A stretch of 64,000 bases of DNA, taken from contig JBMNFY010000007.1 of NCBI GenBank assembly GCA_050949565.1, forward strand, positions 1 to 64,000. The letters run 5' to 3'. How positions within the stretch are numbered: the stretch's first letter is position 1; each line of letters opens with the position of its first letter. This stretch comes from Kiritimatiellia bacterium (GTDB lineage: Bacteria > Verrucomicrobiota > Kiritimatiellia > RFP12 > UBA1067). Shown piece by piece: positions 1-64,000 of this stretch. A program made the position numbers and the translations under genes. Below the pieces are notes generated by a model. It was not told where the DNA came from. It worked only from the letters and a program-made list of their open reading frames with translations, and ran no database searches.

Positions 1-1075
1 GTGGTACAACTACAACTCGCTTTTCGACAATTCGATGCATGCTGACTACTACGAGTGTTGGATCGATGAGACGGGTACGCTTCAATTCCGTCCTGCGGGA
101 GAAGACTGGCGGCAACAAAAGGCCACAACTGTGCTGGGTAATAACGGCCGTAACCGCTGGTATCACATTGTCTGTACATGGGACACGTTTTCCAGCAACA
201 TGGTGCTGTACGTCAACGGCATTGAGCGCGGTCGCGATATGAATGCCAACGGCGTAGCGTGGCCACTTGCCGGGCCGCACTTTTACGTCGGCGGCGGAAA
301 CGCAGGCAACTCACCTGCGCGCGGGATAGCTTCGGAGTTGCAGATCTTTGAGACGGCGCTCTCGTCCAATCGCGTGGCTGAGATTTTCGCCGAGAAGCGC
401 ACGCGGCACGGCGGACTGATTGCGTATGTGCCGTTTGACGGGACGGCGGAAGACATCGTCGGCAGCAACGCGGTGGTGCTGGGAGGCTCGCCGGTCTACG
501 TCAAGACACAGGGCGGCTTTTACAAGGGGCTGAGTTGCGGGACGCCGCAAGGCAACAACGGCGACAATGCATCAATTTCCAACGTGATGGGTTCGACGGT
601 CGGCACGATCGCGTTGTGGTACTACGCGCGTGGCCCTTGGTACAACTATCAGACTGTTTTCGATAACACCGTACACTCGGAGTATTGGGAGTGCTGGATC
701 TATGATACCGGCGTGTTGACCTCCCGCGTCAAAAACGATAAGTCCATCGGCGGTGACGTCAGGTACGATCTCGATAACCTGCGTGGTCCGAACAGTTGGT
801 ATCACATCGCGTATGTCTGGGATCTTGGACTGGGCCAAGCATGGTTGTATGTCGACGGCGTCGTCCGGGCGACCTCTATGCTGACCACCGGCGGCTGGGT
901 CAATCCGCATCCGACGCTGAACCTGGCGGGTGCGCATAAGAGTAACATGAAAGGTAACGGCATCTGGGACGAGGTGCGTGTCTACAACCGCGCTCTGATG
1001 GATGAGGAGGTCGCTGCGCTGGCGGTCGTCCCGCCCGCGCCGCCGCCGTGCGGCACAATGCTTACGCTGCGCTGA
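1..1075 (+). CDS. LamG-like jellyroll (concanavalin A-like) repeat protein, 5'-truncated by window
   Basis: Frame is open from position 2 (WYNYNSLFDNS...). Two LamG repeats (WYHIVCTWD..LYVNG; WYHIAYVWD..LYVDG..DEVRVYNRAL). Ends PPPCGTMLTLR. Confidence 0.85.
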   Translation, partial: WYNYNSLFDNSMHADYYECWIDETGTLQFRPAGEDWRQQKATTVLGNNGRNRWYHIVCTWDTFSSNMVLYVNGIERGRDMNANGVAWPLAGPHFYVGGGNAGNSPARGIASELQIFETALSSNRVAEIFAEKRTRHGGLIAYVPFDGTAEDIVGSNAVVLGGSPVYVKTQGGFYKGLSCGTPQGNNGDNASISNVMGSTVGTIALWYYARGPWYNYQTVFDNTVHSEYWECWIYDTGVLTSRVKNDKSIGGDVRYDLDNLRGPNSWYHIAYVWDLGLGQAWLYVDGVVRATSMLTTGGWVNPHPTLNLAGAHKSNMKGNGIWDEVRVYNRALMDEEVAALAVVPPAPPPCGTMLTLR

Positions 1076-1104
1076 GTATGGCGGGTCGGATGATAGGGGA
1101 ACGT

Positions 1105-1424
1105 TTTTGGGACATGATTGACGTGATGGGTGTTAGGGGAGCAGAGAGTCGAGTCGGTCGCGGGCGTCCTCGCCCGCAACAACGTGTCTTGCGGTTTTCG
1201 GTTTTATCCGCAGATTTGCGCAGATTGCGCAGATTTTTTGACCGCAGGAGGGGAGGGACGAGCGTCTGCTCGTCCGCGGGCAAGCAGACGCTTGCCCCTC
1301 CCAGCGCTCCGCGAGCCCAGATGCCGTACACGTCCACAGCGCAACGGTTCGCGTGCATGGGCGGTCCCGCCCATGAAACACGGGCAAGATGCCCGTGCCA
1401 CACCTCTGCGCCTCTGCGTTAAAA
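1105..1424. repeat. Intergenic repeat cluster (partial mosaic element, 9-mer tracts, REP doublets)
   Basis: Contains GGGAGGGACGAGCGTCTGCTCGTCC / GGGCAAGCAGACGCTTGCCCCTCCC, CATGGGCG..CGCCCATG, CACGGGCAAGATGCCCGTGCCAC and CCTCTGCGCCTCTGCGTTAAAA, all recurring elsewhere in the window. Confidence 0.85.
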
Positions 1425-1452
1425 ATGCTCAACGTTCAATGAAAGGATAAAA

Positions 1453-2283
1453 ATGAAACGGATAATGTTAGCGATGGCAACTGGGATGGTAATGGCTGGA
1501 TGGGCGCATGCAGAGCAATCACGTACGCGCTTTATTTCGCACCGTGGCGAATCGATGAATGCGCCGGAAAACACGATGGCTGCTTTCCGCGCGGCAGTGG
1601 AGACAGGGGCGGATGGTTTCGAGTGCGATGTTTACCTCACGAAAGACAATCAGATCGTCTGTCTGCATGACAGGACGGCCAAGCGTACCGGTGGGCTGGA
1701 CGTGAAGCCCAGTGAGGCCACGCTTGCCGAACTGCAAGCGCTGGATGCGGGCTCTTGGAAAGGGCCGCAATTCAAAGGCGAGCGGATGCCGACCTTGGAT
1801 GAGGCGCTGACGCTGGCGCGTGACAAATTCGAGATTTATGTGGAGATCAAGTGCGGCACGGAGATTCTGCCGCGCTTGGCCGAAGTGATGGCCGCAGAGC
1901 CGAAAGCCACGCCGGAGCGTGTGCTCTTCATCTGCTTCAACGCGGACGTGATCGCGGCCGTGCGTCGTCAGTTTCCGGCGTACCGTGCGTACTGGCTGAC
2001 CGGAACAGGCCCCAAAAAAGACGGGAAACCGGGACCGACCGCCGAGCAGATCATCGCGAAAGCCAAGGCGTGCCAGGCGTCGGGCGTGGATATGCAGGAT
2101 TCGGTGTCGATCACGCCGGACTTCATCCGCGCGGTGAAGGCAGCCGGGCTCTCGGCCCATATCTGGACTGTCAATCGCGAACCGCGTTCGCGCGAGCTTG
2201 CTGCGATGGGCGTTGAAACCATCACCAGCGACTGCGGTGCGGCGCTCAAACGGGCGTTGTACGGAGCGTCGGACGCGCAATGA
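1453..2283 (+). CDS. Glycerophosphodiester phosphodiesterase family protein (signal peptide)
   Basis: ISHRGES..APENT, GFECDV, CLHD, EIK and TITSD motifs of the GDPD family; AAGGA RBS upstream. Confidence 0.9.
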   Translation: MKRIMLAMATGMVMAGWAHAEQSRTRFISHRGESMNAPENTMAAFRAAVETGADGFECDVYLTKDNQIVCLHDRTAKRTGGLDVKPSEATLAELQALDAGSWKGPQFKGERMPTLDEALTLARDKFEIYVEIKCGTEILPRLAEVMAAEPKATPERVLFICFNADVIAAVRRQFPAYRAYWLTGTGPKKDGKPGPTAEQIIAKAKACQASGVDMQDSVSITPDFIRAVKAAGLSAHIWTVNREPRSRELAAMGVETITSDCGAALKRALYGASDAQ

Positions 2284-2291
2284 GGAGCAGT

Positions 2292-3911
2292 ATGACCAAG
2301 CAAGGGATTGTGGCACTTGGCGTACTGCTGTTGGTCGGCGCGTCACACGCGGCTGAGAGAGTGTTGAATCCCTATCGCGACGTGGACTGGGGGACGGTCA
2401 CGTACGTGCATTCGTTTTCGCATCAGCATGCGACGCACAGCCGCTTGCAAACACTGCGCGACATGGGTTACGAGCATCTGCCGATTTCTAACTATTACCC
2501 CTCGGAACCACTGTATCCTCTGCCCGAGGATTTTCGAAAGGCCAATCCCGACGTGTTAGGCGCACCGAACGCGGAACAGCACAGCACCACGGATTCGCCG
2601 ATCCACTTTAATGCCATCGGCAGCTACTACACGACCGGTTACGGCGAGACGCCGCGTGTCCAGCGGGACCGTTCCCCGATCGCGCATGTCTTTCGGGGAC
2701 TGCATGTGTTCGATCCGGCGCGCGAGCCGTGGCGCGGGATCTATCGCCTTGATCTGAGGTTTGACGCTGCCGCAAACAGTGGCGAAGCCTCGGTGCGGCT
2801 CACGGTGGAGGGGGCGCGGCAAGCTTCTTACAAAGATTTTTCCGAGCCGGCCGATGGCGGTATCGTGCGTGACCGGGTACTGACCCTGGCTTCGGCACGT
2901 TCGATGACGTTCAAAGCGACGGCACCGGAGATCCGCGTCCAGATCGTGTTTGATCCTGCGGTGACGCGCATCACCCAGTTTCGTCTCATGCAAGGAACCT
3001 ATCGTCCGTGGCGCGATACCTTCCGGGCTGCGCTCGACGGAAGTGCACGGGACGCTGAGGGGCGTCCGATCGAGGGGCTGATGTTTCCGGAGGGGGGCGG
3101 TATCACAATCAACCATCCGGGAGAGTCGGTGACCCGCCTGGCCGAATATCTGGATTTTGACCCGCGCGTGTTGGGCATTGAGGTGTGGAACCAACACGAG
3201 ATGTTCGGCGGGCAGACGTTGGAAAAGGCGGCTACAATGCCCTTCTATACGCTGTGGGACGAGGTGTTGCGGACGGGACGGCGCTGCTTCGGATTTTTCG
3301 TGAAGGACCACTGCATCTTCGGGCGCGGCCGCAATGTGCTGCTGATGCCGCCCGGCGGCGATACGGCGACACGTGAGCGTCAGGCGTTGCAAGCATATCG
3401 AAACGGCCGTTTCTTTGGCCTATTGGGCGCGATGACAGTCGGCGCAGACGGCAAGCCGACGATGCCCTACGACCAGAGCAATTTCCGTTTCACGCGTCTT
3501 GCGTTGCGCCGGGAAGCGGACAAGCCGGTGAGCCTCGATGTGTCGGTCGATGGCGCCGACACACAGCGCCGTCCGAACACGCAGATCCGGTTCATCACCG
3601 ACCAAGGGGTGGCGTGCGTCGTGGATGGCAATTCGGGGTCGTTCATCTTGCCGCGATCAGCCGACGGACGCGTGGCCTGCCGCTATGTGCGAGTAGAGGC
3701 CTTTGCCTATCCGAACACCCATTCAGGCGGGCAGACGTTGACGCCTGCCGCATTCACCGCGCTGAATGTTTTTCAGATCGCGCGTCTCCACGATGTCCGG
3801 GGTGACAGCGGCGTGGTGTACATGGATGGCAAAGACGGAACCCCGCTGGGCATTGTAGACATGCTGTTCTCACAGCCGATACAGTTCGGATTTGGAATTT
3901 GTGATTTGTGA
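2292..3911 (+). CDS. Secreted hypothetical protein, possible PHP-like metallohydrolase
   Basis: Signal peptide; HSFSHQH, INHP, GIEVWN and DH motifs resemble PHP/CehA-McbA metal ligands; GAGGAG RBS before ATG 2292. Confidence 0.6.
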   Translation: MTKQGIVALGVLLLVGASHAAERVLNPYRDVDWGTVTYVHSFSHQHATHSRLQTLRDMGYEHLPISNYYPSEPLYPLPEDFRKANPDVLGAPNAEQHSTTDSPIHFNAIGSYYTTGYGETPRVQRDRSPIAHVFRGLHVFDPAREPWRGIYRLDLRFDAAANSGEASVRLTVEGARQASYKDFSEPADGGIVRDRVLTLASARSMTFKATAPEIRVQIVFDPAVTRITQFRLMQGTYRPWRDTFRAALDGSARDAEGRPIEGLMFPEGGGITINHPGESVTRLAEYLDFDPRVLGIEVWNQHEMFGGQTLEKAATMPFYTLWDEVLRTGRRCFGFFVKDHCIFGRGRNVLLMPPGGDTATRERQALQAYRNGRFFGLLGAMTVGADGKPTMPYDQSNFRFTRLALRREADKPVSLDVSVDGADTQRRPNTQIRFITDQGVACVVDGNSGSFILPRSADGRVACRYVRVEAFAYPNTHSGGQTLTPAAFTALNVFQIARLHDVRGDSGVVYMDGKDGTPLGIVDMLFSQPIQFGFGICDL

Positions 3912-4278
3912 CATTTTCTATCCACAGATGACACAGATTTTTTTGGGGGCATGACTCGGGTTTTTCTCACACGAAGGCACGAAGGGTACGAAGGTTTTTG
4001 GAAGGCGGGCGTTCTCGCGAGCCGTCTTCCGCGCTGCGCACGGATTTAGGAGTTAGGAGTTAGGAATTTTTTCACTTCGGCGTTCTGAGTTCAGCGTTCG
4101 GCGTTCATAAGCGGCGGCGTGAAACGCCGCCCGGACGAGCAGACGCTCGTCCCTCCCAGCACTCCGCGCGAGGCCGATCACAGGCTGGGGGCGGGCGTTC
4201 GTTGGAAATCCCAAATCAAAAATCAAAAATCTCAAATCCCAAATTGTCGTCATTCCGACGCTCACCGCTCAACGTTCA
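3887..4278. repeat. Intergenic repeat cluster between convergent genes (7-mer tracts, 9-mer tracts, REP)
   Basis: TTAGGAG x3, AAATCCC/AAATCAA x5, CGTTCGG-type tract, CACGAAGG-type x3 and GGACGAGCAGACGCTCGTCCCTCCC. Confidence 0.8.
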
Positions 4279-7200
4279 GATGATAGAGGAAGCGGGTGCC
4301 GAGTAGCGGCAGCGGTTCGGGGGGCGTGGTGTATTGGTGTACGAGCGCGGCGACTGCGACAGCGGGCGTCAGCGCGGGATCGGGATTGAATCCGCCCACG
4401 CGCCAGAGCGTGCCCCAGCCCTCCAGCCGGTAGCCGCCGATAAACCCGTCGTCGATGCCGGCCACCAGCACGGTGGCCGGGGCCGCCGGCGCGGAGGGTA
4501 CGCCGCGATTGACCGAACTCACGCTCTTGGCGACGCGTGCGGCGAGTTCGGGGCCGAGCCAGGCGTTCCCGATTTCGGTCGCGTGCAGCGACTCCGGTGG
4601 TTGGTCGACCTCGCCCGCCGTGATCGGCAGGCGCAGGTGGCGGAGACCGGCAGGACCGGTGAGTTCAGTCCGCCAGGCCTCTCCCCGACGGAACACCGCG
4701 CGGTGGAAGGAGTAGGCGGCGGTCTCCCACCAGATGCCGCCGTGATTGACATACGCGCGTACGGCATCGAGCGTTTCGCGCCAGCGGTCGGGTCCCGGCG
4801 ACAGAAAGATTTCGCCGTATGGGTTGACGATGGCGAAGGTCCGCTCCGGTCCTGCAGCAAGGGCGGCGGCCAGTTCATCATACGTCGCGAGCACACGCAG
4901 TGTCAGGCCGTGTTTGCGGATCAAATCTGAGGCTTCAAGTGCGGCACGCCAAGCGGCGGGCGTGACGCTCGTCAGGGCCGGGGAGACACCGGCACCGAGA
5001 TCGATCACGGCGATTACGGGCTTCGCGCCGGGCCAGTCGCGCGGGGCGCGTGCGGCGCGTTCGGCTGGCGGCTGGATGCGCACGGGACTGCCACGCTGCG
5101 GCAGGGTGAGGCGTAATGCGCCGTCGGCCACTTTGAGGCGCATCGCAGGCGTGCCGTCGAGTGCGAGGTCGACACCGTTTGGGAACGGCACCGGGATCGC
5201 GACGGCGGCTCCCGGAAAACCGTAGAGCCACAACTCGCTGCGGTCGTCGGTGCGTTGCGTCACGTAGCCGGTGCCGTCCGGTGCGAGACCTGCTGTGAGG
5301 CCCGGTGCGTCGGCACGGAAGCCGTAGGCGGGCAACTGCGCACCCGCCACAGTGCGCGGGACATCGCCCAGATTACAGCGCAAGCGCACATCGCCATAGG
5401 TCGCGTCAAGCGTACCGTCATCCGATGCGCGGCGCGGGTCGCCGTCGGTGGCGAGCAACGGGGCACGATCATGTTTGAACGCGCGTAGCGGTTCGCCCAG
5501 ATAACGGGCGCAGACTGTACGTTGCAGACAGGCGAGCCAAGCCAGCCATTGGGCATGTTCGTCACGTGTGAGCATCTCTGGCGTGGCGCGATAGCTGAGG
5601 CTGTACCCGAGGCCCAGTGTCCAAGAGAGCACACGGTCATTGGTGACGAACTGTCCGAGGTCATGGTGCAGGAAAATGGCCTTGTCGTGCATCAGCGCGA
5701 GAGCCAGCGGAAAGATCTCCCATGTGTCGGCAGGATAGGTGGTTTTGAAAAGGCGTACCCACGTCGGTCCGTGTTCGGTCGGGACGATTCCCCAACTCAA
5801 GCCGCTGAGGAGGGTTTGGTAGTTGGCCACACGGTCCCAACCGTTCTCGGTGCCGAGCGGCACGACGCGGCTGTCTTCGTCGTTCATCGCGATCATGCCC
5901 TCGCTGTAGGCGTAGGGGCACGGAGAGGCGGGGTTGGTGTCGTAGTGCCAGCGGCGCGCACCGCACTGATCCTGAAAGAGGATGTCGACCGGAAATTCGC
6001 GCGTGAACTGCTGCACGGTACGGCGGTTGGCCGTTTTGACGGCGGGATGCCAGAGGGTGGTGGTCCAGCCTGTGTTGTCGCTATAGCGTTCGTGACGCGG
6101 CTTGCCGTCGAGCCCTTTGAGCAAGGGGGCGTCACCTTCACGCGCAAAGGTCGGACCTTTGGGTTCATCGCACCACCAGGTGGGGTTGGTGTAGGGCGAG
6201 ATCAAGTGCCCCATGGCGCGGGCGCGCGAAAAAAAGGTGCGTAGTTCGTCGGCTGTTCCGAAAGAGGGATGGGGCGGCAGATGGTCGGGGTACTCTTTGT
6301 CGAAGCCGCCTTTGAGATAGTCTGCGAAGTGGATCAGCGTGGGCATCGGCAGGCGTTCGAGAGCGGACTCCTTCTCGCGGCAGGAACCGCTCAGATAGAG
6401 CAGGGGGGCCTGCTTGAGGCGGCTGAGCGTTTCGGGGGCAATCTTGGAAGCCAGCGTGCGGGTGAGGGTGTTGGCTGCGGCGTACCGCGCGAGATCGTCA
6501 TAGACGGGCGTGCCGAGCGTCATGCGTACCGTAGGCGTGCGCCAGGCGGTACCCGGTGCGACATGTGTGTGAAAGGCGTGCTCGCAGGAGCCGCCCCGCG
6601 CGTCTCCGCCGCATCCCAGTTCGCCAGGGACGAAGATCGCTTCGTGCGATGCCGCTGCGGCCCACGGCTGCGTGACGGTGCGCGGCTGCACGCGGTAGAG
6701 CGAGGCGCGGCCATGCGTCGATTCCAGATGCATGAAATCGGCAAAGGCCGACGGGTAGGAGGGCGTGTAGTTGTAGAAGCGGGTTGGGCGCAGCGCATGG
6801 TAAAAGGGATGGCCACCGACCTCGAACCAGTGTCCGCCGGCCTTGACGTATGCGCGCAAGGCGTCGAGCGTTTCGGGCAGGCCGTCGTCCGTCGGTGCGG
6901 GGATGGATTCGCCGTAGGGGTTGAGGATGCACAGGTAGTCCGATGCGCGTGCGGCTGTCAGCATGGCGTGCGGCGATGTCAACTCGGTGAAGGTCAGGCG
7001 TCCGCGTGAACGCGCGGCGATGGCGGTCAGGCGGTCACGCCACTCGGCGACCGTAACGTGACACCAGGCGCCGCGCTCCGGTCCGTTGACGAGGCTGACA
7101 AGACCGATGCGGGTGCGCGGCGTGTCGGGCACGGCGGCGAGTTTGGCAACGGTGGCGGTGACCAGCGCGAGGGCAGTGGGGGCCTCTTCTTTTTGCACGC

Positions 7201-8032
7201 CACCGCCGATGCGCCAGAGTCCGCCCTGAGTTCCGCCGAGACGGCTTGCCGAGAAGTAGGGGCCGTTGGGGGAGTCGACCAGCACGAGATCGGCTTGCGA
7301 TGCGGTGGGAGGGCGGTTGACGACGACTGCAGTCTGATTGGCGCGTGCCACCGTCGTGGCAGAGAACCAGCGTTTGCCCTCCTCGGTCACGGTGATCGGC
7401 ACGGCGGCGTCATGGTCTTTGCGCTGCACGAGGTTATCGCCGTAAAGCCGCCGGTATCCGGAAGGGCCAGCGGTTACTGCACGCCAGCCGGATGGACGGT
7501 GCTCGGGCTGCGCCTCGAAGAAACGGTGGTTCAGAGCGAGGCCGAGTCCGGTGTTGCCGTTGTGGGGCATGATAAAGCGCGTGACCGATTCCGGCGCGAA
7601 ACGCAGGCGTCCGGGCAGATCGAAACGTAGGAGGAGCTGCTTGGCGGGAAAGAGGTCGGCGGTCAGTTCGATACCGTCCGGTCGTGCGTGTGCGTTGACG
7701 CGCACCGTGATCTCCGGGGCGCGGTATGTGAAGGTCCACGCATCCTGACCAGCGACCGGCGCGCAGGCAAAGGAACGGAGCGCATTGGTGGCGTGGAAGT
7801 TTAAAGCGCTGAGTGTGGAGCCGTCAGCGAAACGGGCGGACCACAGGCCGTCTTCGCCGCTCTGCCAGATCGATCCTGTTTGTCCGGTGGGGGTGACGGT
7901 CGTGATAGCGCCATGCTCCCGACTGAAGGCGACATTGCCGGACGGTGAAGTCAGCACCGGCTGGACGGCTTGTGCGAATGTAACCGGAATGATGAGGACG
8001 AGCGGAAACCTTGCGCGGATCATGTTTTTCAA
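4262..8032 (-). CDS. Large secreted putative glycoside hydrolase (TIM-barrel core) with two GATase/ThuA-like modules
   Basis: 1256-aa ORF with signal peptide; central FDKEYPD / PYTNPTWW / LFQDQ / GTENG motifs; two NPYGE..GGxWxE modules. Start is TTG 8032 or ATG 8023. Confidence 0.65.
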   Translation of the reverse strand: MKNMIRARFPLVLIIPVTFAQAVQPVLTSPSGNVAFSREHGAITTVTPTGQTGSIWQSGEDGLWSARFADGSTLSALNFHATNALRSFACAPVAGQDAWTFTYRAPEITVRVNAHARPDGIELTADLFPAKQLLLRFDLPGRLRFAPESVTRFIMPHNGNTGLGLALNHRFFEAQPEHRPSGWRAVTAGPSGYRRLYGDNLVQRKDHDAAVPITVTEEGKRWFSATTVARANQTAVVVNRPPTASQADLVLVDSPNGPYFSASRLGGTQGGLWRIGGGVQKEEAPTALALVTATVAKLAAVPDTPRTRIGLVSLVNGPERGAWCHVTVAEWRDRLTAIAARSRGRLTFTELTSPHAMLTAARASDYLCILNPYGESIPAPTDDGLPETLDALRAYVKAGGHWFEVGGHPFYHALRPTRFYNYTPSYPSAFADFMHLESTHGRASLYRVQPRTVTQPWAAAASHEAIFVPGELGCGGDARGGSCEHAFHTHVAPGTAWRTPTVRMTLGTPVYDDLARYAAANTLTRTLASKIAPETLSRLKQAPLLYLSGSCREKESALERLPMPTLIHFADYLKGGFDKEYPDHLPPHPSFGTADELRTFFSRARAMGHLISPYTNPTWWCDEPKGPTFAREGDAPLLKGLDGKPRHERYSDNTGWTTTLWHPAVKTANRRTVQQFTREFPVDILFQDQCGARRWHYDTNPASPCPYAYSEGMIAMNDEDSRVVPLGTENGWDRVANYQTLLSGLSWGIVPTEHGPTWVRLFKTTYPADTWEIFPLALALMHDKAIFLHHDLGQFVTNDRVLSWTLGLGYSLSYRATPEMLTRDEHAQWLAWLACLQRTVCARYLGEPLRAFKHDRAPLLATDGDPRRASDDGTLDATYGDVRLRCNLGDVPRTVAGAQLPAYGFRADAPGLTAGLAPDGTGYVTQRTDDRSELWLYGFPGAAVAIPVPFPNGVDLALDGTPAMRLKVADGALRLTLPQRGSPVRIQPPAERAARAPRDWPGAKPVIAVIDLGAGVSPALTSVTPAAWRAALEASDLIRKHGLTLRVLATYDELAAALAAGPERTFAIVNPYGEIFLSPGPDRWRETLDAVRAYVNHGGIWWETAAYSFHRAVFRRGEAWRTELTGPAGLRHLRLPITAGEVDQPPESLHATEIGNAWLGPELAARVAKSVSSVNRGVPSAPAAPATVLVAGIDDGFIGGYRLEGWGTLWRVGGFNPDPALTPAVAVAALVHQYTTPPEPLPLLGTRFLYHLNVER

Positions 8033-8721
8033 TCCTCGTATTTGCGGAGCAACTTAGCTTCAAACTCCTTTAGCGGACGTTGACGCACCATGATGATCTT
8101 GTAGCCACGGAATCGCCACCATTTGCGGACGCGCAGTTGCCAGAGCAGGATCTTTTCGCGCGAGGTGCCGAGCGACTCCGGCGCGAGTTGTGCCCAATGT
8201 TTGTAGATGCCGGAGAGGTCGAGCCGTTCCAGCAATTTTCGCAGACATGTCGGCATACGGCGGGTGGAGAGCGCCGACTGGAAATCGATCAGGGCCGGCT
8301 CGCCCGCCGATGTGACTAAGATGTTATTGGCGTTACGCAGATCAAGATGCACAAGCTGCTGGCGATGCATGGTTCTGACCTGAGCCTCTAGCCGTGTGAA
8401 GAATGTGGGCGGAAGTTCGCCTGGCGCAAAGGTTTTGAGCGCGCGGCTCGGGACGAATCGCTGGGCCAGTGCAAAGCGGTCGAGGCGAATGCTTGACGTT
8501 GGCGTGAAGCCGCCTGCCTCGACACGCTGCAGGAACGCGCATTCGCGCCGTATCAGCCAAGCACCGAGCGTCCAGCGTACTGGTAAGAGACGGGGGCTGA
8601 AGTCTTTGACAAACCACTCTTCACCGCCGACCGTGACGCGCCAGCAGTCGGCATTACACCACTTGCCTTTCTGGATGCAGGTCTTGTCAGCTTTCGTAAA
8701 GGTGTCTCGATTAAGTTTCAT
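8029..8721 (-). CDS. Protein-kinase-like fold protein (RIO/Kdo/WaaP-like)
   Basis: FVKDF, RRE, VHLDLRNANNIL (catalytic loop) and LIDFQ (DFG-like) motifs. Confidence 0.75.
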   Translation of the reverse strand: MKLNRDTFTKADKTCIQKGKWCNADCWRVTVGGEEWFVKDFSPRLLPVRWTLGAWLIRRECAFLQRVEAGGFTPTSSIRLDRFALAQRFVPSRALKTFAPGELPPTFFTRLEAQVRTMHRQQLVHLDLRNANNILVTSAGEPALIDFQSALSTRRMPTCLRKLLERLDLSGIYKHWAQLAPESLGTSREKILLWQLRVRKWWRFRGYKIIMVRQRPLKEFEAKLLRKYED

Positions 8722-8927
8722 GTGTAGTGAGGACGGTAACCGTCGAAGTCCCCCTTTTCGTACACGACCCGTGTCGTGTCGTGCGCTCCTTTATACGATG
8801 TTCGCGGGTTGTGTGCAAGCCCAGACGTTCTGGGTTGAGTTATAGGACAGGTTCGCTTACACTTCCTTTCACAGGCCCGATACAGGTTAGAGGCGACATG
8901 ACAGATGAAACGAAAGGAATGGACACG

Positions 8928-9782
8928 ATGTTGACAACGAGAAACGCGCTAATGGCGGTGGCGGGATGCTTGGGGATCGTTTGGGCGGCCTGTGCGCAGG
9001 CCGAGGTGATACCGGTCTGGCCTGCTGGCAAGATCCCATTGAAGACCAGCGATGCAGCGGAACGCGTGACGCCGTCAAAAGACGATATCGTGCGGCTGAC
9101 GGATGTCAATGAGCCAACGCTGACTGTGGCGCTTGCACCGGATGTCGGCCGTCCGACGCCTGCGGTGATGATCTGCCCCGGCGGCGGGTATGGCATTCTC
9201 GCCTGGAACCACGAGGGTACCGAGGTGGCCGCATGGCTGAATGCGCAGGGCATCTCCGCTTTCATACTCAAATACCGTGTGCCCAAGAACCGCGACGCCG
9301 CATTCTGCGACGCCCAGCGCGCCCTCGGCCTGATCCGCGCGAAAGCCTCGGCGTACCGCGTTGATCCCAAGCGGATCGGCATCATGGGGTTCTCGGCCGG
9401 CGCACATCTCTCGGTACGTGTCAGTACGGATTTTACGAAGCGCTTCTACACGCCGGTTGACGAGGTCGACGCCGTGTCGTGCCGCCCTGATTTCGCGCTT
9501 ATCATCTACCCGGCCTATCTCCATCGCGACGGGTTCACGCTGGCGCCGGAATTGCCGGTTACGGCTCAGACGCCGCCGACCTTTCTGTTGCAAGCTCAGG
9601 ATGACAAGCCGTATGTTGACAGCAGCCTGGCCTACTTCATCGCACTCAAGGCCGCAGGCGTACCCGCCGAGATGCATCTTTTTCCAGATGGCGGCCACGG
9701 GTATGGCCTACGCAAGAGACAGAAGAGTACCGATGCCTGGCCGGACCTTGCGGCCACATGGCTCCGGCGCGTGACTCAGTAG
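8928..9782 (+). CDS. Alpha/beta hydrolase (acetylxylan/feruloyl esterase-like)
   Basis: CPGGGY, GFSAG nucleophile, DD and GGHGYG triad motifs; signal peptide. Confidence 0.85.
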   Translation: MLTTRNALMAVAGCLGIVWAACAQAEVIPVWPAGKIPLKTSDAAERVTPSKDDIVRLTDVNEPTLTVALAPDVGRPTPAVMICPGGGYGILAWNHEGTEVAAWLNAQGISAFILKYRVPKNRDAAFCDAQRALGLIRAKASAYRVDPKRIGIMGFSAGAHLSVRVSTDFTKRFYTPVDEVDAVSCRPDFALIIYPAYLHRDGFTLAPELPVTAQTPPTFLLQAQDDKPYVDSSLAYFIALKAAGVPAEMHLFPDGGHGYGLRKRQKSTDAWPDLAATWLRRVTQ

Positions 9783-9799
9783 GGGACGGGAAACGAAAA

Positions 9800-10597
9800 A
9801 TGAAACGGATGCTACTGTTGCTGTTTTTGGGTGCCGCCGCCGCGCACGCGCAATTTACGGCGGATGAGATGATCCAACCGTGCGCCTACACGAACGCGGC
9901 CGGTGAGATCGTGCGTTACCGGCTGGCCGCACCACAGTTTCCGGACGCGGGACGCAAGTATCCGCTCATTCTTTTTCTCCACGGTTCCGGCGAGTGCGGC
10001 ACCGACAATCAAAAGCAGGTCAAGGTGGGGTTGCCCGCGCTGGTGGGAACGCTCTTGCGGCGTAAGGTCGCGGAGCCCGTGCTGCTGGTTGCGCCGCAAT
10101 GTACGATGACCAACGGCTGGGTACGCCGTCTGGCCATGCATGAGTCGTTCACGGCCGATCCCGGCCACACGCCAGCGTTGGCGCAGGCGTTGGAACTGGT
10201 ACGGCATCTTGTGGCCGAGCGTCAGGCTGATCCCGACCGTCTCTACATCACCGGCCTTTCATACGGTGGGTTCGGCACATGGGATGCGATTCAGCGCGAG
10301 CCGGAGTTGTTCGCGGCGGCGATTCCGATATGCGGCGGCGGGGATGTGCGGCGCGTGGGCGCGTTGCGTCGCCTGCCGATCTGGGTGTTTCATGGCAGCG
10401 CCGATAAGAATGTGCCGGTGGCATGCTCGCGCCGGATGGTGGAGGCGCTCAAACGATCCGGCAACCGCAAGGTACGTTATACGGAATACGAAGAGGCGGG
10501 CCACGCTGTGTGGGACCGTGTTTACGGTGATGACGAGGTGCTGGCGTGGCTGCTGCAACAGACGCGCGCGCGCAAGCCGTGGTGGAAATTCTGGTGA
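9800..10597 (+). CDS. Alpha/beta hydrolase (phospholipase/carboxylesterase/peptidase S9-like)
   Basis: LFLHGSGE, GLSYGG, VFHGSAD and GH motifs; signal peptide. Confidence 0.85.
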   Translation: MKRMLLLLFLGAAAAHAQFTADEMIQPCAYTNAAGEIVRYRLAAPQFPDAGRKYPLILFLHGSGECGTDNQKQVKVGLPALVGTLLRRKVAEPVLLVAPQCTMTNGWVRRLAMHESFTADPGHTPALAQALELVRHLVAERQADPDRLYITGLSYGGFGTWDAIQREPELFAAAIPICGGGDVRRVGALRRLPIWVFHGSADKNVPVACSRRMVEALKRSGNRKVRYTEYEEAGHAVWDRVYGDDEVLAWLLQQTRARKPWWKFW

Positions 10598-10611
10598 GTG
10601 AGGGGAGAATC

Positions 10612-12654
10612 ATGCGAATCATAAAATGGCGGACAGCATGGGTGCTGGCGGTGGCGGCGTGGGCAGTTTTAGCGCACGCTTCGGTCTTCGAGATGCCGCA
10701 GAAATTTCCGCGCCATGTGCAGCTTCAACAGCAGTTGATCCAAAGCGTCCGTGCGGGACGGATCGAAGAGATGGAGCGCGTCTGCCGCGAAGGTGTCGCG
10801 TTGTTGCCGCAGGACCCGACCTGGCAGTATAATCTGGCGTGCGCGCTCGCCTATCGAGCAGACAAAGCAGAGGCTTTCGCTGCGTTGGAACGCGCCATCG
10901 AACTGGGGTTCCGCGATCCGGCGGCGATCCGCAACGATGATGACCTCAAACAGCTTGCCGCGTTGCCGCAGTTCGCGACACTGCTCACCAAAGCTGAGTC
11001 GTTACAGGGGAAGCCGGTGGATGGCGTGCCGCAGGTCAGTCCCAGTGTCGTGTTCATGGGGAACCCGGCTGAGATCCATGGGTCCAATACGGTGTGGGAT
11101 TTCGAGGCCGGCTGTTTCAAAACGCTCTTTACGCTACGTAATGTCGACCTCAAAAAGATCTCCGCCTATGCTGATTCTTACAACGGCCCGGCATCCGGCG
11201 TGATCCGGGGGTGGATGACGGAAGAACGCGCGTCAGGCAATTTCGGTGATCTCTATGTGAACCGTGACGATGGCCATTCGCAGTTGGACGTGACCAATTT
11301 CCCCGGCCTCACGCCGGTGGTATACGGCGAAGAGGCGCGTCCCCATAAGGTGCATTTGGGCCTGCCGAATACGCTTTTCGGTCAGCCAGTGATCGGCAAT
11401 TCATCCATGTCGATGACTACGGGACCGCTCTGGCGCAGCCTGCCGCGTACCATCGTTACCGATCCCTTCCAACCGTTCGTCGCCCTGCGGCTCTACCTCA
11501 ACAACCAGTGCTGGTTCTACCCCGAACACAGGGATCACGATCCCGAGAATGGCGACCTTTATCCGGCCAATACGCCGTATTATGTCATCAGCCAGGGCTC
11601 TTCGTTTTCCGACAAACCTTTCATGGAGGCATTCGCGGCCGCGATGGCGGCCTTCACGCCGGAAGTCAAACGCCTGTTGGTCACGCGTCAGGCTTTGGTC
11701 CCGACGCTCCAGATGATCTTGCGCGCCACGCAGCGCACGGTGAAGCAACCGGACGACTATCTGACCGGTGCGGCGCATCCGGTCGTTTTCGACGTCCGTG
11801 ATCTGAACGTCGAAGCAATGGTCCGGATGGCGAATGCGCTCACGCCGGAACAGATTCCGCCACTCGTGACGCTACGCACGCTCAAAGACGCGCAGACCGA
11901 GCCCGGCGTCGATTATTTTGATATGCGCCCGGAAGGTCTGTTCGATACGCCGTTCGCGATCGCCCGAGTGGTGCGCGGGGTCGGGCGCACACGCAGCATG
12001 ACGATCGGGGCTGCCGCCGCGCCGCAACCATCGCCCGGAACCGTCTATCACTGGGTCGTGCTGCAAGGCGATCCTGAGAAAGTCAAGATTCAGCCACTCA
12101 AGCCTGACGGTTCGCAGGTCACTGTCACGGTGGCGTATCACGGCGTCTACCGGCCGAAGGGAGCAGACGGCCTGCCCACAACATTGCAGACCAGCCGTGT
12201 TGATCTCGGGTGTTTTGTGAAGCACGGATCGTACTATTCAGCGCCGTCAATGGTATCATTCTACTACCTACCCAATGAGGAGCGCTTGTATCGTGATGAC
12301 GGGCAGATTCAGTCGGTGGACTACACCAACAGCGCACATCGTTACGCCGATCCGCTTCTCACCATGCAAAAAGGCTGGAAGGACCTGTACACACACAATG
12401 CACAGGGGCAACTGACCGGATGGTACCGCAGACGAACGGGGGCCGCTCCGGAACGCTTCACCCATCGCGGCCACCGGGTGTTGGCGACCGACACGCAGGA
12501 CCGCCCCACAAAAGCATGCGGTGTGGAGTATCTGCCGCGTCAGGCCGGTGCCGGATTGCCGCCGACGTTGACGTACGCGGACACGCAACAGCGGTTTACC
12601 TACACCTACGAAAACGATGCGGATCAGGTGGGGCGGGTGACGGAAGACGAATGA
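10612..12654 (+). CDS. Secreted TPR-containing hypothetical protein
   Basis: Signal peptide; WQYNLACALA..AFAALERAIELGF..DDDL is a TPR-end type motif. Confidence 0.7.
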   Translation: MRIIKWRTAWVLAVAAWAVLAHASVFEMPQKFPRHVQLQQQLIQSVRAGRIEEMERVCREGVALLPQDPTWQYNLACALAYRADKAEAFAALERAIELGFRDPAAIRNDDDLKQLAALPQFATLLTKAESLQGKPVDGVPQVSPSVVFMGNPAEIHGSNTVWDFEAGCFKTLFTLRNVDLKKISAYADSYNGPASGVIRGWMTEERASGNFGDLYVNRDDGHSQLDVTNFPGLTPVVYGEEARPHKVHLGLPNTLFGQPVIGNSSMSMTTGPLWRSLPRTIVTDPFQPFVALRLYLNNQCWFYPEHRDHDPENGDLYPANTPYYVISQGSSFSDKPFMEAFAAAMAAFTPEVKRLLVTRQALVPTLQMILRATQRTVKQPDDYLTGAAHPVVFDVRDLNVEAMVRMANALTPEQIPPLVTLRTLKDAQTEPGVDYFDMRPEGLFDTPFAIARVVRGVGRTRSMTIGAAAAPQPSPGTVYHWVVLQGDPEKVKIQPLKPDGSQVTVTVAYHGVYRPKGADGLPTTLQTSRVDLGCFVKHGSYYSAPSMVSFYYLPNEERLYRDDGQIQSVDYTNSAHRYADPLLTMQKGWKDLYTHNAQGQLTGWYRRRTGAAPERFTHRGHRVLATDTQDRPTKACGVEYLPRQAGAGLPPTLTYADTQQRFTYTYENDADQVGRVTEDE

Positions 12655-12663
12655 TCGTTTAGA

Positions 12664-12739
12664 TGGAGCCAGCAGACGGGATCGAACCGACGACCTCATG
12701 ATTACAAATCAAGTGCTCTACCAACTGAGCTATGCTGGC
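12664..12739 (-). tRNA. tRNA-Thr (anticodon TGT)
   Basis: Reverse complement GCCAGCATAGCTCAGTTGGTAGAGCACTTGATTTGTAATCATGAGGTCGTCGGTTCGATCCCGTCTGCTGGCTCCA folds as a cloverleaf with TTCGA T-loop and encoded CCA. Confidence 0.95.
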
Positions 12740-12823
12740 GTCATTATCGAATGTGCGACCTAATGGGTCTGATAAATAACGGGCAACATAGTACGCTGAT
12801 TCGGGCGTGTGTTTCAAGCTGAT

Positions 12824-14881
12824 TTATTTCATGCTGGGCAGGACGATGCCGCGCAGGATGATTTTCTGACAGGCGATGAAAACCACGGCGGTCGGGATCG
12901 AGACCAGTACGAAGCCCGCCATCACCGCCCACGGCTGGTCGGCGAGTTGCTGGCTCATCTGGTACATCCAGACCGCCAAGGTCCAATGGCTCTGCCGCTG
13001 GCAGACCAGCAGTGCCCACTCCCAACTGTTGTAAGCATGGACGAAGGCGTTCAGTGCGTTCACCGCCAGAATCGGCGTGGTCATCGGCAGCGTGATGCGC
13101 AGAAAAATTTGCCACTCCTTTGCGCCGTCGATCGCGGCGGCTTCGTACAGTTCACGCGGCAGGCCGTCGAAGAAACCTTTGAGGATGAAGATCGACATGC
13201 CGCTGGCCAGCGTGGGCAGCACCAGCGCGGCGAAGGTGTTGAGCAGTCCGAGGTCGCGAATCAGCAGAAAACCCGGGATGGCGGTGACGGCCGCCGGGAA
13301 GGCCATGGTGGCCAGCAGGAAGAGCAGGATCTTTTCGGTCGAGCGCAGGCCGAAGCGCGAGAGCGCATACGCCGCCAGCGGGTTGACGGTAAGCGTGGCG
13401 AGCACCGAGAGCAGCACCAGCAGGACGGTGTTGCCGAACGCCTGGCCGCGCAGAAAAAGATACTCGCCCACCGTGCGGTAGTTCGCGAATGCACCGACCA
13501 GGAAATCGCGCCAACCGCGCCGCGCAAAGGTGACGGCGAGCGCCTCGCGCGTCGGGAAGCGCGCTTCATCAAAAGCCGCAAGCTGCCAGCCGTAGGCCGC
13601 GTTCAACGCTTGCACCGTGCCGTAGCGCGTCCGTAGAAAGTTTTGCCAGGCTTGTTCGGCGCTCAGCACCTCAAGTTGCGCAAGCGGTACCTGCGGGATG
13701 AAGTTGCGCCAGAGCGTGCTGTTCTCATACGCCGGTAGGCGCAGCCCCACGAAACCTGATGTCGCGTCCGGCAGCGTCTGTCCGGTCAGTCGCGTGTAGG
13801 CCTCCGGCGTCCGGCAGACCCCGGCGACGTAGTGCCGGTAGGCCTCTTCCAGCTCGGGCGTGATCCGTACGCGCAGCAAACGGCGCGGGTAGGCGGTGCG
13901 TACAAAGCGATCCCACTCGGCGCGCAGCAGTGCCGGTGCGTCGTCCGGCAGGGGGAAGGGGAGGTGCTCGAAGCCAGGGCAGGCGCGTCCGGCGAGGCGT
14001 GCGTAGTCGTCCGACGTGAAGGTGCCGCCCGGCGGCAGGCCGAGGCGCGCCTGCACATCCGCGCGCTTGAGCCACGCCAGCCAAAGCGGACGCGATTCGT
14101 AGGGCGTCGTGCGCGAGAAGTAGGCGGGCGGTTCCGCGTCGGCGCTGATCTCATCCGTGCCGTAGGCGCGTACACGGTAGAGGCGTTTCAACTCTTGATA
14201 GAGTTCCATCTTGGGGTCGTCGGCTGGATAGTCCCAGCCCGCATGGTGCAGCGGCGCGCGTTGCTGCGCGATCATGCGGATGCCGAAAAAGGACGAGTAG
14301 CGCACCGGCCATTCGGCATTGAGGCGCTCCAGCGCGGCACGACGACGCGCCGCAGGCGAGAGCGCCGCAAAGCGCTGCGGATCTTCGGCACGTAACTTCG
14401 CTTCAAAATGCCCGCGCACAAAGCCGGCCACGTCGCGCGGATCGAACGTACAGACGCTGTTGCGCAGATCATAATCGCGGTTGAAGAGCGCATAATCGCG
14501 CACCATGCGCGTCCAGCATTCGGCGGATACCGGATCGTCCAGACCGGCAAGATGGCGCTCGGCGAAACGGCGGCCGCCTTCACGGTCGCGCGAGACCACG
14601 ATCCAACTTCCCCAGTGGGCGGGCGCATCGGGAAAAACTTGGGCGGGGAAACGCGGGTAACATCCCGCGACATAGCGCATGAAACGGTCGGGGCGATCCC
14701 AGAACGCGCGCACGACCGGCGAGAAGCGGTAGTAGTCATACGGGCCGGTCAGCGAGGCGGCCAGCATCACCAGAAAAGGCCAGACCATGGTGAGCCCGCC
14801 CAGCGACAAAATGGCATAGACCAGAGCCAGGAAGATCCGGGCCTTGGCTGTCTTGCGCTCGACTGTCAAAATCACCGCCAT
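12824..14881 (-). CDS. Carbohydrate ABC transporter permease (MalG-type) with large extracytoplasmic insertion
   Basis: N-terminal TM helix (MVWPFLVML); C-terminal MalG core NTV..AAYALSR..LPRELYEAAAIDGA (EAA loop)..QKIILRG. Confidence 0.85.
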   Translation of the reverse strand: MAVILTVERKTAKARIFLALVYAILSLGGLTMVWPFLVMLAASLTGPYDYYRFSPVVRAFWDRPDRFMRYVAGCYPRFPAQVFPDAPAHWGSWIVVSRDREGGRRFAERHLAGLDDPVSAECWTRMVRDYALFNRDYDLRNSVCTFDPRDVAGFVRGHFEAKLRAEDPQRFAALSPAARRRAALERLNAEWPVRYSSFFGIRMIAQQRAPLHHAGWDYPADDPKMELYQELKRLYRVRAYGTDEISADAEPPAYFSRTTPYESRPLWLAWLKRADVQARLGLPPGGTFTSDDYARLAGRACPGFEHLPFPLPDDAPALLRAEWDRFVRTAYPRRLLRVRITPELEEAYRHYVAGVCRTPEAYTRLTGQTLPDATSGFVGLRLPAYENSTLWRNFIPQVPLAQLEVLSAEQAWQNFLRTRYGTVQALNAAYGWQLAAFDEARFPTREALAVTFARRGWRDFLVGAFANYRTVGEYLFLRGQAFGNTVLLVLLSVLATLTVNPLAAYALSRFGLRSTEKILLFLLATMAFPAAVTAIPGFLLIRDLGLLNTFAALVLPTLASGMSIFILKGFFDGLPRELYEAAAIDGAKEWQIFLRITLPMTTPILAVNALNAFVHAYNSWEWALLVCQRQSHWTLAVWMYQMSQQLADQPWAVMAGFVLVSIPTAVVFIACQKIILRGIVLPSMK

Positions 14882-14986
14882 GTTCGGTGCGCATACCGTA
14901 GCACACTCCACAGAGGCGTGCCAATTTCAAAACTCTTAAACGCAGAGACGCCGAGGTTTTTGGGGATGGCGGCGTGACCGCCGCCG

Positions 14987-15320
14987 GGGGAGGGACGAGC
15001 GTCTGCTCGTCCGCAGGCAAGCAGACGCTTGCCCCTCCCGGTGCTCCGCAATGAAACCTGAAATCATCCTTCCGCGCATCGGAAGGCTGCGTGGGGACAC
15101 TCGCTCTCCAAATCATGTCAATCAGGTCAGTCATGTCGTTTATGCGCCCGCGCAGCGGGAAATCAGGTCAAAAAATGAAACCACGGAACACGGGCAAGAT
15201 GCCCGTGCCACACCCTTTTGCAAGACACGTTGTTGCGGGCGAGGACGCCCGCGACCGACTTACTGCTCTTTTTTTCACCAGAAACGCATGATCCTCGCGC
15301 ACCCCTGCCACTAACCGACT
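14987..15320 (+). repeat. ~330-bp modular mosaic repeat element, copy A
   Basis: Same module order as 43473-43838 (+) and 48756-48991 (-): REP doublet, GTGGGGACACTCGC, CCCGCGCAGCGGG, CACGGGCAAGATGCCCGTG, GCGGGCGAGGACGCCCGC, TTTCACCAGAAACG..AACCGA. Confidence 0.85.
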
Positions 15321-15377
15321 ATGTTATGCATGTCGTTACGCATGGACTACTAGAAACGAATCGGGTACAATGTTCCG

Positions 15378-15743
15378 ATGAATATGCCCCATAATATTCC
15401 GAAGTTCAATCTGGTTGAAATTGATCCTTTTGACGCAAGGCGCGGGTATAAGCGATGTACTCTTCCTGGCGTAGGCTACACTCCACCCGATGACCCTCTG
15501 TCTCCTTATCGGTCTATACCATGTGCCGCTGACTTCTGGAGGGATAAATCGGGCGAACTCGTTGTCCGTTTTTCCAGTAATCAGCCTTACGTTTTTCACT
15601 TTAAGGGAGTGCTTTCCAATGGTAAGCCAATCCCAGAGGAAGCCATTTATGAATTCGGTGAGTATATTGCGGCAATACTTTCCGACTGGGGCGGTGCAGA
15701 TGATCCTCCAAACCCCGAGTTTGGCTTCGAAACTCAATCTTGA
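15378..15743 (+). CDS. Hypothetical protein (low GC, cassette-like)
   Basis: 121-aa ORF, visibly AT-richer than neighbours; preceded by TGGACT-17-TACAAT. Confidence 0.55.
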   Translation: MNMPHNIPKFNLVEIDPFDARRGYKRCTLPGVGYTPPDDPLSPYRSIPCAADFWRDKSGELVVRFSSNQPYVFHFKGVLSNGKPIPEEAIYEFGEYIAAILSDWGGADDPPNPEFGFETQS

Positions 15744-15924
15744 AATCACGCGAACCACAGGCATCCATCAACACTGAGTAGGCGACATGGCATGACAAAA
15801 ACACAAAAACGCGTTCTTCGTTGGACGCTCAGCATAGTTTCGACAGTTATTTTTGCCACCAGCATTGGTTTCCTGATGTACTGTCGTAAATTAGACTAAT
15901 GCTTAACATACAATTGGAAAAAAG

Positions 15925-16494
15925 ATGAAACGATACTTCAAGACTCTGATGCTTGCACTCGCCCTCATGCCGCTTGTTGGTCGAACCGACCAACTTGCAT
16001 GGATACCACGCGCAGACGTGGAAAAAGTGGTGAAGTCAATCCAGGAGCAAATCCGTCAGCGGCAAGGCGAGCCGTACTACATGGTTTCCTACTGTTCTTT
16101 GTGTGATCAGATACCTGTCGAGGTCTGGGAGGTGAAAGACGTTGTCACCGTGGCCATCCCGGACACTGACTACTTTCAGATGCACGTCTTCGGTCGTCGC
16201 GTTCTGCGGTCGGCCGAAACCATCCGCGAGGGGAAGTACCAAGAGCCTGTGCTGTACGAAGCGGTTGCCCCCGACAACGACAACGGGTTCCTGCGGGGCG
16301 TTGATCTTGCCTACGTCTACATGCCTTCAGAAGATGGTGCTTTTCGCTGTGTTGGCAAGGTATTCCAATTGGAGTGCGATGTCAGCGTCGAACGGATCAA
16401 CATCCCGCAGGATGCGTTCAGCAAGGCGGAAGAGAAACCGAAAACGCCAACCAAGCGTCGCAAGCCACCGGCGCACCGAGCGGATCTCATTTAG
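15925..16494 (+). CDS. Secreted hypothetical protein (cassette-like)
   Basis: Signal peptide and CxxC; the C-terminus reads into an attC-like site. Confidence 0.65.
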   Translation: MKRYFKTLMLALALMPLVGRTDQLAWIPRADVEKVVKSIQEQIRQRQGEPYYMVSYCSLCDQIPVEVWEVKDVVTVAIPDTDYFQMHVFGRRVLRSAETIREGKYQEPVLYEAVAPDNDNGFLRGVDLAYVYMPSEDGAFRCVGKVFQLECDVSVERINIPQDAFSKAEEKPKTPTKRRKPPAHRADLI

Positions 16495-16508
16495 CGCTGA
16501 CGTTTCGT
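16445..16508 (+). mobile_element. Degenerate integron attC-like site
   Basis: CGCCAAC-CAAGCG...AGCGCTGAC-GTTTCGT: AAC/GTT core ends with a partly complementary interior, at the 3' end of a cassette-like ORF. Confidence 0.5.
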
Positions 16509-16640
16509 AACGTGAGGAGGTATACAATGATTAGATCGGCTATTCTTGTGGTGATGGTCGTGACCTGTGGCTGTTTTTGCCTCCCGCGTCCCCCACAATA
16601 TGCGTAACGCAGAGTGATAGGCTGTGTGAGAGGAAAGTAG

Positions 16641-18056
16641 ATGAGTATGCGGCCCGTAGTAGCATGGACGATCATTGTGGCGGTAATCCTGCTCCTCGCG
16701 CTCTTCGTCGTTTCGATGTTCGTGCCGTGGACTCCGATCAACTGTCGGCACGAAGACGTTGACATCACGACCGGCAGACTCCGACACAGCCGCTATTTCT
16801 TGTTCTGCAAGGTGTCTGAGAGAATCGAAGATTCTCCGGTTACGAAGATGCTTCCGCCGGATATACTCAGGCGTCGCACCCCCGAATGGCGCAGGGTCAA
16901 CACCTTCTCGCCCGGAGTCCACCACTCCCCGCGCTACACATTCCACGGTGCCATTCACCAGATCCATACTCTTGTAACCGTATGGGACATGGCCAACGAA
17001 TACGGGTTCTCGGACGAGTTGAAGCAGAAGACAGCCCTGGATGTTCTTGCTATCTGGCAACAGAGCGGAAGCTGCTTCCTGGCTGGTGACTACATCCGTT
17101 GTCTCCGTGACCTAGCGGACGAGGCGACACGGCAACGCATCCTCACAGCCCTGCCGAAGTTGAAGATGCCACTGGTGGAGACCAACGGCACGGACGTTGT
17201 CTGTACGATGTTCTTCCCCAATGGGCAACCGATGGACCGAATACATGGCTACGTGGATAAACACGGGAAGTTCATCCGACATGGTGTTTGGGAACGCTGG
17301 GCAAAAGACGGAACCAGGGTGCTCCACGGTCATTTTGAGAATGGCGAACGTCACGGACGGAGGTTCGAGTGGGACTACGATGGCAAGTTGTCCTCCATCA
17401 ACGTTTACAACCACGGGGAATTGATCGAGTACGCGTCTAAAAATCTTGAGGATCACCCCGACTTCAAGGCCGCACAACAACTGAGTGAACGTGACGGCGT
17501 GTCCGCAGCTCGTGACCCAAATACGGTGTCCGACGCGCAAGCTCTTGAAATCGCTGAAGCCACGTTCCGATACCAGTTTCTGCACAACGCTTCTGGTCGG
17601 CAACAGGAAGCAGCGGCTTATTTCCTAAGCCTCTTCGGGCAAGACCCGGACGACGCATTCCTGAAACGGTTCGAAGGGCACAAGCCCCCCATTCAGAAAG
17701 GTTCCGCTTTTGTCGTCGGAAAAGGGCTCAAGTTTCGCGTGGAAAGAATCAAGCGCGTTTCGGACACCAAAGTGGAAGTCTCGGGAGGGTACTACGAGGC
17801 CGGACTCAGCTCATCGGGAAACACCTACATCGTGGAGTTGAAAGAAGGGAAATGGGTGGTCACAGGCGATACGATGCACTGGATATCATGGAACCGCGAA
17901 ACATGGTCTGCCGGAGCCCTCGCTGACGTGCCGTCTCAGAGGCTGGACGTCGGATACTGTCTACGATCTGGAGGGTCTAGTCGGCCCGAAATACTCCACC
18001 CCAAGCTCTGTCCTCGAAACGTGAGGCTTGACGTTAGGGCAATTGAATTCCAATAG
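16641..18056 (+). pseudogene. Probable fusion of two cassette genes (MORN/YwqK-like membrane protein plus small secreted protein) with read-through tail
   Basis: N-terminal TM plus RHGVWERW..ENGERHG repeats; second unit AEATFRYQF..SGNTYIVELKEGKWVVTGDTMHWIS; tail runs through CTTGACGTTAGGG. Confidence 0.5.
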
Positions 18057-18517
18057 TGGCAACATGAGTGCGGCTGTTGAAAACGTTGTGACCGAGGTGC
18101 TAAAACTGTCGCATAGAGGAGAGTGAGATGCAGCTATTGGGAGGAGTTTGTTGAGCGGATACGAGACGCCCCTTGGTGGAACTCCGATGAGCCAAAGGAA
18201 AAATCTGAAAAAGGGGTGTGGCTTGGAAGAGCGGCAATGCTTGATGCAATATTCTACGAGGGAAGAGAAATCAAACCCGATGAACCACGAAAAAGCCAGT
18301 TGACATCCGGTATTATTTGAGACAACAAGGAGGTATTTAGACGATGACGGGCTCGCGCAGTGTCGGGAGGGACGCGCGTCGTTCGTCCGGGCGGCGTTTC
18401 ACGCCGCCACACGGGCAAGATGCCCGTGCCACCTAAGAGAAGCGTAACCGACCAGTGCGGCTCGCGGGGACGCTCGCTCCCAAAAAACCTTGGGAAAGCA
18501 ACTGAAAAAATCTGACA

Positions 18518-18553
18518 TTAACGCTTGACGGTAATAGCGCGATGCGTTATGTT
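18518..18553 (+). promoter_or_regulatory. higBA promoter with two operator-like palindromes
   Basis: TTGACG(18525)-17 bp-TATGTT(18548); imperfect palindromes ATTAACG-N5-CGGTAAT and ATAGCGC-N3-GCGTTAT overlap it. Confidence 0.7.
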
Positions 18554-18559
18554 CCGGTC

Positions 18560-18841
18560 ATGATCAAATCATTCAAAAGCCCTGAGGCCGAAAAAATATT
18601 TCGGCGCGAATATGTGCGGCGGTTCCCCCTTAACATTCAACGGACGGCACTACGGAAACTGTGGATGATTGATGCAGCACCGGATTTAATTTCGCTGCGG
18701 GTACCGCCCGGAAACCGGCTGGAAGCCCTTGCGGGCAACCGAGCGGGACAACACAGCATCAGGATCAATGACCAGTGGCGTATTTGTTTTCGATGGAGAG
18801 AAGGCAATGCGTACGACGTAGAGATTGTGGATTATCACTAG
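18560..18841 (+). CDS. higB: HigB toxin (RelE/ParE superfamily, plasmid maintenance killer type)
   Basis: MIKSFK..LRVPPGNRLEAL..GQHSIRINDQWRICFRW..VEIVDYH is the classic signature. Confidence 0.95.
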   Translation: MIKSFKSPEAEKIFRREYVRRFPLNIQRTALRKLWMIDAAPDLISLRVPPGNRLEALAGNRAGQHSIRINDQWRICFRWREGNAYDVEIVDYH

Positions 18842-18849
18842 GAGAAAAA

Positions 18850-19152
18850 ATGAAAACTAACAAAATGCACCCCGTCCACCCCGGCGAGATTCTCATGGAG
18901 GAGTTTCTGGCTCCCATGGGTATTTCCCAGTACCGCCTATCGCGCGACATCAGTGTTCCGCCTCGTCGAATCAATGAGATCGTGCATGGAACCCGCAGCG
19001 TGACGGCGGATACCGCCCTGCGGCTTGGCAAATATTTTGGTGTCTCGCCGCAGTTCTGGATGAACCTGCAGGCACGTTTCGACCTAGAACGGGAGCAGGA
19101 CAGGCTCGGCGACCGGCTCGAGCAAGAAGTGCAAACCTATGCTATGGCCTAG
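18850..19152 (+). CDS. higA: HigA antitoxin (HTH-XRE)
   Basis: HPGEILMEEFL..RINEIVHG..TADTALRL..FWMNLQ. Confidence 0.95.
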   Translation: MKTNKMHPVHPGEILMEEFLAPMGISQYRLSRDISVPPRRINEIVHGTRSVTADTALRLGKYFGVSPQFWMNLQARFDLEREQDRLGDRLEQEVQTYAMA

Positions 19153-19160
19153 ATTTGAAA

Positions 19161-19505
19161 CTCAGAAGGGGCACTTCAAGCCCGCGCCGCCGGACATTTT
19201 TGAAGTGGCCCTTCAGGCCACAATACCATTCTCTCCCGCCACTCAGGGCGGCGTTGCGCTTGCCCTGGGCTAAGGTGAAGCCGCCCCTTCGGGGCTTGGG
19301 CGTTGCGTGCCCGGCGTCGCGCCCCAAAACGACATGCACACGGGTTGGAAAACCCTTGCCCCTATTTGGCGTCGCTCTGGAATTTTGCTAAGAGCCTTGT
19401 CACGCATCATTTCAAAAAGCGGCGTCGTGCGGAATACCGCTTGCCGCCGCACTCCAAATTTTTCGCTTTTACACTCGTCGTTGCGAGCCACTGTGTGGTC
19501 GCAAC
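19161..19505. repeat. Intergenic REP cluster
   Basis: GCCCTGGGCT/GCCCCTTCGGGGC hairpins; CACGGGTTGGAAAACCC; AAGCGGCGTCG..TTGCCGCCGCACTCCAAA (also at 43168-43207, - strand); TTGCGAGCCAC-N3-GTGGTCGCAA. Confidence 0.75.
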
Positions 19506-19510
19506 AACAC

Positions 19511-20875
19511 TCAGTTTTCAATGCGCAACCAGCCGACCTGCCAGGGGGCGACGGCGGGGAGGGTGATGAGGACGTCCTGATCTTCCCGGCGCACGGTGAG
19601 GGAGAGCGGCTTTTCTCTGGGGGTCAGCCACTCGATGTGCGTGATGCCTGTGGGACAGCCGCGCAGACGCAGGGTGGTCGGCGGCTGGACATCGATGGCG
19701 GTGTTGACCAACGCGACGCTGTGCAGATCGCCTGCCATCGATACGCGCGGGATGACGACGGCTTGCGCGGCGTTTTCCACAAAGACTGGCAGTCGGTTCT
19801 GGGCTACCCAATCAGCCGCCAACAGCAGTTGCCGCCGCCGCGCCTCGCTCGCGTAGGTCGAGAAGCCATCGAAGCCGAAGGCCGCGAGACGACCGCCGGT
19901 GGGCAGTTCAATCAAGACGGAAGCGGCCTCTAAGACTTGGCCCTGCGCATCCCGGTAGCGTCCGATGACGCGCGCTGCGTCGTTCGACGGAAATAGCGCA
20001 AATGTGTTCTCCGCCGAAGCCTGCGGTCGCCAGACGTAGCCCACGCGGTTGACGTTCAGTTCGTCGTCGGTGAACTCTTCAACGAGTTGCTGTGCGTTGC
20101 ATGACCGGGCACCCATCTGGATGCGCGCGCCTGCACCCCGCGCTTGCAGGGCAGCGACGGCGGTGCCGTCCAGCAGCACACCGCCGGAGAGCACGCGCTG
20201 TAGCTCGACGTCGCTCATGTCGCTGACATTTGCGGCGGTGAGCAGGTAGCCGGCCAGATGGGGCGAGCCGGGACAGACCGGCAGGCCAAGCGGTGCGAGC
20301 ACGTCCGCCGCGTGGAGCGTGGCGGGGGGCGTACGCGGTTTGAGGGCGGCGGCACTCTGCGCATGAAAGGGGAGAAGTCCGCCGGGATGCGTCTCGCGGT
20401 TGTGGCGGGCATAGGCCTGGAGGAAGGGACGCCAGAAGGTCAGTTCGCTGAAATAGACACTGGCAAACCGGTCGGCGGTTTCATGTGCGTTACGCAGGAA
20501 GTCGAACTCGACCGCATCCGCGCCGTAGGCGAGCATCAGGAAGCTCTGCACGCACAGGCCGTGCGCGGTGGCGGAGGAGGCGAAGGCCGCGCCGTCGCCG
20601 ATCCGCGCGACGGTGGTCTGCGCGGACGACGCGGCGAAGCGCAGCGCTTCACTGACCATGCGGCGCGGCTGGTTGCCGTCGGGAAATGCGAAGATGAAAG
20701 GCGGCTCGGCGGCCGGCGCGGTAACGGCGTCGAAGCAAGAAGGGTAGCGCGCCAACGCGGCGGCGAGCGCGGTGTCGGCGGGATCGCCGATCAGCGTCAT
20801 GAAGGGCGCTTCCGCCGCGCGAAGGAACGGCAGGGCCGAAACGAGGAGAGCGAGAAAAACAGGAAAAAATTTCAT
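19511..20875 (-). CDS. Secreted hypothetical protein (C-terminal GATase-like/trimerisation-like domain)
   Basis: Signal peptide from ATG 20875 (GGAGG RBS); LSGGVLLDG and GGRLAAFG segments. Confidence 0.6.
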   Translation of the reverse strand: MKFFPVFLALLVSALPFLRAAEAPFMTLIGDPADTALAAALARYPSCFDAVTAPAAEPPFIFAFPDGNQPRRMVSEALRFAASSAQTTVARIGDGAAFASSATAHGLCVQSFLMLAYGADAVEFDFLRNAHETADRFASVYFSELTFWRPFLQAYARHNRETHPGGLLPFHAQSAAALKPRTPPATLHAADVLAPLGLPVCPGSPHLAGYLLTAANVSDMSDVELQRVLSGGVLLDGTAVAALQARGAGARIQMGARSCNAQQLVEEFTDDELNVNRVGYVWRPQASAENTFALFPSNDAARVIGRYRDAQGQVLEAASVLIELPTGGRLAAFGFDGFSTYASEARRRQLLLAADWVAQNRLPVFVENAAQAVVIPRVSMAGDLHSVALVNTAIDVQPPTTLRLRGCPTGITHIEWLTPREKPLSLTVRREDQDVLITLPAVAPWQVGWLRIEN

Positions 20876-21206
20876 GCATAGCCTCCACTCACACAAAGGC
20901 CACGAAGGCCACAAGGTTTTCCATTTTTGCGCGCCTTTTTGTGACCACGCAGTGGTCACAAAGACGAGATTAAAACCTTGCGCCGTGCAGCCGTGCCCCG
21001 CCCGTGACCATTCACAGCGTTTTGGGCGCTTTTCGGGGATGTCTTCCCGCACGCCCCTCACAGCATGCCCTGTGCGCACCCGGCGCCCAGCCTTCTCGCC
21101 CGTTTTTACACTCATCATTGCGACCACTGAGTGGTCGCAATGACCTGCGGCCAACCCTGCACCACAAAAAACCTCTGCGTCTCTGCGCCTCTGCGTTAAA
21201 AAACTC

Positions 21207-22391
21207 CTAACTCCTAACTCCTAAATGCCAACTCCTTGCACCGGCGGCGGGTGTGATGACGCTGACATCGCAGGGGCTGCCGAAGCGCGCGGCGTAGGTG
21301 TTTGCCAGCGCGGCGGCTGCGGTTTCGGCGTCGCGCGGATGAACCAGAATCACGACCGAGCCGCCAAAGCCGCCGCCGGAGAGCCGTGCGCCGAGTACGC
21401 CGGGGATCTTTTTCGCGGCATCGACCACGGCATCCAACTCTTCGCAGGAGTTGCCGAAGAGCACGCGCGAGCTTTCATGCGAATCGAACATCAATGCGCC
21501 GAAACCGGCGGTGTCGCCGTTTGCCAACAGCTCCGCGCCCCGTAGCACACGCTCGTTCTCGCCGATCGGGTGCGCGGCGCGGTCGGCCACTTCGGTCGGC
21601 AGTCCGGCACGGTAGATCGCCCACTCGGTCATGCTGACATCACGCAGCGCCTGCACCGGGTGGCGCAGGACGCGGGCAAAGTGCGCGGCGGCCTGTTCGC
21701 ACGATTCGCGCAGACGGTTGTAGGCGCCGTCCACAAGCGCGTGCTTGGCGTGGGTGTTGCACATCAGGAAGCAGGCCTCTTCGCCCATGGGGACGGTCTC
21801 GTACGTGACGGAGCGGAAGTCGGTCTTTACCAGCCGACCGGCCTCGCCGGCCAGGCTGGTGATCTGATCGAGCAGGCCGCATTTGCAGCCGGCGTAGAGG
21901 TGTTCGGCTTTCTGGCCGATCCGCGCCAGCGTAACGGTGTCGGCCTCAATGCCGTACAGGCGCGCGAGCGCCAGACCGGTGGACATCTCCAGCGCGGCGG
22001 AACTGGAGAGCCCGCTCCCCAGCGGGACATTGCCGAAGAACATGCCGTCAAAGCCGTGCGTCGCCGGACGCGCCTCAGTCAAGCCGGCGAAGGTCCCCTT
22101 GACATAGTTCTGCCATGTGTCTTCGGATGACGGCGTGATGCCGGTGCAGTCGAAGGTGACCTCTTTCATCAGGTCGCCGGCGACCAGACGGCAGGTGGTG
22201 TCGTCGCGTTTGGCGGCGGCAAAGAAGGTGCCGACGTTAATCGCGGCCGAGAAGACAAACCCTTCGTTGTAATCGGTGTGGTTGCCCATCACTTCGATGC
22301 GTCCCGGCGCGTAGGCGATCACTTCGGGTTCGCGTCCGAAGTGCGCCTGGAATTTTTTCAGCAACTCGTCATGTACGGCTTGGTTAACCAT
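21207..22391 (-). CDS. galK: Galactokinase
   Basis: APGRIEVMGNHTDYNEG, PLGSGLSSSAA, CGLLDQ and GARLSGGGFGG GHMP motifs. Confidence 0.93.
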   Translation of the reverse strand: MVNQAVHDELLKKFQAHFGREPEVIAYAPGRIEVMGNHTDYNEGFVFSAAINVGTFFAAAKRDDTTCRLVAGDLMKEVTFDCTGITPSSEDTWQNYVKGTFAGLTEARPATHGFDGMFFGNVPLGSGLSSSAALEMSTGLALARLYGIEADTVTLARIGQKAEHLYAGCKCGLLDQITSLAGEAGRLVKTDFRSVTYETVPMGEEACFLMCNTHAKHALVDGAYNRLRESCEQAAAHFARVLRHPVQALRDVSMTEWAIYRAGLPTEVADRAAHPIGENERVLRGAELLANGDTAGFGALMFDSHESSRVLFGNSCEELDAVVDAAKKIPGVLGARLSGGGFGGSVVILVHPRDAETAAAALANTYAARFGSPCDVSVITPAAGARSWHLGVRS

Positions 22392-22415
22392 GGTGTCCTC
22401 TGCTTCCGGCGGGGG

Positions 22416-23738
22416 TTATTTCCTGATGAGTGCAAGGATTTCGTCGCGTTTTTCGGCCATCAGCTCTGCATTGCGGGCTTCGAGATTCAGGCGCACCAGC
22501 GGCTCGGTGTTCGAGCAGCGCACGTTGAACCACCAGTCGGCGTACTCGACGCTGACGCCATCCAACTCGAAGAGGTGGCCGTCGGCGTACGCGGTACGCA
22601 GTTCGTCCAGAATCGCTTTGGGGTCGCGCGTGACCTTGGAGTTGATTTCGCCGCTCGCGACGTATTTACGCAACGGCGCGATCAGCTCGGAGAGCGGGCG
22701 GTCGGATTTGCTGACGATGTTAGCCAGCGAGAGAATTGCGAGGGCCGAACTCTCGGCATAGAAGTTGTCCTTGAAGTAGTAGTGGCCGCTCAGCTCACCG
22801 GCGAAGAGCGCGTCGTTTTCGCGCATCTGCTGCTTGATGAAGGCGTGGCCGACGCGGCTCATCATCGGGGTGCCGCCTGCGGCTTCGATCGTCTCTTTGA
22901 CAACCCAACTGCTGCGCAAGTCATAGAAGATCACACCTTTGCGTTTGGACAGCACGTCCTGTGCGATCAGCGCGGTGACGAGATCCATCGGGACGATCTC
23001 GCCGCGCTCGTCAACGAAGCCGGCACGGTCGGCGTCGCCATCGTAAGCCACGCCAAAGGCGTATTTACCGGCGCGCACCTTGGCTTGCAGGTCGGCGAGC
23101 GTGGCGTGATTGAGCGGGTTGGCCTCGTGGTTCGGGAAGCGTCCGTCCGGATCTTCGTACAGACCGTCCCACGTCAGCACGCCTTGCAGGGCCTTGACCT
23201 CCCAGATGCCCATGCCGTTGGCGAAGTCGATCGCCAGATGCACCGGCTTCGCGAGTTGCGCGAACTGGGCCGCATGACGACTGTACGCCTCTTGGACATC
23301 GGTCTTGCTGATTGTTCCCGGGGTCGCGGCTTTGGGCGCGAAGCTGCCTTCGTTCACGATGCGCTCGATCTCCTTGATGCCGGTCGCGCCGCTGATCGGC
23401 ACGGCTTGTGCGCGGCACAGCTTGAAGCCATTCCACTCGGCGGGATTGTGCGAGGCGGTAATCATGATGCTGGCGTCCGCGCCCAGCGTGCCGTTGGCGA
23501 AGTAGGACATCGGTGTGGAACCGTAGCCGATGTCAATGACGTTGGCGCCTTGTTCGGTCAGACCTTTGGCCAGCGCGGTGAACAGCGGTTCAGAGTGGGG
23601 GCGGATGTCGCGCGCCACGACCACCTTTTTGCAGGCGGTGAAGGTCACAAAGGCGCGACCGATCGCGTACGCGGTCTCTTCAGTCAGATCTTTTCCGTAA
23701 ATACCGCGGATGTCGTATGCTTTGTAAATATCTGCCAT
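22416..23738 (-). CDS. manB: Phosphomannomutase/phosphoglucomutase
   Basis: KAYDIRG, ITASHNP (phospho-Ser), DGDADR, GELSGH and RCSNTEP. Confidence 0.9.
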   Translation of the reverse strand: MADIYKAYDIRGIYGKDLTEETAYAIGRAFVTFTACKKVVVARDIRPHSEPLFTALAKGLTEQGANVIDIGYGSTPMSYFANGTLGADASIMITASHNPAEWNGFKLCRAQAVPISGATGIKEIERIVNEGSFAPKAATPGTISKTDVQEAYSRHAAQFAQLAKPVHLAIDFANGMGIWEVKALQGVLTWDGLYEDPDGRFPNHEANPLNHATLADLQAKVRAGKYAFGVAYDGDADRAGFVDERGEIVPMDLVTALIAQDVLSKRKGVIFYDLRSSWVVKETIEAAGGTPMMSRVGHAFIKQQMRENDALFAGELSGHYYFKDNFYAESSALAILSLANIVSKSDRPLSELIAPLRKYVASGEINSKVTRDPKAILDELRTAYADGHLFELDGVSVEYADWWFNVRCSNTEPLVRLNLEARNAELMAEKRDEILALIRK

Positions 23739-23776
23739 GGGGAACTCCTTTACTTTTTGGTTTTAACTATCGAAGC

Positions 23777-23900
23777 TCTTGCAAAACCCTTCGTGGCATG
23801 GGCGTCCCGCCCATGAACCACGGGCAGGATGCCCGTGCCACGCCGCATGGGCGTCCCGCCCATGGAACACGGGCAAGATGCCCGTGCCACACCTGCAAGA
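23777..23900 (+). repeat. TCTTGCAAAACCC-bounded REP/MITE, internally duplicated copy
   Basis: Same element as 59162-59252 and 62574-62662, with two hairpin doublets and a truncated right TIR. Confidence 0.85.
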
Positions 23901-23913
23901 CCTTCTTCAACGT

Positions 23914-24996
23914 TCAACTCTCAACTTTCGACTCTTCAGTTTTTTGCGGTTGGTTTTCGCTCTCGGCTTTTTCCTTCTCAGCGTCCCGAGCGAGCAGGGC
24001 GTCGACCTCTTTAAAGAAAAGCCTTTTAGCCTGTGCGAGCGGCTCTTGGATCGTGCAGCCAGCGGCGCGGGCGTGTCCGCCGCCGCCGAAGGGGCGCACC
24101 AGTTCGGTGGCGTCGAGCGGTTCGCGCGTGCGCACGCTGACGCGCGTTTCGGCGCTGTCCTCTTCGTTGCCGTAAAAGAAGATCGCGACGCGGTTGCCGA
24201 TCAAGCTGCGCGGAATTTCAATCACATCTTCGACATCGGCCTTGGTGCCGCCGGTCTCTTCGAAGTCCTTGCCGGTTAGCGTGACGGCGGCGACGGTGTC
24301 ATTGTTTCGGATGGTCAGCGTGCGGAAGGCACGCTTTTTGAGTTCCATCGTGACCCGGCTGAACGAGCAGTAGATCTTGTCGTTGATGTAAGCCGTCCGC
24401 ACGCCGTAACGCAACAGGTCGGCTCCGCAGCGCAGCGTAGCGGGCGAGGTCTGATCGTAGGCGAAACGTCCTGAATCGGTGATGAGCGCCACCCAGAGCG
24501 CCTCGGCCGCGATCGAGTCCAACTGCCAGCCGGCCTTGCGCGCGAGACGCCAGATCAGTTCGGCGGTGGAAGAGACGTGGCCTTCAACCCAGTTCCACGT
24601 GCCGAAGCGCGTGTTGGTGCAGTGGTGGTCGATGTTCAAGAGGGGCACGGTGCGTGCAAGTGGCTGGATGGGCTTTGGCATGCGCTCAAACGACGCGCAA
24701 TCCACCGTGATCAGCAGGTCGAAACTCTTACGGGCGGCGGTTGACGGCGGTATCAGGCGTGAGACGCCCCTGAGAAATCCCGGTCCGCCGAGTTTGGTGC
24801 GGTCGGCGGTGCCCACGGCCTTGTGTCCCTCGCGGGTGAGCAGGTGGCTCAGCGCAATCATGCAGCCTAGTGAATCACCGTCCGGCCGTGTGTGTCCAGT
24901 GATGAGAATACGAGGGGCCGCTGCGATGACTTCAATCAGCTTGCCCATTGTGACATTGCGGGGTGTGCGTTTTTTCTCCATGCTAAACCATTTCAA
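23914..24996 (-). CDS. nrnA: DHH family bifunctional oligoribonuclease/PAP phosphatase
   Basis: HTRPDGDSLG, VDC, IDHH, TDSG, SVR and GGGHARAAG (DHHA1). Confidence 0.85.
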   Translation of the reverse strand: MKWFSMEKKRTPRNVTMGKLIEVIAAAPRILITGHTRPDGDSLGCMIALSHLLTREGHKAVGTADRTKLGGPGFLRGVSRLIPPSTAARKSFDLLITVDCASFERMPKPIQPLARTVPLLNIDHHCTNTRFGTWNWVEGHVSSTAELIWRLARKAGWQLDSIAAEALWVALITDSGRFAYDQTSPATLRCGADLLRYGVRTAYINDKIYCSFSRVTMELKKRAFRTLTIRNNDTVAAVTLTGKDFEETGGTKADVEDVIEIPRSLIGNRVAIFFYGNEEDSAETRVSVRTREPLDATELVRPFGGGGHARAAGCTIQEPLAQAKRLFFKEVDALLARDAEKEKAESENQPQKTEESKVES

Positions 24997-26249
24997 CGGG
25001 TTTGGCCGTTGCCGGTGACAACGTACTTGTAGGTGGTCAGCTCTTCAAGTCCCATCGGCCCACGGGCGTGGAGCTTGTCGGTGCTGATGCCCATTTCCGC
25101 GCCCATGCCGAATTCGCCGCCGTCGGTGAAGCGCGTCGAGGCGTTGGCGTAGACGGCGGCTGAATCGACTTCCTTAAGGAAGAGCTTGGCGTGGCGGGTG
25201 TTGCGCGTGACGATGGCATCGGAGTGGTGCGAGCCGTAGGTGTTGATGTGCTGGATGGCGGTCTGGATGTCGCGCACCACGCGTACCGCGAGGGTCAGAT
25301 CGAGATATTCCGCATGCCAGTCCTCCTCGGTGGCCGGTGCACAGCCGGGGATGTGCGCCTGCGTCGCTTCGCAGCCGCGCAGCGCGACACCGCGCCGCGC
25401 CGCCATCGCGGCGAGCTGCGGCAGGAAGGCTGCGGCGGCCTGCTCATGCACGAGCAGGGTTTCCAGAGCGTTGCACACGCCGGGACGTTGGCATTTGGCG
25501 TTTTCGACGATGACCAGCGCTTGATCGAGGTCGGCGTCGGCATCGACAAATATATGGCAGACGCCCTTGTAGTGCTTGAGCACCGGTACGCGAGACTGTT
25601 CGACCACGGCGCGGATCAGCGATTCGCCGCCGCGCGGAATGACCACGTCCACGCGGTCGTCCATCTGCACCAGTTCGCGCACCGCGTCGCGGTCAGTGGT
25701 CTCGACCAACTGCACCGCATGCTGGGGCATGCCGGCGGCGGCACCGCCTTCCTGCAGGGCGTGTACGATGGCCATGTTCGAGCGGAACGCCTCCTTGCCG
25801 CCGCGCAGGATCACGGCGTTGGCGGTCTTGAGGCAGAGCACCGCAGCATCGGCGGTGACGTTGGGACGCGATTCGTAAATGATCACGATGACGCCGAGGG
25901 GCACACGGCGCTTTTCGATGACAAGTCCGTTGGGGCGCGTGCGCTTCCAGATCTTTTTGCCGACCGGATCGGTCAGCGCGGCCACCTCGCGGATGCCGGT
26001 GACCATGGCATCGATCCGCGCGTCGGTGAGGGTCAGGCGATCGATCATGGCATCGGAGAGGCCGGCGGTTCGGGCGGCGGCGATGTCCTGTGCGTTGGCG
26101 TCCTTGATCTGGGCGCGCTGGTGGTCGATGGCGTCGGCCATGGCGAGCAGAATCGCATTCTTCTTGCGGGATGAGAGGCGTACCATGCGCCGCGAAGCCG
26201 CCAGTGCCTGGTCACCGAGTTTGCGTATGGAGTCGTGTAGGTTCATCAT
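24993..26249 (-). CDS. proA: Gamma-glutamyl phosphate reductase
   Basis: IYESRPNVT, LRGGKEA, IPRGG, VCNALETLL and STDKLHARGPMGL. Confidence 0.95.
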   Translation of the reverse strand: MMNLHDSIRKLGDQALAASRRMVRLSSRKKNAILLAMADAIDHQRAQIKDANAQDIAAARTAGLSDAMIDRLTLTDARIDAMVTGIREVAALTDPVGKKIWKRTRPNGLVIEKRRVPLGVIVIIYESRPNVTADAAVLCLKTANAVILRGGKEAFRSNMAIVHALQEGGAAAGMPQHAVQLVETTDRDAVRELVQMDDRVDVVIPRGGESLIRAVVEQSRVPVLKHYKGVCHIFVDADADLDQALVIVENAKCQRPGVCNALETLLVHEQAAAAFLPQLAAMAARRGVALRGCEATQAHIPGCAPATEEDWHAEYLDLTLAVRVVRDIQTAIQHINTYGSHHSDAIVTRNTRHAKLFLKEVDSAAVYANASTRFTDGGEFGMGAEMGISTDKLHARGPMGLEELTTYKYVVTGNGQTR

Positions 26250-26309
26250 TGTAAGCTCAGGGGTTAGGCGCGCGGGGTGGTTTGGCAACCGGCCGTCCGC
26301 GCGGAAGCG

Positions 26310-27116
26310 TTAGAGTGCGCTGCTCAGGATCAGAGTGCCGACATCGTCTCCGTCCATGACTCTGGTCAGCACGTTTTTGGTGCGGCCGCCGGCGATTACC
26401 ACGGTGCTGCCGGCTTTGGCGGCGATCTGTGCGGCGCGCAGTTTGGAGTCCATGCCGCCTTTGGAGAGGCCGCCCGCCTCGGTCGGCTTGACCCAGGCGA
26501 AGGCCTCATTAAAGTTCTCAATACAGTGGACGCGCTGGCCCTCAGCGTCGAGCACGCCGTCAACCGTACTGAGGATGACCAGCAGGTCGGCACGGGTGAG
26601 TTTGACCACCAGGGCGGCGAGGTAGTCATTGTCGCCGAGCGAAAGGCCGGCCTTGATCTCCTCGTCCGCGACCACGTCATTTTCGTTGATGATCGGGATC
26701 ACTTGACGGCGGATCATGTGCTCCATTGTCCGCTTGGCATTGGTGAAGCGAAGGCGGTGCTGGAAGTCGGCGTGGGTCAACAGTACTTGACCGATCACGA
26801 TGCTCTCGGCTCCGAACAATTCCTCGTAATGCGCCATCAGACGGGCCTGGCCGACGGCTGCGCACATCTGAAGGTCTGGGACGTTGGTCGGACGCGCCTT
26901 CATGTCCAGTGCTTCAACGCCGGCACCAACGGCACCGGAAGAGACCAACAACATCTCGTAACCCTTGCGGTGCAACTCAGCCACCTGCTTCACGAGGCTG
27001 CGCAGGGGACGCATGTCCGGGCGTCCGGAGGGCTGGGCGATGACCCGGGTTCCGATCTTAACGACAATACGCCGGGCTTCCGGCAGAAATTCGCGATAAC
27101 GGTGTTCAACATTCAT
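26310..27116 (-). CDS. proB: Glutamate 5-kinase (no PUA domain)
   Basis: VVKIGT, VSSGAV, PIINEND, GDND and GGMDSK; upstream of proA. Confidence 0.93.
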   Translation of the reverse strand: MNVEHRYREFLPEARRIVVKIGTRVIAQPSGRPDMRPLRSLVKQVAELHRKGYEMLLVSSGAVGAGVEALDMKARPTNVPDLQMCAAVGQARLMAHYEELFGAESIVIGQVLLTHADFQHRLRFTNAKRTMEHMIRRQVIPIINENDVVADEEIKAGLSLGDNDYLAALVVKLTRADLLVILSTVDGVLDAEGQRVHCIENFNEAFAWVKPTEAGGLSKGGMDSKLRAAQIAAKAGSTVVIAGGRTKNVLTRVMDGDDVGTLILSSAL

Positions 27117-27168
27117 AAAATGACTCGGGTTGTGAAACGAATCCTGTTCCCCCTTTGAAACAGGCCGA

Positions 27169-27197
27169 ATTGTAAAACATACGTCTGGCGATTGCAA
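27169..27197 (-). promoter_or_regulatory. Sigma70-type promoter of proBA operon
   Basis: Minus strand TTGCAA-17 bp-TACAAT. Confidence 0.6.
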
Positions 27198-27310
27198 GGA
27201 CAGGGGGAGAGAGTGTTGGTGCGCTAGTTCATTGGTGCGTTAGTTTGGTTCTATCGGAATCGGCTGGGATTTGTTGCGACCACGCGGTGGCTCGTAACGG
27301 CGGGTGTAAA

Positions 27311-27580
27311 CCTAAAAAGAGCAGTTGAACCTTCAACTCTCTTTGGTTTCTGGTTTCAAGGTTTCATGGTTTCATCCAAATCGGGATCGGGATCGATTGT
27401 TTAACCACGGAACACACCGAACACACGGAAAGGCATGGCTCTGTTTCCGTGTGTTCGGTGTGTTCCGTGGTTCCAATCAGAAATTGCGTTCTGCACCAAA
27501 TAGGTGCGGCGCGGATCTCAACGGAAGCCAATGTTTACGGGGCTTTGCTCAAAATCTGCATGCTCAACTGCTCTTTTTAG
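27311..27580. mobile_element. MITE-like element with 17-bp terminal inverted repeats
   Basis: CTAAAAAGAGCAGTTGA (27312-27328) and its exact reverse complement (27564-27580); TGTAAA on both flanks. Confidence 0.7.
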
Positions 27581-27653
27581 TGTAAAAGCAGGATTCCGCT
27601 TTTGTCGGATGTGTCAGGCACGTCCGACGAAACAAGGTAAGACACGCGAGCAC

Positions 27654-30083
27654 TCATTCATCGCGCAGCGATGAATAGGCCGGACCTCCCGCCGCGAGAT
27701 AGCCGCCTGATTCCCCGGTTGGCTTGGCAGACACCCAGAAGGAGTAGAGCGACGCAACGCGAAGCTTGAACCGGAAGCGGACGGGCTTTCCGGCGAAACG
27801 CGCAAGATCGCCACCTTTCCACGTAACCGCGCGCTTGGTCGTATCCTCACGCACGAGCATCGTGCAGTCGTCGGCGGAATAACCCGCAAAGGGCTTTCCA
27901 TTCTCGTCAAGGACCTCCACGGCGAGCGTACCGAAACGCGCATCGGCATTCACGAAGAGGTGGGAGCCGGTAAACACTACCGGGCGCGTCACGAGTTCTC
28001 CCTGCGCGTCCGTCGTCATGCTCGCAAAACCGTCACGCCGCAATATCGCCACGCCCACGGAAAAATTCCAGTGCATGCCGTTGGGGATCACGCACGTCGG
28101 CGGATCGTTTTGAGTGCCGTCGCCGCGCGCGCCCACGTAGTAGAGCCACAGTTGTTCGTCCTTAATCACAAAGCCGCTGGAGCAGGGGCCTACGTAGCCC
28201 GAATCCCAGCGGCCCGAGCCCCAGCCCGAGTCGGCGATCGCAGGGGTGCGGTCGGGACGCGTGAAGTGGAAGCCGTCACGCGAATAGGCGAAGTGCAGGG
28301 TCGTCGTTTTGGGCATACCCGCTTTCGCGGCTAGGTCGTTGTCGCGTCCGCAGAGGATCTTGAAGAATCCGACCATGATCGACTCATAAGGCGTGGCGTC
28401 CACATTGTAGAGTTGAGCATTGCGGTACTCTTTTCTGCCCACTGTACGCGGCAGGTCTTGGTTGTCGCATGCCAGCCACAACGCGCAGTCGGCGGTATTG
28501 GTCTGGTTGGGTCCGTGCCCCATTGGAAAATTCCAACTTCCGCCAGCAATGAAGTCTTGGTGCGCGCGGTAGATACGCGAGCGTGCCCGCCAACTGGCGC
28601 GCAGGCTCCACACCCACTTGCCGAGGAACGGGTTGTAGAACATCGTGGTGCTGTCGCCATGCTGGCCCGTCAGGCGCGCAAACGTCCAGCGGACGCCATC
28701 GCGCGAAACGTACTGGGCGCTGCGTGTGGGATTGCCGCCCGGCGAAATGGACATGCACCAGCGTTCGTAGGGATTCTTGGCCGCGTAGTCCGGCCACACG
28801 CTGAATGTGTCGGCAATCTGATGCGGCAAGAGGACGTTGGTGCCGCTCGCCCCAACCGGCGGACGTTCCCAATGGATGCCGTCCTTCGATTCCGCGAGGC
28901 TGATCTTGCCCGCCCATCCGGAAAGGTACCAGATGCGGAAACGCTGGCGCGTGGGGTCCCACCAGATTGCGCCACCCGGCATGCAGCATCCCGGTGAACG
29001 CGTCAGTTCGTCCTTTGTTTGCGGCCACATCACGGGGTTGCCCGCGTATTGAACCGGCTTGTGGAACGCGCGCGTTACGTTGGTGATCGACTCCACCAGG
29101 AAATCATCCACGAAGAGTTGGCGACCAAGGTCGATCGGAATCACCACCGGGATGTTCGCCGCCTCCAGATAGGGGGCGCGGATCGGGTTCGGGTCACGCG
29201 GATCGATACGCGGCGGCCACTCCTTCGGCAACGTGATGCCGTTGTATAATGTTCGTCCGCCGTCCGGGGTTTCCGGGGTGGTGCGCGAAGGCAAGGTTTT
29301 CCATTGAGGCTGTCCGCGATGGATCGTATCGGGTTGTAAAAATTGGTCGGGCGACAACACGCGATCTGAGAGGCGGCATTGTGAAAGCGATCCGCAAATC
29401 ACGTTGCCGGCTCTGCCGCGCCCGCCGAGGCCAAACCGGCCGCCCTCATCAAAGGACCCCTGGAATGGTTTCATGGACTTTCGGCCCGCGGGCTGGCCGT
29501 CGAGGTAGAGACACCATTCGGCAGTTCCGTCCGCGATCCGGTGAGCAAACGTAAGTGCAAAATGGTGCCAACCGTTCGTGAGCGTGTTGGGGTCCGTCAC
29601 GGTTGTCAGCAGCGAGTCGCCCGCATAGGGGGCGGCGGAAAAGATCTGCCAGGTGAGCCCCGGATGGATGCTGTCGCGTCGGAACGTGAGGAACCAGCGG
29701 TTCGTCGTGTGCGTGAACGCGCTTACAACCATCCACGTCTCACCCTTCTCTGGAAGCCGTGAGAAGTTATACCATCCCTCCACGGTGAAGTCGTTGGTGG
29801 GCGTGAGATAGTGTCCCGCCGTGTCACTGAAGGCGAAGTCCGTCGCGCCGGCGCCTCCACGTGCGTGGAGGGCATAGCGTCCGGTAGTGCCCAGTTCGCA
29901 ATACTGATCGGCATCGACAATCAAAAGGTCATTTGCCGACGAGACCGCGCACCGTCCGTCCGGTATCAGGTTCTCATCGCACCCGAGCGGCCATTCGGCA
30001 ATCGTTCGCGCACATACCCCCGTCGCGGCAGCCGCAAACACCACCGCCATCATCTGTATCCTTGCCGTGTTCATTTTCATCAT
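27654..30083 (-). CDS. Secreted LamG plus five-bladed beta-propeller glycoside hydrolase-like protein (GH32/43/130-like)
   Basis: FTVEGW..WHHFALT..LYLDG LamG domain; RQLFVDDFL, SKDGIHWER, SRDGFHF and LRRDGFAS Asp-box/propeller motifs. Confidence 0.75.
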   Translation of the reverse strand: MMKMNTARIQMMAVVFAAAATGVCARTIAEWPLGCDENLIPDGRCAVSSANDLLIVDADQYCELGTTGRYALHARGGAGATDFAFSDTAGHYLTPTNDFTVEGWYNFSRLPEKGETWMVVSAFTHTTNRWFLTFRRDSIHPGLTWQIFSAAPYAGDSLLTTVTDPNTLTNGWHHFALTFAHRIADGTAEWCLYLDGQPAGRKSMKPFQGSFDEGGRFGLGGRGRAGNVICGSLSQCRLSDRVLSPDQFLQPDTIHRGQPQWKTLPSRTTPETPDGGRTLYNGITLPKEWPPRIDPRDPNPIRAPYLEAANIPVVIPIDLGRQLFVDDFLVESITNVTRAFHKPVQYAGNPVMWPQTKDELTRSPGCCMPGGAIWWDPTRQRFRIWYLSGWAGKISLAESKDGIHWERPPVGASGTNVLLPHQIADTFSVWPDYAAKNPYERWCMSISPGGNPTRSAQYVSRDGVRWTFARLTGQHGDSTTMFYNPFLGKWVWSLRASWRARSRIYRAHQDFIAGGSWNFPMGHGPNQTNTADCALWLACDNQDLPRTVGRKEYRNAQLYNVDATPYESIMVGFFKILCGRDNDLAAKAGMPKTTTLHFAYSRDGFHFTRPDRTPAIADSGWGSGRWDSGYVGPCSSGFVIKDEQLWLYYVGARGDGTQNDPPTCVIPNGMHWNFSVGVAILRRDGFASMTTDAQGELVTRPVVFTGSHLFVNADARFGTLAVEVLDENGKPFAGYSADDCTMLVREDTTKRAVTWKGGDLARFAGKPVRFRFKLRVASLYSFWVSAKPTGESGGYLAAGGPAYSSLRDE

Positions 30084-30113
30084 CGTTACCTTATCTGAAC
30101 CACTACCTGAGAA

Positions 30114-31052
30114 TCACCACTGTTCCGCCTTCGCTATCTTTTGCTTCAAATGCGATAGGTGTAAATCCGGGGACAAGACCCGATCAAACAGGGACACAAC
30201 GGCTTTCTTGTCTCGATCAGTCAGCGCACTCGCTTGTAAGTCCCGTTTTAGGTCAGCAACGACCTGTTCCAGATGCCCCTTATTATCGTCGTTTCCAATC
30301 AGGAGCGGTAACGATGTTAACCTGTCAAAAATGGGCTGAAGCGAACGTTTAACCTGTTCCTTTTTTCCGTCATAGTCGCGGTAGGAAAAATCGACCTGTT
30401 CCATAATCTCCGACGAGAGCAACTCACATGTGCCCGGCAGATAATCCATGCCTGTAAACGGCAGCAACGGTAAAATGGTGTGCATGGATTTCAAGTTGTC
30501 TTTCAAAATCCATTGGGTCACATCAGTCTCAAATCCAATTGCAATGCATCGCACCCAACTTTGGTTTTCATTTCTTAGGCCGTTGATTATCCAATGCAAT
30601 CTGGCACATAGCAAACCAAGGGTATTCTCACCGTTCTCCATTGGAGCAGTAACCACAATATTCGAAAAAAGTACTTGGCCGCACAGCGCAACTGCGCCTA
30701 CTGATTCGTTCGGGAGGCCTCTGTAGTTGCCAGTCTCTACAAGTGGAGAAACATAGCGTTGCATCATGTCGCCGGAAATGGCCTGTATGATATCATCAGC
30801 CGATACGGACTCGGAGTCTGTCGCCTCATCTATTGTCAGCAAAAGACGGCAATAATTTGTTTCGGTTGAGGAAACTCGGATGGGTTTTGGAAATGTCGGC
30901 ATGTCAGAAATAACTTTCACCAAATGTTGCACGAGTCTCCTCTTTTTTTGCGTCGAAACATGCCTATGCAAAAGAAACATTATCTCGAAGATCAGCGTCA
31001 CAATCAGCACGCATCGTATGATCAGCTTTTTGTTTATGAAAAGACGTTTCAT
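30114..31052 (-). CDS. Hypothetical membrane-anchored protein, AT-rich
   Basis: 312-aa ORF with N-terminal TM helix; composition clearly lower in GC than the flanks. Confidence 0.6.
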   Translation of the reverse strand: MKRLFINKKLIIRCVLIVTLIFEIMFLLHRHVSTQKKRRLVQHLVKVISDMPTFPKPIRVSSTETNYCRLLLTIDEATDSESVSADDIIQAISGDMMQRYVSPLVETGNYRGLPNESVGAVALCGQVLFSNIVVTAPMENGENTLGLLCARLHWIINGLRNENQSWVRCIAIGFETDVTQWILKDNLKSMHTILPLLPFTGMDYLPGTCELLSSEIMEQVDFSYRDYDGKKEQVKRSLQPIFDRLTSLPLLIGNDDNKGHLEQVVADLKRDLQASALTDRDKKAVVSLFDRVLSPDLHLSHLKQKIAKAEQW

Positions 31053-31205
31053 TACTCATCCTTTTACACGAATCGTTAGCCCGAGTCAAAAAATTCTTGA
31101 GTTGCACTTGTACTTTGAACGCCGTTACGTTACGGCTCATGTCGGTTTTTTCTTTCCGGTTTACGGAGGCTTGCCCGACAAAAATTTTTGACTATAATGT
31201 TTCGC

Positions 31206-32714
31206 ATGAAAACTACACAGAGGGGAGACTTGCGGCGGCGAGATGTCCTGTGCGCTCTTTTGGGTGCCGCGACGACGTTTTCGTCGTTTGCCGTGTTTGT
31301 GGCATCATCAATCACCTATGCGGCGGAGCCGACGGCCGCCGAAATCGAAAGCGCTATCATTGCTTCCGCTGCGGAAACAGCGGCGTTGCAGGCAAAGCTG
31401 TCTGATCGCGTCTCGCTTGCCGATTACGCGCCGAAGGTCACGGTGGTCAACGGCACGAATGTGTGGACGGCGGCGCTTCAACAGGCAATCGACGAGCACG
31501 AGATCGTTGTGATTCCCGCGCGGCAAGCCACGTACTACATTGACGGAACGGTAAGGATACCCTCCAACCGCCGCATTGAGGCAGAGGGCGCGACGATTGC
31601 GCTGTTGCCGGGTACGGATGTGGTTATGCTGCGCAACGAGAAGGCTGCGGATGGCACGCTCGCACCGACGCACCAAAATCCACGTGACGACAACATCGCG
31701 ATTATCGGTGGCCGGTGGGAGGACTGGCGGCGCGCGCGCGCTGGTTACGGCAGGAGCGGCCGCTGGGATATGTCCGAACGCAAGCTTGGCAACTACTATG
31801 GCGTCTCAACGCTGATGCTCTTCATCTGTTGCGATCACATCACGCTTAAGGGCGTAACCTTCGCGCATGCAAGCGCCTTTGCCTATCAGGGCGGGAACAG
31901 CAGCGATGTCCATTTGACGGACACGGTTTTTGACCGCTGCACGGCCGACGGCTACCATCTAAACGGTAACCTTTCGCGGGTACACATCCGGAATGCGCGC
32001 GGACAGGTGGGGGATGATCTCGTGGCCCTGAACGCCTATGACTGGCTCAATTCGTCGGTGACATTCGGTCCACAGAAGACGATCCTCTGCGAGGATCTGG
32101 AGTTGGTCGGTCCCGGATATCCGGCGATCCGTATTCTGCCGGCCACCTACCGCTACAAGGACGGGACGGAAGTGGACTGTGCGATCAGCGACGTCATCTT
32201 CCGTCGCGTGAAAGGGATCAAGTGTTTCAAGATGTATTTACAGACCCCCAACTATGCGGTCGGCACAGAGCCGGAGTGGTCCAAGATCGGTTCTGGTGGT
32301 AATCTGCACTTCGAGGATATCGAGATCGATCTTGATCGTCCGATCGACCTGTTCGAGGCCTACACCGGCTCCGATCCGGTGCGTGGGCATTTCGGTGCGT
32401 TCGAGTTCGGCGCGAATCTCACCAGCATCCACTTCAAGAACCTCAAGGTGAAGTTCCATGCCGACCGCTATCCACTTTCGCATCTCGCGGTTGTCGGACC
32501 GAAATCGGTGCGCTTGACGGGTAGGAAAGGGGAGCCGCGAGAGGTGTTCGACCCGTATGTCAACTGCCGCGTGGGCAAGGTCGTCGTGGAGAACCTCGAA
32601 GCAACGGGCGTTGTTCCAGCGAAGCTTGTGCATGCCACCGTTTTTGACGATGTGAACGGCGACGGGCGATCCTCCGGACGCGGCGAAATAGCGGATATTC
32701 GGATCTCGAAGTAG
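31206..32714 (+). CDS. Pectin-lyase-like beta-helix protein (GH28-like) with Tat-like leader
   Basis: LRRRDVL leader; TAALQQAID, DGYH and GDDLVALN motifs. Confidence 0.75.
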   Translation: MKTTQRGDLRRRDVLCALLGAATTFSSFAVFVASSITYAAEPTAAEIESAIIASAAETAALQAKLSDRVSLADYAPKVTVVNGTNVWTAALQQAIDEHEIVVIPARQATYYIDGTVRIPSNRRIEAEGATIALLPGTDVVMLRNEKAADGTLAPTHQNPRDDNIAIIGGRWEDWRRARAGYGRSGRWDMSERKLGNYYGVSTLMLFICCDHITLKGVTFAHASAFAYQGGNSSDVHLTDTVFDRCTADGYHLNGNLSRVHIRNARGQVGDDLVALNAYDWLNSSVTFGPQKTILCEDLELVGPGYPAIRILPATYRYKDGTEVDCAISDVIFRRVKGIKCFKMYLQTPNYAVGTEPEWSKIGSGGNLHFEDIEIDLDRPIDLFEAYTGSDPVRGHFGAFEFGANLTSIHFKNLKVKFHADRYPLSHLAVVGPKSVRLTGRKGEPREVFDPYVNCRVGKVVVENLEATGVVPAKLVHATVFDDVNGDGRSSGRGEIADIRISK

Positions 32715-32720
32715 TGGCCG

Positions 32721-32906
32721 AGTGGCCGCAAAGAACGCAAAGACCGCAAAGAAAGAAGAGTGGTAGATACTCCCAGCCAATTCTATGTGCTCTCTGCGTT
32801 CTCTGCGGCTAATCAACTGGTAGAGGCGCCAATTCAATGTGTTCTCTGCGTTCTCTGCGGCTAATCAACTGGTAGGGAGAGTGGCCGCAAAGAACGTAAA
32901 GAAAGG
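32721..32906. repeat. Hairpin-unit tandem array, upstream part
   Basis: Full unit 32721-32827, right-half unit 32828-32879, left arm 32880-32906. Confidence 0.95.
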
Positions 32907-32921
32907 AAAAGGGGTATTGGC

Positions 32922-33311
32922 ATGAGAACTATGAAAGAATTGTGTGACATCGTGCGTGAAACGGCTTATGCAATTCACGTTTATCACGGTCAGGGACATC
33001 TGGAAAAGGTGTACGAGAATGCCTTGGTACATCGTTTGCGTAAAGCAGGCGTGGTGGTCATGCAGCAACATCCGCTCACTGTATATGACGAGGATGGCAC
33101 GGTTATTGGCGAATATCTTGCGGATCTATTTGTGGATGGGCGTCTAATTGTCGAGTTGAAGGCTTGTCGTGCATTGGCGTTGGAACACGTCGCGCAGGTA
33201 TTAGGTTATCTAAAGTCGGCGAGAGTTGAAGACGGGATGCTGATTAATTTTGGGAGCTATCGCTTTGAGGTCAAGAAATTTGCGCTGAGTGCGGCGGTAA
33301 AGAGGATATGA
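32922..33311 (+). CDS. GxxExxY family protein (PD-(D/E)XK nuclease-like)
   Basis: GQGHLEKVYENAL (GxxExxY), ADLFVDG..IVELKA, HVAQVLGYL and GMLINFG. Confidence 0.93.
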   Translation: MRTMKELCDIVRETAYAIHVYHGQGHLEKVYENALVHRLRKAGVVVMQQHPLTVYDEDGTVIGEYLADLFVDGRLIVELKACRALALEHVAQVLGYLKSARVEDGMLINFGSYRFEVKKFALSAAVKRI

Positions 33312-33627
33312 GTGGCCGCAAAGAAAGAAGAGAGGCGGATGTCTCCCAGCCAATTCTATGTGTTCTCTGCGTTCTCTGCGGCTAATCAACTGGTAGAGGC
33401 GGAGAGTGCCGCAAAGACCGCAAAGAAAGAAGAGTGGCAGATACTCCCAGCCAATTCTATGTGTTCTTTGCGTTCTCTGCGGCTAATCAACTGGTAGAGG
33501 TGGAAAGTGGCCGCAAAGAACACAAAGACCGCAAAGAAAGAAGAGTGGCAGATACTCCCAGCTAATTCTATGTGCTCTCTGCGGCTAATCAACTGGTAGG
33601 GGTGGAGGGTGGCCGCAAAGATTGCGG
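33311..33627. repeat. Hairpin-unit tandem array, downstream part
   Basis: Units at 33311-33404, 33405-33505 and 33506-33607, plus a left-arm stub at 33609-33627. Confidence 0.95.
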
Positions 33628-33648
33628 AGAAAAAGGCGCACCGGCCGG

Positions 33649-33677
33649 TTGACGTGCCTCTTTTACTGGCCTACAAT
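33649..33677 (+). promoter_or_regulatory. Sigma70-type promoter
   Basis: TTGACG-17 bp-TACAAT upstream of AGGAG RBS and ATG 33727. Confidence 0.65.
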
Positions 33678-33726
33678 GTGACCATTGTCGTGGTAGAAGG
33701 CGTGTGCTGTTAAACAGGAGACTGCA

Positions 33727-36406
33727 ATGAAAATGAAGATGATTCACGCGAAGGCTTCGATGGTGGTTACTGTGAAGGCGAGAGGAGTCCTGCTCGGCGT
33801 GGCGGCGGGCGTGCTCGGTGCGCTCGCCGTGCGGGGAGATATCGACGATCCGCTGGCCTATTGGAGTTTTGATGACGCGGAGAACCTGCTTGTCAACCAG
33901 GTGACGCCCAGTCCGCATCACAATGCGTCTGTGCTTTTAGGGACGCCGGTCGCTGGAGTCGCCGACGGCGCGTCTGGCATCGTCGGCAACGCGCTATTGC
34001 TGGATGGAACCGCTGCTATCCGGTTGCCGTATCACCAAGATAACCTGGGAACCTCGTTCACGCTTTCGCTGTGGTACTGGCAGCAGACGAACGACACGCG
34101 CCAGAGTGTCTATCAGACGCGCGACAACTACACGGCCACCTACGAGGCCGAGATCGGTGCTCATAGCCGCTTTGCGAGTTATGCTGGACAGGACTACGTC
34201 GGTGCCATCACCACCGAATTGCGGGAGTGGGTGCATTTGACCCATACGTTTGCCACGGTCGGACGGCACGACCACGCTCTCCGTGTACACCAACGGTGTC
34301 TTTGTGTTCAGCCACAGTGTCGGCAGCGGTGCCGTGTTCGGCGGGAGTGAGATCAGGGGGATTAGAGGGTTCCACATTGGTGCCGCACGCGGCGATTTGG
34401 TGTTTGGCGGTTGGGGCTGGCGCTGTTTCAAGGGGATGATCGACGATCTGGCGCTGTGGGGACGTGCGCTCTCCGCCGCCGAGGTCGAGGCGGTCTACCA
34501 GCGCGGTGTCAGCGGGGCGAAGCTTGCCTTCACGCCGGCGCCGGCGCCGGTGATCTCACTGGGCGGGAAGGATCTTTCCTTCACGCTGAACACAGACAGC
34601 GGACTGCCCGCTGGCATGTTTAACAACGGCTGGCTGATACACAACGTGCAGGACCCCGCTTATCCCTACGTGGCGGCTGACACAGCCAGGCCCGTGCTCG
34701 ACTACGTGCCCGACACGGCGGGACACGCGGAGGGGCCATTCAACGCCGAGGTCGCCGATGTGAAATGGAGGGTGCCACTGACCGATACGATGCGGCAACT
34801 TTCGCAAGGCGATTTCACGCTGGAGACGTGGTTCCGCACGACAGATGGCGGCCGGGGTACGGTGATGGGCAATTTCTATGGTCAAACCCTCGGTGTCGTC
34901 AATCTTGAGTTTTTTTACGACAACCAAGTCCGGCTCTATCTGGGCATTCCTAATTACGGAGACATAGATTTTAAGGCGACGGCCACCAACGTGAACACCC
35001 GTAACGGTCAGTGGCACCATTTGGCTGGCATCCGGCACGGCGACACGCTGTATCTGTAAGTGAACGGAGTAGAAGTGGGGACACGAACCATAGCACCGAG
35101 TTCCTACGCTCTTCTAGGCGATTACCTGTATCTGGGACGTGATAGCCGAACCGCTGTCGCCTTTAAAGGCGAAATGGGGGAAAGCCGCGTCTGGATGCGT
35201 GCGTTGAGTACCAACGAGTTGGCGGAGATCGTCGCCTTCGGCGTGCCGGGCAGCGATGCGCTTTCAAAGGATGATCTGCTCGCCGAGTACGATCTGCACG
35301 CGCCCTTTAATGCCAGCAAACCCTGGACAGGTTGGCCGGGCTATCGGATCCTGCTTGGGGCACCGAAGCTCGGAAGGGTTCCGATGACTAATTTCACCTG
35401 CGAAGCTGTTTTCCGCACGACGTCGACAGGTGCGGGGGCTCTAATGGGGAACTGGTCCAACCATGTGTACAACACGGTGAATCTGCAGCTTGAAGGTCCG
35501 AACGTTGTACGGTTTTATCTACGGAATACGGATGCCGCGACCTGGCTGAGTGTCACGCCTACGGATATCAATACGCGCGACGGCCAGTGGCACCGGCTGG
35601 CTGGCGTCCGGGGCAACAACACGATGGCACTGTACCTCGATGGACAACTGATGGGCAGTCAGGCCGAGACGCTGGGGGCGTATCCGTTGCAAGGGCCGTA
35701 CTACTATCTGGGGCGCGACGGTCGCGCCGATGCTGGCTTTTTGTTCAGGGGCGATATCGCTGCCGCGCGGATCTGGACGCGCGCGCTGAGTGCCGACGAG
35801 CTGGCCGGACTGGCGGCTTCCAACGCGGTGCCGGCCGACGGGCTGCTCGTCCAGTACACGCCCATGCTGACCAACTCGCTGACCACGGCGGGCTTCCCGG
35901 GCAGCCGCTTCCTGCGCTCGTTCGTGACCCTGACGAACAGTGCCGCGCTGGTTTTTACCGATCTGCCGCAACATGACAAAATCGGTCTGGGCATGATGCT
36001 GGCGCAGCTCGGTCAGATGAAGCCGACGGCGAAAGGCGACCGCTTCATGATCCGGGTCGACGGGACGGAGGTGCTCAGTGTCGGTCTCGGCCCCAACCAA
36101 GGCGCAGAGCCGCAGATCAGCACGTTGAGTTTGTTCGGCGAGGCGACGAATGTCGAGGTGTTCACGAGTACCCTGACGTGCGGCGATGACCTCTTCTTCT
36201 GCGGCACGGCCTGGAGTGACTATCGTGACCATGTGTACGATCTCGCGTTGCTGGAGCCGCTGCAGAACATTCCGCATTCGGCCGACACCTTGCTGGTTGA
36301 GATTATCGGCGTTCAGGATGCCATTCCCGAAGAAGCGAGTTTCGGGTTCGACCGGTTCGAGTTGACCGTTTACCCGCGCCGTGGCACGATACTTTTCTTG
36401 CAGTAA
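33727..36406 (+). pseudogene. Multi-LamG secreted protein disrupted by a +1 frameshift and a nonsense codon
   Basis: Extra G at 34261 (HTFATV|DGTTTLSVYTNG) and TAA at 35057-35059 within DTLYL*VNG; ends YPRRGTILFLQ. Confidence 0.85.
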
Positions 36407-36476
36407 TGATCAAGGGAACCACAGAGGCACGGAGGCACAGAGAGTTTCTTAATGTTTTTCCTGTTTCGTCAATCAT

Positions 36477-36594
36477 GTGGCACGGGCATCTTGCCCGTGT
36501 TTGCCTCATGGGCGGGACGCCCATGCCACAAGGGGGGGGGCACGGGCATCTTGCCCGTGTTCGCCTCATGGGCGGGACGCCCATGCCACAAGGG
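36477..36594 (-). repeat. Two tandem 60-bp REP doublets
   Basis: CACGGGCATCTTGCCCGTG..CATGGGCGGGACGCCCATGCCACAAGGGG repeated with a 60-bp period. Confidence 0.9.
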
Positions 36595-36630
36595 GCTACA
36601 GACGGGGATTGCATAGGAGGATAACGTGAA

Positions 36631-37776
36631 ATGGCACCGATAGAGATGCTCAGAACGGGGGACCACCCCGACTTGTCGCGCCGTGATTTTCTGGCGGCAT
36701 CCAGCTTTTTGGCGGTGGGGATCGGCTTGGCCGGTAGCGCGGCCCTCGGACAGGACGCGGCGCCCGCCCGGCGCGCACCCATAAAAATCGGCCAAATCGG
36801 TACCGGCAATCAGCATGCCTACAAGATGTCCACGCTACGTAAACTGCCTGAGTTGTTCGAGGTGGTCGGCCTGGCGGGCGACCATCCGGGCGCACCGGGA
36901 AAAATGCCGGGGAATGCATGCTACAAAGGACTCAACTGGATGAGTCAGGAGGATCTGTTGGCGATCCCCGGGCTTCAGGCGGTGGCCATTGAGACCGAGG
37001 AGCGCATCTGCATTCCTCCCGCTCTGCGCAGCATCCGCGCCGGCAAGCACATCCATCTGGATAAGCCGTGTGGCGAGTCGCTACCGGCGCTCCGTACGCT
37101 GCTGGATGAGGCGAAAGCCCGGCAGCTCACGGTGCAGGTCGGTTATATGTATCGCAACAACCCAGCCGTGCAGTTCTGCATCAAAGCGGTGAAAGAGGGG
37201 CTGGTCGGACGGGTTGTCGATTTGGATGCCTCGATGGGCCGATATGACGGCCAAGGCTACCGCAATCTCATCAAGCAGTACAAGGGCGGCATCCAGTATA
37301 TTCTGGCTTGCCATTTGATCGACCTGATGGTCACGATCATGGGCGCGCCGGAACGCGTGACGCCGTATCAGCGCTGTACCCGTGGCGACGGGGTGCTTGA
37401 CAACGGTTTGGCGGTGTTCGAGTTTGACGGCGGGCGGTTGGCGACCGTCCGGACCTCCATCACCGAGGCGCAGGGATTTGTCAACCGGCGCTTCAAGGTG
37501 ATGGGCGATAAGGGCACGATCATCATTGATCCGCTTGAGTCGCGGGGTAATATGTCGGGAGGCGTTGTGAAGCTCTTTCTGGAAGAGGCACGTGACGGAT
37601 ACAAGAAGGGGGGACAGACCATCGACATGCCGCCGCCGAAAGACCGTTATGAGGATCAGTGGCGCGAGTTCGCCGCCGTGGTGAATGGCGAGATGCTCAA
37701 CCCGTACACCTATGCGCACGATTACCTGGTTCACAAATGTCACCTGCAGGCTTGCGGGATGCCGATCGATGTGTGA
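36631..37776 (+). CDS. Gfo/Idh/MocA oxidoreductase, Tat signal
   Basis: SRRDFL; IGQIGTG; GKHIHLDKP; VGYMYR. Confidence 0.88.
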   Translation: MAPIEMLRTGDHPDLSRRDFLAASSFLAVGIGLAGSAALGQDAAPARRAPIKIGQIGTGNQHAYKMSTLRKLPELFEVVGLAGDHPGAPGKMPGNACYKGLNWMSQEDLLAIPGLQAVAIETEERICIPPALRSIRAGKHIHLDKPCGESLPALRTLLDEAKARQLTVQVGYMYRNNPAVQFCIKAVKEGLVGRVVDLDASMGRYDGQGYRNLIKQYKGGIQYILACHLIDLMVTIMGAPERVTPYQRCTRGDGVLDNGLAVFEFDGGRLATVRTSITEAQGFVNRRFKVMGDKGTIIIDPLESRGNMSGGVVKLFLEEARDGYKKGGQTIDMPPPKDRYEDQWREFAAVVNGEMLNPYTYAHDYLVHKCHLQACGMPIDV

Positions 37777-37790
37777 CCTCGTGTTCGCGG

Positions 37791-37843
37791 TGGGAGGGGC
37801 AAGCGTCTGCTTGCCCGCGGACGTGCAGACGCTCGTCCCTCCC
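37791..37843. repeat. REP doublet
   Basis: GGGAGGGGCAAGCGTCTGCTTGCCC-GC-GGACGTGCAGACGCTCGTCCCTCCC; inverse of the copies at 1251 and 14987. Confidence 0.85.
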
Positions 37844-37874
37844 GATGGTAAGAAACGAAAGAACGGAACGAGAA

Positions 37875-39302
37875 ATGAAGAGACGAGAGTTCATCAAAAC
37901 GACAGCAGCGGGGATTGGCGGGTTGTTGTCAGTCATGGGGGCGCGTGGTCAGGACACGGCGGCGGCGCCTGACAAACCGTTACGCGTGGCATTGATCGGC
38001 TGCGGTGACCGTGGCTGTCACGCGATCCTGCCGAATGTTATGACATCGGGCATGGCAGAAATGGTGGCGTTCATCGATCCGGATGGAAACGCGATCACTC
38101 GCGCACGGGAGCGCCTGAAGAAGTACCGGCCTGAAGCGAATGTGGAATCGATCGCCGCGTTCGCCGACTACCGTGATTTTTACAAGCAGATGGCAGGCGG
38201 CGTTGATGCGGTTTTTATCGCGACGCCCAACCATCAGCATTGCCTGCCCGCACTCCTCGCTTTTCGCAACGGCATTCATGCCTACGTTGAAAAGCCGATG
38301 GCCAATACGATTGAGGAGGGGCGCCGGATGCTGGCCGAGGCGCGTGCCAACCGCGTGGTCACGCAAATGGGGCAGCACGGCCACTCCAACGAAGGTGCGC
38401 GCCGACTCTGCGAATATGTCTGGGCGGGAGTCATCGGTCAAGTCACCGAGGTGTATTGCTGGTGTGACCGACTCAACGCGCGCGAGCAGCCGCTCGCACA
38501 GGATTCGGAGTGTCCGAAAAACTTGGACTGGGACAAGTGGATCGGCCCGGCAGCATGGCGCGGCTATAACCGCGGACTTCATCCTGTCGGCTGGTATTCG
38601 TGGCGCAGGTTTGGTAGCGCGACCATCGGCAACATGGGCAACCACGTCATTGATCCCGTCTTCTGGGCGTTGAAACTCGGCAGCCCGGAGAGTGTCCAAC
38701 TCGTGGATTTCCGCCCGGGCGCAGAAGAGTCATGGGGCCTTCGCGACCATATCGTCTGGAAGTTCCCGCAGCGTGGTGACCTTGCGCCTGTCGAGATGCA
38801 TTGGTTTGACGGACTCAAAGGCGACCTGCACTGGGACGACAGCACATGGACGAAGGGCACCTACAAGTACATCGTCAAGAAAGAACACCAGAACCTGCCG
38901 CCGAAACTGTTGGAGATCGAGAAGAAGCACGGTGTCGATCTTGGCCGTTGCGCGTCGATTCTGGTTGGCGAGAAAGGCATTCTCTGCATCAGCGTGTTTG
39001 GCGAGAGTCTGCGGTTTGTGCCGGACAGTCTCCGGTCCACGATTCCGCCGCCGCCCAAGACGCTCCCGCGCATCCGCGGTTCGCATCAGGTGGATTTCAT
39101 GCGCGCGTGCTTGGGCGGTCCGGCGGCCTGTGCGAACTTTGACTACTCACAGCCGCTCAATGAAATCGTGCTGCTCGGTGTTGCCGCTATTGAGGAAGGC
39201 TCCGGCAGAAGGTTGGATTGGGACGGCAAGGCCGGGCGCTTCAAGGATGACGCAGCGAACAAGATTTTGAGTGTGCCGAGTCGCGCAGGATGGGAAGCGT
39301 GA
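37875..39302 (+). CDS. Gfo/Idh/MocA oxidoreductase, Tat signal
   Basis: MKRREFIK; ALIGCGDRG; IATPNHQH; YVEKP; TQMG; GNMGNH. Confidence 0.9.
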   Translation: MKRREFIKTTAAGIGGLLSVMGARGQDTAAAPDKPLRVALIGCGDRGCHAILPNVMTSGMAEMVAFIDPDGNAITRARERLKKYRPEANVESIAAFADYRDFYKQMAGGVDAVFIATPNHQHCLPALLAFRNGIHAYVEKPMANTIEEGRRMLAEARANRVVTQMGQHGHSNEGARRLCEYVWAGVIGQVTEVYCWCDRLNAREQPLAQDSECPKNLDWDKWIGPAAWRGYNRGLHPVGWYSWRRFGSATIGNMGNHVIDPVFWALKLGSPESVQLVDFRPGAEESWGLRDHIVWKFPQRGDLAPVEMHWFDGLKGDLHWDDSTWTKGTYKYIVKKEHQNLPPKLLEIEKKHGVDLGRCASILVGEKGILCISVFGESLRFVPDSLRSTIPPPPKTLPRIRGSHQVDFMRACLGGPAACANFDYSQPLNEIVLLGVAAIEEGSGRRLDWDGKAGRFKDDAANKILSVPSRAGWEA

Positions 39303-39376
39303 TTGGGAGTTAGAATTTAGGAGTTAGAATTTAGGATTTGGGATTTGGGATTTTGGAATGAGGAATGAGGAGTTGA
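39303..39376 (+). repeat. 7-bp-period tract
   Basis: TTGGGAG/TTAGAAT/TTAGGAG/TTGGGAT/GAGGAAT units fill the intergenic space. Confidence 0.85.
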
Positions 39377-39379
39377 ACA

Positions 39380-40795
39380 ATGAAAAGACGTGATTTCATC
39401 AAAACGACAGCGGCCGGGATTGGCGGGCTGTCAGTCATGGGGGCGCGCGGTCAGGGAGCAACCGGTGCCAAAAAACCGTTGCGTATCGCTTTGATCGGCT
39501 GCGGCGATCGCGGTGGCAGGCAGTTGATCGTCGAGTGTTGTAAGGAGCAGGTCGTGGCGTTGGCCGATCCCGATCCCGCGCGTATCGCGTTCACATTGCA
39601 GCAGGTGCGCAAAACCCTGCCCTCCGCCGACACCGGCGCGATCAAAACGTTTTCCGATTACCGGAAACTTTTCGATGTGATGGGTAAAGATTTGGATGCG
39701 GTGTTCATCGCCACGCCCAACCACCAGCACGCGATACCTGCGTTGATGGCGATCCGCCGTGGACTCCACGTGTATGTTGAAAAGCCCCTGACGCACACGA
39801 TCCAAGAAGCGCGCTTGCTGCGGGAAGAGGCCAAGCGTCATGGCGTGGTAACCCAATTGGGGAATCACGGTCATTCGAACGAGGGATGCCGGCGTCTCTG
39901 CGAGTATATTTGGGCCGGTGCGATCGGTCAGGTGCGCGAGGTGTATTGCTGGACCAGTCGTTGTAACGGTCTGCCCGACGGCAATCACTCTCCGGCTCTT
40001 CCCCTGCCGCAGGGCTTTGATTGGGACTCATGGATCGGACCAGCGCCTTTCCGTGATTTCCATAACGATCTGCATCCGCACAATTGGCACCTCTGGCGCG
40101 ATTTCGGTAACGCCGCGATCGGTAACATGGGCTGCCATATCATCGATCCCGCATTCTGGGCACTCAAGCTGCAAGCGCCGGAAGCGGTAGAACTCGAGGA
40201 TGTGCGTGGCGGGGACAGTAAGGTCTGGCCGATCACGACCCGCCTCCGCTGGGACTTTCCGGCCCGCGGCGAGATGGCACCGGTCAAGGTCTACTGGTAC
40301 GATGGTCTGGCGCATGAGTTGGAATACGGTGAGCAGACGGTGGCGCGGCGCTGGCGCAACGTCAACAAGCGCGAATGGCAATACTTGCCGCCGCTGGTCC
40401 TCGAACTGGAGAAGAAGTACGACCGGAATTTCGGCAGGAACGGATCGTTGCTCATTGGCGACAAGGGAATCATGACGATCGGTGAATTCGGCGACGCTTG
40501 CCGCATGGTGCCCGAGGAGGCTCACCGAGCTTTCCCGATTCCCGACAAGATCCTGCCGCGCGTTAAAGGCACACATCAGGACGACTTCTTCCGCGCGTGC
40601 CGCGGCGGTGCGCCGGCCTGCTCGAACTTCGAGTACTCCGCGCCGTTGGCTGAAATCGCCTTGCTCGGCAATATCGCGATGATTGCGGGGCGTGGCCGTC
40701 GCGTCGAGTGGGACGCCGCCGCGATGCGTTGCACGAACATGCCGGAGTTGAACGCGTATGTGAAGACGACTTATCGAGAGGGGTGGTCCCTCTGA
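39380..40795 (+). CDS. Gfo/Idh/MocA oxidoreductase, Tat signal (paralogue of upstream gene)
   Basis: MKRRDFIK; ALIGCGDRG; IATPNHQH; YVEKP; GNMGCH. Confidence 0.9.
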   Translation: MKRRDFIKTTAAGIGGLSVMGARGQGATGAKKPLRIALIGCGDRGGRQLIVECCKEQVVALADPDPARIAFTLQQVRKTLPSADTGAIKTFSDYRKLFDVMGKDLDAVFIATPNHQHAIPALMAIRRGLHVYVEKPLTHTIQEARLLREEAKRHGVVTQLGNHGHSNEGCRRLCEYIWAGAIGQVREVYCWTSRCNGLPDGNHSPALPLPQGFDWDSWIGPAPFRDFHNDLHPHNWHLWRDFGNAAIGNMGCHIIDPAFWALKLQAPEAVELEDVRGGDSKVWPITTRLRWDFPARGEMAPVKVYWYDGLAHELEYGEQTVARRWRNVNKREWQYLPPLVLELEKKYDRNFGRNGSLLIGDKGIMTIGEFGDACRMVPEEAHRAFPIPDKILPRVKGTHQDDFFRACRGGAPACSNFEYSAPLAEIALLGNIAMIAGRGRRVEWDAAAMRCTNMPELNAYVKTTYREGWSL

Positions 40796-40887
40796 TGTTT
40801 GGACGAAGTGTAGGCGACGAAGTGCTTGGACGAAGTGTTTGGACGAAGTGTAGGGATGCGTGGTTCCCTGCCACTAACCGATTACGC

Positions 40888-41688
40888 GTGGCCGCCGCGC
40901 TTTTGATGGCGGTTGCGCTCTCGGTGTGCGCAGAGGAGAAGCTGCCTGTGTCACTCGACGCGCGAACCGACTTCTACTCGTCCTATGTGTGGCGCGGTAA
41001 AGTGCTGGACCGGCATGCCGTGGCGCAACCCAGCGTCATCACAACCTACGACGCGCAGGAGTACGGCGCGTTCTCCTTGAAGTTTTGGGTGAACTGGGAC
41101 TTGACCCAGCGTTCCTCCAAACCCAAGGCGACGCGCACGGGCGGCGGAATCAACGTGTTCAACATCACGCCGTCTTACAGCCGGGCGTTCGGGCCTGTGG
41201 ATGTCACGATCGGCAACATCTTTTACACGTTCCCGGGCGATGGTTATCCAAAGAACAGCAACAGCACGTATGAACTCTTCACGACGGTGGCCTACAAAAA
41301 CCCAGTCGTGACGCCTTCGCTCAGTGTCTACTACGATTACCGTGATGTGGGCGGCAGTTTCCTTGAGGACAATCCGCTCAAAGACCTCTATATCCGCGCC
41401 GCGCTAGACAAATCGGTACCGATCACTGAGCGGCTACGCGCCGGCGGGTGCGTGCTACTCGGTGCCGGCACCAGCCGCTACAACGCGGTCCGCTACAAGT
41501 CGCCCGGCGAAGGCTTTGCCGATTATCAGACCTCGCTCTTTTTGTCGTATGCCGTCACCGAGAACTTCTCGGCCGGCGCGACGCTGGCCTATACCGGTCT
41601 GATCGGTGGAGCCTGGGGGCTCGACCGCAGCGCCTGTTCGCCGGACGAGATCGTGTGGGGCGGCGTGAATCTGCGGCTGCTTTTCTAA
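40888..41688 (+). CDS. Outer-membrane beta-barrel protein (TorF/MipA-like)
   Basis: SSYVWRG, AQPS, alternating beta-strand pattern and terminal GVNLRLLF. Start codon uncertain. Confidence 0.7.
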   Translation: MAAALLMAVALSVCAEEKLPVSLDARTDFYSSYVWRGKVLDRHAVAQPSVITTYDAQEYGAFSLKFWVNWDLTQRSSKPKATRTGGGINVFNITPSYSRAFGPVDVTIGNIFYTFPGDGYPKNSNSTYELFTTVAYKNPVVTPSLSVYYDYRDVGGSFLEDNPLKDLYIRAALDKSVPITERLRAGGCVLLGAGTSRYNAVRYKSPGEGFADYQTSLFLSYAVTENFSAGATLAYTGLIGGAWGLDRSACSPDEIVWGGVNLRLLF

Positions 41689-41730
41689 TTAACTCATTAA
41701 CTTGGGATGCGGGCGTTGCCCGCATCCGCG

Positions 41731-42765
41731 CTATTTCCCCATCAGTGCGTTGATGATCAGCAGGTCGAGTTCTTCATAGTCGCGCGCGGCGATGAGGGCG
41801 TCGATCGCCTTCTGATCCAGCCCGCGCGAGACCTCGAGCAGATTCAGGAAAACCGTGCGGCTGTTGGAGAGGTGCTTGGTGCTGACATCGAATTTTTGCG
41901 TGCGCATGGCTTTGATGTCGAGCCCGACAAACTCTCCGCTGCTGCCGTAGGCGTGGCGATCGAGAATGCGCACTTGATTGAACGCGCGCCGCAGGTCGAT
42001 GCTGCCGAAGCTGCGGTCCGCGTCGAACTTGATGCCGTTCTGGTCGTTCAGATGCACCGAGAAGAGTTTTTTGTGTGCCAGCGCAAAGCCCATCTCGTCC
42101 GAGGGATCAAGCCCGGCGAGAATCGCGTGCGCGCTCTCGATATTTACGCCGACGCGCGCGGGATCGGAGCAGAGGTGCCCCAGAGCGATCGCGTGACCGG
42201 TGGTGGGGATGTAGGCCTGATCGACAGGCTCGTTGGGCTTGGGCTCAATCGCAATGCGGATGGAGGAGTCATGGGCCAGCATGCGGTTGATGGCCTCGAC
42301 GAGATACTCGGTCGAGCGCTTGCTGTCCTTGGATTCGCGCACGTAGGTGCCTTCGCGGGCCAGCCAGAGCACGATCAGCTTGGTGTCCAGCGCATGGGCA
42401 ATGTCGATGGCCCGCAGACTGCGCTCGATGGCGTAGGTGCGGCAGGCAGGATCGTTGGCGGTGTAGCCGCCGTCGATCGTGCGCGGGTCTTCCCAGAGCC
42501 GGGGGGCCACGAATTCGGCGACCAGCCCTTCGCCGTCCAGCATACTCTTCACCTCTTTGGCCTTTTTCGCGAGCGCGGTGGAGTCGAGGTCATTCAGGTC
42601 GGGCACGGCGTCGTCATCGTGAAATTGGACGCCATCGAAGCCCAGCGGTTTGAACAGCTTCAGCTTCTGAGCGAATGACATTGAGTCGCGCACGGGCGGA
42701 CCGAAGGGATCAGCGCCTTCGTGAATGTTCCAAGGGCCAAATGAGAAACGGAATGTCGTCTGCAT
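41731..42765 (-). CDS. xylA: Xylose isomerase-like protein
   Basis: FSFGPW..GADPFG, FHDDD, LWLAREG, IEPKPNEP, NIESAH and HLNDQ..FDAD. Confidence 0.8.
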   Translation of the reverse strand: MQTTFRFSFGPWNIHEGADPFGPPVRDSMSFAQKLKLFKPLGFDGVQFHDDDAVPDLNDLDSTALAKKAKEVKSMLDGEGLVAEFVAPRLWEDPRTIDGGYTANDPACRTYAIERSLRAIDIAHALDTKLIVLWLAREGTYVRESKDSKRSTEYLVEAINRMLAHDSSIRIAIEPKPNEPVDQAYIPTTGHAIALGHLCSDPARVGVNIESAHAILAGLDPSDEMGFALAHKKLFSVHLNDQNGIKFDADRSFGSIDLRRAFNQVRILDRHAYGSSGEFVGLDIKAMRTQKFDVSTKHLSNSRTVFLNLLEVSRGLDQKAIDALIAARDYEELDLLIINALMGK

Positions 42766-42962
42766 GATATCAAACCTCCTAAGTTAGAATGATAATGACA
42801 GAATGTGATGCCAGTATACCTGAGTGCGCAGCGGAAGTCTTTACCAAATTTTTATCTGATTTTCGCGTAATCGGTTAGTGACAGGGGCTTGCGAGTTTAG
42901 TGCGTGGTTTGTGTGTGCGCAGTCGGGAGCGCCCGCAGAAAGTTGAAAGTTAGAAGTTGAAT

Positions 42963-43153
42963 GTTTTTTAACTCAGAACGCTGAACGTCGAACTCTGAAC
43001 TCTGAAGGTGAAAACTCCTTGCCTATAACTTGGCATTAAAATAGGGGCACGGGTTTTCCAACCCGTGGCACGGACAGGAATGTCCGTGCTCCTTTCGCCG
43101 CGCACAGCGCGGCCGGTCAAGCAGACGCTTGACCCTCCCGGTGCTCCGCGAGC
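42963..43153 (+). repeat. 191-bp inverted repeat, left copy
   Basis: Reverse complement of 49150-49340 with 4 mismatches by manual alignment. Confidence 0.95.
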
Positions 43154-43472
43154 TCGGTAAAAGATTTTGTGCGGCGGCAAGCGGTATTCCGCGCGACGCC
43201 GCTTTTTGAACCCTTAGTCCCAGCACTTCGTCGGTTACACTTCGTCCCTACACTTCGCCGCTGGCGTAATCTACCAAGTGGTTTCGACTGTAGACGACTA
43301 AGTGTGTGTCTCCGCTCACGGCGCGGAGAGAAAGCGGTGCCGCGACCCGCGCACAGCGCGGCTCTTGTCACCGCAAATTTTCCGCTGCGCCATGCACGGT
43401 CTAAATACGCCAGATACCTGCCAACTCTCAACGCTCAACTTTCAACGCTCAAGTAGGCGGCGCATGCGCCGC

Positions 43473-43838
43473 CGGACGAGCAGACGCTCGTCCCTCCCGG
43501 TGCTCCGTAATGAAACCTGAAACCATCCTTCCGCACAGCGGAAGGCGGCTCGTGGGGACACTTGCCCTCCAAATCAAATCATGTAGTTCATGCGCCCGCG
43601 TAGCGGGAAATTAGGTCAATCAGGCCAAAAAAAATTAAACCACGGAACACGGGCAAGATGCCCGTGCCACACCCGTAGCATGGGCGTCCCGCCCATGAAG
43701 CGCACACGGGCAAGATGCTCGTGCCACACCCCTTTTGCAAGGCGTGCTGTCGCTGGCGAGAACGCCCGCGTTATTTTCTCACGACCTCCTTTTCACCAGA
43801 AACGTATGATCCTCGCGCACCCCTGTCACGAACCGATT
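43473..43838 (+). repeat. Modular mosaic repeat element, copy B
   Basis: Collinear with 14987-15320. Confidence 0.85.
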
Positions 43839-43987
43839 GCCCAAATTTACTCGATTCCCCTTGCCGATCACGTTCCCGTTTCGTACCATTGCAACGATTT
43901 TTATGCGGGGAAGGTCGATTACCGAGATGACGCGGATGGCGTCTCGGCGGTCGCGGAAACACGTCCGGCCTATGCCGGAGAAGAGAA

Positions 43988-45949
43988 ATGAAAAAGGGGA
44001 AAGTTATGATCTGCAATCGCAATGTTTGGCTGGCGGTAATCGCGGCGGCTTTCGTTTGTCACGGCGGGCAGGAGAATCTGGTGCGCAACCCCGGCTTCGA
44101 GCAGACGGAGCCTTCCGGGGCCACTGTCGCTTGGCCCGAACGCAAACCGGTGTATCGCTTTGCGGATGGCGCAGGACGGGAGGGCTCGCGGGGACTGGTC
44201 TTTGAGAACAGCGATCCCAAGTTCTACTCGTTTCCGTCGCAGGCGCTCGACCTGCAGCGCGGGTGTTGCTACGCCTATGAAGTATGGGTCCGGACCGAAA
44301 ACCTTGTGGGCGAGGAGTCGGGGGCGGCGGTCTGCATGGAGTGGTATGACGGCAGTAAATATCTGGGCGGGGCGTATGCCGAAGGGGTGCGTGGAACCAG
44401 CGAGGGCTGGCAGCGCGTACACGGTTTCACGCGCGCTATCCCGACGAATGCCACGCGCGTCAGCATCTCCCCCTATGTGCGCCGCGGCATGACCGGCAAG
44501 GCGTGGTTCGATGATCTCAAGGTGACGCGCTACGTGCCGCCGCTGGTTCGCGCCGTGAGCGTTTCCACTTATCGCCATGTCGCGGCGGAGGGCCCCGTGT
44601 CATTTCATGCGGCGCTCACGTTGGACGAGTCCGGCGTGGTGCCTTCGGAAGTGAAGGGACTTTTCAGCATCGAAACGAGTGATGGTCAGACGGTGAAACG
44701 CTTGGAACCGGCGACGCTGACCGAACGCCATGCCGCATGCACGTTGGACGCGCGGACGCTACCGGTCGGCACCTACACAGTGCGCTTTACTTTGAATATG
44801 CGTGACGGGACATCTCGCGGTAGCGCGCAGACCCATTTCTTGCGCGTTGATCGTCTGCCGGAGCGGCGTGTGTTCATCGACCCGCACCGGCGGCTGATCG
44901 TGGACGGACAACCGTTCTTCCCGCTCGGCATGTATTGGGGCGGCGTCAAAGAGAAGGAGTTGGGAATTTACGCCAAAGGGCCTTTCAACTGCCTGATGCC
45001 GTACGGCAGTCCGACGACGAATCAGATGGATGCTTGCCATGCGCGCGGCCTCAAGGTGATCTACTCGATCAAAGATTACTACTCCGGCACACGCTGGGCA
45101 CCTGCCCACATGAAGACCGAAGCGGATGAGGTGGCCGAAATCCAGCGGCGCGTGGCGCTGCACGGGAAACATCCGGCCCTGTTGGCTTGGTACATCAACG
45201 ATGAACTGCCGCTCGCGATGGTGGATCGGCTGGCCGCGCGCCAGCGGTTGATGGAGAAGCTTGATCCTGATCATCCCACATGGGTGGTTCTGTATCAGCA
45301 TGACCAAGTGGACGCCTACCTGCCGACCTTCGATGTGATCGGAACCGATCCCTATCCGTTGCCCGCCAAGCCGGTCGGTACGGCGTTGCTGTGGACGCGC
45401 AACACGCGTGATCTTTCTTTCGGCACGCGGGCCATGTGGCAAGTGCCTCAGGTCTTCGATTGGGGCGCATACCGCAAAGGCGAAGCCCGCGAGAAAACAC
45501 GCGCGCCGACGCTGGCGGAGATGCGCGCTATGGCGTGGCAGTGCGTGGCTGCCGGTGCGAACGGATTGGTTTTCTACTCCTTCTTTGACCTGTTCAAGAT
45601 GCATGACCGCGATCCATTCGAGCGGCGTTGGGCTGATGTCTGCGCGATGGGCGAGGAACTCAAGCGTTACATTCCGGTCATGCTCTCGATCGAGCCGCTG
45701 CCGCAATTGACTTGCAAGGCACCGGCGTCCGTGGAAACGCGCGCGTGGCGTGTGGGGTCACATCTCTACCTGCTGGCAGTGAACGGTGACACGGCGGCGG
45801 CTGATGCCGAGGTTTCGATCGCGGGCGGCTTCTCAGAGCTTCACGCTGAATTCGGTCAGGTGCCCAAGGTTTTGGACGGCGGTCGACTGGCCTTCCGCCT
45901 TGACCCGCTGGATCCGGTGATGGTGCGGGTGAAGCTAGGTAAGAGGTAA
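43988..45949 (+). CDS. Secreted CBM4/9-like plus glycoside hydrolase-like TIM-barrel protein
   Basis: NLVRNPGFE..WFDD carbohydrate-binding module; DGQPFFPLGMY, AWYINDE and DVIGTDPYP; TTGCCG-17-TACCAT promoter at 43861. Confidence 0.75.
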   Translation: MKKGKVMICNRNVWLAVIAAAFVCHGGQENLVRNPGFEQTEPSGATVAWPERKPVYRFADGAGREGSRGLVFENSDPKFYSFPSQALDLQRGCCYAYEVWVRTENLVGEESGAAVCMEWYDGSKYLGGAYAEGVRGTSEGWQRVHGFTRAIPTNATRVSISPYVRRGMTGKAWFDDLKVTRYVPPLVRAVSVSTYRHVAAEGPVSFHAALTLDESGVVPSEVKGLFSIETSDGQTVKRLEPATLTERHAACTLDARTLPVGTYTVRFTLNMRDGTSRGSAQTHFLRVDRLPERRVFIDPHRRLIVDGQPFFPLGMYWGGVKEKELGIYAKGPFNCLMPYGSPTTNQMDACHARGLKVIYSIKDYYSGTRWAPAHMKTEADEVAEIQRRVALHGKHPALLAWYINDELPLAMVDRLAARQRLMEKLDPDHPTWVVLYQHDQVDAYLPTFDVIGTDPYPLPAKPVGTALLWTRNTRDLSFGTRAMWQVPQVFDWGAYRKGEAREKTRAPTLAEMRAMAWQCVAAGANGLVFYSFFDLFKMHDRDPFERRWADVCAMGEELKRYIPVMLSIEPLPQLTCKAPASVETRAWRVGSHLYLLAVNGDTAAADAEVSIAGGFSELHAEFGQVPKVLDGGRLAFRLDPLDPVMVRVKLGKR

Positions 45950-45964
45950 TAGGGTCTAATTCCC

Positions 45965-48526
45965 TTACTGCTCCTGCGGCACGACGACGAAAACGGGTGT
46001 TCGGCCAACCTCGACGGACGCCGCGCCGACGAGTTCATTTCCCATCGCATCCCATAGGCGCCCCCCCTGCGGCAGAGCCGCGCGATCGAGCCGTGCGCGT
46101 CCCGGCACGAGTACGTCGTCCCATAGAACGCTCACCGAACGGTCGTCCCCACGGAACCGCGCCACGCGCATGCCCTCGGGCGGCGGGGCCAAGGGGGCGG
46201 GTTCAAGGCCATCAATGAAATAGGCGGTCACGGCGGTGGCGGCGGCCACCGGCGAGACGGCACGGTCGTAGTCGGCCAGATTCATCAGCCCGTGCCCGTC
46301 AAAACGGTCCGTGTTGTGCAGCGAATAGAGGAAAAGCTTGGCGATGCCGTTCGCGAACGTGTCCGCCCAGCAGCGCGCGCCAAAGGCAACCGCCTCCTCG
46401 AGATCCTCGGGCGGCGTGCGGCGGAAGGTGTAGAAGCTGGCCGTCATGCTCAGGTTGCCTTCCGTATTCCAGATTTCCGGCGCGGCGCGAGCGCCGAACG
46501 TCGCGCGCATGTTGGCGATGAGGGCGCCGCCGTCGGTGTCGCCGTCGCCGGGGACGTTGCAGAAGTAATAGTGCATCGAGTTGATGTCCGGCCGCTCCGC
46601 GACCGGGGCGCTCTCCAGAAACGGTTTCACGTAGTCGGGACTCGACAGCTCGGTACACCAGCCGACGACCTTCGCGGACGGATTGCCCTTTCGGAGCGCC
46701 GCCGCGCCGGCGTTGAAGACGGGGCCGAACTCCGCCGCCGTGCCGCGGAAGAAATAGCCGGAGATGTAGGGTTCGTTCCACACCTCCCAGTGGTCGATGC
46801 GGCCGGCGTAATGCGCCGCCACCTGCTCGCACCAGGCCGCGAAGGCCGCGGCGTCGTAATGGTGCTTCCCCTGCGCGTCCACGGGATGCGCCCACTCTGG
46901 CGGCCCGTCCGGCAGCCCGAGAATCGCGATGCCCGCCGCCCGGACGGCGTCGACCGGTTCATCGAACCATCTCCACTCGCCCGGCTTCGGGTTGCCGCAG
47001 GACATTTTCGTGATGCCCGAACAGTCATGCAGCCGCTCCCAGCCCATGCCGATCGCCCGCGCATAGCGGATGAAATACGGCGAAAGGCGGAAATGCGTGC
47101 CGAAGCGGCTGCGCTCCCCCAGTCCACGTGGAGGCGGCAAACGGGCCAGCACACGCTCGCACCGCACGGCGGACGAGGCGTCCTGCGGCACAAGCTCCAC
47201 GCGTAGAAGGCCGTTCGCATTCGGCTCAACGTCGAGGTGATGCGTCTTGCCGCCGGCCACAAGCTCCACGCGCCGCTCATGCACCAGGCGGTTCGGATAC
47301 GCCGTCACCCGCAGGGTGGCATGCACCACGGTCCCCGTCGGGCTGTCGGCCGCATGCGCCGCCAGGCGCAGCGGAAGAGGCCGTCCCCACGGCACGATGG
47401 CCGGCTGGTCCGTCGGCGCGTCGAATGCCAGTTCAAGCTCGTGGGGCGCGGCGGGGGCGTACGGCGTCGCGCGCGACCCCAGTTCAAACTGGAGTCCGTC
47501 CACGCGCACGGCATGGCCGTTGTCGCAGGATATCGTAAGCGCCGCCTGCCGGACATCCTCGGGGACGGGCGGCGTCGTCACCTCCAACCGCACCCATCCG
47601 TCCTGTGCCGCCACGGGAAACGTTTTGCCGAAGCGCCATTTGTTCGAATTGAGCCGTCCGTCCCAGCCGCCCAGTCGGACATGTGCCGTACCTTCTTCGC
47701 ATTTTGCCCAAAGCGAAAATGTATACGCTTGCCCGCTCGCCACATCCATCGGACGCGTGACGGTCTCGCCCGCCGTATAGGGACGTTTCGGGAACCACAG
47801 CGCCCGTCGGCCGAACTTGCCGCCCGCGATCCATTCCGGACGCGCGTCCTGCCATTCGCTCCACGCTTCGCCGGTGAAGACGGTGTTGATGAAGAAGTTG
47901 TCGTCCTTCGCCTCGCAGGAGCTTGATGGCACGAGGTTTCCGGCGACGGGTGGATTGTTGTTCTTCTCCACGGTCGCGTCGGGGTTGGCGTCAAATTCCT
48001 CAACCATCACGTCGTCCAGCAGAAAGTGTCCTATGCTGCCTGTGGAGACCATCACGCCAAATCCGCTCTGCACATCGGCCTTGGCGCAGAATGCGAACGC
48101 ATGCCGCTGCCAGCCGTTCGTGGGGCGGAACGTGTTCCCCGCGCCATACATCGTCCAGGGGTAGCCGATTTTCCGCACGCACACGTTGATCTTGCCGGGA
48201 TGATCTATGCCTTTCAGGAGAAAGCTCACGCGGTACCAGCGCTGCTGCCACATCGGCCAGGCGGGCGAGAAGATCTGCAGTTCGCCGCCGAAGTTGCTGG
48301 TCATGTCCACGTTCATCGCCCGCCCTCGACCGTCTGCACCTGTTTGGCTGCCGAACGCGCACGTCCGTCTGCCCCAGTTGCCCACGATCCAGCCCTCCGG
48401 GGCGCTCCGACCGTCCAACGGCATGTCGTCGAACGTCCAATGCGCCACAAGCCGACCCGCATTCGCCCCGGCTAGCGACACTATGCAGCCCCACACGGCC
48501 ACGGAAAGAGCAAGCGACGTCTTCAT
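45965..48526 (-). CDS. Secreted CBM-containing GH39/clan GH-A-like glycoside hydrolase
   Basis: Signal peptide; HWEVWNEP acid/base and IWNTEG nucleophile motifs; two galactose-binding-like modules. Confidence 0.75.
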   Translation of the reverse strand: MKTSLALSVAVWGCIVSLAGANAGRLVAHWTFDDMPLDGRSAPEGWIVGNWGRRTCAFGSQTGADGRGRAMNVDMTSNFGGELQIFSPAWPMWQQRWYRVSFLLKGIDHPGKINVCVRKIGYPWTMYGAGNTFRPTNGWQRHAFAFCAKADVQSGFGVMVSTGSIGHFLLDDVMVEEFDANPDATVEKNNNPPVAGNLVPSSSCEAKDDNFFINTVFTGEAWSEWQDARPEWIAGGKFGRRALWFPKRPYTAGETVTRPMDVASGQAYTFSLWAKCEEGTAHVRLGGWDGRLNSNKWRFGKTFPVAAQDGWVRLEVTTPPVPEDVRQAALTISCDNGHAVRVDGLQFELGSRATPYAPAAPHELELAFDAPTDQPAIVPWGRPLPLRLAAHAADSPTGTVVHATLRVTAYPNRLVHERRVELVAGGKTHHLDVEPNANGLLRVELVPQDASSAVRCERVLARLPPPRGLGERSRFGTHFRLSPYFIRYARAIGMGWERLHDCSGITKMSCGNPKPGEWRWFDEPVDAVRAAGIAILGLPDGPPEWAHPVDAQGKHHYDAAAFAAWCEQVAAHYAGRIDHWEVWNEPYISGYFFRGTAAEFGPVFNAGAAALRKGNPSAKVVGWCTELSSPDYVKPFLESAPVAERPDINSMHYYFCNVPGDGDTDGGALIANMRATFGARAAPEIWNTEGNLSMTASFYTFRRTPPEDLEEAVAFGARCWADTFANGIAKLFLYSLHNTDRFDGHGLMNLADYDRAVSPVAAATAVTAYFIDGLEPAPLAPPPEGMRVARFRGDDRSVSVLWDDVLVPGRARLDRAALPQGGRLWDAMGNELVGAASVEVGRTPVFVVVPQEQ

Positions 48527-48755
48527 CTGACGACGATTACCAGTCTGCCGTCGCCGCGCATAACGCGGCAATGAATGCGGCTTGTCCGATGCGAGGCCGT
48601 GACTGACCTGCACTTACCTTCCTGCGCTTCGTGTCGTGAATCGTCATTTTTTGAGTTCCTTTTCTTATCGCGCTTGTGTCGAGTCGCAAAACGCTGACAA
48701 AAAGGCATTGTCACACATTCCGAGGCGTTTGTCTAATGGACTTCCCCCCCAAAAA

Positions 48756-48991
48756 AATCGGTTCGTGACAGGGATGTGTGAAGATCGTGCGTTTATGGTG
48801 AAAGGGGGAGTAGAAAGTCGGGCGCGGGTGTCCTCGCCCACAACAACGTGTCTTGTAAAAGGGTGTGGCACGGGCATCTTGCCGTGTTCCATGGTTTCAT
48901 TTTTTGACAGGATTTCCCGCTGCGCGGACGCGTAAACGACACGATCGACATGATTGACATGATTTGGAGGGCGAGTGTCCCCACGAGCCGC
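48756..48991 (-). repeat. Modular mosaic repeat element, copy C
   Basis: Reverse complement is collinear with the right two-thirds of copies A and B. Confidence 0.8.
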
Positions 48992-49149
48992 AGCCGCGCT
49001 GTGCGCGGATTTTTCACTTCTGCGTTCTGCGTTCGACGTTCTGCGTTCTGCGTTCAAAAGAGACGGCGTTAAACGCCGCCCACTTGAGCGTTGAAAGTTG
49101 AGCGGACGGCGGCTCGTGGGGACACTCGCCCTCCAGTGCTGCGGTCTGG

Positions 49150-49340
49150 GCTCGCGAAGCACCGGGAGGGTCAAGCGTCTGCTTGACCGGCCGCGCTGTG
49201 CGCGGCGAAAGGAGCACGGACATTCCTGTCCGTGCCACGGGTTGGAAAACCCGTGCCCCTATTTTAATGCCAAGTTATAGGCAAGGAGTTTTCGACTTCA
49301 GAGTTTAGAGTTCGACGTTCAGCGTTCTGAGTTAAAAAAC
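49150..49340 (-). repeat. 191-bp inverted repeat, right copy
   Basis: Reverse complement of 42963-43153. Confidence 0.95.
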
Positions 49341-49356
49341 TCCTAACTCCTAAATC

Positions 49357-50457
49357 CTAAATCCTAACTCCGCGCGGCAGCGCGGCCGCGCGGTAGGCGG
49401 CTTCGCGTTCGAGGCAACCCGCGACGGCGGCGTGGATCGCGTCGAGGGTGTTTAGTTCATGCAGGCGTCCGCGCACGTAGGACGAGCCTTTGAGTCCGTG
49501 CAGGTAGCGGAAGAGGTGGCAACGGAAGGTTGTGGCCAGCGTTTCCTCCAACTGTGCGGCATCGACAGGCAGGCCAGAGCGCGCTTGGATGCGTTCGAAC
49601 AACGCGATTTCGGCCGCGATATGCGCTTCGAACGTGTCGCGGATCACGGTGAGGTCGCGGCGCGGACGCGCGCCGGCAAAGGCGGGCGCCGGAGGTTCTG
49701 CGCCGGAAGCAAACGCCGCCAGCGTGTCTTCAAAGATCCAGGGATTGCCGAGTGCGGCGCGGGCGATCATGATGGCGTCCACGCCGGTTTCGTGAAACAT
49801 GCGCCACGCATCGTACGGGGAGGCCACGCCGCCATTGCCGATGACTGGGAGTGTCGCGCGTCGTTTCACTTCGGCCAGCAGGTCGAGATGCACGGGACCG
49901 CCGTGGCCCTGCGAGGTGAAGCGTCCATGTAGCGTGAGGGCGTCGGCACCAGCTTGTTCGGCGGCGTCGAGAGTTTCAAAGATGGCTACACGGTCAGGGG
50001 ACGGCCCAAGACGCGTCTTGAGGGTCAGCGGCAAACGGATGGCGCGTCGCATCGCGGAGAGAATGGCATGGATGCGGCGGGGGTCATGGATCAGGGCGGC
50101 GCCGGCACCGTTCGCGGTGATTTTGTGAACCGGACAGCCAGCGTTGAGGTCGATGCCGACAAAGCGTCCGCTCTGCTCGACACGGACGGCGGCCTCTGCC
50201 AACGACGCAGGGTCGGAACCATAGAGATGGGCGATGACCGGTCCTTCGTCGTCAAAGGTTTCCAGCAGATGCCAGGTCTTGTCAGAGGTGTGTAGCAGGC
50301 CAAGATCACTCGTCATTTCGGTATACGTCAGCGCGGCACCGTGCTGATGACAGAGGCGGCGCATCGGAGCGTTGGTATAACCGGCCATCGGTGCCAAGAA
50401 GAGTAGGGGGGACTGGCGGGATGGAAGGTCGAAACATGCATGCAGAGTCTTGCCCAT
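49357..50457 (-). CDS. dusB: tRNA-dihydrouridine synthase family protein
   Basis: LAPMAG, YTEM, DLNAGCP, LHGR, IGNGG and ARAALGNPW. Confidence 0.85.
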   Translation of the reverse strand: MGKTLHACFDLPSRQSPLLFLAPMAGYTNAPMRRLCHQHGAALTYTEMTSDLGLLHTSDKTWHLLETFDDEGPVIAHLYGSDPASLAEAAVRVEQSGRFVGIDLNAGCPVHKITANGAGAALIHDPRRIHAILSAMRRAIRLPLTLKTRLGPSPDRVAIFETLDAAEQAGADALTLHGRFTSQGHGGPVHLDLLAEVKRRATLPVIGNGGVASPYDAWRMFHETGVDAIMIARAALGNPWIFEDTLAAFASGAEPPAPAFAGARPRRDLTVIRDTFEAHIAAEIALFERIQARSGLPVDAAQLEETLATTFRCHLFRYLHGLKGSSYVRGRLHELNTLDAIHAAVAGCLEREAAYRAAALPRGVRI

Positions 50458-50589
50458 AACACGTGAAGCATAGCGGAATTCTCCAGAATGCCACACCACA
50501 AAAAGCGAATCATGGCGGAAGTAAATCCTAAATCCCCCAATCCTAAATCCTCCTTGTCTTGGGCGCTGTGTTATGTCAATGTTTCACCG

Positions 50590-52254
50590 ATGCGGTTAAC
50601 TCGTCTAGGCAGACTTCAGCCATACAGGAATATGAAACGGCTACGGCGCATTGTCGCGGTTGCCTTGGGCTGTGCCTTTACCTATATGCGCGCCCGGGTG
50701 CGACTGTACCGCGAGATGAAAAAAACCGGCGTTTCGGTTGATACCGCCGTCTGTCTCGGCTCTGCTTTACGTACGGCATGCGAGCGTCTGGGCCCCACCT
50801 TTATCAAGTTCGGTCAAGTGCTCAGCACGCGGCGCGACCTGTTGCCGGATGGTGTCGCTGACGAGTTGGCGCGGCTGCAAGACGGTGTCGAGGCCATGCC
50901 GCTGGCCGACGCTATTGCGGTGGTGGAGAGCGAGTACAGGCAGCCGCTCAACACGATTTTCTCTTATTTTTCGGAAACTCCCCTGGGCGCGGCATCGCTT
51001 TCTCAAGTACATGCGGCGCGCCTGGCCGCTACCGGCGAAGCGGTGGTCGTGAAGATCCAGCGTCCCGGTATTCAGGCGCTGGTCGATACCGACATTGATT
51101 TGCTGAGCCGCTTCATTCCCTTGCTCGAACGACACGTCGTAGAACTGCGCCACCTGAACCTCCATAGCATCGTGGAAGAGTTCTACAAGACGATCCGCAT
51201 GGAGATGGATTTCAAGCGTGAAATGCACAACACGCAGAAATTCCATAAGATTTTCGCCGACGATCCAACCGTCAAAATACCTCTGATCTACAAGGAACTC
51301 TGTACCGACAAAGTTCTGGTCATGGAAGAGCTGAAAGGTGTTAAGATCGATCAGGTCGATGAACTTGTTCGGCTGGGCTATGACCGCGACGCGCTCTCTA
51401 AGAGCTTGGTGGCGTTGTTGTCGAAACAGATTTTTACGCACGGCATTTACAACGGGGATGTTCACGCTGGCAATATTCTGGTGATGCCGGGGCCGACCAT
51501 CGGCCTTTTCGACTTTGGCATGGTGCGCACCATCGACCCCGAAACGCAGAAGCTGATGATCGACTTGTTCGTGGCGGTGGTAACCAAAGACGCGATCCGC
51601 ATGAGCCGGATCCTTGTGGCGTATACCGAGCCCGGTCATCAGCCGGACACGAAGCGTCTGGCCCGCGATTTGCATGAACTGCTGGTGTTCTATTACGACC
51701 TCTCCGCTGAAGACCTGAGCGTGGAGACTCTGCTGGAGACGATCATGGACCTGCTTGCCACGCATAAGCTGGTGATGCCCCAACAGTTGATCATGCTCTG
51801 CCGGGCGGCGGTGATGACCGAGAGCATCGTGCGTACGTTATCTCCGCGCATCTACTTTGTGATTGAGCTTTCGCCCTTTATCAAGGAGGCTATCAAGAAC
51901 CGCTTTTCGTTGAGTAACGTACGTGATGAACTGGGGCGGCTGGCGGCTGACGGAACACGCGCGATCAGGGCATTGCCCGGTGCGCTGGGAACATTCCTGA
52001 CGAATATGAACGACGGTGTCCTGCGGATCGAATCGCAACATCGCGATATGGAGCGGTACACGCATCAACTCCGCCGCATGACGACGTGCCTTGCGTTGAG
52101 CGTGATCAGCGTTTCGCTGTTTCTGGGGTCGGTCGTGCTTGTGGTGTTTGCCAAGGACGGTGCGCCCGGCTTGGCGATGGCCGCTCGCATCGGACTCATC
52201 GCGGCTGCGATTCTGATCTGTGCGACATTACTCAAAATGTTCCGACAGCGCTAA
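50590..52254 (+). CDS. ABC1/AarF/UbiB family kinase
   Basis: LGPTFIKFGQVLSTR, AASLSQVH, VVKIQRP, GDVHAGN and DFGM; C-terminal TM helices. Confidence 0.9.
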   Translation: MRLTRLGRLQPYRNMKRLRRIVAVALGCAFTYMRARVRLYREMKKTGVSVDTAVCLGSALRTACERLGPTFIKFGQVLSTRRDLLPDGVADELARLQDGVEAMPLADAIAVVESEYRQPLNTIFSYFSETPLGAASLSQVHAARLAATGEAVVVKIQRPGIQALVDTDIDLLSRFIPLLERHVVELRHLNLHSIVEEFYKTIRMEMDFKREMHNTQKFHKIFADDPTVKIPLIYKELCTDKVLVMEELKGVKIDQVDELVRLGYDRDALSKSLVALLSKQIFTHGIYNGDVHAGNILVMPGPTIGLFDFGMVRTIDPETQKLMIDLFVAVVTKDAIRMSRILVAYTEPGHQPDTKRLARDLHELLVFYYDLSAEDLSVETLLETIMDLLATHKLVMPQQLIMLCRAAVMTESIVRTLSPRIYFVIELSPFIKEAIKNRFSLSNVRDELGRLAADGTRAIRALPGALGTFLTNMNDGVLRIESQHRDMERYTHQLRRMTTCLALSVISVSLFLGSVVLVVFAKDGAPGLAMAARIGLIAAAILICATLLKMFRQR

Positions 52255-52340
52255 CGCGGGCGATGTCGCACCCCTCGCACAAAGGCACTGGAGAAGTTCA
52301 GATTGCGGGTTTCGCCCGCATTAGGGAGTTGAGGATTGGT

Positions 52341-54512
52341 ATGAAAGCACTTGTTCTTGGAATCATGGCATTTTGTGTGGTCGCCTCCGGTTGGAGCGGA
52401 TCGGTTCCGTCACCTGCGGTGTGCGTGAGGGCATGTCCTGATGGGGCGCAGTCGGCGCCGCGCCAGTGGAACGGCATAGCACCCCAAGTGAAGGCGTGGG
52501 AGCTCGGAAAGCGACAAGAGACGCTCGCATGGTTCGAGGAGAACCAGTTCGGCAAGACACCGGTCGGCCGCTTGCCGGATGAGGTGATTGGCGAAACCTA
52601 CGTTGCCTTCACCAATGCGGGCATCCGTATTGAGATCCACTGCAGTCTGCCGACCGGCGCTGATGCCGCGCATCCCGTACCGGTTTTTCTCTTCGGCGAT
52701 CATCGGGGCGGTAATGTACCGCCGGATTTCGCGCCGGAGGAATACGCTGGTGTTCCGACAAACTCGATCACGGCTCGCGGCTATGCCTATGTGCGGTGGA
52801 ACTTCAACGCTGTCTGCCCGAACGTGGATGCGAAACATTCATTCGAACGGTGGCCGCTCGGCATTATCTCCTATGTCGCGACAGGCGACAGGAATGCGAC
52901 GAACGTCGTTCGTCAGGCGAACTCTTGGGGAACGATTGGCGCATGGGCGTGGGGTAACTCGCGGGTGATGGACTGGATCGAGACCCGTCCCGAACTCGAC
53001 GCGACGCGTGTCGCCGTGCTCGGGCATAGCCGTGGCGGGAAGACCGCGCTTTGGACGGGCGCACAGGATGAGCGTTTTGCGATGACGATCTCTAACGGTT
53101 CCGGCTGCGGCGGTGCGCGGCTCGGACGGGCGAAAGATCCGAAGGCAGAGACCATCCGGCAGATCCTCAAGAACTTCCCGAATTGGTTCTGCCCCGCCTT
53201 TGTCGCGTGGATTGACCGGGATGCTGAGTTGCCGCATGACGCGGATGACCTCATCCGCCTGATCGCCCCGCGACTCGTCTATGTGGCGAGCGGGAGCGAG
53301 GACGCCTGGGCGGGTCCGGCGGCGGAGAAGGCGGCCTGGGATGCGGCCCATGACATTTATCGCGCGTATAAACTTGAAGAACGTATGGGGTACCACTGCC
53401 ACGACGGGCCTCACAAACTCCGTGCCGACGACTGGGAGAGGTTCATGGATTTTGCGGACCGTCATCTTAAAGCACCGTCCACGGCGGACTCGGATGCGAT
53501 CGAGCGTCGCATCGCGGCGGCATGCGTCGACGGTTCGCGTGCAGTGACGTTGGCGAAGAATGCGGCATCGGTGGACGGCGTTTGGCACCTGACGCGGGCA
53601 ATCCTCGTGCCGGACGACTTCACGCTTGTCTTTGATGGCTGCCGCGTGGAGCTTGTGGACGGGACGCAGGACAATCTTGTGCGCAACGCCGGTGCCGTAG
53701 AGGGGCAGTGTGTGCCGAACCGCGGCATTCGTATTCTCGGCAAGAATGGAGCGGTTCTGAGCGGTGGCAAACGCAACCACTATTTGCCCCGGCGCTCGGG
53801 CGATCCGAACGGCTGGCGGTCGGTCGGCATTCTCCTTTGTGACGTGAGCGACTACGAGGTCGGCGGGTTTGCGATGGAGGAAACCCAATGCTGGGCGATT
53901 TCCCAAGAACGTTGTTGCCGTGGTCACATACACGATATCGTCTTCGGTTCGACGGACATCATGTTCAATCAGGACGGCGTTGACGTGCGCAAGGGGTGCC
54001 ACGATCTTGTGATCGAGAACATCTCCGGTATGACAGGTGACGATGTTGTTGCGTTGACGGCCTATCGTGATCCTCCCGACTCTCCCGCGCGCTTCGGTAT
54101 GCAGATCGGCGGCAATGCGACGCTGGGCGAAGCGGATGACATCTACAACATCACGATTCGCAATATCCGAGCCCGTTCGTCGGGAGGGCATGGCGTCATC
54201 CGTCTGCTGACGTGTGATGGAATCAAGATGCACCACATTACGGTTGAGGATGTCGTTGATACGGCGACGGGGGATGAGAAGCGCCCGCAGGCGACAATCC
54301 GCATCGGAGACAAGAGTTACCACAGGACAAAACGGTGCGAGTTGGGTGAGATGCATCATATAAACGTCCGAGGCGTAAAAGCTTCGGGGAAAGTCGCGGT
54401 GTGGATCAGGGGGCCGCTGAGTGACTCCTCGGTCGTTTCTATCACCGAGGTGCCGGGCGGTAAAAAATATGAGATTTCTGCGCCGATGGAAAATGTCCAG
54501 CTTGACCAATAA
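52341..54512 (+). CDS. CE15-like esterase fused to pectin-lyase-like beta-helix (GH28-like)
   Basis: WGTIGAWAWG, GHSRGGK, SGCGG and LIAPR (CE15 signature), followed by NQDGVD and TGDDVVAL. Confidence 0.8.
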   Translation: MKALVLGIMAFCVVASGWSGSVPSPAVCVRACPDGAQSAPRQWNGIAPQVKAWELGKRQETLAWFEENQFGKTPVGRLPDEVIGETYVAFTNAGIRIEIHCSLPTGADAAHPVPVFLFGDHRGGNVPPDFAPEEYAGVPTNSITARGYAYVRWNFNAVCPNVDAKHSFERWPLGIISYVATGDRNATNVVRQANSWGTIGAWAWGNSRVMDWIETRPELDATRVAVLGHSRGGKTALWTGAQDERFAMTISNGSGCGGARLGRAKDPKAETIRQILKNFPNWFCPAFVAWIDRDAELPHDADDLIRLIAPRLVYVASGSEDAWAGPAAEKAAWDAAHDIYRAYKLEERMGYHCHDGPHKLRADDWERFMDFADRHLKAPSTADSDAIERRIAAACVDGSRAVTLAKNAASVDGVWHLTRAILVPDDFTLVFDGCRVELVDGTQDNLVRNAGAVEGQCVPNRGIRILGKNGAVLSGGKRNHYLPRRSGDPNGWRSVGILLCDVSDYEVGGFAMEETQCWAISQERCCRGHIHDIVFGSTDIMFNQDGVDVRKGCHDLVIENISGMTGDDVVALTAYRDPPDSPARFGMQIGGNATLGEADDIYNITIRNIRARSSGGHGVIRLLTCDGIKMHHITVEDVVDTATGDEKRPQATIRIGDKSYHRTKRCELGEMHHINVRGVKASGKVAVWIRGPLSDSSVVSITEVPGGKKYEISAPMENVQLDQ

Positions 54513-54627
54513 TGTGTCGGGTTAGGGATTGACTGCCGCTCCCTTCTCTCGGCATAATGTGTATCAACTGTGGAAGTTGAGAGTTGCCGGTAGATTCCAT
54601 AAGATGCCAGTGAATGAGAGGGACGTC

Positions 54628-57600
54628 ATGAACTATAAAACGTTGTTCCTGTGTGTGTGTGTCGCCGCATCTGTCGTGCAGGCCCAAACCGTGTTGACCT
54701 ACAACGGCGCCAACGATGGAGACTGGTTCGCGGCGAACGTCTGGCTTGATGCCGCCAGCCAACCTGCGAGTTGGCAAGATGGTGCGGTGGCAGTGATCAC
54801 GAACCGGTATGTCAACCTGACCACGAATGCAACGGTTTACGGTCTGCGCGTCCATCTGGCGGCCTACACCCGCTTTCACGGTGCTGGCAAAATGACAATC
54901 GGTGCGGGCGGCATCGTGAAGACCGGCTCGGGTGAAATGAACATCCGGTATCAGGGCGGTGTCCACCTTACCGCTTCTCAGCCGTGGGACGCCCCGGACG
55001 GCGGTCTGATCTGTCCGGACGGACTGGTTAAGATTACCGCTGAGGACGGCGTGACGATCACAGGAGGCGGCCGCGCCGTGTTGCGCATGAACTCCGGGGG
55101 CGCATTGGGGGCGTCCCAAATGCTGCACGTGAAAACCAATGCGCACATTTCGATGCCTGCCAGCGGCTCGCTGGGATCGCCCGTTGTGTTGCTTGAGGGG
55201 GATGGCGTGCGTCTGTCCGCCGACGCGAATTGCATGTTGAACGCAACGCGGTTTGGTAGCCGGTTGATCGTACGCGATGGCGCTGACCTGAACGGTGCTG
55301 CCTGTACTCTCAGCTTACCGAAAATCGAGGTTGATGCGCCGTCTTTCACGACGCAAGTGGTTTCGTTGGCGACCTTTACTTCGCTCGCGTTGGGAGTGGC
55401 CGAAACCGAACTCGCGGTGACGGCACCTGCGATGTTGCAGATGAACGCCCCGCTGAATGACGCGACTGACGTGTCGGCGGCTTTGCGTAAGACCGGCTCG
55501 GGCGTGCTGCGTCTGAGCCGGGCTGGTCAATTTTCCGGCGGGCTGACTGTCGATAACGGGTGGACCGAACTGGCGCATGCGGCGGGCGCAGGGACCGGAC
55601 CGGTCACGCTGGCCGCAGGGACGACGCTGGAACTGACAGGCGACGGGACTGTCCCGAATGTGATCTCCGGCGACGGGTGCGTGGTCAAATCTGGCGCGAC
55701 GAGCGTGACGTTGGGTGGTGCGAACACGTATGCGGGCGGGACATCGATCGCGGGCGGTGCCGTGCGTGTGGCCACACCGGCCGGACTCGGCAGCGGCGCG
55801 GTGACGGTCGCGGAGGGTGCCAAGCTGGTGTTGACCGCTTCGCAAACGGTCGTGCCGGCCGAGGTGGCGCGTATCGCCGGTGACGGATCGGTCTGGGCCG
55901 GTGCAGGCGCAGAGGTGGTGTGGGGCGCTGATTACATGACGGGCAGCACGCCGGCGCTGTTAGCGGAGTCAGGCGGGATCATCGAGATCGGGCAACTGAC
56001 GGGATCGGGATTTGTCAAAACGCAGCCGGGTACATTACGGATCAACGGAACCACCGGCTACAGCGGCGAGATCGTGGTGAACGAGGGTGTGCTGGATATC
56101 GGCAGCACGGCGAACTTGGCCGCTGGCGTAACGGTGCGGACCGAAGGCAGCGGCTGTGTGCAGCTCAACGGTCTTGCAGGTCAGGATCTGACGCGAATCA
56201 CCGGGACGCGCACCGTGGCGTTCGCTGACGGCGCGAGTGTCGCGGTGGACACCGACACGTTGACTGTCGGCCTGTCCACGGTGGCCAATCAAAGCTGGAC
56301 GGCCGCCCCGTTGAGCGGGTCCGGTGACTTGGTGAAGACCGGACCGGGCACGCTGGTGGTCGCAAACGGTACGGCTTTCACAGGGAATGTACGTGTGCTT
56401 CAGGGTGAGTTGGTAGCTACGGATGCATTGGGCTCTGGTTCGGTCACGGTGTCGAACGGGGTGTTCGCGGCGCGTGGCGCAGACGCATCGCTGTTGAATA
56501 CGTTTACGGTGGCGGGAGGCGAACTGCTGGCGGATGCGGGGGCTTCGCTCGGTGCCGGAACGATTCAGATGCTGGCTGGCGGGGTCGTGGCGGCTACCAA
56601 CGGTGGTTCGTTGGGATCAGGTTCGTTGGCGCTGTCCGCCGGTCGTCTGCGCATGGATGCCGGAGGGTCGGCCGGTACGCGGGCGGTGACACTCTCGAAC
56701 AGTGGCCGCATTGAAGTGTACGATGGCGCGGGATTCGATCAGGGCGCGTCGCTGACGATCGGTGGAGGGACTTTGGAGTTCAGGGCGACGACCACATTGA
56801 ACATCGGTGTCACGCTCACGGCCAACACGACCTTCAGCGCGAACACGTCGGCCGGTGCACAGGAGGCGGTTACGGGAACCTTGGCCGGGTTCCTCACAAC
56901 GACGGCCCGGAGCAAAGTGATCGTGAATGGCAATGCCCGTTTGCGAATCGCGGGCGGCGGTTCTTTCATCAGCGGCGGTGAAATCTTTGTGCAGAGCGAC
57001 GGCGATCTGGAAATTGTTTCAAATAAGGTCACGGTCACCGGTTATGCCGGTTTAGAGTCCAGCGGCAAGCGATTCGCGGTTGCCGATGGCGGCACATTTG
57101 AGATGTCCAACAGCGGGGCGAGGTTGCATGCCGGACACGGAAGCGGTAACGCACTTTTCGAAGTGCTGACCGGGGGCGTGTTTACGGCCAAGAGTGTCGT
57201 GCACGTCGCGATGAATGGGGGCGACTGCACCTTCCGGGTGAATGGCGGCGAGGCGATTCTGGAAGGTAACGTCGGTTTTGAATGTGGCAACGGTTCAGCG
57301 GCCAGCGACGGGCGCATTGAACTGCTTGCGGGAATACTGCGCACCAGCCGTCAACTGACTCGCGGAACGGGGACGGGGCAGGTCGTGTTCAACGGCGGGA
57401 CGTGGGTGCGTGATGCCGCGTTCGCGCCAAATCCATGGATCGCCTCGACCATCCCGCTAACGGTCGAGGCGGGCGGCGGTCAGTTTGTGTTGAACGGTGC
57501 CGAGGGCGTATTGGGGTCGGCCGGGCTTTCGGGGACGGGGCTCTTGCAACTCACAGGTGGCGGGGCGCTGACCTTCGGGGCTGCGTCGCCCGACTGGACA

Positions 57601-59157
57601 GGCGGGTTGACATTGGTCGACGCGGACGCGGCGGCTGCGGCCACGAACGCGCTCGGGTACGGCGACGTTCTGCTCGGCACGAACACGTTGCGCGTCAGCG
57701 CGGATGTGCTGCTGCCGAACCACGTGTATGCACCGCTTGAAGGTGGATGCATATCGGTGGATGAAGGTGTGTGCGGAGCGGTGGCGGAACTGTCGGGTGG
57801 TTATCTGACCAAGCGCGGGGCTGGCGAATTGGTTGCCGATAACATCAAGGAGGGGAGCGACCTGAGTATCCAAGCCGGAACGGTCAAGGTGGAGCCGATC
57901 GCCGCGGTGGCAAAAGTGCCGGCAGGAGAGCCGGTGATCTGGATGGATGCGTCGGTCGCGGCGTCGTGCACGATGGCGACTTCGAATGAAGTCAGTCGCT
58001 GGTACGACCGGCGCACGCCTGGCAGCGACGACAATTTCTATGCAAGCGTTAAGTACAAACCGCCGCTGTGGGTTACCAATGCGCTGAACGGCCTGCCGGT
58101 GTTGGATTTCGGCAAGCTGGGGCAGAGTGGCCAAGTCAATGAGAATCGCATGCTGGAGTTCAAGAGTTATCAGGACAACATCCGTTCGGTCTTTTGGGTT
58201 ATCGGCAGTCGCAACGGCGGCGGTTTTCTGTTGGGGGACAGTAAAAACGACAGCGAGAGACGTCATTTCCATCGCGGCAGTCAGAGCGGGAGCTTTGGTG
58301 GTGTGCCCGGCGATTCCTTGTGGCATGCAGCGTCCGACAAAGGCGTGGTGCGCGCAGGCGAAACCTGGACCAACGGCATTCCGGTAAACGGTATGTCCTG
58401 TGGGCTGAGCGGTGGGTACGATCTGGTCTCGTGGCGGCTCTCCGAAGCCGACGATGCGGCTGGCAACGCGCCGGGCGCGATCTGGTTTGCCTCCTGTTAT
58501 GCACCAACCGACGGACGCCTCAACGGCGGACAGGAATTGGGCGAGGTGTTGATCTACACCAACCGGCTGAGTGAGGCGGAGCGGCTGGCGACGGAGCGCT
58601 ATCTGATGCGCAAGTGGTTCTCGCAGCATACGTCGGCGGGTTTGGCGCTGGGCACGGTGAGTCTGGATGGCGCGGGGGCGGGGTTTGTGAACGCCTATCC
58701 CGCTCCAGTCCGGATCGTTGAGCTGGTGGTGAATGCCGAGGATGTCTTTGTGACGGGTGTTCCCGGAAGCACGATCGCAGAACGAGTGACGGTGACGGCA
58801 TCCGGTGTTTTGGACGCGGCGCGGTTGACGGCGCTGGCTGCGGCCGAGTTGGTGATGCAGGAGCAGGCCACGCTGGCGGCGAGCCTCGATGCCAACGGCC
58901 AGGCTGTTGCGCTACACGTCGAGGGAGATGTCTCATTGCCCGTTGCGGCACGTTACACCGTGGGGCTCGGCGACGGCGTGCGACCTGCTTCGCGCACGTT
59001 GCTGGTCACTGCAGACGGCGCGATCGTCACACCTGGAGCGGCAACGACTTGGACGCGCACGGGAGGGCAGTCGGGCGCCTCGCGCGTGGTGGTCGATCCC
59101 GCCACGTCAACGATCTGGCTGTATTCGCCGCAAGGTACGGTAATGTTCTTACGCTAG
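54628..59157 (+). CDS. Large secreted protein with autotransporter-associated beta-strand repeats and a LamG-like domain, no beta-barrel
   Basis: Repeated L/VxKTGxGxLxL..NTYAGGTSI motifs; VIWMDAS..SRWYD..GEVLIYTNRLSEAER..YLMRKW; ends YSPQGTVMFLR. Confidence 0.85.
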   Translation: MNYKTLFLCVCVAASVVQAQTVLTYNGANDGDWFAANVWLDAASQPASWQDGAVAVITNRYVNLTTNATVYGLRVHLAAYTRFHGAGKMTIGAGGIVKTGSGEMNIRYQGGVHLTASQPWDAPDGGLICPDGLVKITAEDGVTITGGGRAVLRMNSGGALGASQMLHVKTNAHISMPASGSLGSPVVLLEGDGVRLSADANCMLNATRFGSRLIVRDGADLNGAACTLSLPKIEVDAPSFTTQVVSLATFTSLALGVAETELAVTAPAMLQMNAPLNDATDVSAALRKTGSGVLRLSRAGQFSGGLTVDNGWTELAHAAGAGTGPVTLAAGTTLELTGDGTVPNVISGDGCVVKSGATSVTLGGANTYAGGTSIAGGAVRVATPAGLGSGAVTVAEGAKLVLTASQTVVPAEVARIAGDGSVWAGAGAEVVWGADYMTGSTPALLAESGGIIEIGQLTGSGFVKTQPGTLRINGTTGYSGEIVVNEGVLDIGSTANLAAGVTVRTEGSGCVQLNGLAGQDLTRITGTRTVAFADGASVAVDTDTLTVGLSTVANQSWTAAPLSGSGDLVKTGPGTLVVANGTAFTGNVRVLQGELVATDALGSGSVTVSNGVFAARGADASLLNTFTVAGGELLADAGASLGAGTIQMLAGGVVAATNGGSLGSGSLALSAGRLRMDAGGSAGTRAVTLSNSGRIEVYDGAGFDQGASLTIGGGTLEFRATTTLNIGVTLTANTTFSANTSAGAQEAVTGTLAGFLTTTARSKVIVNGNARLRIAGGGSFISGGEIFVQSDGDLEIVSNKVTVTGYAGLESSGKRFAVADGGTFEMSNSGARLHAGHGSGNALFEVLTGGVFTAKSVVHVAMNGGDCTFRVNGGEAILEGNVGFECGNGSAASDGRIELLAGILRTSRQLTRGTGTGQVVFNGGTWVRDAAFAPNPWIASTIPLTVEAGGGQFVLNGAEGVLGSAGLSGTGLLQLTGGGALTFGAASPDWTGGLTLVDADAAAAATNALGYGDVLLGTNTLRVSADVLLPNHVYAPLEGGCISVDEGVCGAVAELSGGYLTKRGAGELVADNIKEGSDLSIQAGTVKVEPIAAVAKVPAGEPVIWMDASVAASCTMATSNEVSRWYDRRTPGSDDNFYASVKYKPPLWVTNALNGLPVLDFGKLGQSGQVNENRMLEFKSYQDNIRSVFWVIGSRNGGGFLLGDSKNDSERRHFHRGSQSGSFGGVPGDSLWHAASDKGVVRAGETWTNGIPVNGMSCGLSGGYDLVSWRLSEADDAAGNAPGAIWFASCYAPTDGRLNGGQELGEVLIYTNRLSEAERLATERYLMRKWFSQHTSAGLALGTVSLDGAGAGFVNAYPAPVRIVELVVNAEDVFVTGVPGSTIAERVTVTASGVLDAARLTALAAAELVMQEQATLAASLDANGQAVALHVEGDVSLPVAARYTVGLGDGVRPASRTLLVTADGAIVTPGAATTWTRTGGQSGASRVVVDPATSTIWLYSPQGTVMFLR

Positions 59158-59161
59158 AGGT

Positions 59162-59252
59162 TCTTGCAAACCCCCTCGTGGCATGGGCGTCCCGCCCATG
59201 AAACACGGGCAAGATGCCCGTGCCACACCTGTAAGCAAGGGGTTTTGCAAGA
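59162..59252 (+). repeat. ~90-bp TIR-bounded REP/MITE
   Basis: TCTTGCAAACCCCCT...AGGGGTTTTGCAAGA enclosing two hairpins. Confidence 0.9.
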
Positions 59253-59372
59253 CCTTCGCTAAGCGACCTGCCGCGGCTCTTACCCAATTTTGCATTGTGT
59301 CATTACCCGTAGAAGGGTACCATGGTGCTCTTATTTTCGTGATAGGTCTCTTGTGCGGGTAAAGGAGTTGAG

Positions 59373-59663
59373 GTGAGTCAAAAGATCGACGTGGCCGAAG
59401 TGGCAGAACAGGCCCGGATAGCGCTGACGCCGGAAGAAAAAAATACGTTTCAGCGGCAATTGGAATCGATCCTCAGCTATGCCGAAAGGATCGGCGAGCT
59501 GGATCTGGACGGGGTTGAGCCGACACTGCACGGCAACCCGCGTGTCAATGTGTTCCGTGATGACGTGGTGGTGCCTTCGGTCGGGCGCGACTGCTTTCTA
59601 AGTAATGCTCCGGAGCGGAATGACGCAGAGATCCGGTTGCCGAAAATCGTGGAAGATGCGTGA
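59373..59663 (+). CDS. gatC: Asp/Glu-tRNA amidotransferase subunit C
   Basis: VAEQARIAL..ILSY..GVEPT..NVFRDD..NAP..PKIVE; first gene of the operon. Confidence 0.9.
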   Translation: MSQKIDVAEVAEQARIALTPEEKNTFQRQLESILSYAERIGELDLDGVEPTLHGNPRVNVFRDDVVVPSVGRDCFLSNAPERNDAEIRLPKIVEDA

Positions 59664-59676
59664 GGGGTCGAACAAG

Positions 59677-61110
59677 ATGATCGGGAAGGAATTAACGCTT
59701 TGCGCGGCCACTGAAGGGCTGCGGCAGAAGACGTTTTCATCGGTTGAACTGACGCAGTCGGTTCTGGATGCGATCCGTGAAAAGGATGGCGAACTGAATG
59801 CCTATTTGAACGTTGATGAGGACGGGGCGTTGCAACAGGCGGCGGCGGCTGATGCGGCGCGTGCGGCGGGGCGCGACGGCGACCTGCTGGGCATTCCGTT
59901 GGCCTTGAAAGATGCGATCAGCGTGGCGGGGCAGCCCTGCTCCTGCGCGTCGAAGATGTTAGCCGATATGATTGCACCGTATGACGCCACGGTGTCGGCG
60001 CGGCTACGCGAGGCGGGCGTGGTCTTTGCGGGACGTACCAACATGGATGAGTTCTCCATGGGGGCGTCAACCGAGGGCTCGGCGTTCAAAATCACGCGTA
60101 ACCCGCATGACCACACGCGCGTCCCCGGCGGTTCGAGCGGCGGCTCGGCGGCGGTGGTGGCCGGCGGCATGGCGCTTGCGGCGCTCGGCACCGACACAGG
60201 CGGCTCAATTCGGCAGCCTGCCGCGTTCTGTGGCTGTGTGGGGCTCAAGCCCTCCTATGGCCGTGTCTCACGTTACGGTGTTGCGGCGTGTGCCTCGTCA
60301 ATGGATCAGGTGGGGCCCATGACTCGCACGGTCGAGGATGCGGCCTTGCTCTTGCAGGTGCTGGCGGGGGTTGACCCGCATGACGGCACTACGCTGGACG
60401 CGCCGGTCCCGGACTATCGGGCGGCGTTGCGCGACGGAATGGCGGGGATGCGGATCGGCTTGCCCCGTGAATATGACACCGGCGATATCGATCCCGAGGT
60501 GACGGCCTGTGTACGCCGGACCGTGGATGCTTGCGCAGCGGCGGGTGCGAAGATCGTGGAACTGAGTCTGCCGCACACGAAGTATGCGGTTGCGGCCTAT
60601 ACGATCTTGGCTGCGGCTGAGGCGTCGGCCAATTTGGCGCGGTTCGACGGGGTACGTTATGGACGCCGCGCAGCGAAGCCGGAATCGGTCTTCGATCTGT
60701 ACGCGCAGAGTCGTGCCGAGGGCTTTGGCCCAGAGGTCAAGCGGCGGATCATCCTAGGAACGTACGTGCTGGGTAGCGGACGTTATGATACCTATTACGG
60801 GCGTGCGCTGCGAGTGCGGACGCTCATCCGGCATGATTTTGACGAGGCGTTCAAACGGTGCGATGTGCTGTTCACGCCGGTGACGCCCACAGTGGCGTAC
60901 AAGATCGGCGAGGCATGCGACGATCCGCTCAAAATGTACCAGAGCGAAATGTTCACGGTGCCAGCCAGTCTGGCGGGAATTTGCGGACTTTCGATGCCGT
61001 GCGGCCGGACCACATCCGGGCTGCCCGTCGGTCTTCAGATCCTCGGACCAGTACTCGGCGAGTGTGCGGTGCTGCGGGCAGGACGGGCGGTGGAAATTGC
61101 GACGCGATGA
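59677..61110 (+). CDS. gatA: Asp/Glu-tRNA amidotransferase subunit A
   Basis: KD, TNMDEFSMG, PGGSSGGSAA, GTDTGGSIRQPA and GFGPEVKRRI. Confidence 0.95.
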   Translation: MIGKELTLCAATEGLRQKTFSSVELTQSVLDAIREKDGELNAYLNVDEDGALQQAAAADAARAAGRDGDLLGIPLALKDAISVAGQPCSCASKMLADMIAPYDATVSARLREAGVVFAGRTNMDEFSMGASTEGSAFKITRNPHDHTRVPGGSSGGSAAVVAGGMALAALGTDTGGSIRQPAAFCGCVGLKPSYGRVSRYGVAACASSMDQVGPMTRTVEDAALLLQVLAGVDPHDGTTLDAPVPDYRAALRDGMAGMRIGLPREYDTGDIDPEVTACVRRTVDACAAAGAKIVELSLPHTKYAVAAYTILAAAEASANLARFDGVRYGRRAAKPESVFDLYAQSRAEGFGPEVKRRIILGTYVLGSGRYDTYYGRALRVRTLIRHDFDEAFKRCDVLFTPVTPTVAYKIGEACDDPLKMYQSEMFTVPASLAGICGLSMPCGRTTSGLPVGLQILGPVLGECAVLRAGRAVEIATR

Positions 61111-62564
61111 ACAACGAGGCAAAAATGATTCCGTATTTGGTTACTATCGGTTTGGAGACGCACGTTCAGCTCAAGACCGCCACCAAGATGTTTTGCGGGT
61201 GCAGCCTGACTTTCGGCGAAGAGCCGAACACCACGGTTTGCCCGGTCTGCATGGGATATCCGGGCGCGCTGCCGGTACTCAACCGCGAGGCGGTTCGATT
61301 GACGGTTATCTCCGGTCTGATGTTGGGGTGCGAGATCAGCCGTCACAGCATCTTTGACCGCAAGAACTATTTTTATCCGGATATGTCGAAGGACTATCAG
61401 ATCACGCAGAACACCTATCCGCTTTGTCTGGGTGGCGGTGTCACGATCGAGACGCCAGAGGGACCGAAACGCATCCGTATCCACCACATCCACATGGAGG
61501 AGGATGCGGCGAAGATTAACCACTACGCTCGTTTTAGCGGGGTGGATTTCAACCGCTGCGGCACGCCCTTGATCGAGATCGTGTCCGAGCCTGATCTGGC
61601 CTCGCCGGACGAGGCGATGGCGTATCTCCATGCCCTCAAGCAGATCCTCGTGTATGCGGGAGTGAGCGACTGCAATCTGGAAGAGGGCAACATGCGGTCG
61701 GACGTGAACATCAGTGTGCGTCCCGCAGGTCAGGAACAGCTTGGGACGAAGGTGGAGATCAAGAACATGAACACCTTCAAGGGCATTCATGCGGCACTGG
61801 AGTATGAGATCGCGCGTCAGCTGGCCGTGGTCAGGGGCGGTGGAACACTGGTGCAGGAGACGCGGCGCTGGGATCCTGAACTGGGCGAAACGCAGTCGAT
61901 GCGCAGCAAAGAGGATGCGCTTGACTACCGCTATTTTCCTGAGCCGGACTTGGTGCCGGTTGAGCTGTCCGAGGCGCAGATCGATTCGTGGCGGGCGCAG
62001 TTGCCCGAGGCGCCGGCGGCGCGGCGCGCGCGCATGATGGCCGAGTACGGCATCCCCGAGTATGACGCGGGCGTGCTGGCTGACGTGAAGGAGAACGCTG
62101 ATTTCTTCGAGGCGGCGGCGCGGGCGTGCAAGCCCGAACTGGGCAAGATGGTGTCCAACTGGTTCATGACCGAAGTGATGCGGCTTCTTTCCGAATCAGG
62201 AGCGGGCGTGGACGCATGTGCGTTGACGCCTGCCGCGCTGGCGGAGTTGGTCACGCTGGTGGATGAAGGAGTGATCAACGGACCCACAGCCAAGGAACTG
62301 TTACCCGAAGTGTTCGCAAAGGGCGGTTCACCGCGCGCTATTGTTGACGAGCGTGGACTCGCGCAGGTGAGCGACGTGTCGATGCTGGAGGCGTTTATCG
62401 CTCAAGTATTTGCGGAAAACGCGAAGACGGTCGCAGATTTCCATGCCGGGAAAAAGGCGGCTGCTGGGTTCCTCGTGGGACAGGTGATGAAGTTGAGCAA
62501 GGGCAAGGCCGATCCGAAGCAGGTGGGCCGTTTGGTGGCCGAACGGCTGGCGGAGGGACAGTAG
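61107..62564 (+). CDS. gatB: Asp/Glu-tRNA amidotransferase subunit B
   Basis: IGLETHVQL, FDRKNYFYPD, HMEEDA and DYRYFPEPDL; ATGA overlap with gatA. Confidence 0.96.
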   Translation: MNNEAKMIPYLVTIGLETHVQLKTATKMFCGCSLTFGEEPNTTVCPVCMGYPGALPVLNREAVRLTVISGLMLGCEISRHSIFDRKNYFYPDMSKDYQITQNTYPLCLGGGVTIETPEGPKRIRIHHIHMEEDAAKINHYARFSGVDFNRCGTPLIEIVSEPDLASPDEAMAYLHALKQILVYAGVSDCNLEEGNMRSDVNISVRPAGQEQLGTKVEIKNMNTFKGIHAALEYEIARQLAVVRGGGTLVQETRRWDPELGETQSMRSKEDALDYRYFPEPDLVPVELSEAQIDSWRAQLPEAPAARRARMMAEYGIPEYDAGVLADVKENADFFEAAARACKPELGKMVSNWFMTEVMRLLSESGAGVDACALTPAALAELVTLVDEGVINGPTAKELLPEVFAKGGSPRAIVDERGLAQVSDVSMLEAFIAQVFAENAKTVADFHAGKKAAAGFLVGQVMKLSKGKADPKQVGRLVAERLAEGQ

Positions 62565-62573
62565 GGGGAGGCA

Positions 62574-62662
62574 CTTGCAAAACCCCTCGTGGCATGGGCG
62601 TCCCGCCCATGAAACACGGGCAAGATGCCCGTGCCACACCTGTAAACAAGGAGTTTTGCAAG
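62574..62662 (+). repeat. ~90-bp TIR-bounded REP/MITE
   Basis: Near-identical to 59162-59252. Confidence 0.9.
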
Positions 62663-62745
62663 ATCCTCGGGGACTATTGCGGCTTTCCCGCGAGCGATTT
62701 TTTTGGCAAACTCTTTCCTTCGTACGGCAAGCAAGGAGAACGACG

Positions 62746-64000
62746 GTGACTTCTAACGACGATTATGTGCTGCAGCTTCTACTAGAGCAAGGCTATGTGA
62801 CGGCCGACCAGATTGATGCGGTCGTGGGTTCAATCAGGCAGGAGGGCGAAACCTCGCTTGATATTTTGGTCCAAACGGGGGTCGTCTCTGAAGATGACGT
62901 GCTGGCCTTGGTTGCCGCGCAATTCGGTCTCGACTATGTGCACGTGAATGTAGACGCCATTGATCCGGCCGTCGTGGACCGGGTACCCAGTTCGGTCGCG
63001 CGCAAGTATGGCGTTGTTCCGGTCCTGGCCGATGAGGTGTCAGTGACCGTGGCGCTAAGCGATCCGATGGCGTACGATACCATCGACAGTCTGCGTTATG
63101 TGCTCAAGACTGACGTGCAGGCGGTGGTTGCGCCGCGCAGCGAAGTCAGAGAGGCGATGAACACTCTCTATCCCGAAGAGTTCGAAAGCATCTTCGGGGA
63201 GGACGATCCCAGTATTGACGTTGAGGAGAAGAAGACGGGCGACGATGGCTCGGACGCTAAAGACTCGGACGCCCCAGTCATTCGCCTCGTTAGTTTGCTC
63301 CTGACCGAGGCGGTCAAAATGCGTGCATCCGACATTCATCTGGAGCCGATGGAGCGTCATTTCCGTGTGCGTTACCGTATTGACGGCGTGCTGCGCGAGG
63401 TGGAGCGTCCGCCCAAACGCCTGCAGGCGGCGATCATCAGCCGCGTCAAGATCATGTCCAACATGAAGATCTCGGAAAAACGCGTGCCGCAGGACGGCCG
63501 TATCCAGATCAAGGTGCAAGGCCGCGATCTTGACCTGCGTGTCTCGTCGGTGCCGACCAACCACGGCGAGAGTATCGTCATGCGTATCTTGGACAAGAGC
63601 AATCTTGCGCTCGGCTTGCCCCAGCTCGGGTTCCTGTCGGATGACCAGAACAAGTTCGAGCGGCTGATCGGTCTGCCGGACGGCGTGCTGCTGGTGACCG
63701 GTCCGACCGGTTCCGGTAAGACCACTACGCTCTACGCGTGCTTGGGTCAGATCAACCTGCCGGATCGTAAGATCATCACCGTGGAAGACCCCGTGGAATA
63801 CCAGATGTCCGGCATCAATCAGGTGCAGGTGAACAGGGACGTGGGGCTTGACTTTTCGGCAGCGTTGCGTTCGATTTTGCGTCAGGCCCCGAATATTGTG
63901 ATGATCGGTGAAATTCGTGACCACGAAACTGCGGACATCGCAATGGAGGCAGCGCTGACCGGTCACTTGGTTTTCAGCACGCTGCACACCAATGACGCTC
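62746..64000 (+). CDS. Type IV pilus / type II secretion ATPase (PilB/GspE), 3'-truncated by window
   Basis: Not in the ORF track (no stop in window). Manual translation from GTG 62746 gives ASDIHLEP, RYRIDG, PQDGR, GPTGSGKTTT, TVEDPVE, IGEIRD and STLHTND. Confidence 0.93.
   Translation, partial: MTSNDDYVLQLLLEQGYVTADQIDAVVGSIRQEGETSLDILVQTGVVSEDDVLALVAAQFGLDYVHVNVDAIDPAVVDRVPSSVARKYGVVPVLADEVSVTVALSDPMAYDTIDSLRYVLKTDVQAVVAPRSEVREAMNTLYPEEFESIFGEDDPSIDVEEKKTGDDGSDAKDSDAPVIRLVSLLLTEAVKMRASDIHLEPMERHFRVRYRIDGVLREVERPPKRLQAAIISRVKIMSNMKISEKRVPQDGRIQIKVQGRDLDLRVSSVPTNHGESIVMRILDKSNLALGLPQLGFLSDDQNKFERLIGLPDGVLLVTGPTGSGKTTTLYACLGQINLPDRKIITVEDPVEYQMSGINQVQVNRDVGLDFSAALRSILRQAPNIVMIGEIRDHETADIAMEAALTGHLVFSTLHTNDA

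Follow-up and report, generated by a model that had tools for sequence, protein, structure and literature searches.

A gene for a 129-aa GxxExxY protein in the genome of a Kiritimatiellia bacterium (assembly GCA_050949565.1; 4.66 Mb, 21 contigs, 60% GC) is enclosed by inverted arms made of 9-nt sub-repeats, and the linkage between genes of this family and such arms is far beyond chance, both within the genome itself and across phyla. The reading that we favour, by a modest measure, is that of a mobile ORF-in-hairpin cassette whose nuclease would recognise the sub-repeats of its own arms. The locus lies in a window of 64,000 nucleotides that is part of contig JBMNFY010000007.1 (C7), and all coordinates given below refer to this window and to features read on its forward strand.

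The cassette is located between two protein-coding genes. Upstream, a 508-aa gene (31188-32714) that had no match in a Pfam search ends in a TAG directly abutting the first arm of the array, and upon inspection of positions 32200-34200 a series of related units was found to begin right after this stop codon, the pattern being clear at 32713-33637. The units follow a common plan: the left arm is rich in purines and composed of 9-nt sub-repeats (CGCAAAGAA type), a loop measuring some 37 nt separates it from the right arm, whose sub-repeats are complementary (TTCTCTGCG type), and a spacer of roughly 20 nt concludes the unit. There are four full copies and several partial ones, in line with the original prediction that hairpin units of about 100 bp surround the gene, and the arms are, as was also claimed, inverted repeats in which the number of 9-nt sub-repeats varies among units, with one to three in the left arms and one or two in the right arms as read off the sequence. 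In the output of Tandem Repeats Finder there are two arrays, one of period 101 at 33316-33583 (2.5 copies, 88% matches) and one of period 52 at 32776-32875. A repeat search of the locus yields a 91-nt unit four times (starts at 32736, 33309, 33410 and 33521), copies of the left arm at six distinct places (32717/32726, 32876, 33307, 33400, 33502/33511 and 33604), and the half unit comprising loop end and right arm five times (32776, 32828, 33349, 33450 and 33552).

Read from left to right, the array opens with a unit (32713-32826) in which a left arm of three sub-repeats (32717-32759) is followed by the loop, a right arm of two sub-repeats and the spacer. Next comes a partial unit (32828-32875; period 52) that consists of loop end, right arm and spacer, is missing the left arm and served as the reference copy of the right half in the repeat search. 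Just 5' of the gene, repeat search and RNA folding place a left arm of two sub-repeats (32876-32909), followed by a purine-rich ribosome-binding stretch. The gene itself occupies 32922-33311, and its TGA is overlapped by the short left arm, with one sub-repeat, of the following unit (33309-33399), which continues with loop, right arm and spacer, matches the 91-nt unit at 71% and the right half at 98%, and was among the units folded. A full unit without gene (33400-33500) and a unit with a left arm of three sub-repeats and a right arm of a single one (33501-33603), both from the repeat search, lead to a degenerate terminal left arm (33604-33637; 68% to the left-arm reference) that closes the array and has a single counterpart at the same place in the close relative G002.

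Folded individually as RNA, the units form long imperfect hairpins, with z-scores on the forward strand of -3.9 for the first unit (-43.1 kcal/mol), -3.1 for the gene-less unit at 33400-33500 (-4.7 on the reverse strand), -1.8 for another, and +0.25 for the unit at 33501-33603, which therefore folds no better than shuffled sequences. When the segment 32870-33400 is folded as a whole, the left arm 5' of the gene is predicted to pair with the first right arm downstream (about 33363-33385), and both the minimum-energy and the centroid structure enclose the ORF, so that the gene would in effect lie within a loop. Hence, the position of a left arm before the gene and the overlap of its TGA with the next unit are as originally described, but the description of this arm as a lone one is not borne out by its predicted pairing.

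The encoded protein passes the curated cut-offs of both TIGR04256 (GxxExxY; 107.5 bits, cut-off 35, E = 5e-31) and PF13366 (PDDEXK_3; 104.2 bits, cut-off 22, E = 7e-30), the latter being its sole Pfam match, and it has both residue motifs of the family, namely the name motif G25, E28 and Y31 and the nuclease motif D68, E78 and K80. In an alignment of 49 sequences, there is no variation at G25, E28, Y31 or K80, and D68 and E78 reach at least 90% conservation; because of this conservation of the catalytic residues, the protein is probably active as a nuclease. The AlphaFold2 model (pLDDT 94.5) has a restriction-endonuclease-like core, and its best fold matches are PD-(D/E)XK nucleases, i.e., Cas4 SSO0001 (4ic1; E = 2.5e-4, TM-score 0.58), LHK-Exo / alkaline exonuclease, lambda exonuclease, the AdnAB nuclease domains and the Hjc resolvase, none of which is close enough to the model to assign a substrate. 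While the fold and the D...ExK motif are thus shared with the Cas4, lambda-exonuclease or RecB-type and the Hjc-type nucleases, the protein is small and, having two cysteines, is without the four-cysteine cluster. It matches none of the sequences of solved structures (0 matches), and the searches of PADLOC and PHROGs returned 0 families each. No link of the gene to a CRISPR or recombination operon emerged from the data gathered on the locus and its relatives. In the table of a 2012 survey of PD-(D/E)XK families by Steczkiewicz, PDDEXK_3 is entered with 'Unknown' function and multiple transfers (PMC3424549), which agrees, together with the Pfam entry, with the earlier statement that GxxExxY proteins are of unknown function and PD-(D/E)XK-like. 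In-frame stops in 3 of the 80 relatives examined (see below) and a frameshift in one of the six copies of the genome itself look like the decay typical of selfish genes, as expected for such an element.

All six GxxExxY loci of the genome are bracketed by arms of short sub-repeats. For a comparison with genes at large, a flank score was taken as the best direct or inverted match between the 120 nt upstream and the 160 nt downstream of a gene, and with a threshold of 18 this score is reached by 81 of 3017 scored genes (out of 3038 crude gene calls) and by 6/6 GxxExxY genes (45, 24, 26, 29, 26 and 22); short-period arrays on both sides are found at only 133 other genes. The paralogues are about 30% identical to each other, and the arm sequence is different for each of them. 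Genome-wide, the full 101-nt unit is found at this locus only, all other sites being arm-length matches of at most 26 nt, i.e., the unit is not equally common elsewhere without linkage to the gene.

Orthologues with 84-87% amino acid identity in three other genera of the family have arms of the same family in neighbourhoods that are unrelated. In G010, a plain loop between one left and one right arm contains the gene, and the order in G014 is left arm, gene, left arm, loop and right arm, as in this window. A scan of one genome per species, with the single protein as query and hence with distant clades sampled only via relatives, found 241 relatives, the best 80 of which (64-85% amino acid identity) were examined together with their flanks. 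According to the record titles, these 80 belong to the Verrucomicrobiota, Planctomycetota, Nitrospirota, Chloroflexota, Cyanobacteria, Acidobacteriota and Hydrogenedentota, and include a Trichlorobacter isolate; the same arm family thus spans at least eight phyla. Among these best 80 of 241 loci, clusters of arms are present within 400 nt of the gene in 76 and on both sides in 47, and the density of arms is 28-fold higher near the gene than in the far flanks (2.94 vs 0.10 per kb). A plain arrangement of left arm, gene and right arm is seen in 18 of the 80, an adjacent gene-less hairpin of left arm, loop and right arm in 29, and a stop codon of the ORF inside or just past the right arm in 21. 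The check envisaged at the outset, i.e., whether repeats are enriched near GxxExxY genes, hence came out positive in the genome itself as well as across phyla.

The arm consensus, AGCCGC-GAAAGAAC-GCAAAGAAC-ACAAAG, has a length of about 29 nt and comprises about three 9-nt sub-repeats. It is matched at 20 or more of its 29 positions in 55 of the 80 left flanks and 48 of the 80 right flanks of the same best 80 of 241 loci, as opposed to 2 of 298 control windows. Variation is almost entirely confined to A/G exchanges at four or five positions, with C and A being 95-100% fixed at theirs. In 1326 pairs of 52 loci, the left arms are 74% identical vs 41% at the third positions of codons for identical residues, where the value of 74% is inflated by the pre-selection of the arm set for likeness to the consensus; even so, the arm sequence itself is conserved beyond mere pairing and far past synonymous sites. 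For a second clade, 22 loci in relatives with homologues of another paralogue were compared: the inverted flank score is at least 16 in 13 and below this in 9, and the closest homologues have the arm family of that paralogue. Repeat family and protein clade, the correlation of which had likewise been suggested as a check, go together, with own arms for each of the six paralogues, one arm family for the relatives of 64-85% identity, and a shared arm family for the closest members of the second clade. It should be kept in mind, however, that arms would track protein clades by co-inheritance alone, too.

With respect to insertion, the comparison of the own locus with relatives is suggestive. The counterpart of the upstream gene in G002 (98% identity) has the same stop codon, and after this codon come just one arm and unrelated sequence, with neither gene nor array; in G004 the divergence begins before the stop codon and there is no arm. 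An exact pair of filled and empty sites was found for the own locus in neither of them, as the downstream neighbourhood of G002 differs and G004 diverges early. Empty sites in relatives, which the original prediction had proposed to look for, are however evident at the nuoJ|nuoK junction, at which 3 of the 80 examined loci are situated. In 33 related genomes with both flanks, this junction is empty in 10, where the two genes overlap or abut (ATGA type), and contains a gene cassette of 494-512 nt in 6, an insert of hairpin size (79-189 nt) in 13 and a short spacer in 4, one of the latter being a 13-nt remnant of an arm terminus. The inserts of hairpin size belong to at least five different, unrelated arm families. 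Base-by-base inspection of 15 loci showed that all inserts begin after the same base, and no target-site duplication was seen when filled and empty sites were compared.

On a tree of the nuoJ|nuoK flanks, the gene-bearing state requires six changes, at least three of which are forced by well-supported branches, and sister genomes differ in arm family. There is no excess of clustering of the gene-bearing state on this tree over shuffled states (500 of 500 shuffles as low). The tree shows rapid turnover and does not give its direction. In 58 of the best 80 of 241 loci the leftmost arm is a left arm, in 43 of these 58 a long co-directional ORF ends at most 60 nt upstream of it, and in 15 of the 43 the stop codon of this ORF is the terminal TAG or TAA of the element itself. 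As judged by sequence comparison, the whole behaves as inserted and horizontally spread DNA, and we consider it very probable that the locus is a mobile cassette.

An alternative hypothesis assigns mobility or self-amplification primarily to the hairpin modules, which would be moved in trans by other enzymes such as hairpin-cutting HUH Y1 or RAYT-like transposases, or by replication slippage and template switching, with the GxxExxY gene as no more than cargo in one family of them. This would accord with the extreme abundance of repeats in the genome, which has 2565 arrays of period 7-9 with 341 unit types, 651 of the 1881 intergenic spacers (35%) containing such an array, with seven Y1_Tnp-like matches in the genome, five of them over the cut-off, and with the at least five unrelated arm families at a single position between nuoJ and nuoK. 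In addition, nine stand-alone genes for four-helix-bundle proteins (TIGR02436, the 23S-IVS protein family) are all enclosed, when judged by eye, by inverted arrays of 7-9-nt units, four of the nine also reaching the automated score; since these genes do not encode a nuclease and have the identical layout, the architecture needs no nuclease in cis.

Moreover, when 41 genomes of the order are compared, the highest copy numbers of the arm motif are those of G013 (39; 97% complete) and G021 (40; 95% complete), in the form of gene-less hairpins and solitary blocks, and a search of both assemblies gave no match to the GxxExxY protein at E <= 1e-10; genomes with an orthologue of 84-87% identity have 5-12 copies of the motif, and the backwards control pattern occurs 0-1 times per genome. 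There are only 15 small genes of this sort in the genome, and the repeat units next to them have no higher genome-wide frequency than those next to random genes flanked by arrays (655/1712 vs 662 +/- 86; 260 of 500 random sets as high). Finally, arm blocks of another family are mostly single (77 of 85 clusters) or stand in arrays of one orientation, and blocks are chained with those of other families; thus, the hairpin is not the sole form in which arms occur.

The main argument against the hairpins as the primary entities is the constancy with which a given arm sequence accompanies a given protein clade over at least eight phyla, which is hard to explain by host factors, as a trans-acting factor that differs between phyla should not hold the two together. 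In addition, the arms are laid out differently from the REP-like palindromes on either side of the RAYT-like gene in this genome, and the catalytic residues of the nuclease have remained conserved. Taken together, we regard this explanation as unlikely, albeit as the chief rival.

The cassette might also be understood at the level of RNA, by analogy with the intervening sequences (IVS) of 23S rRNA: in the transcript, the ORF would be enclosed by a stem of about 28 bp that serves RNase III processing or stabilisation of the message, and the role of the protein would be unrelated to the repeats. The helix-45 IVS of Coxiella burnetii, which encodes S23p, has the same geometry, i.e., a small ORF within a 28-bp stem of terminal inverted repeats that is cut by RNase III (PMC4990558). 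The predicted enclosure of the ORF by its flanking arms in the fold of 32870-33400 would fit such a role, and in G010 all four mismatches between the arms are G-U on the sense strand. Furthermore, contigs from two RNA libraries span arms and gene (32846-33400 and 32876-33360), which is compatible with transcription, although strand, ends and level cannot be read from them and carry-over of DNA is possible. One RNA-library contig joining 32817 to 33499 was considered as a gene-less allele and rejected as too weak (a side of only 33 nt, with 8 other letters and 6 extra letters).

However, A-C mismatches on the gene's strand exceed G-U mismatches both in 24 gene-enclosing stems (48 vs 25) and in 37 gene-less hairpins (74 vs 50). 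This wobble test lends no support to a sense-strand RNA stem, the bias being opposite to what selection on such a stem would produce, but as the loci are related the skew carries little weight. Likewise, the conservation of the arms extends to their sequence, beyond pairing, both 23S rRNA genes are uninterrupted, and an RNA role leaves insertion and loss unexplained. An IVS-like function as the explanation of the locus is improbable; it would be compatible with either of the mobile readings, rather than exclusive of them.

That the locus represents ordinary intergenic repeats beside a small gene by chance, or a mis-assembled array, is highly improbable: the genome is indeed extremely rich in repeats and short-read contigs break at every unit, but the linkage at 6/6 own loci and 76/80 cross-phylum loci stands against low control frequencies (81/3017 genes, 133 array-flanked genes, 2/298 windows), and in two independent DNA runs the depth summed over the repeated units exceeds that of the single-copy flank by a factor of 3-4.5 (75-121 vs about 26 in X1, 930-1174 vs about 332 in X4), which is consistent with four full units and partial ones and argues against the assembly artefact named as a possible objection to the original prediction. 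The stretch recurs in 14 public DNA runs (0.77-0.81 of sampled words), which stem from 10 or more studies of digesters, bioreactors and landfill. Two DNA runs of separate studies each have a contig (484-493 nt) that spans 32876-33360 with 0 other letters. The first 8 nt of the array (32713-32720) are a strain-specific duplication that is missing in three of the four runs compared (X1, X4 and X16).

Amongst known systems, the ORF-bearing IVS of 23S rRNA come close to the cassette in that an ORF of about 120-130 aa lies within terminal inverted repeats of about 28 bp able to form one long stem, as is the case here in the fold, in the gene-in-loop arrangement of G010 and in the 18 loci of plain layout. 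They share with it a sporadic, horizontal-looking distribution, IVS being regarded as selfish, and their protein family is the very one encoded by the nine stand-alone four-helix-bundle genes with the same inverted-arm layout. The cassette differs from them in its position between protein-coding genes instead of within rRNA, both 23S rRNA genes of the genome having 2906 nt for 2925 model positions and no insert, in carrying a PD-(D/E)XK nuclease as cargo, in the composition of its arms from 9-nt sub-repeats, and in its gene-less, tandemly amplified copies.

In turn, REP/REPIN sequences and their RAYT (TnpA-REP, HUH Y1) resemble the cassette as a single small gene flanked by hairpin repeats that are also found without the gene, sometimes in tandem clusters, and with an own repeat family per gene clade. 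However, the enzyme of the cassette belongs to PF13366 and is not a Y1 HUH protein, Y1_Tnp matches being located elsewhere in the genome; its arms of about 29 nt are triple 9-mers, whereas REPs are GC-rich palindromes of 20-40 bp, as are in their GC-richness those flanking the genome's own RAYT-like gene; and gene-less copies of this arm family are few in the own genome (5-6 sites). The idea of a selfish nuclease-plus-repeat system, as put forward originally, is thus supported in part, i.e., for the linkage and for the character of inserted, horizontally spread DNA, and its comparison with RAYT/REP applies to nothing but the layout, as the enzyme is not of the HUH Y1 type.

Bacterial MITEs such as Correia and ERIC elements are short non-coding inverted-repeat insertions at gene boundaries that are co-transcribed with their neighbours and present or absent among relatives. 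The cassette is like them in being a short inverted-repeat insertion at gene boundaries with presence and absence among relatives, but differs from an IS-derived MITE since neither a DDE-transposase parent nor, at nuoJ|nuoK, a target-site duplication was seen, since there is no transposase in the cassette, and since its autonomous form encodes nothing but the 129-aa nuclease. By analogy, the gene-bearing, gene-less and empty states at one site and the arm length of about 29 nt may also recall a free-standing PD-(D/E)XK homing endonuclease gene. In the literature searched, i.e., on GxxExxY/PDDEXK_3, on IVS, S23p and four-helix-bundle proteins, and on intergenic palindromic repeats of Verrucomicrobia and Kiritimatiellae, no description of the gene-arm linkage was found.

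Returning to the mobile cassette, the locus may be viewed as a single copy of a compact, horizontally mobile element whose nuclease gene, about 390 nt long, lies within cognate inverted arms of about 29 nt, and the gene-less hairpins with the same arms would be its derivatives, here tandemly amplified on both sides of the gene. The nuclease might bind the sub-repeats and nick or cut the arms or hairpins, which would result in insertion, in copying into related hairpins, or in local amplification of units. We infer such an action of the encoded nuclease on the arms tentatively, with rather less than even confidence, because the determinant of specificity appears to travel with the element. Target-site duplications were not observed, and hence the element would seem more likely to be copied by repair or recombination, with the arms as regions of homology, than to be transposed by cut-and-paste; such copying would also fit the layouts in which the gene has a left arm on either side, as in G014 and in this window. 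Unequal exchange or break repair between units could have given rise to the tandem units.

In its widest form, which we consider doubtful, the proposal would amount to a new class of mobile element that has a stand-alone PD-(D/E)XK nuclease of about 125 aa as its only encoded protein, reading the triple 9-nt sub-repeats of its own inverted arms. Such an element would be copied or inserted exactly at the borders of genes and leave the target unduplicated, would often provide the stop codon of the neighbouring gene, would occur in at least eight phyla, and would spawn gene-less hairpins and tandem arrays filling much of the intergenic DNA, with the four-helix-bundle cassettes of IVS type as a sister class.

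GxxExxY/PDDEXK_3 is a large cross-phylum family without an assigned function, and its link to cognate hairpin arms offers a concrete, testable substrate. The turnover at a conserved operon junction is precise and leaves no scar, which suggests a targeting mechanism, and the same layout at four-helix-bundle genes provides a connection with the ORF-bearing intervening sequences of 23S rRNA, for which an explanation has long been lacking. Should the nuclease indeed act on the arms, DNA would move here in an undescribed way, which would help to explain the short-period hairpin repeats found in about a third of the intergenic spacers of this genome.

With respect to the repeats without a GxxExxY gene beside them, arm blocks of the ATGAAAC family are found in long tandem arrays of the Kiritimatiellia genome G000, each comprising 6-17 units of 106-216 nt. 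These arrays are located on contig C17 (46-1780, 453403-455380, 731888-733002 and 1433622-1434511), and none of them adjoins any of the six listed GxxExxY loci of this genome, so that the formation of an array needs no adjacent gene.

Inverted arrays of 7-9-nt units, as judged by eye, also enclose all nine stand-alone genes of G000, all outside the window, that code for four-helix-bundle proteins (TIGR02436, 23S-IVS-protein family), and the sequence of the array differs from gene to gene. Five of these genes reside on C17 (395446-395766, 399225-399545, 1211488-1211814, 1741898-1742218 and 1755954-1756274), two on C20 (20564-20884 and 24952-25269), and one each on C8 (62233-62547) and C18 (11315-11632), the last being followed downstream by about 30 copies of the unit GAAACCCN.

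The array in the window opens with an 8-nt duplication, AGTGGCCG (32713-32720), that is absent from three of the four public runs compared and is therefore specific to some strains. Shortly after the array come two ORFs (33727-34350 and 34250-35059) that overlap in different reading frames and look like a single gene for a secreted protein, interrupted either by a frameshift or by an error in sequencing. The window further contains two GC-rich tandem palindromic repeats (23796-23890 and 36479-36595; 49/60-nt period, 93-98% matches), which are of another kind than the 9-mer hairpins, and a RAYT-like gene on the same contig (C7:218920-219462) is flanked by GC-rich palindromes that resemble them. 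In the related genome G002, the lone arm downstream of the orthologous upstream gene is adjoined by a GC-rich element roughly 260 nt long; with some 90 matching places across the contigs of G000 (70-93% identity), this element represents a separate high-copy repeat family.

Among the 80 related loci (L023-L102, the best 80 of 241 relatives), 15 of 43 have an upstream gene whose stop codon is the TAG or TAA at the terminus of the element. At 21 of the 80, the GxxExxY ORF extends into the right arm and ends at the terminal TAA of that arm, the sequence of which is thus translated as a tail. In 24 gene-enclosing and 37 gene-less stems from these loci, which are not independent of one another, mismatches are for the most part transitions, and on the strand of the gene A-C mismatches outnumber G-U mismatches (122 versus 75 in total), so that the antisense strand would pair better.

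In the relatives of genome G041 (L105-L138), a single nucleotide position between the normally overlapping genes nuoJ and nuoK harbours, depending on the relative, hairpins from at least five unrelated arm families, the gene cassette, or nothing, the empty states being free of scars. The nuoJ|nuoK junction is an insertion hot spot.
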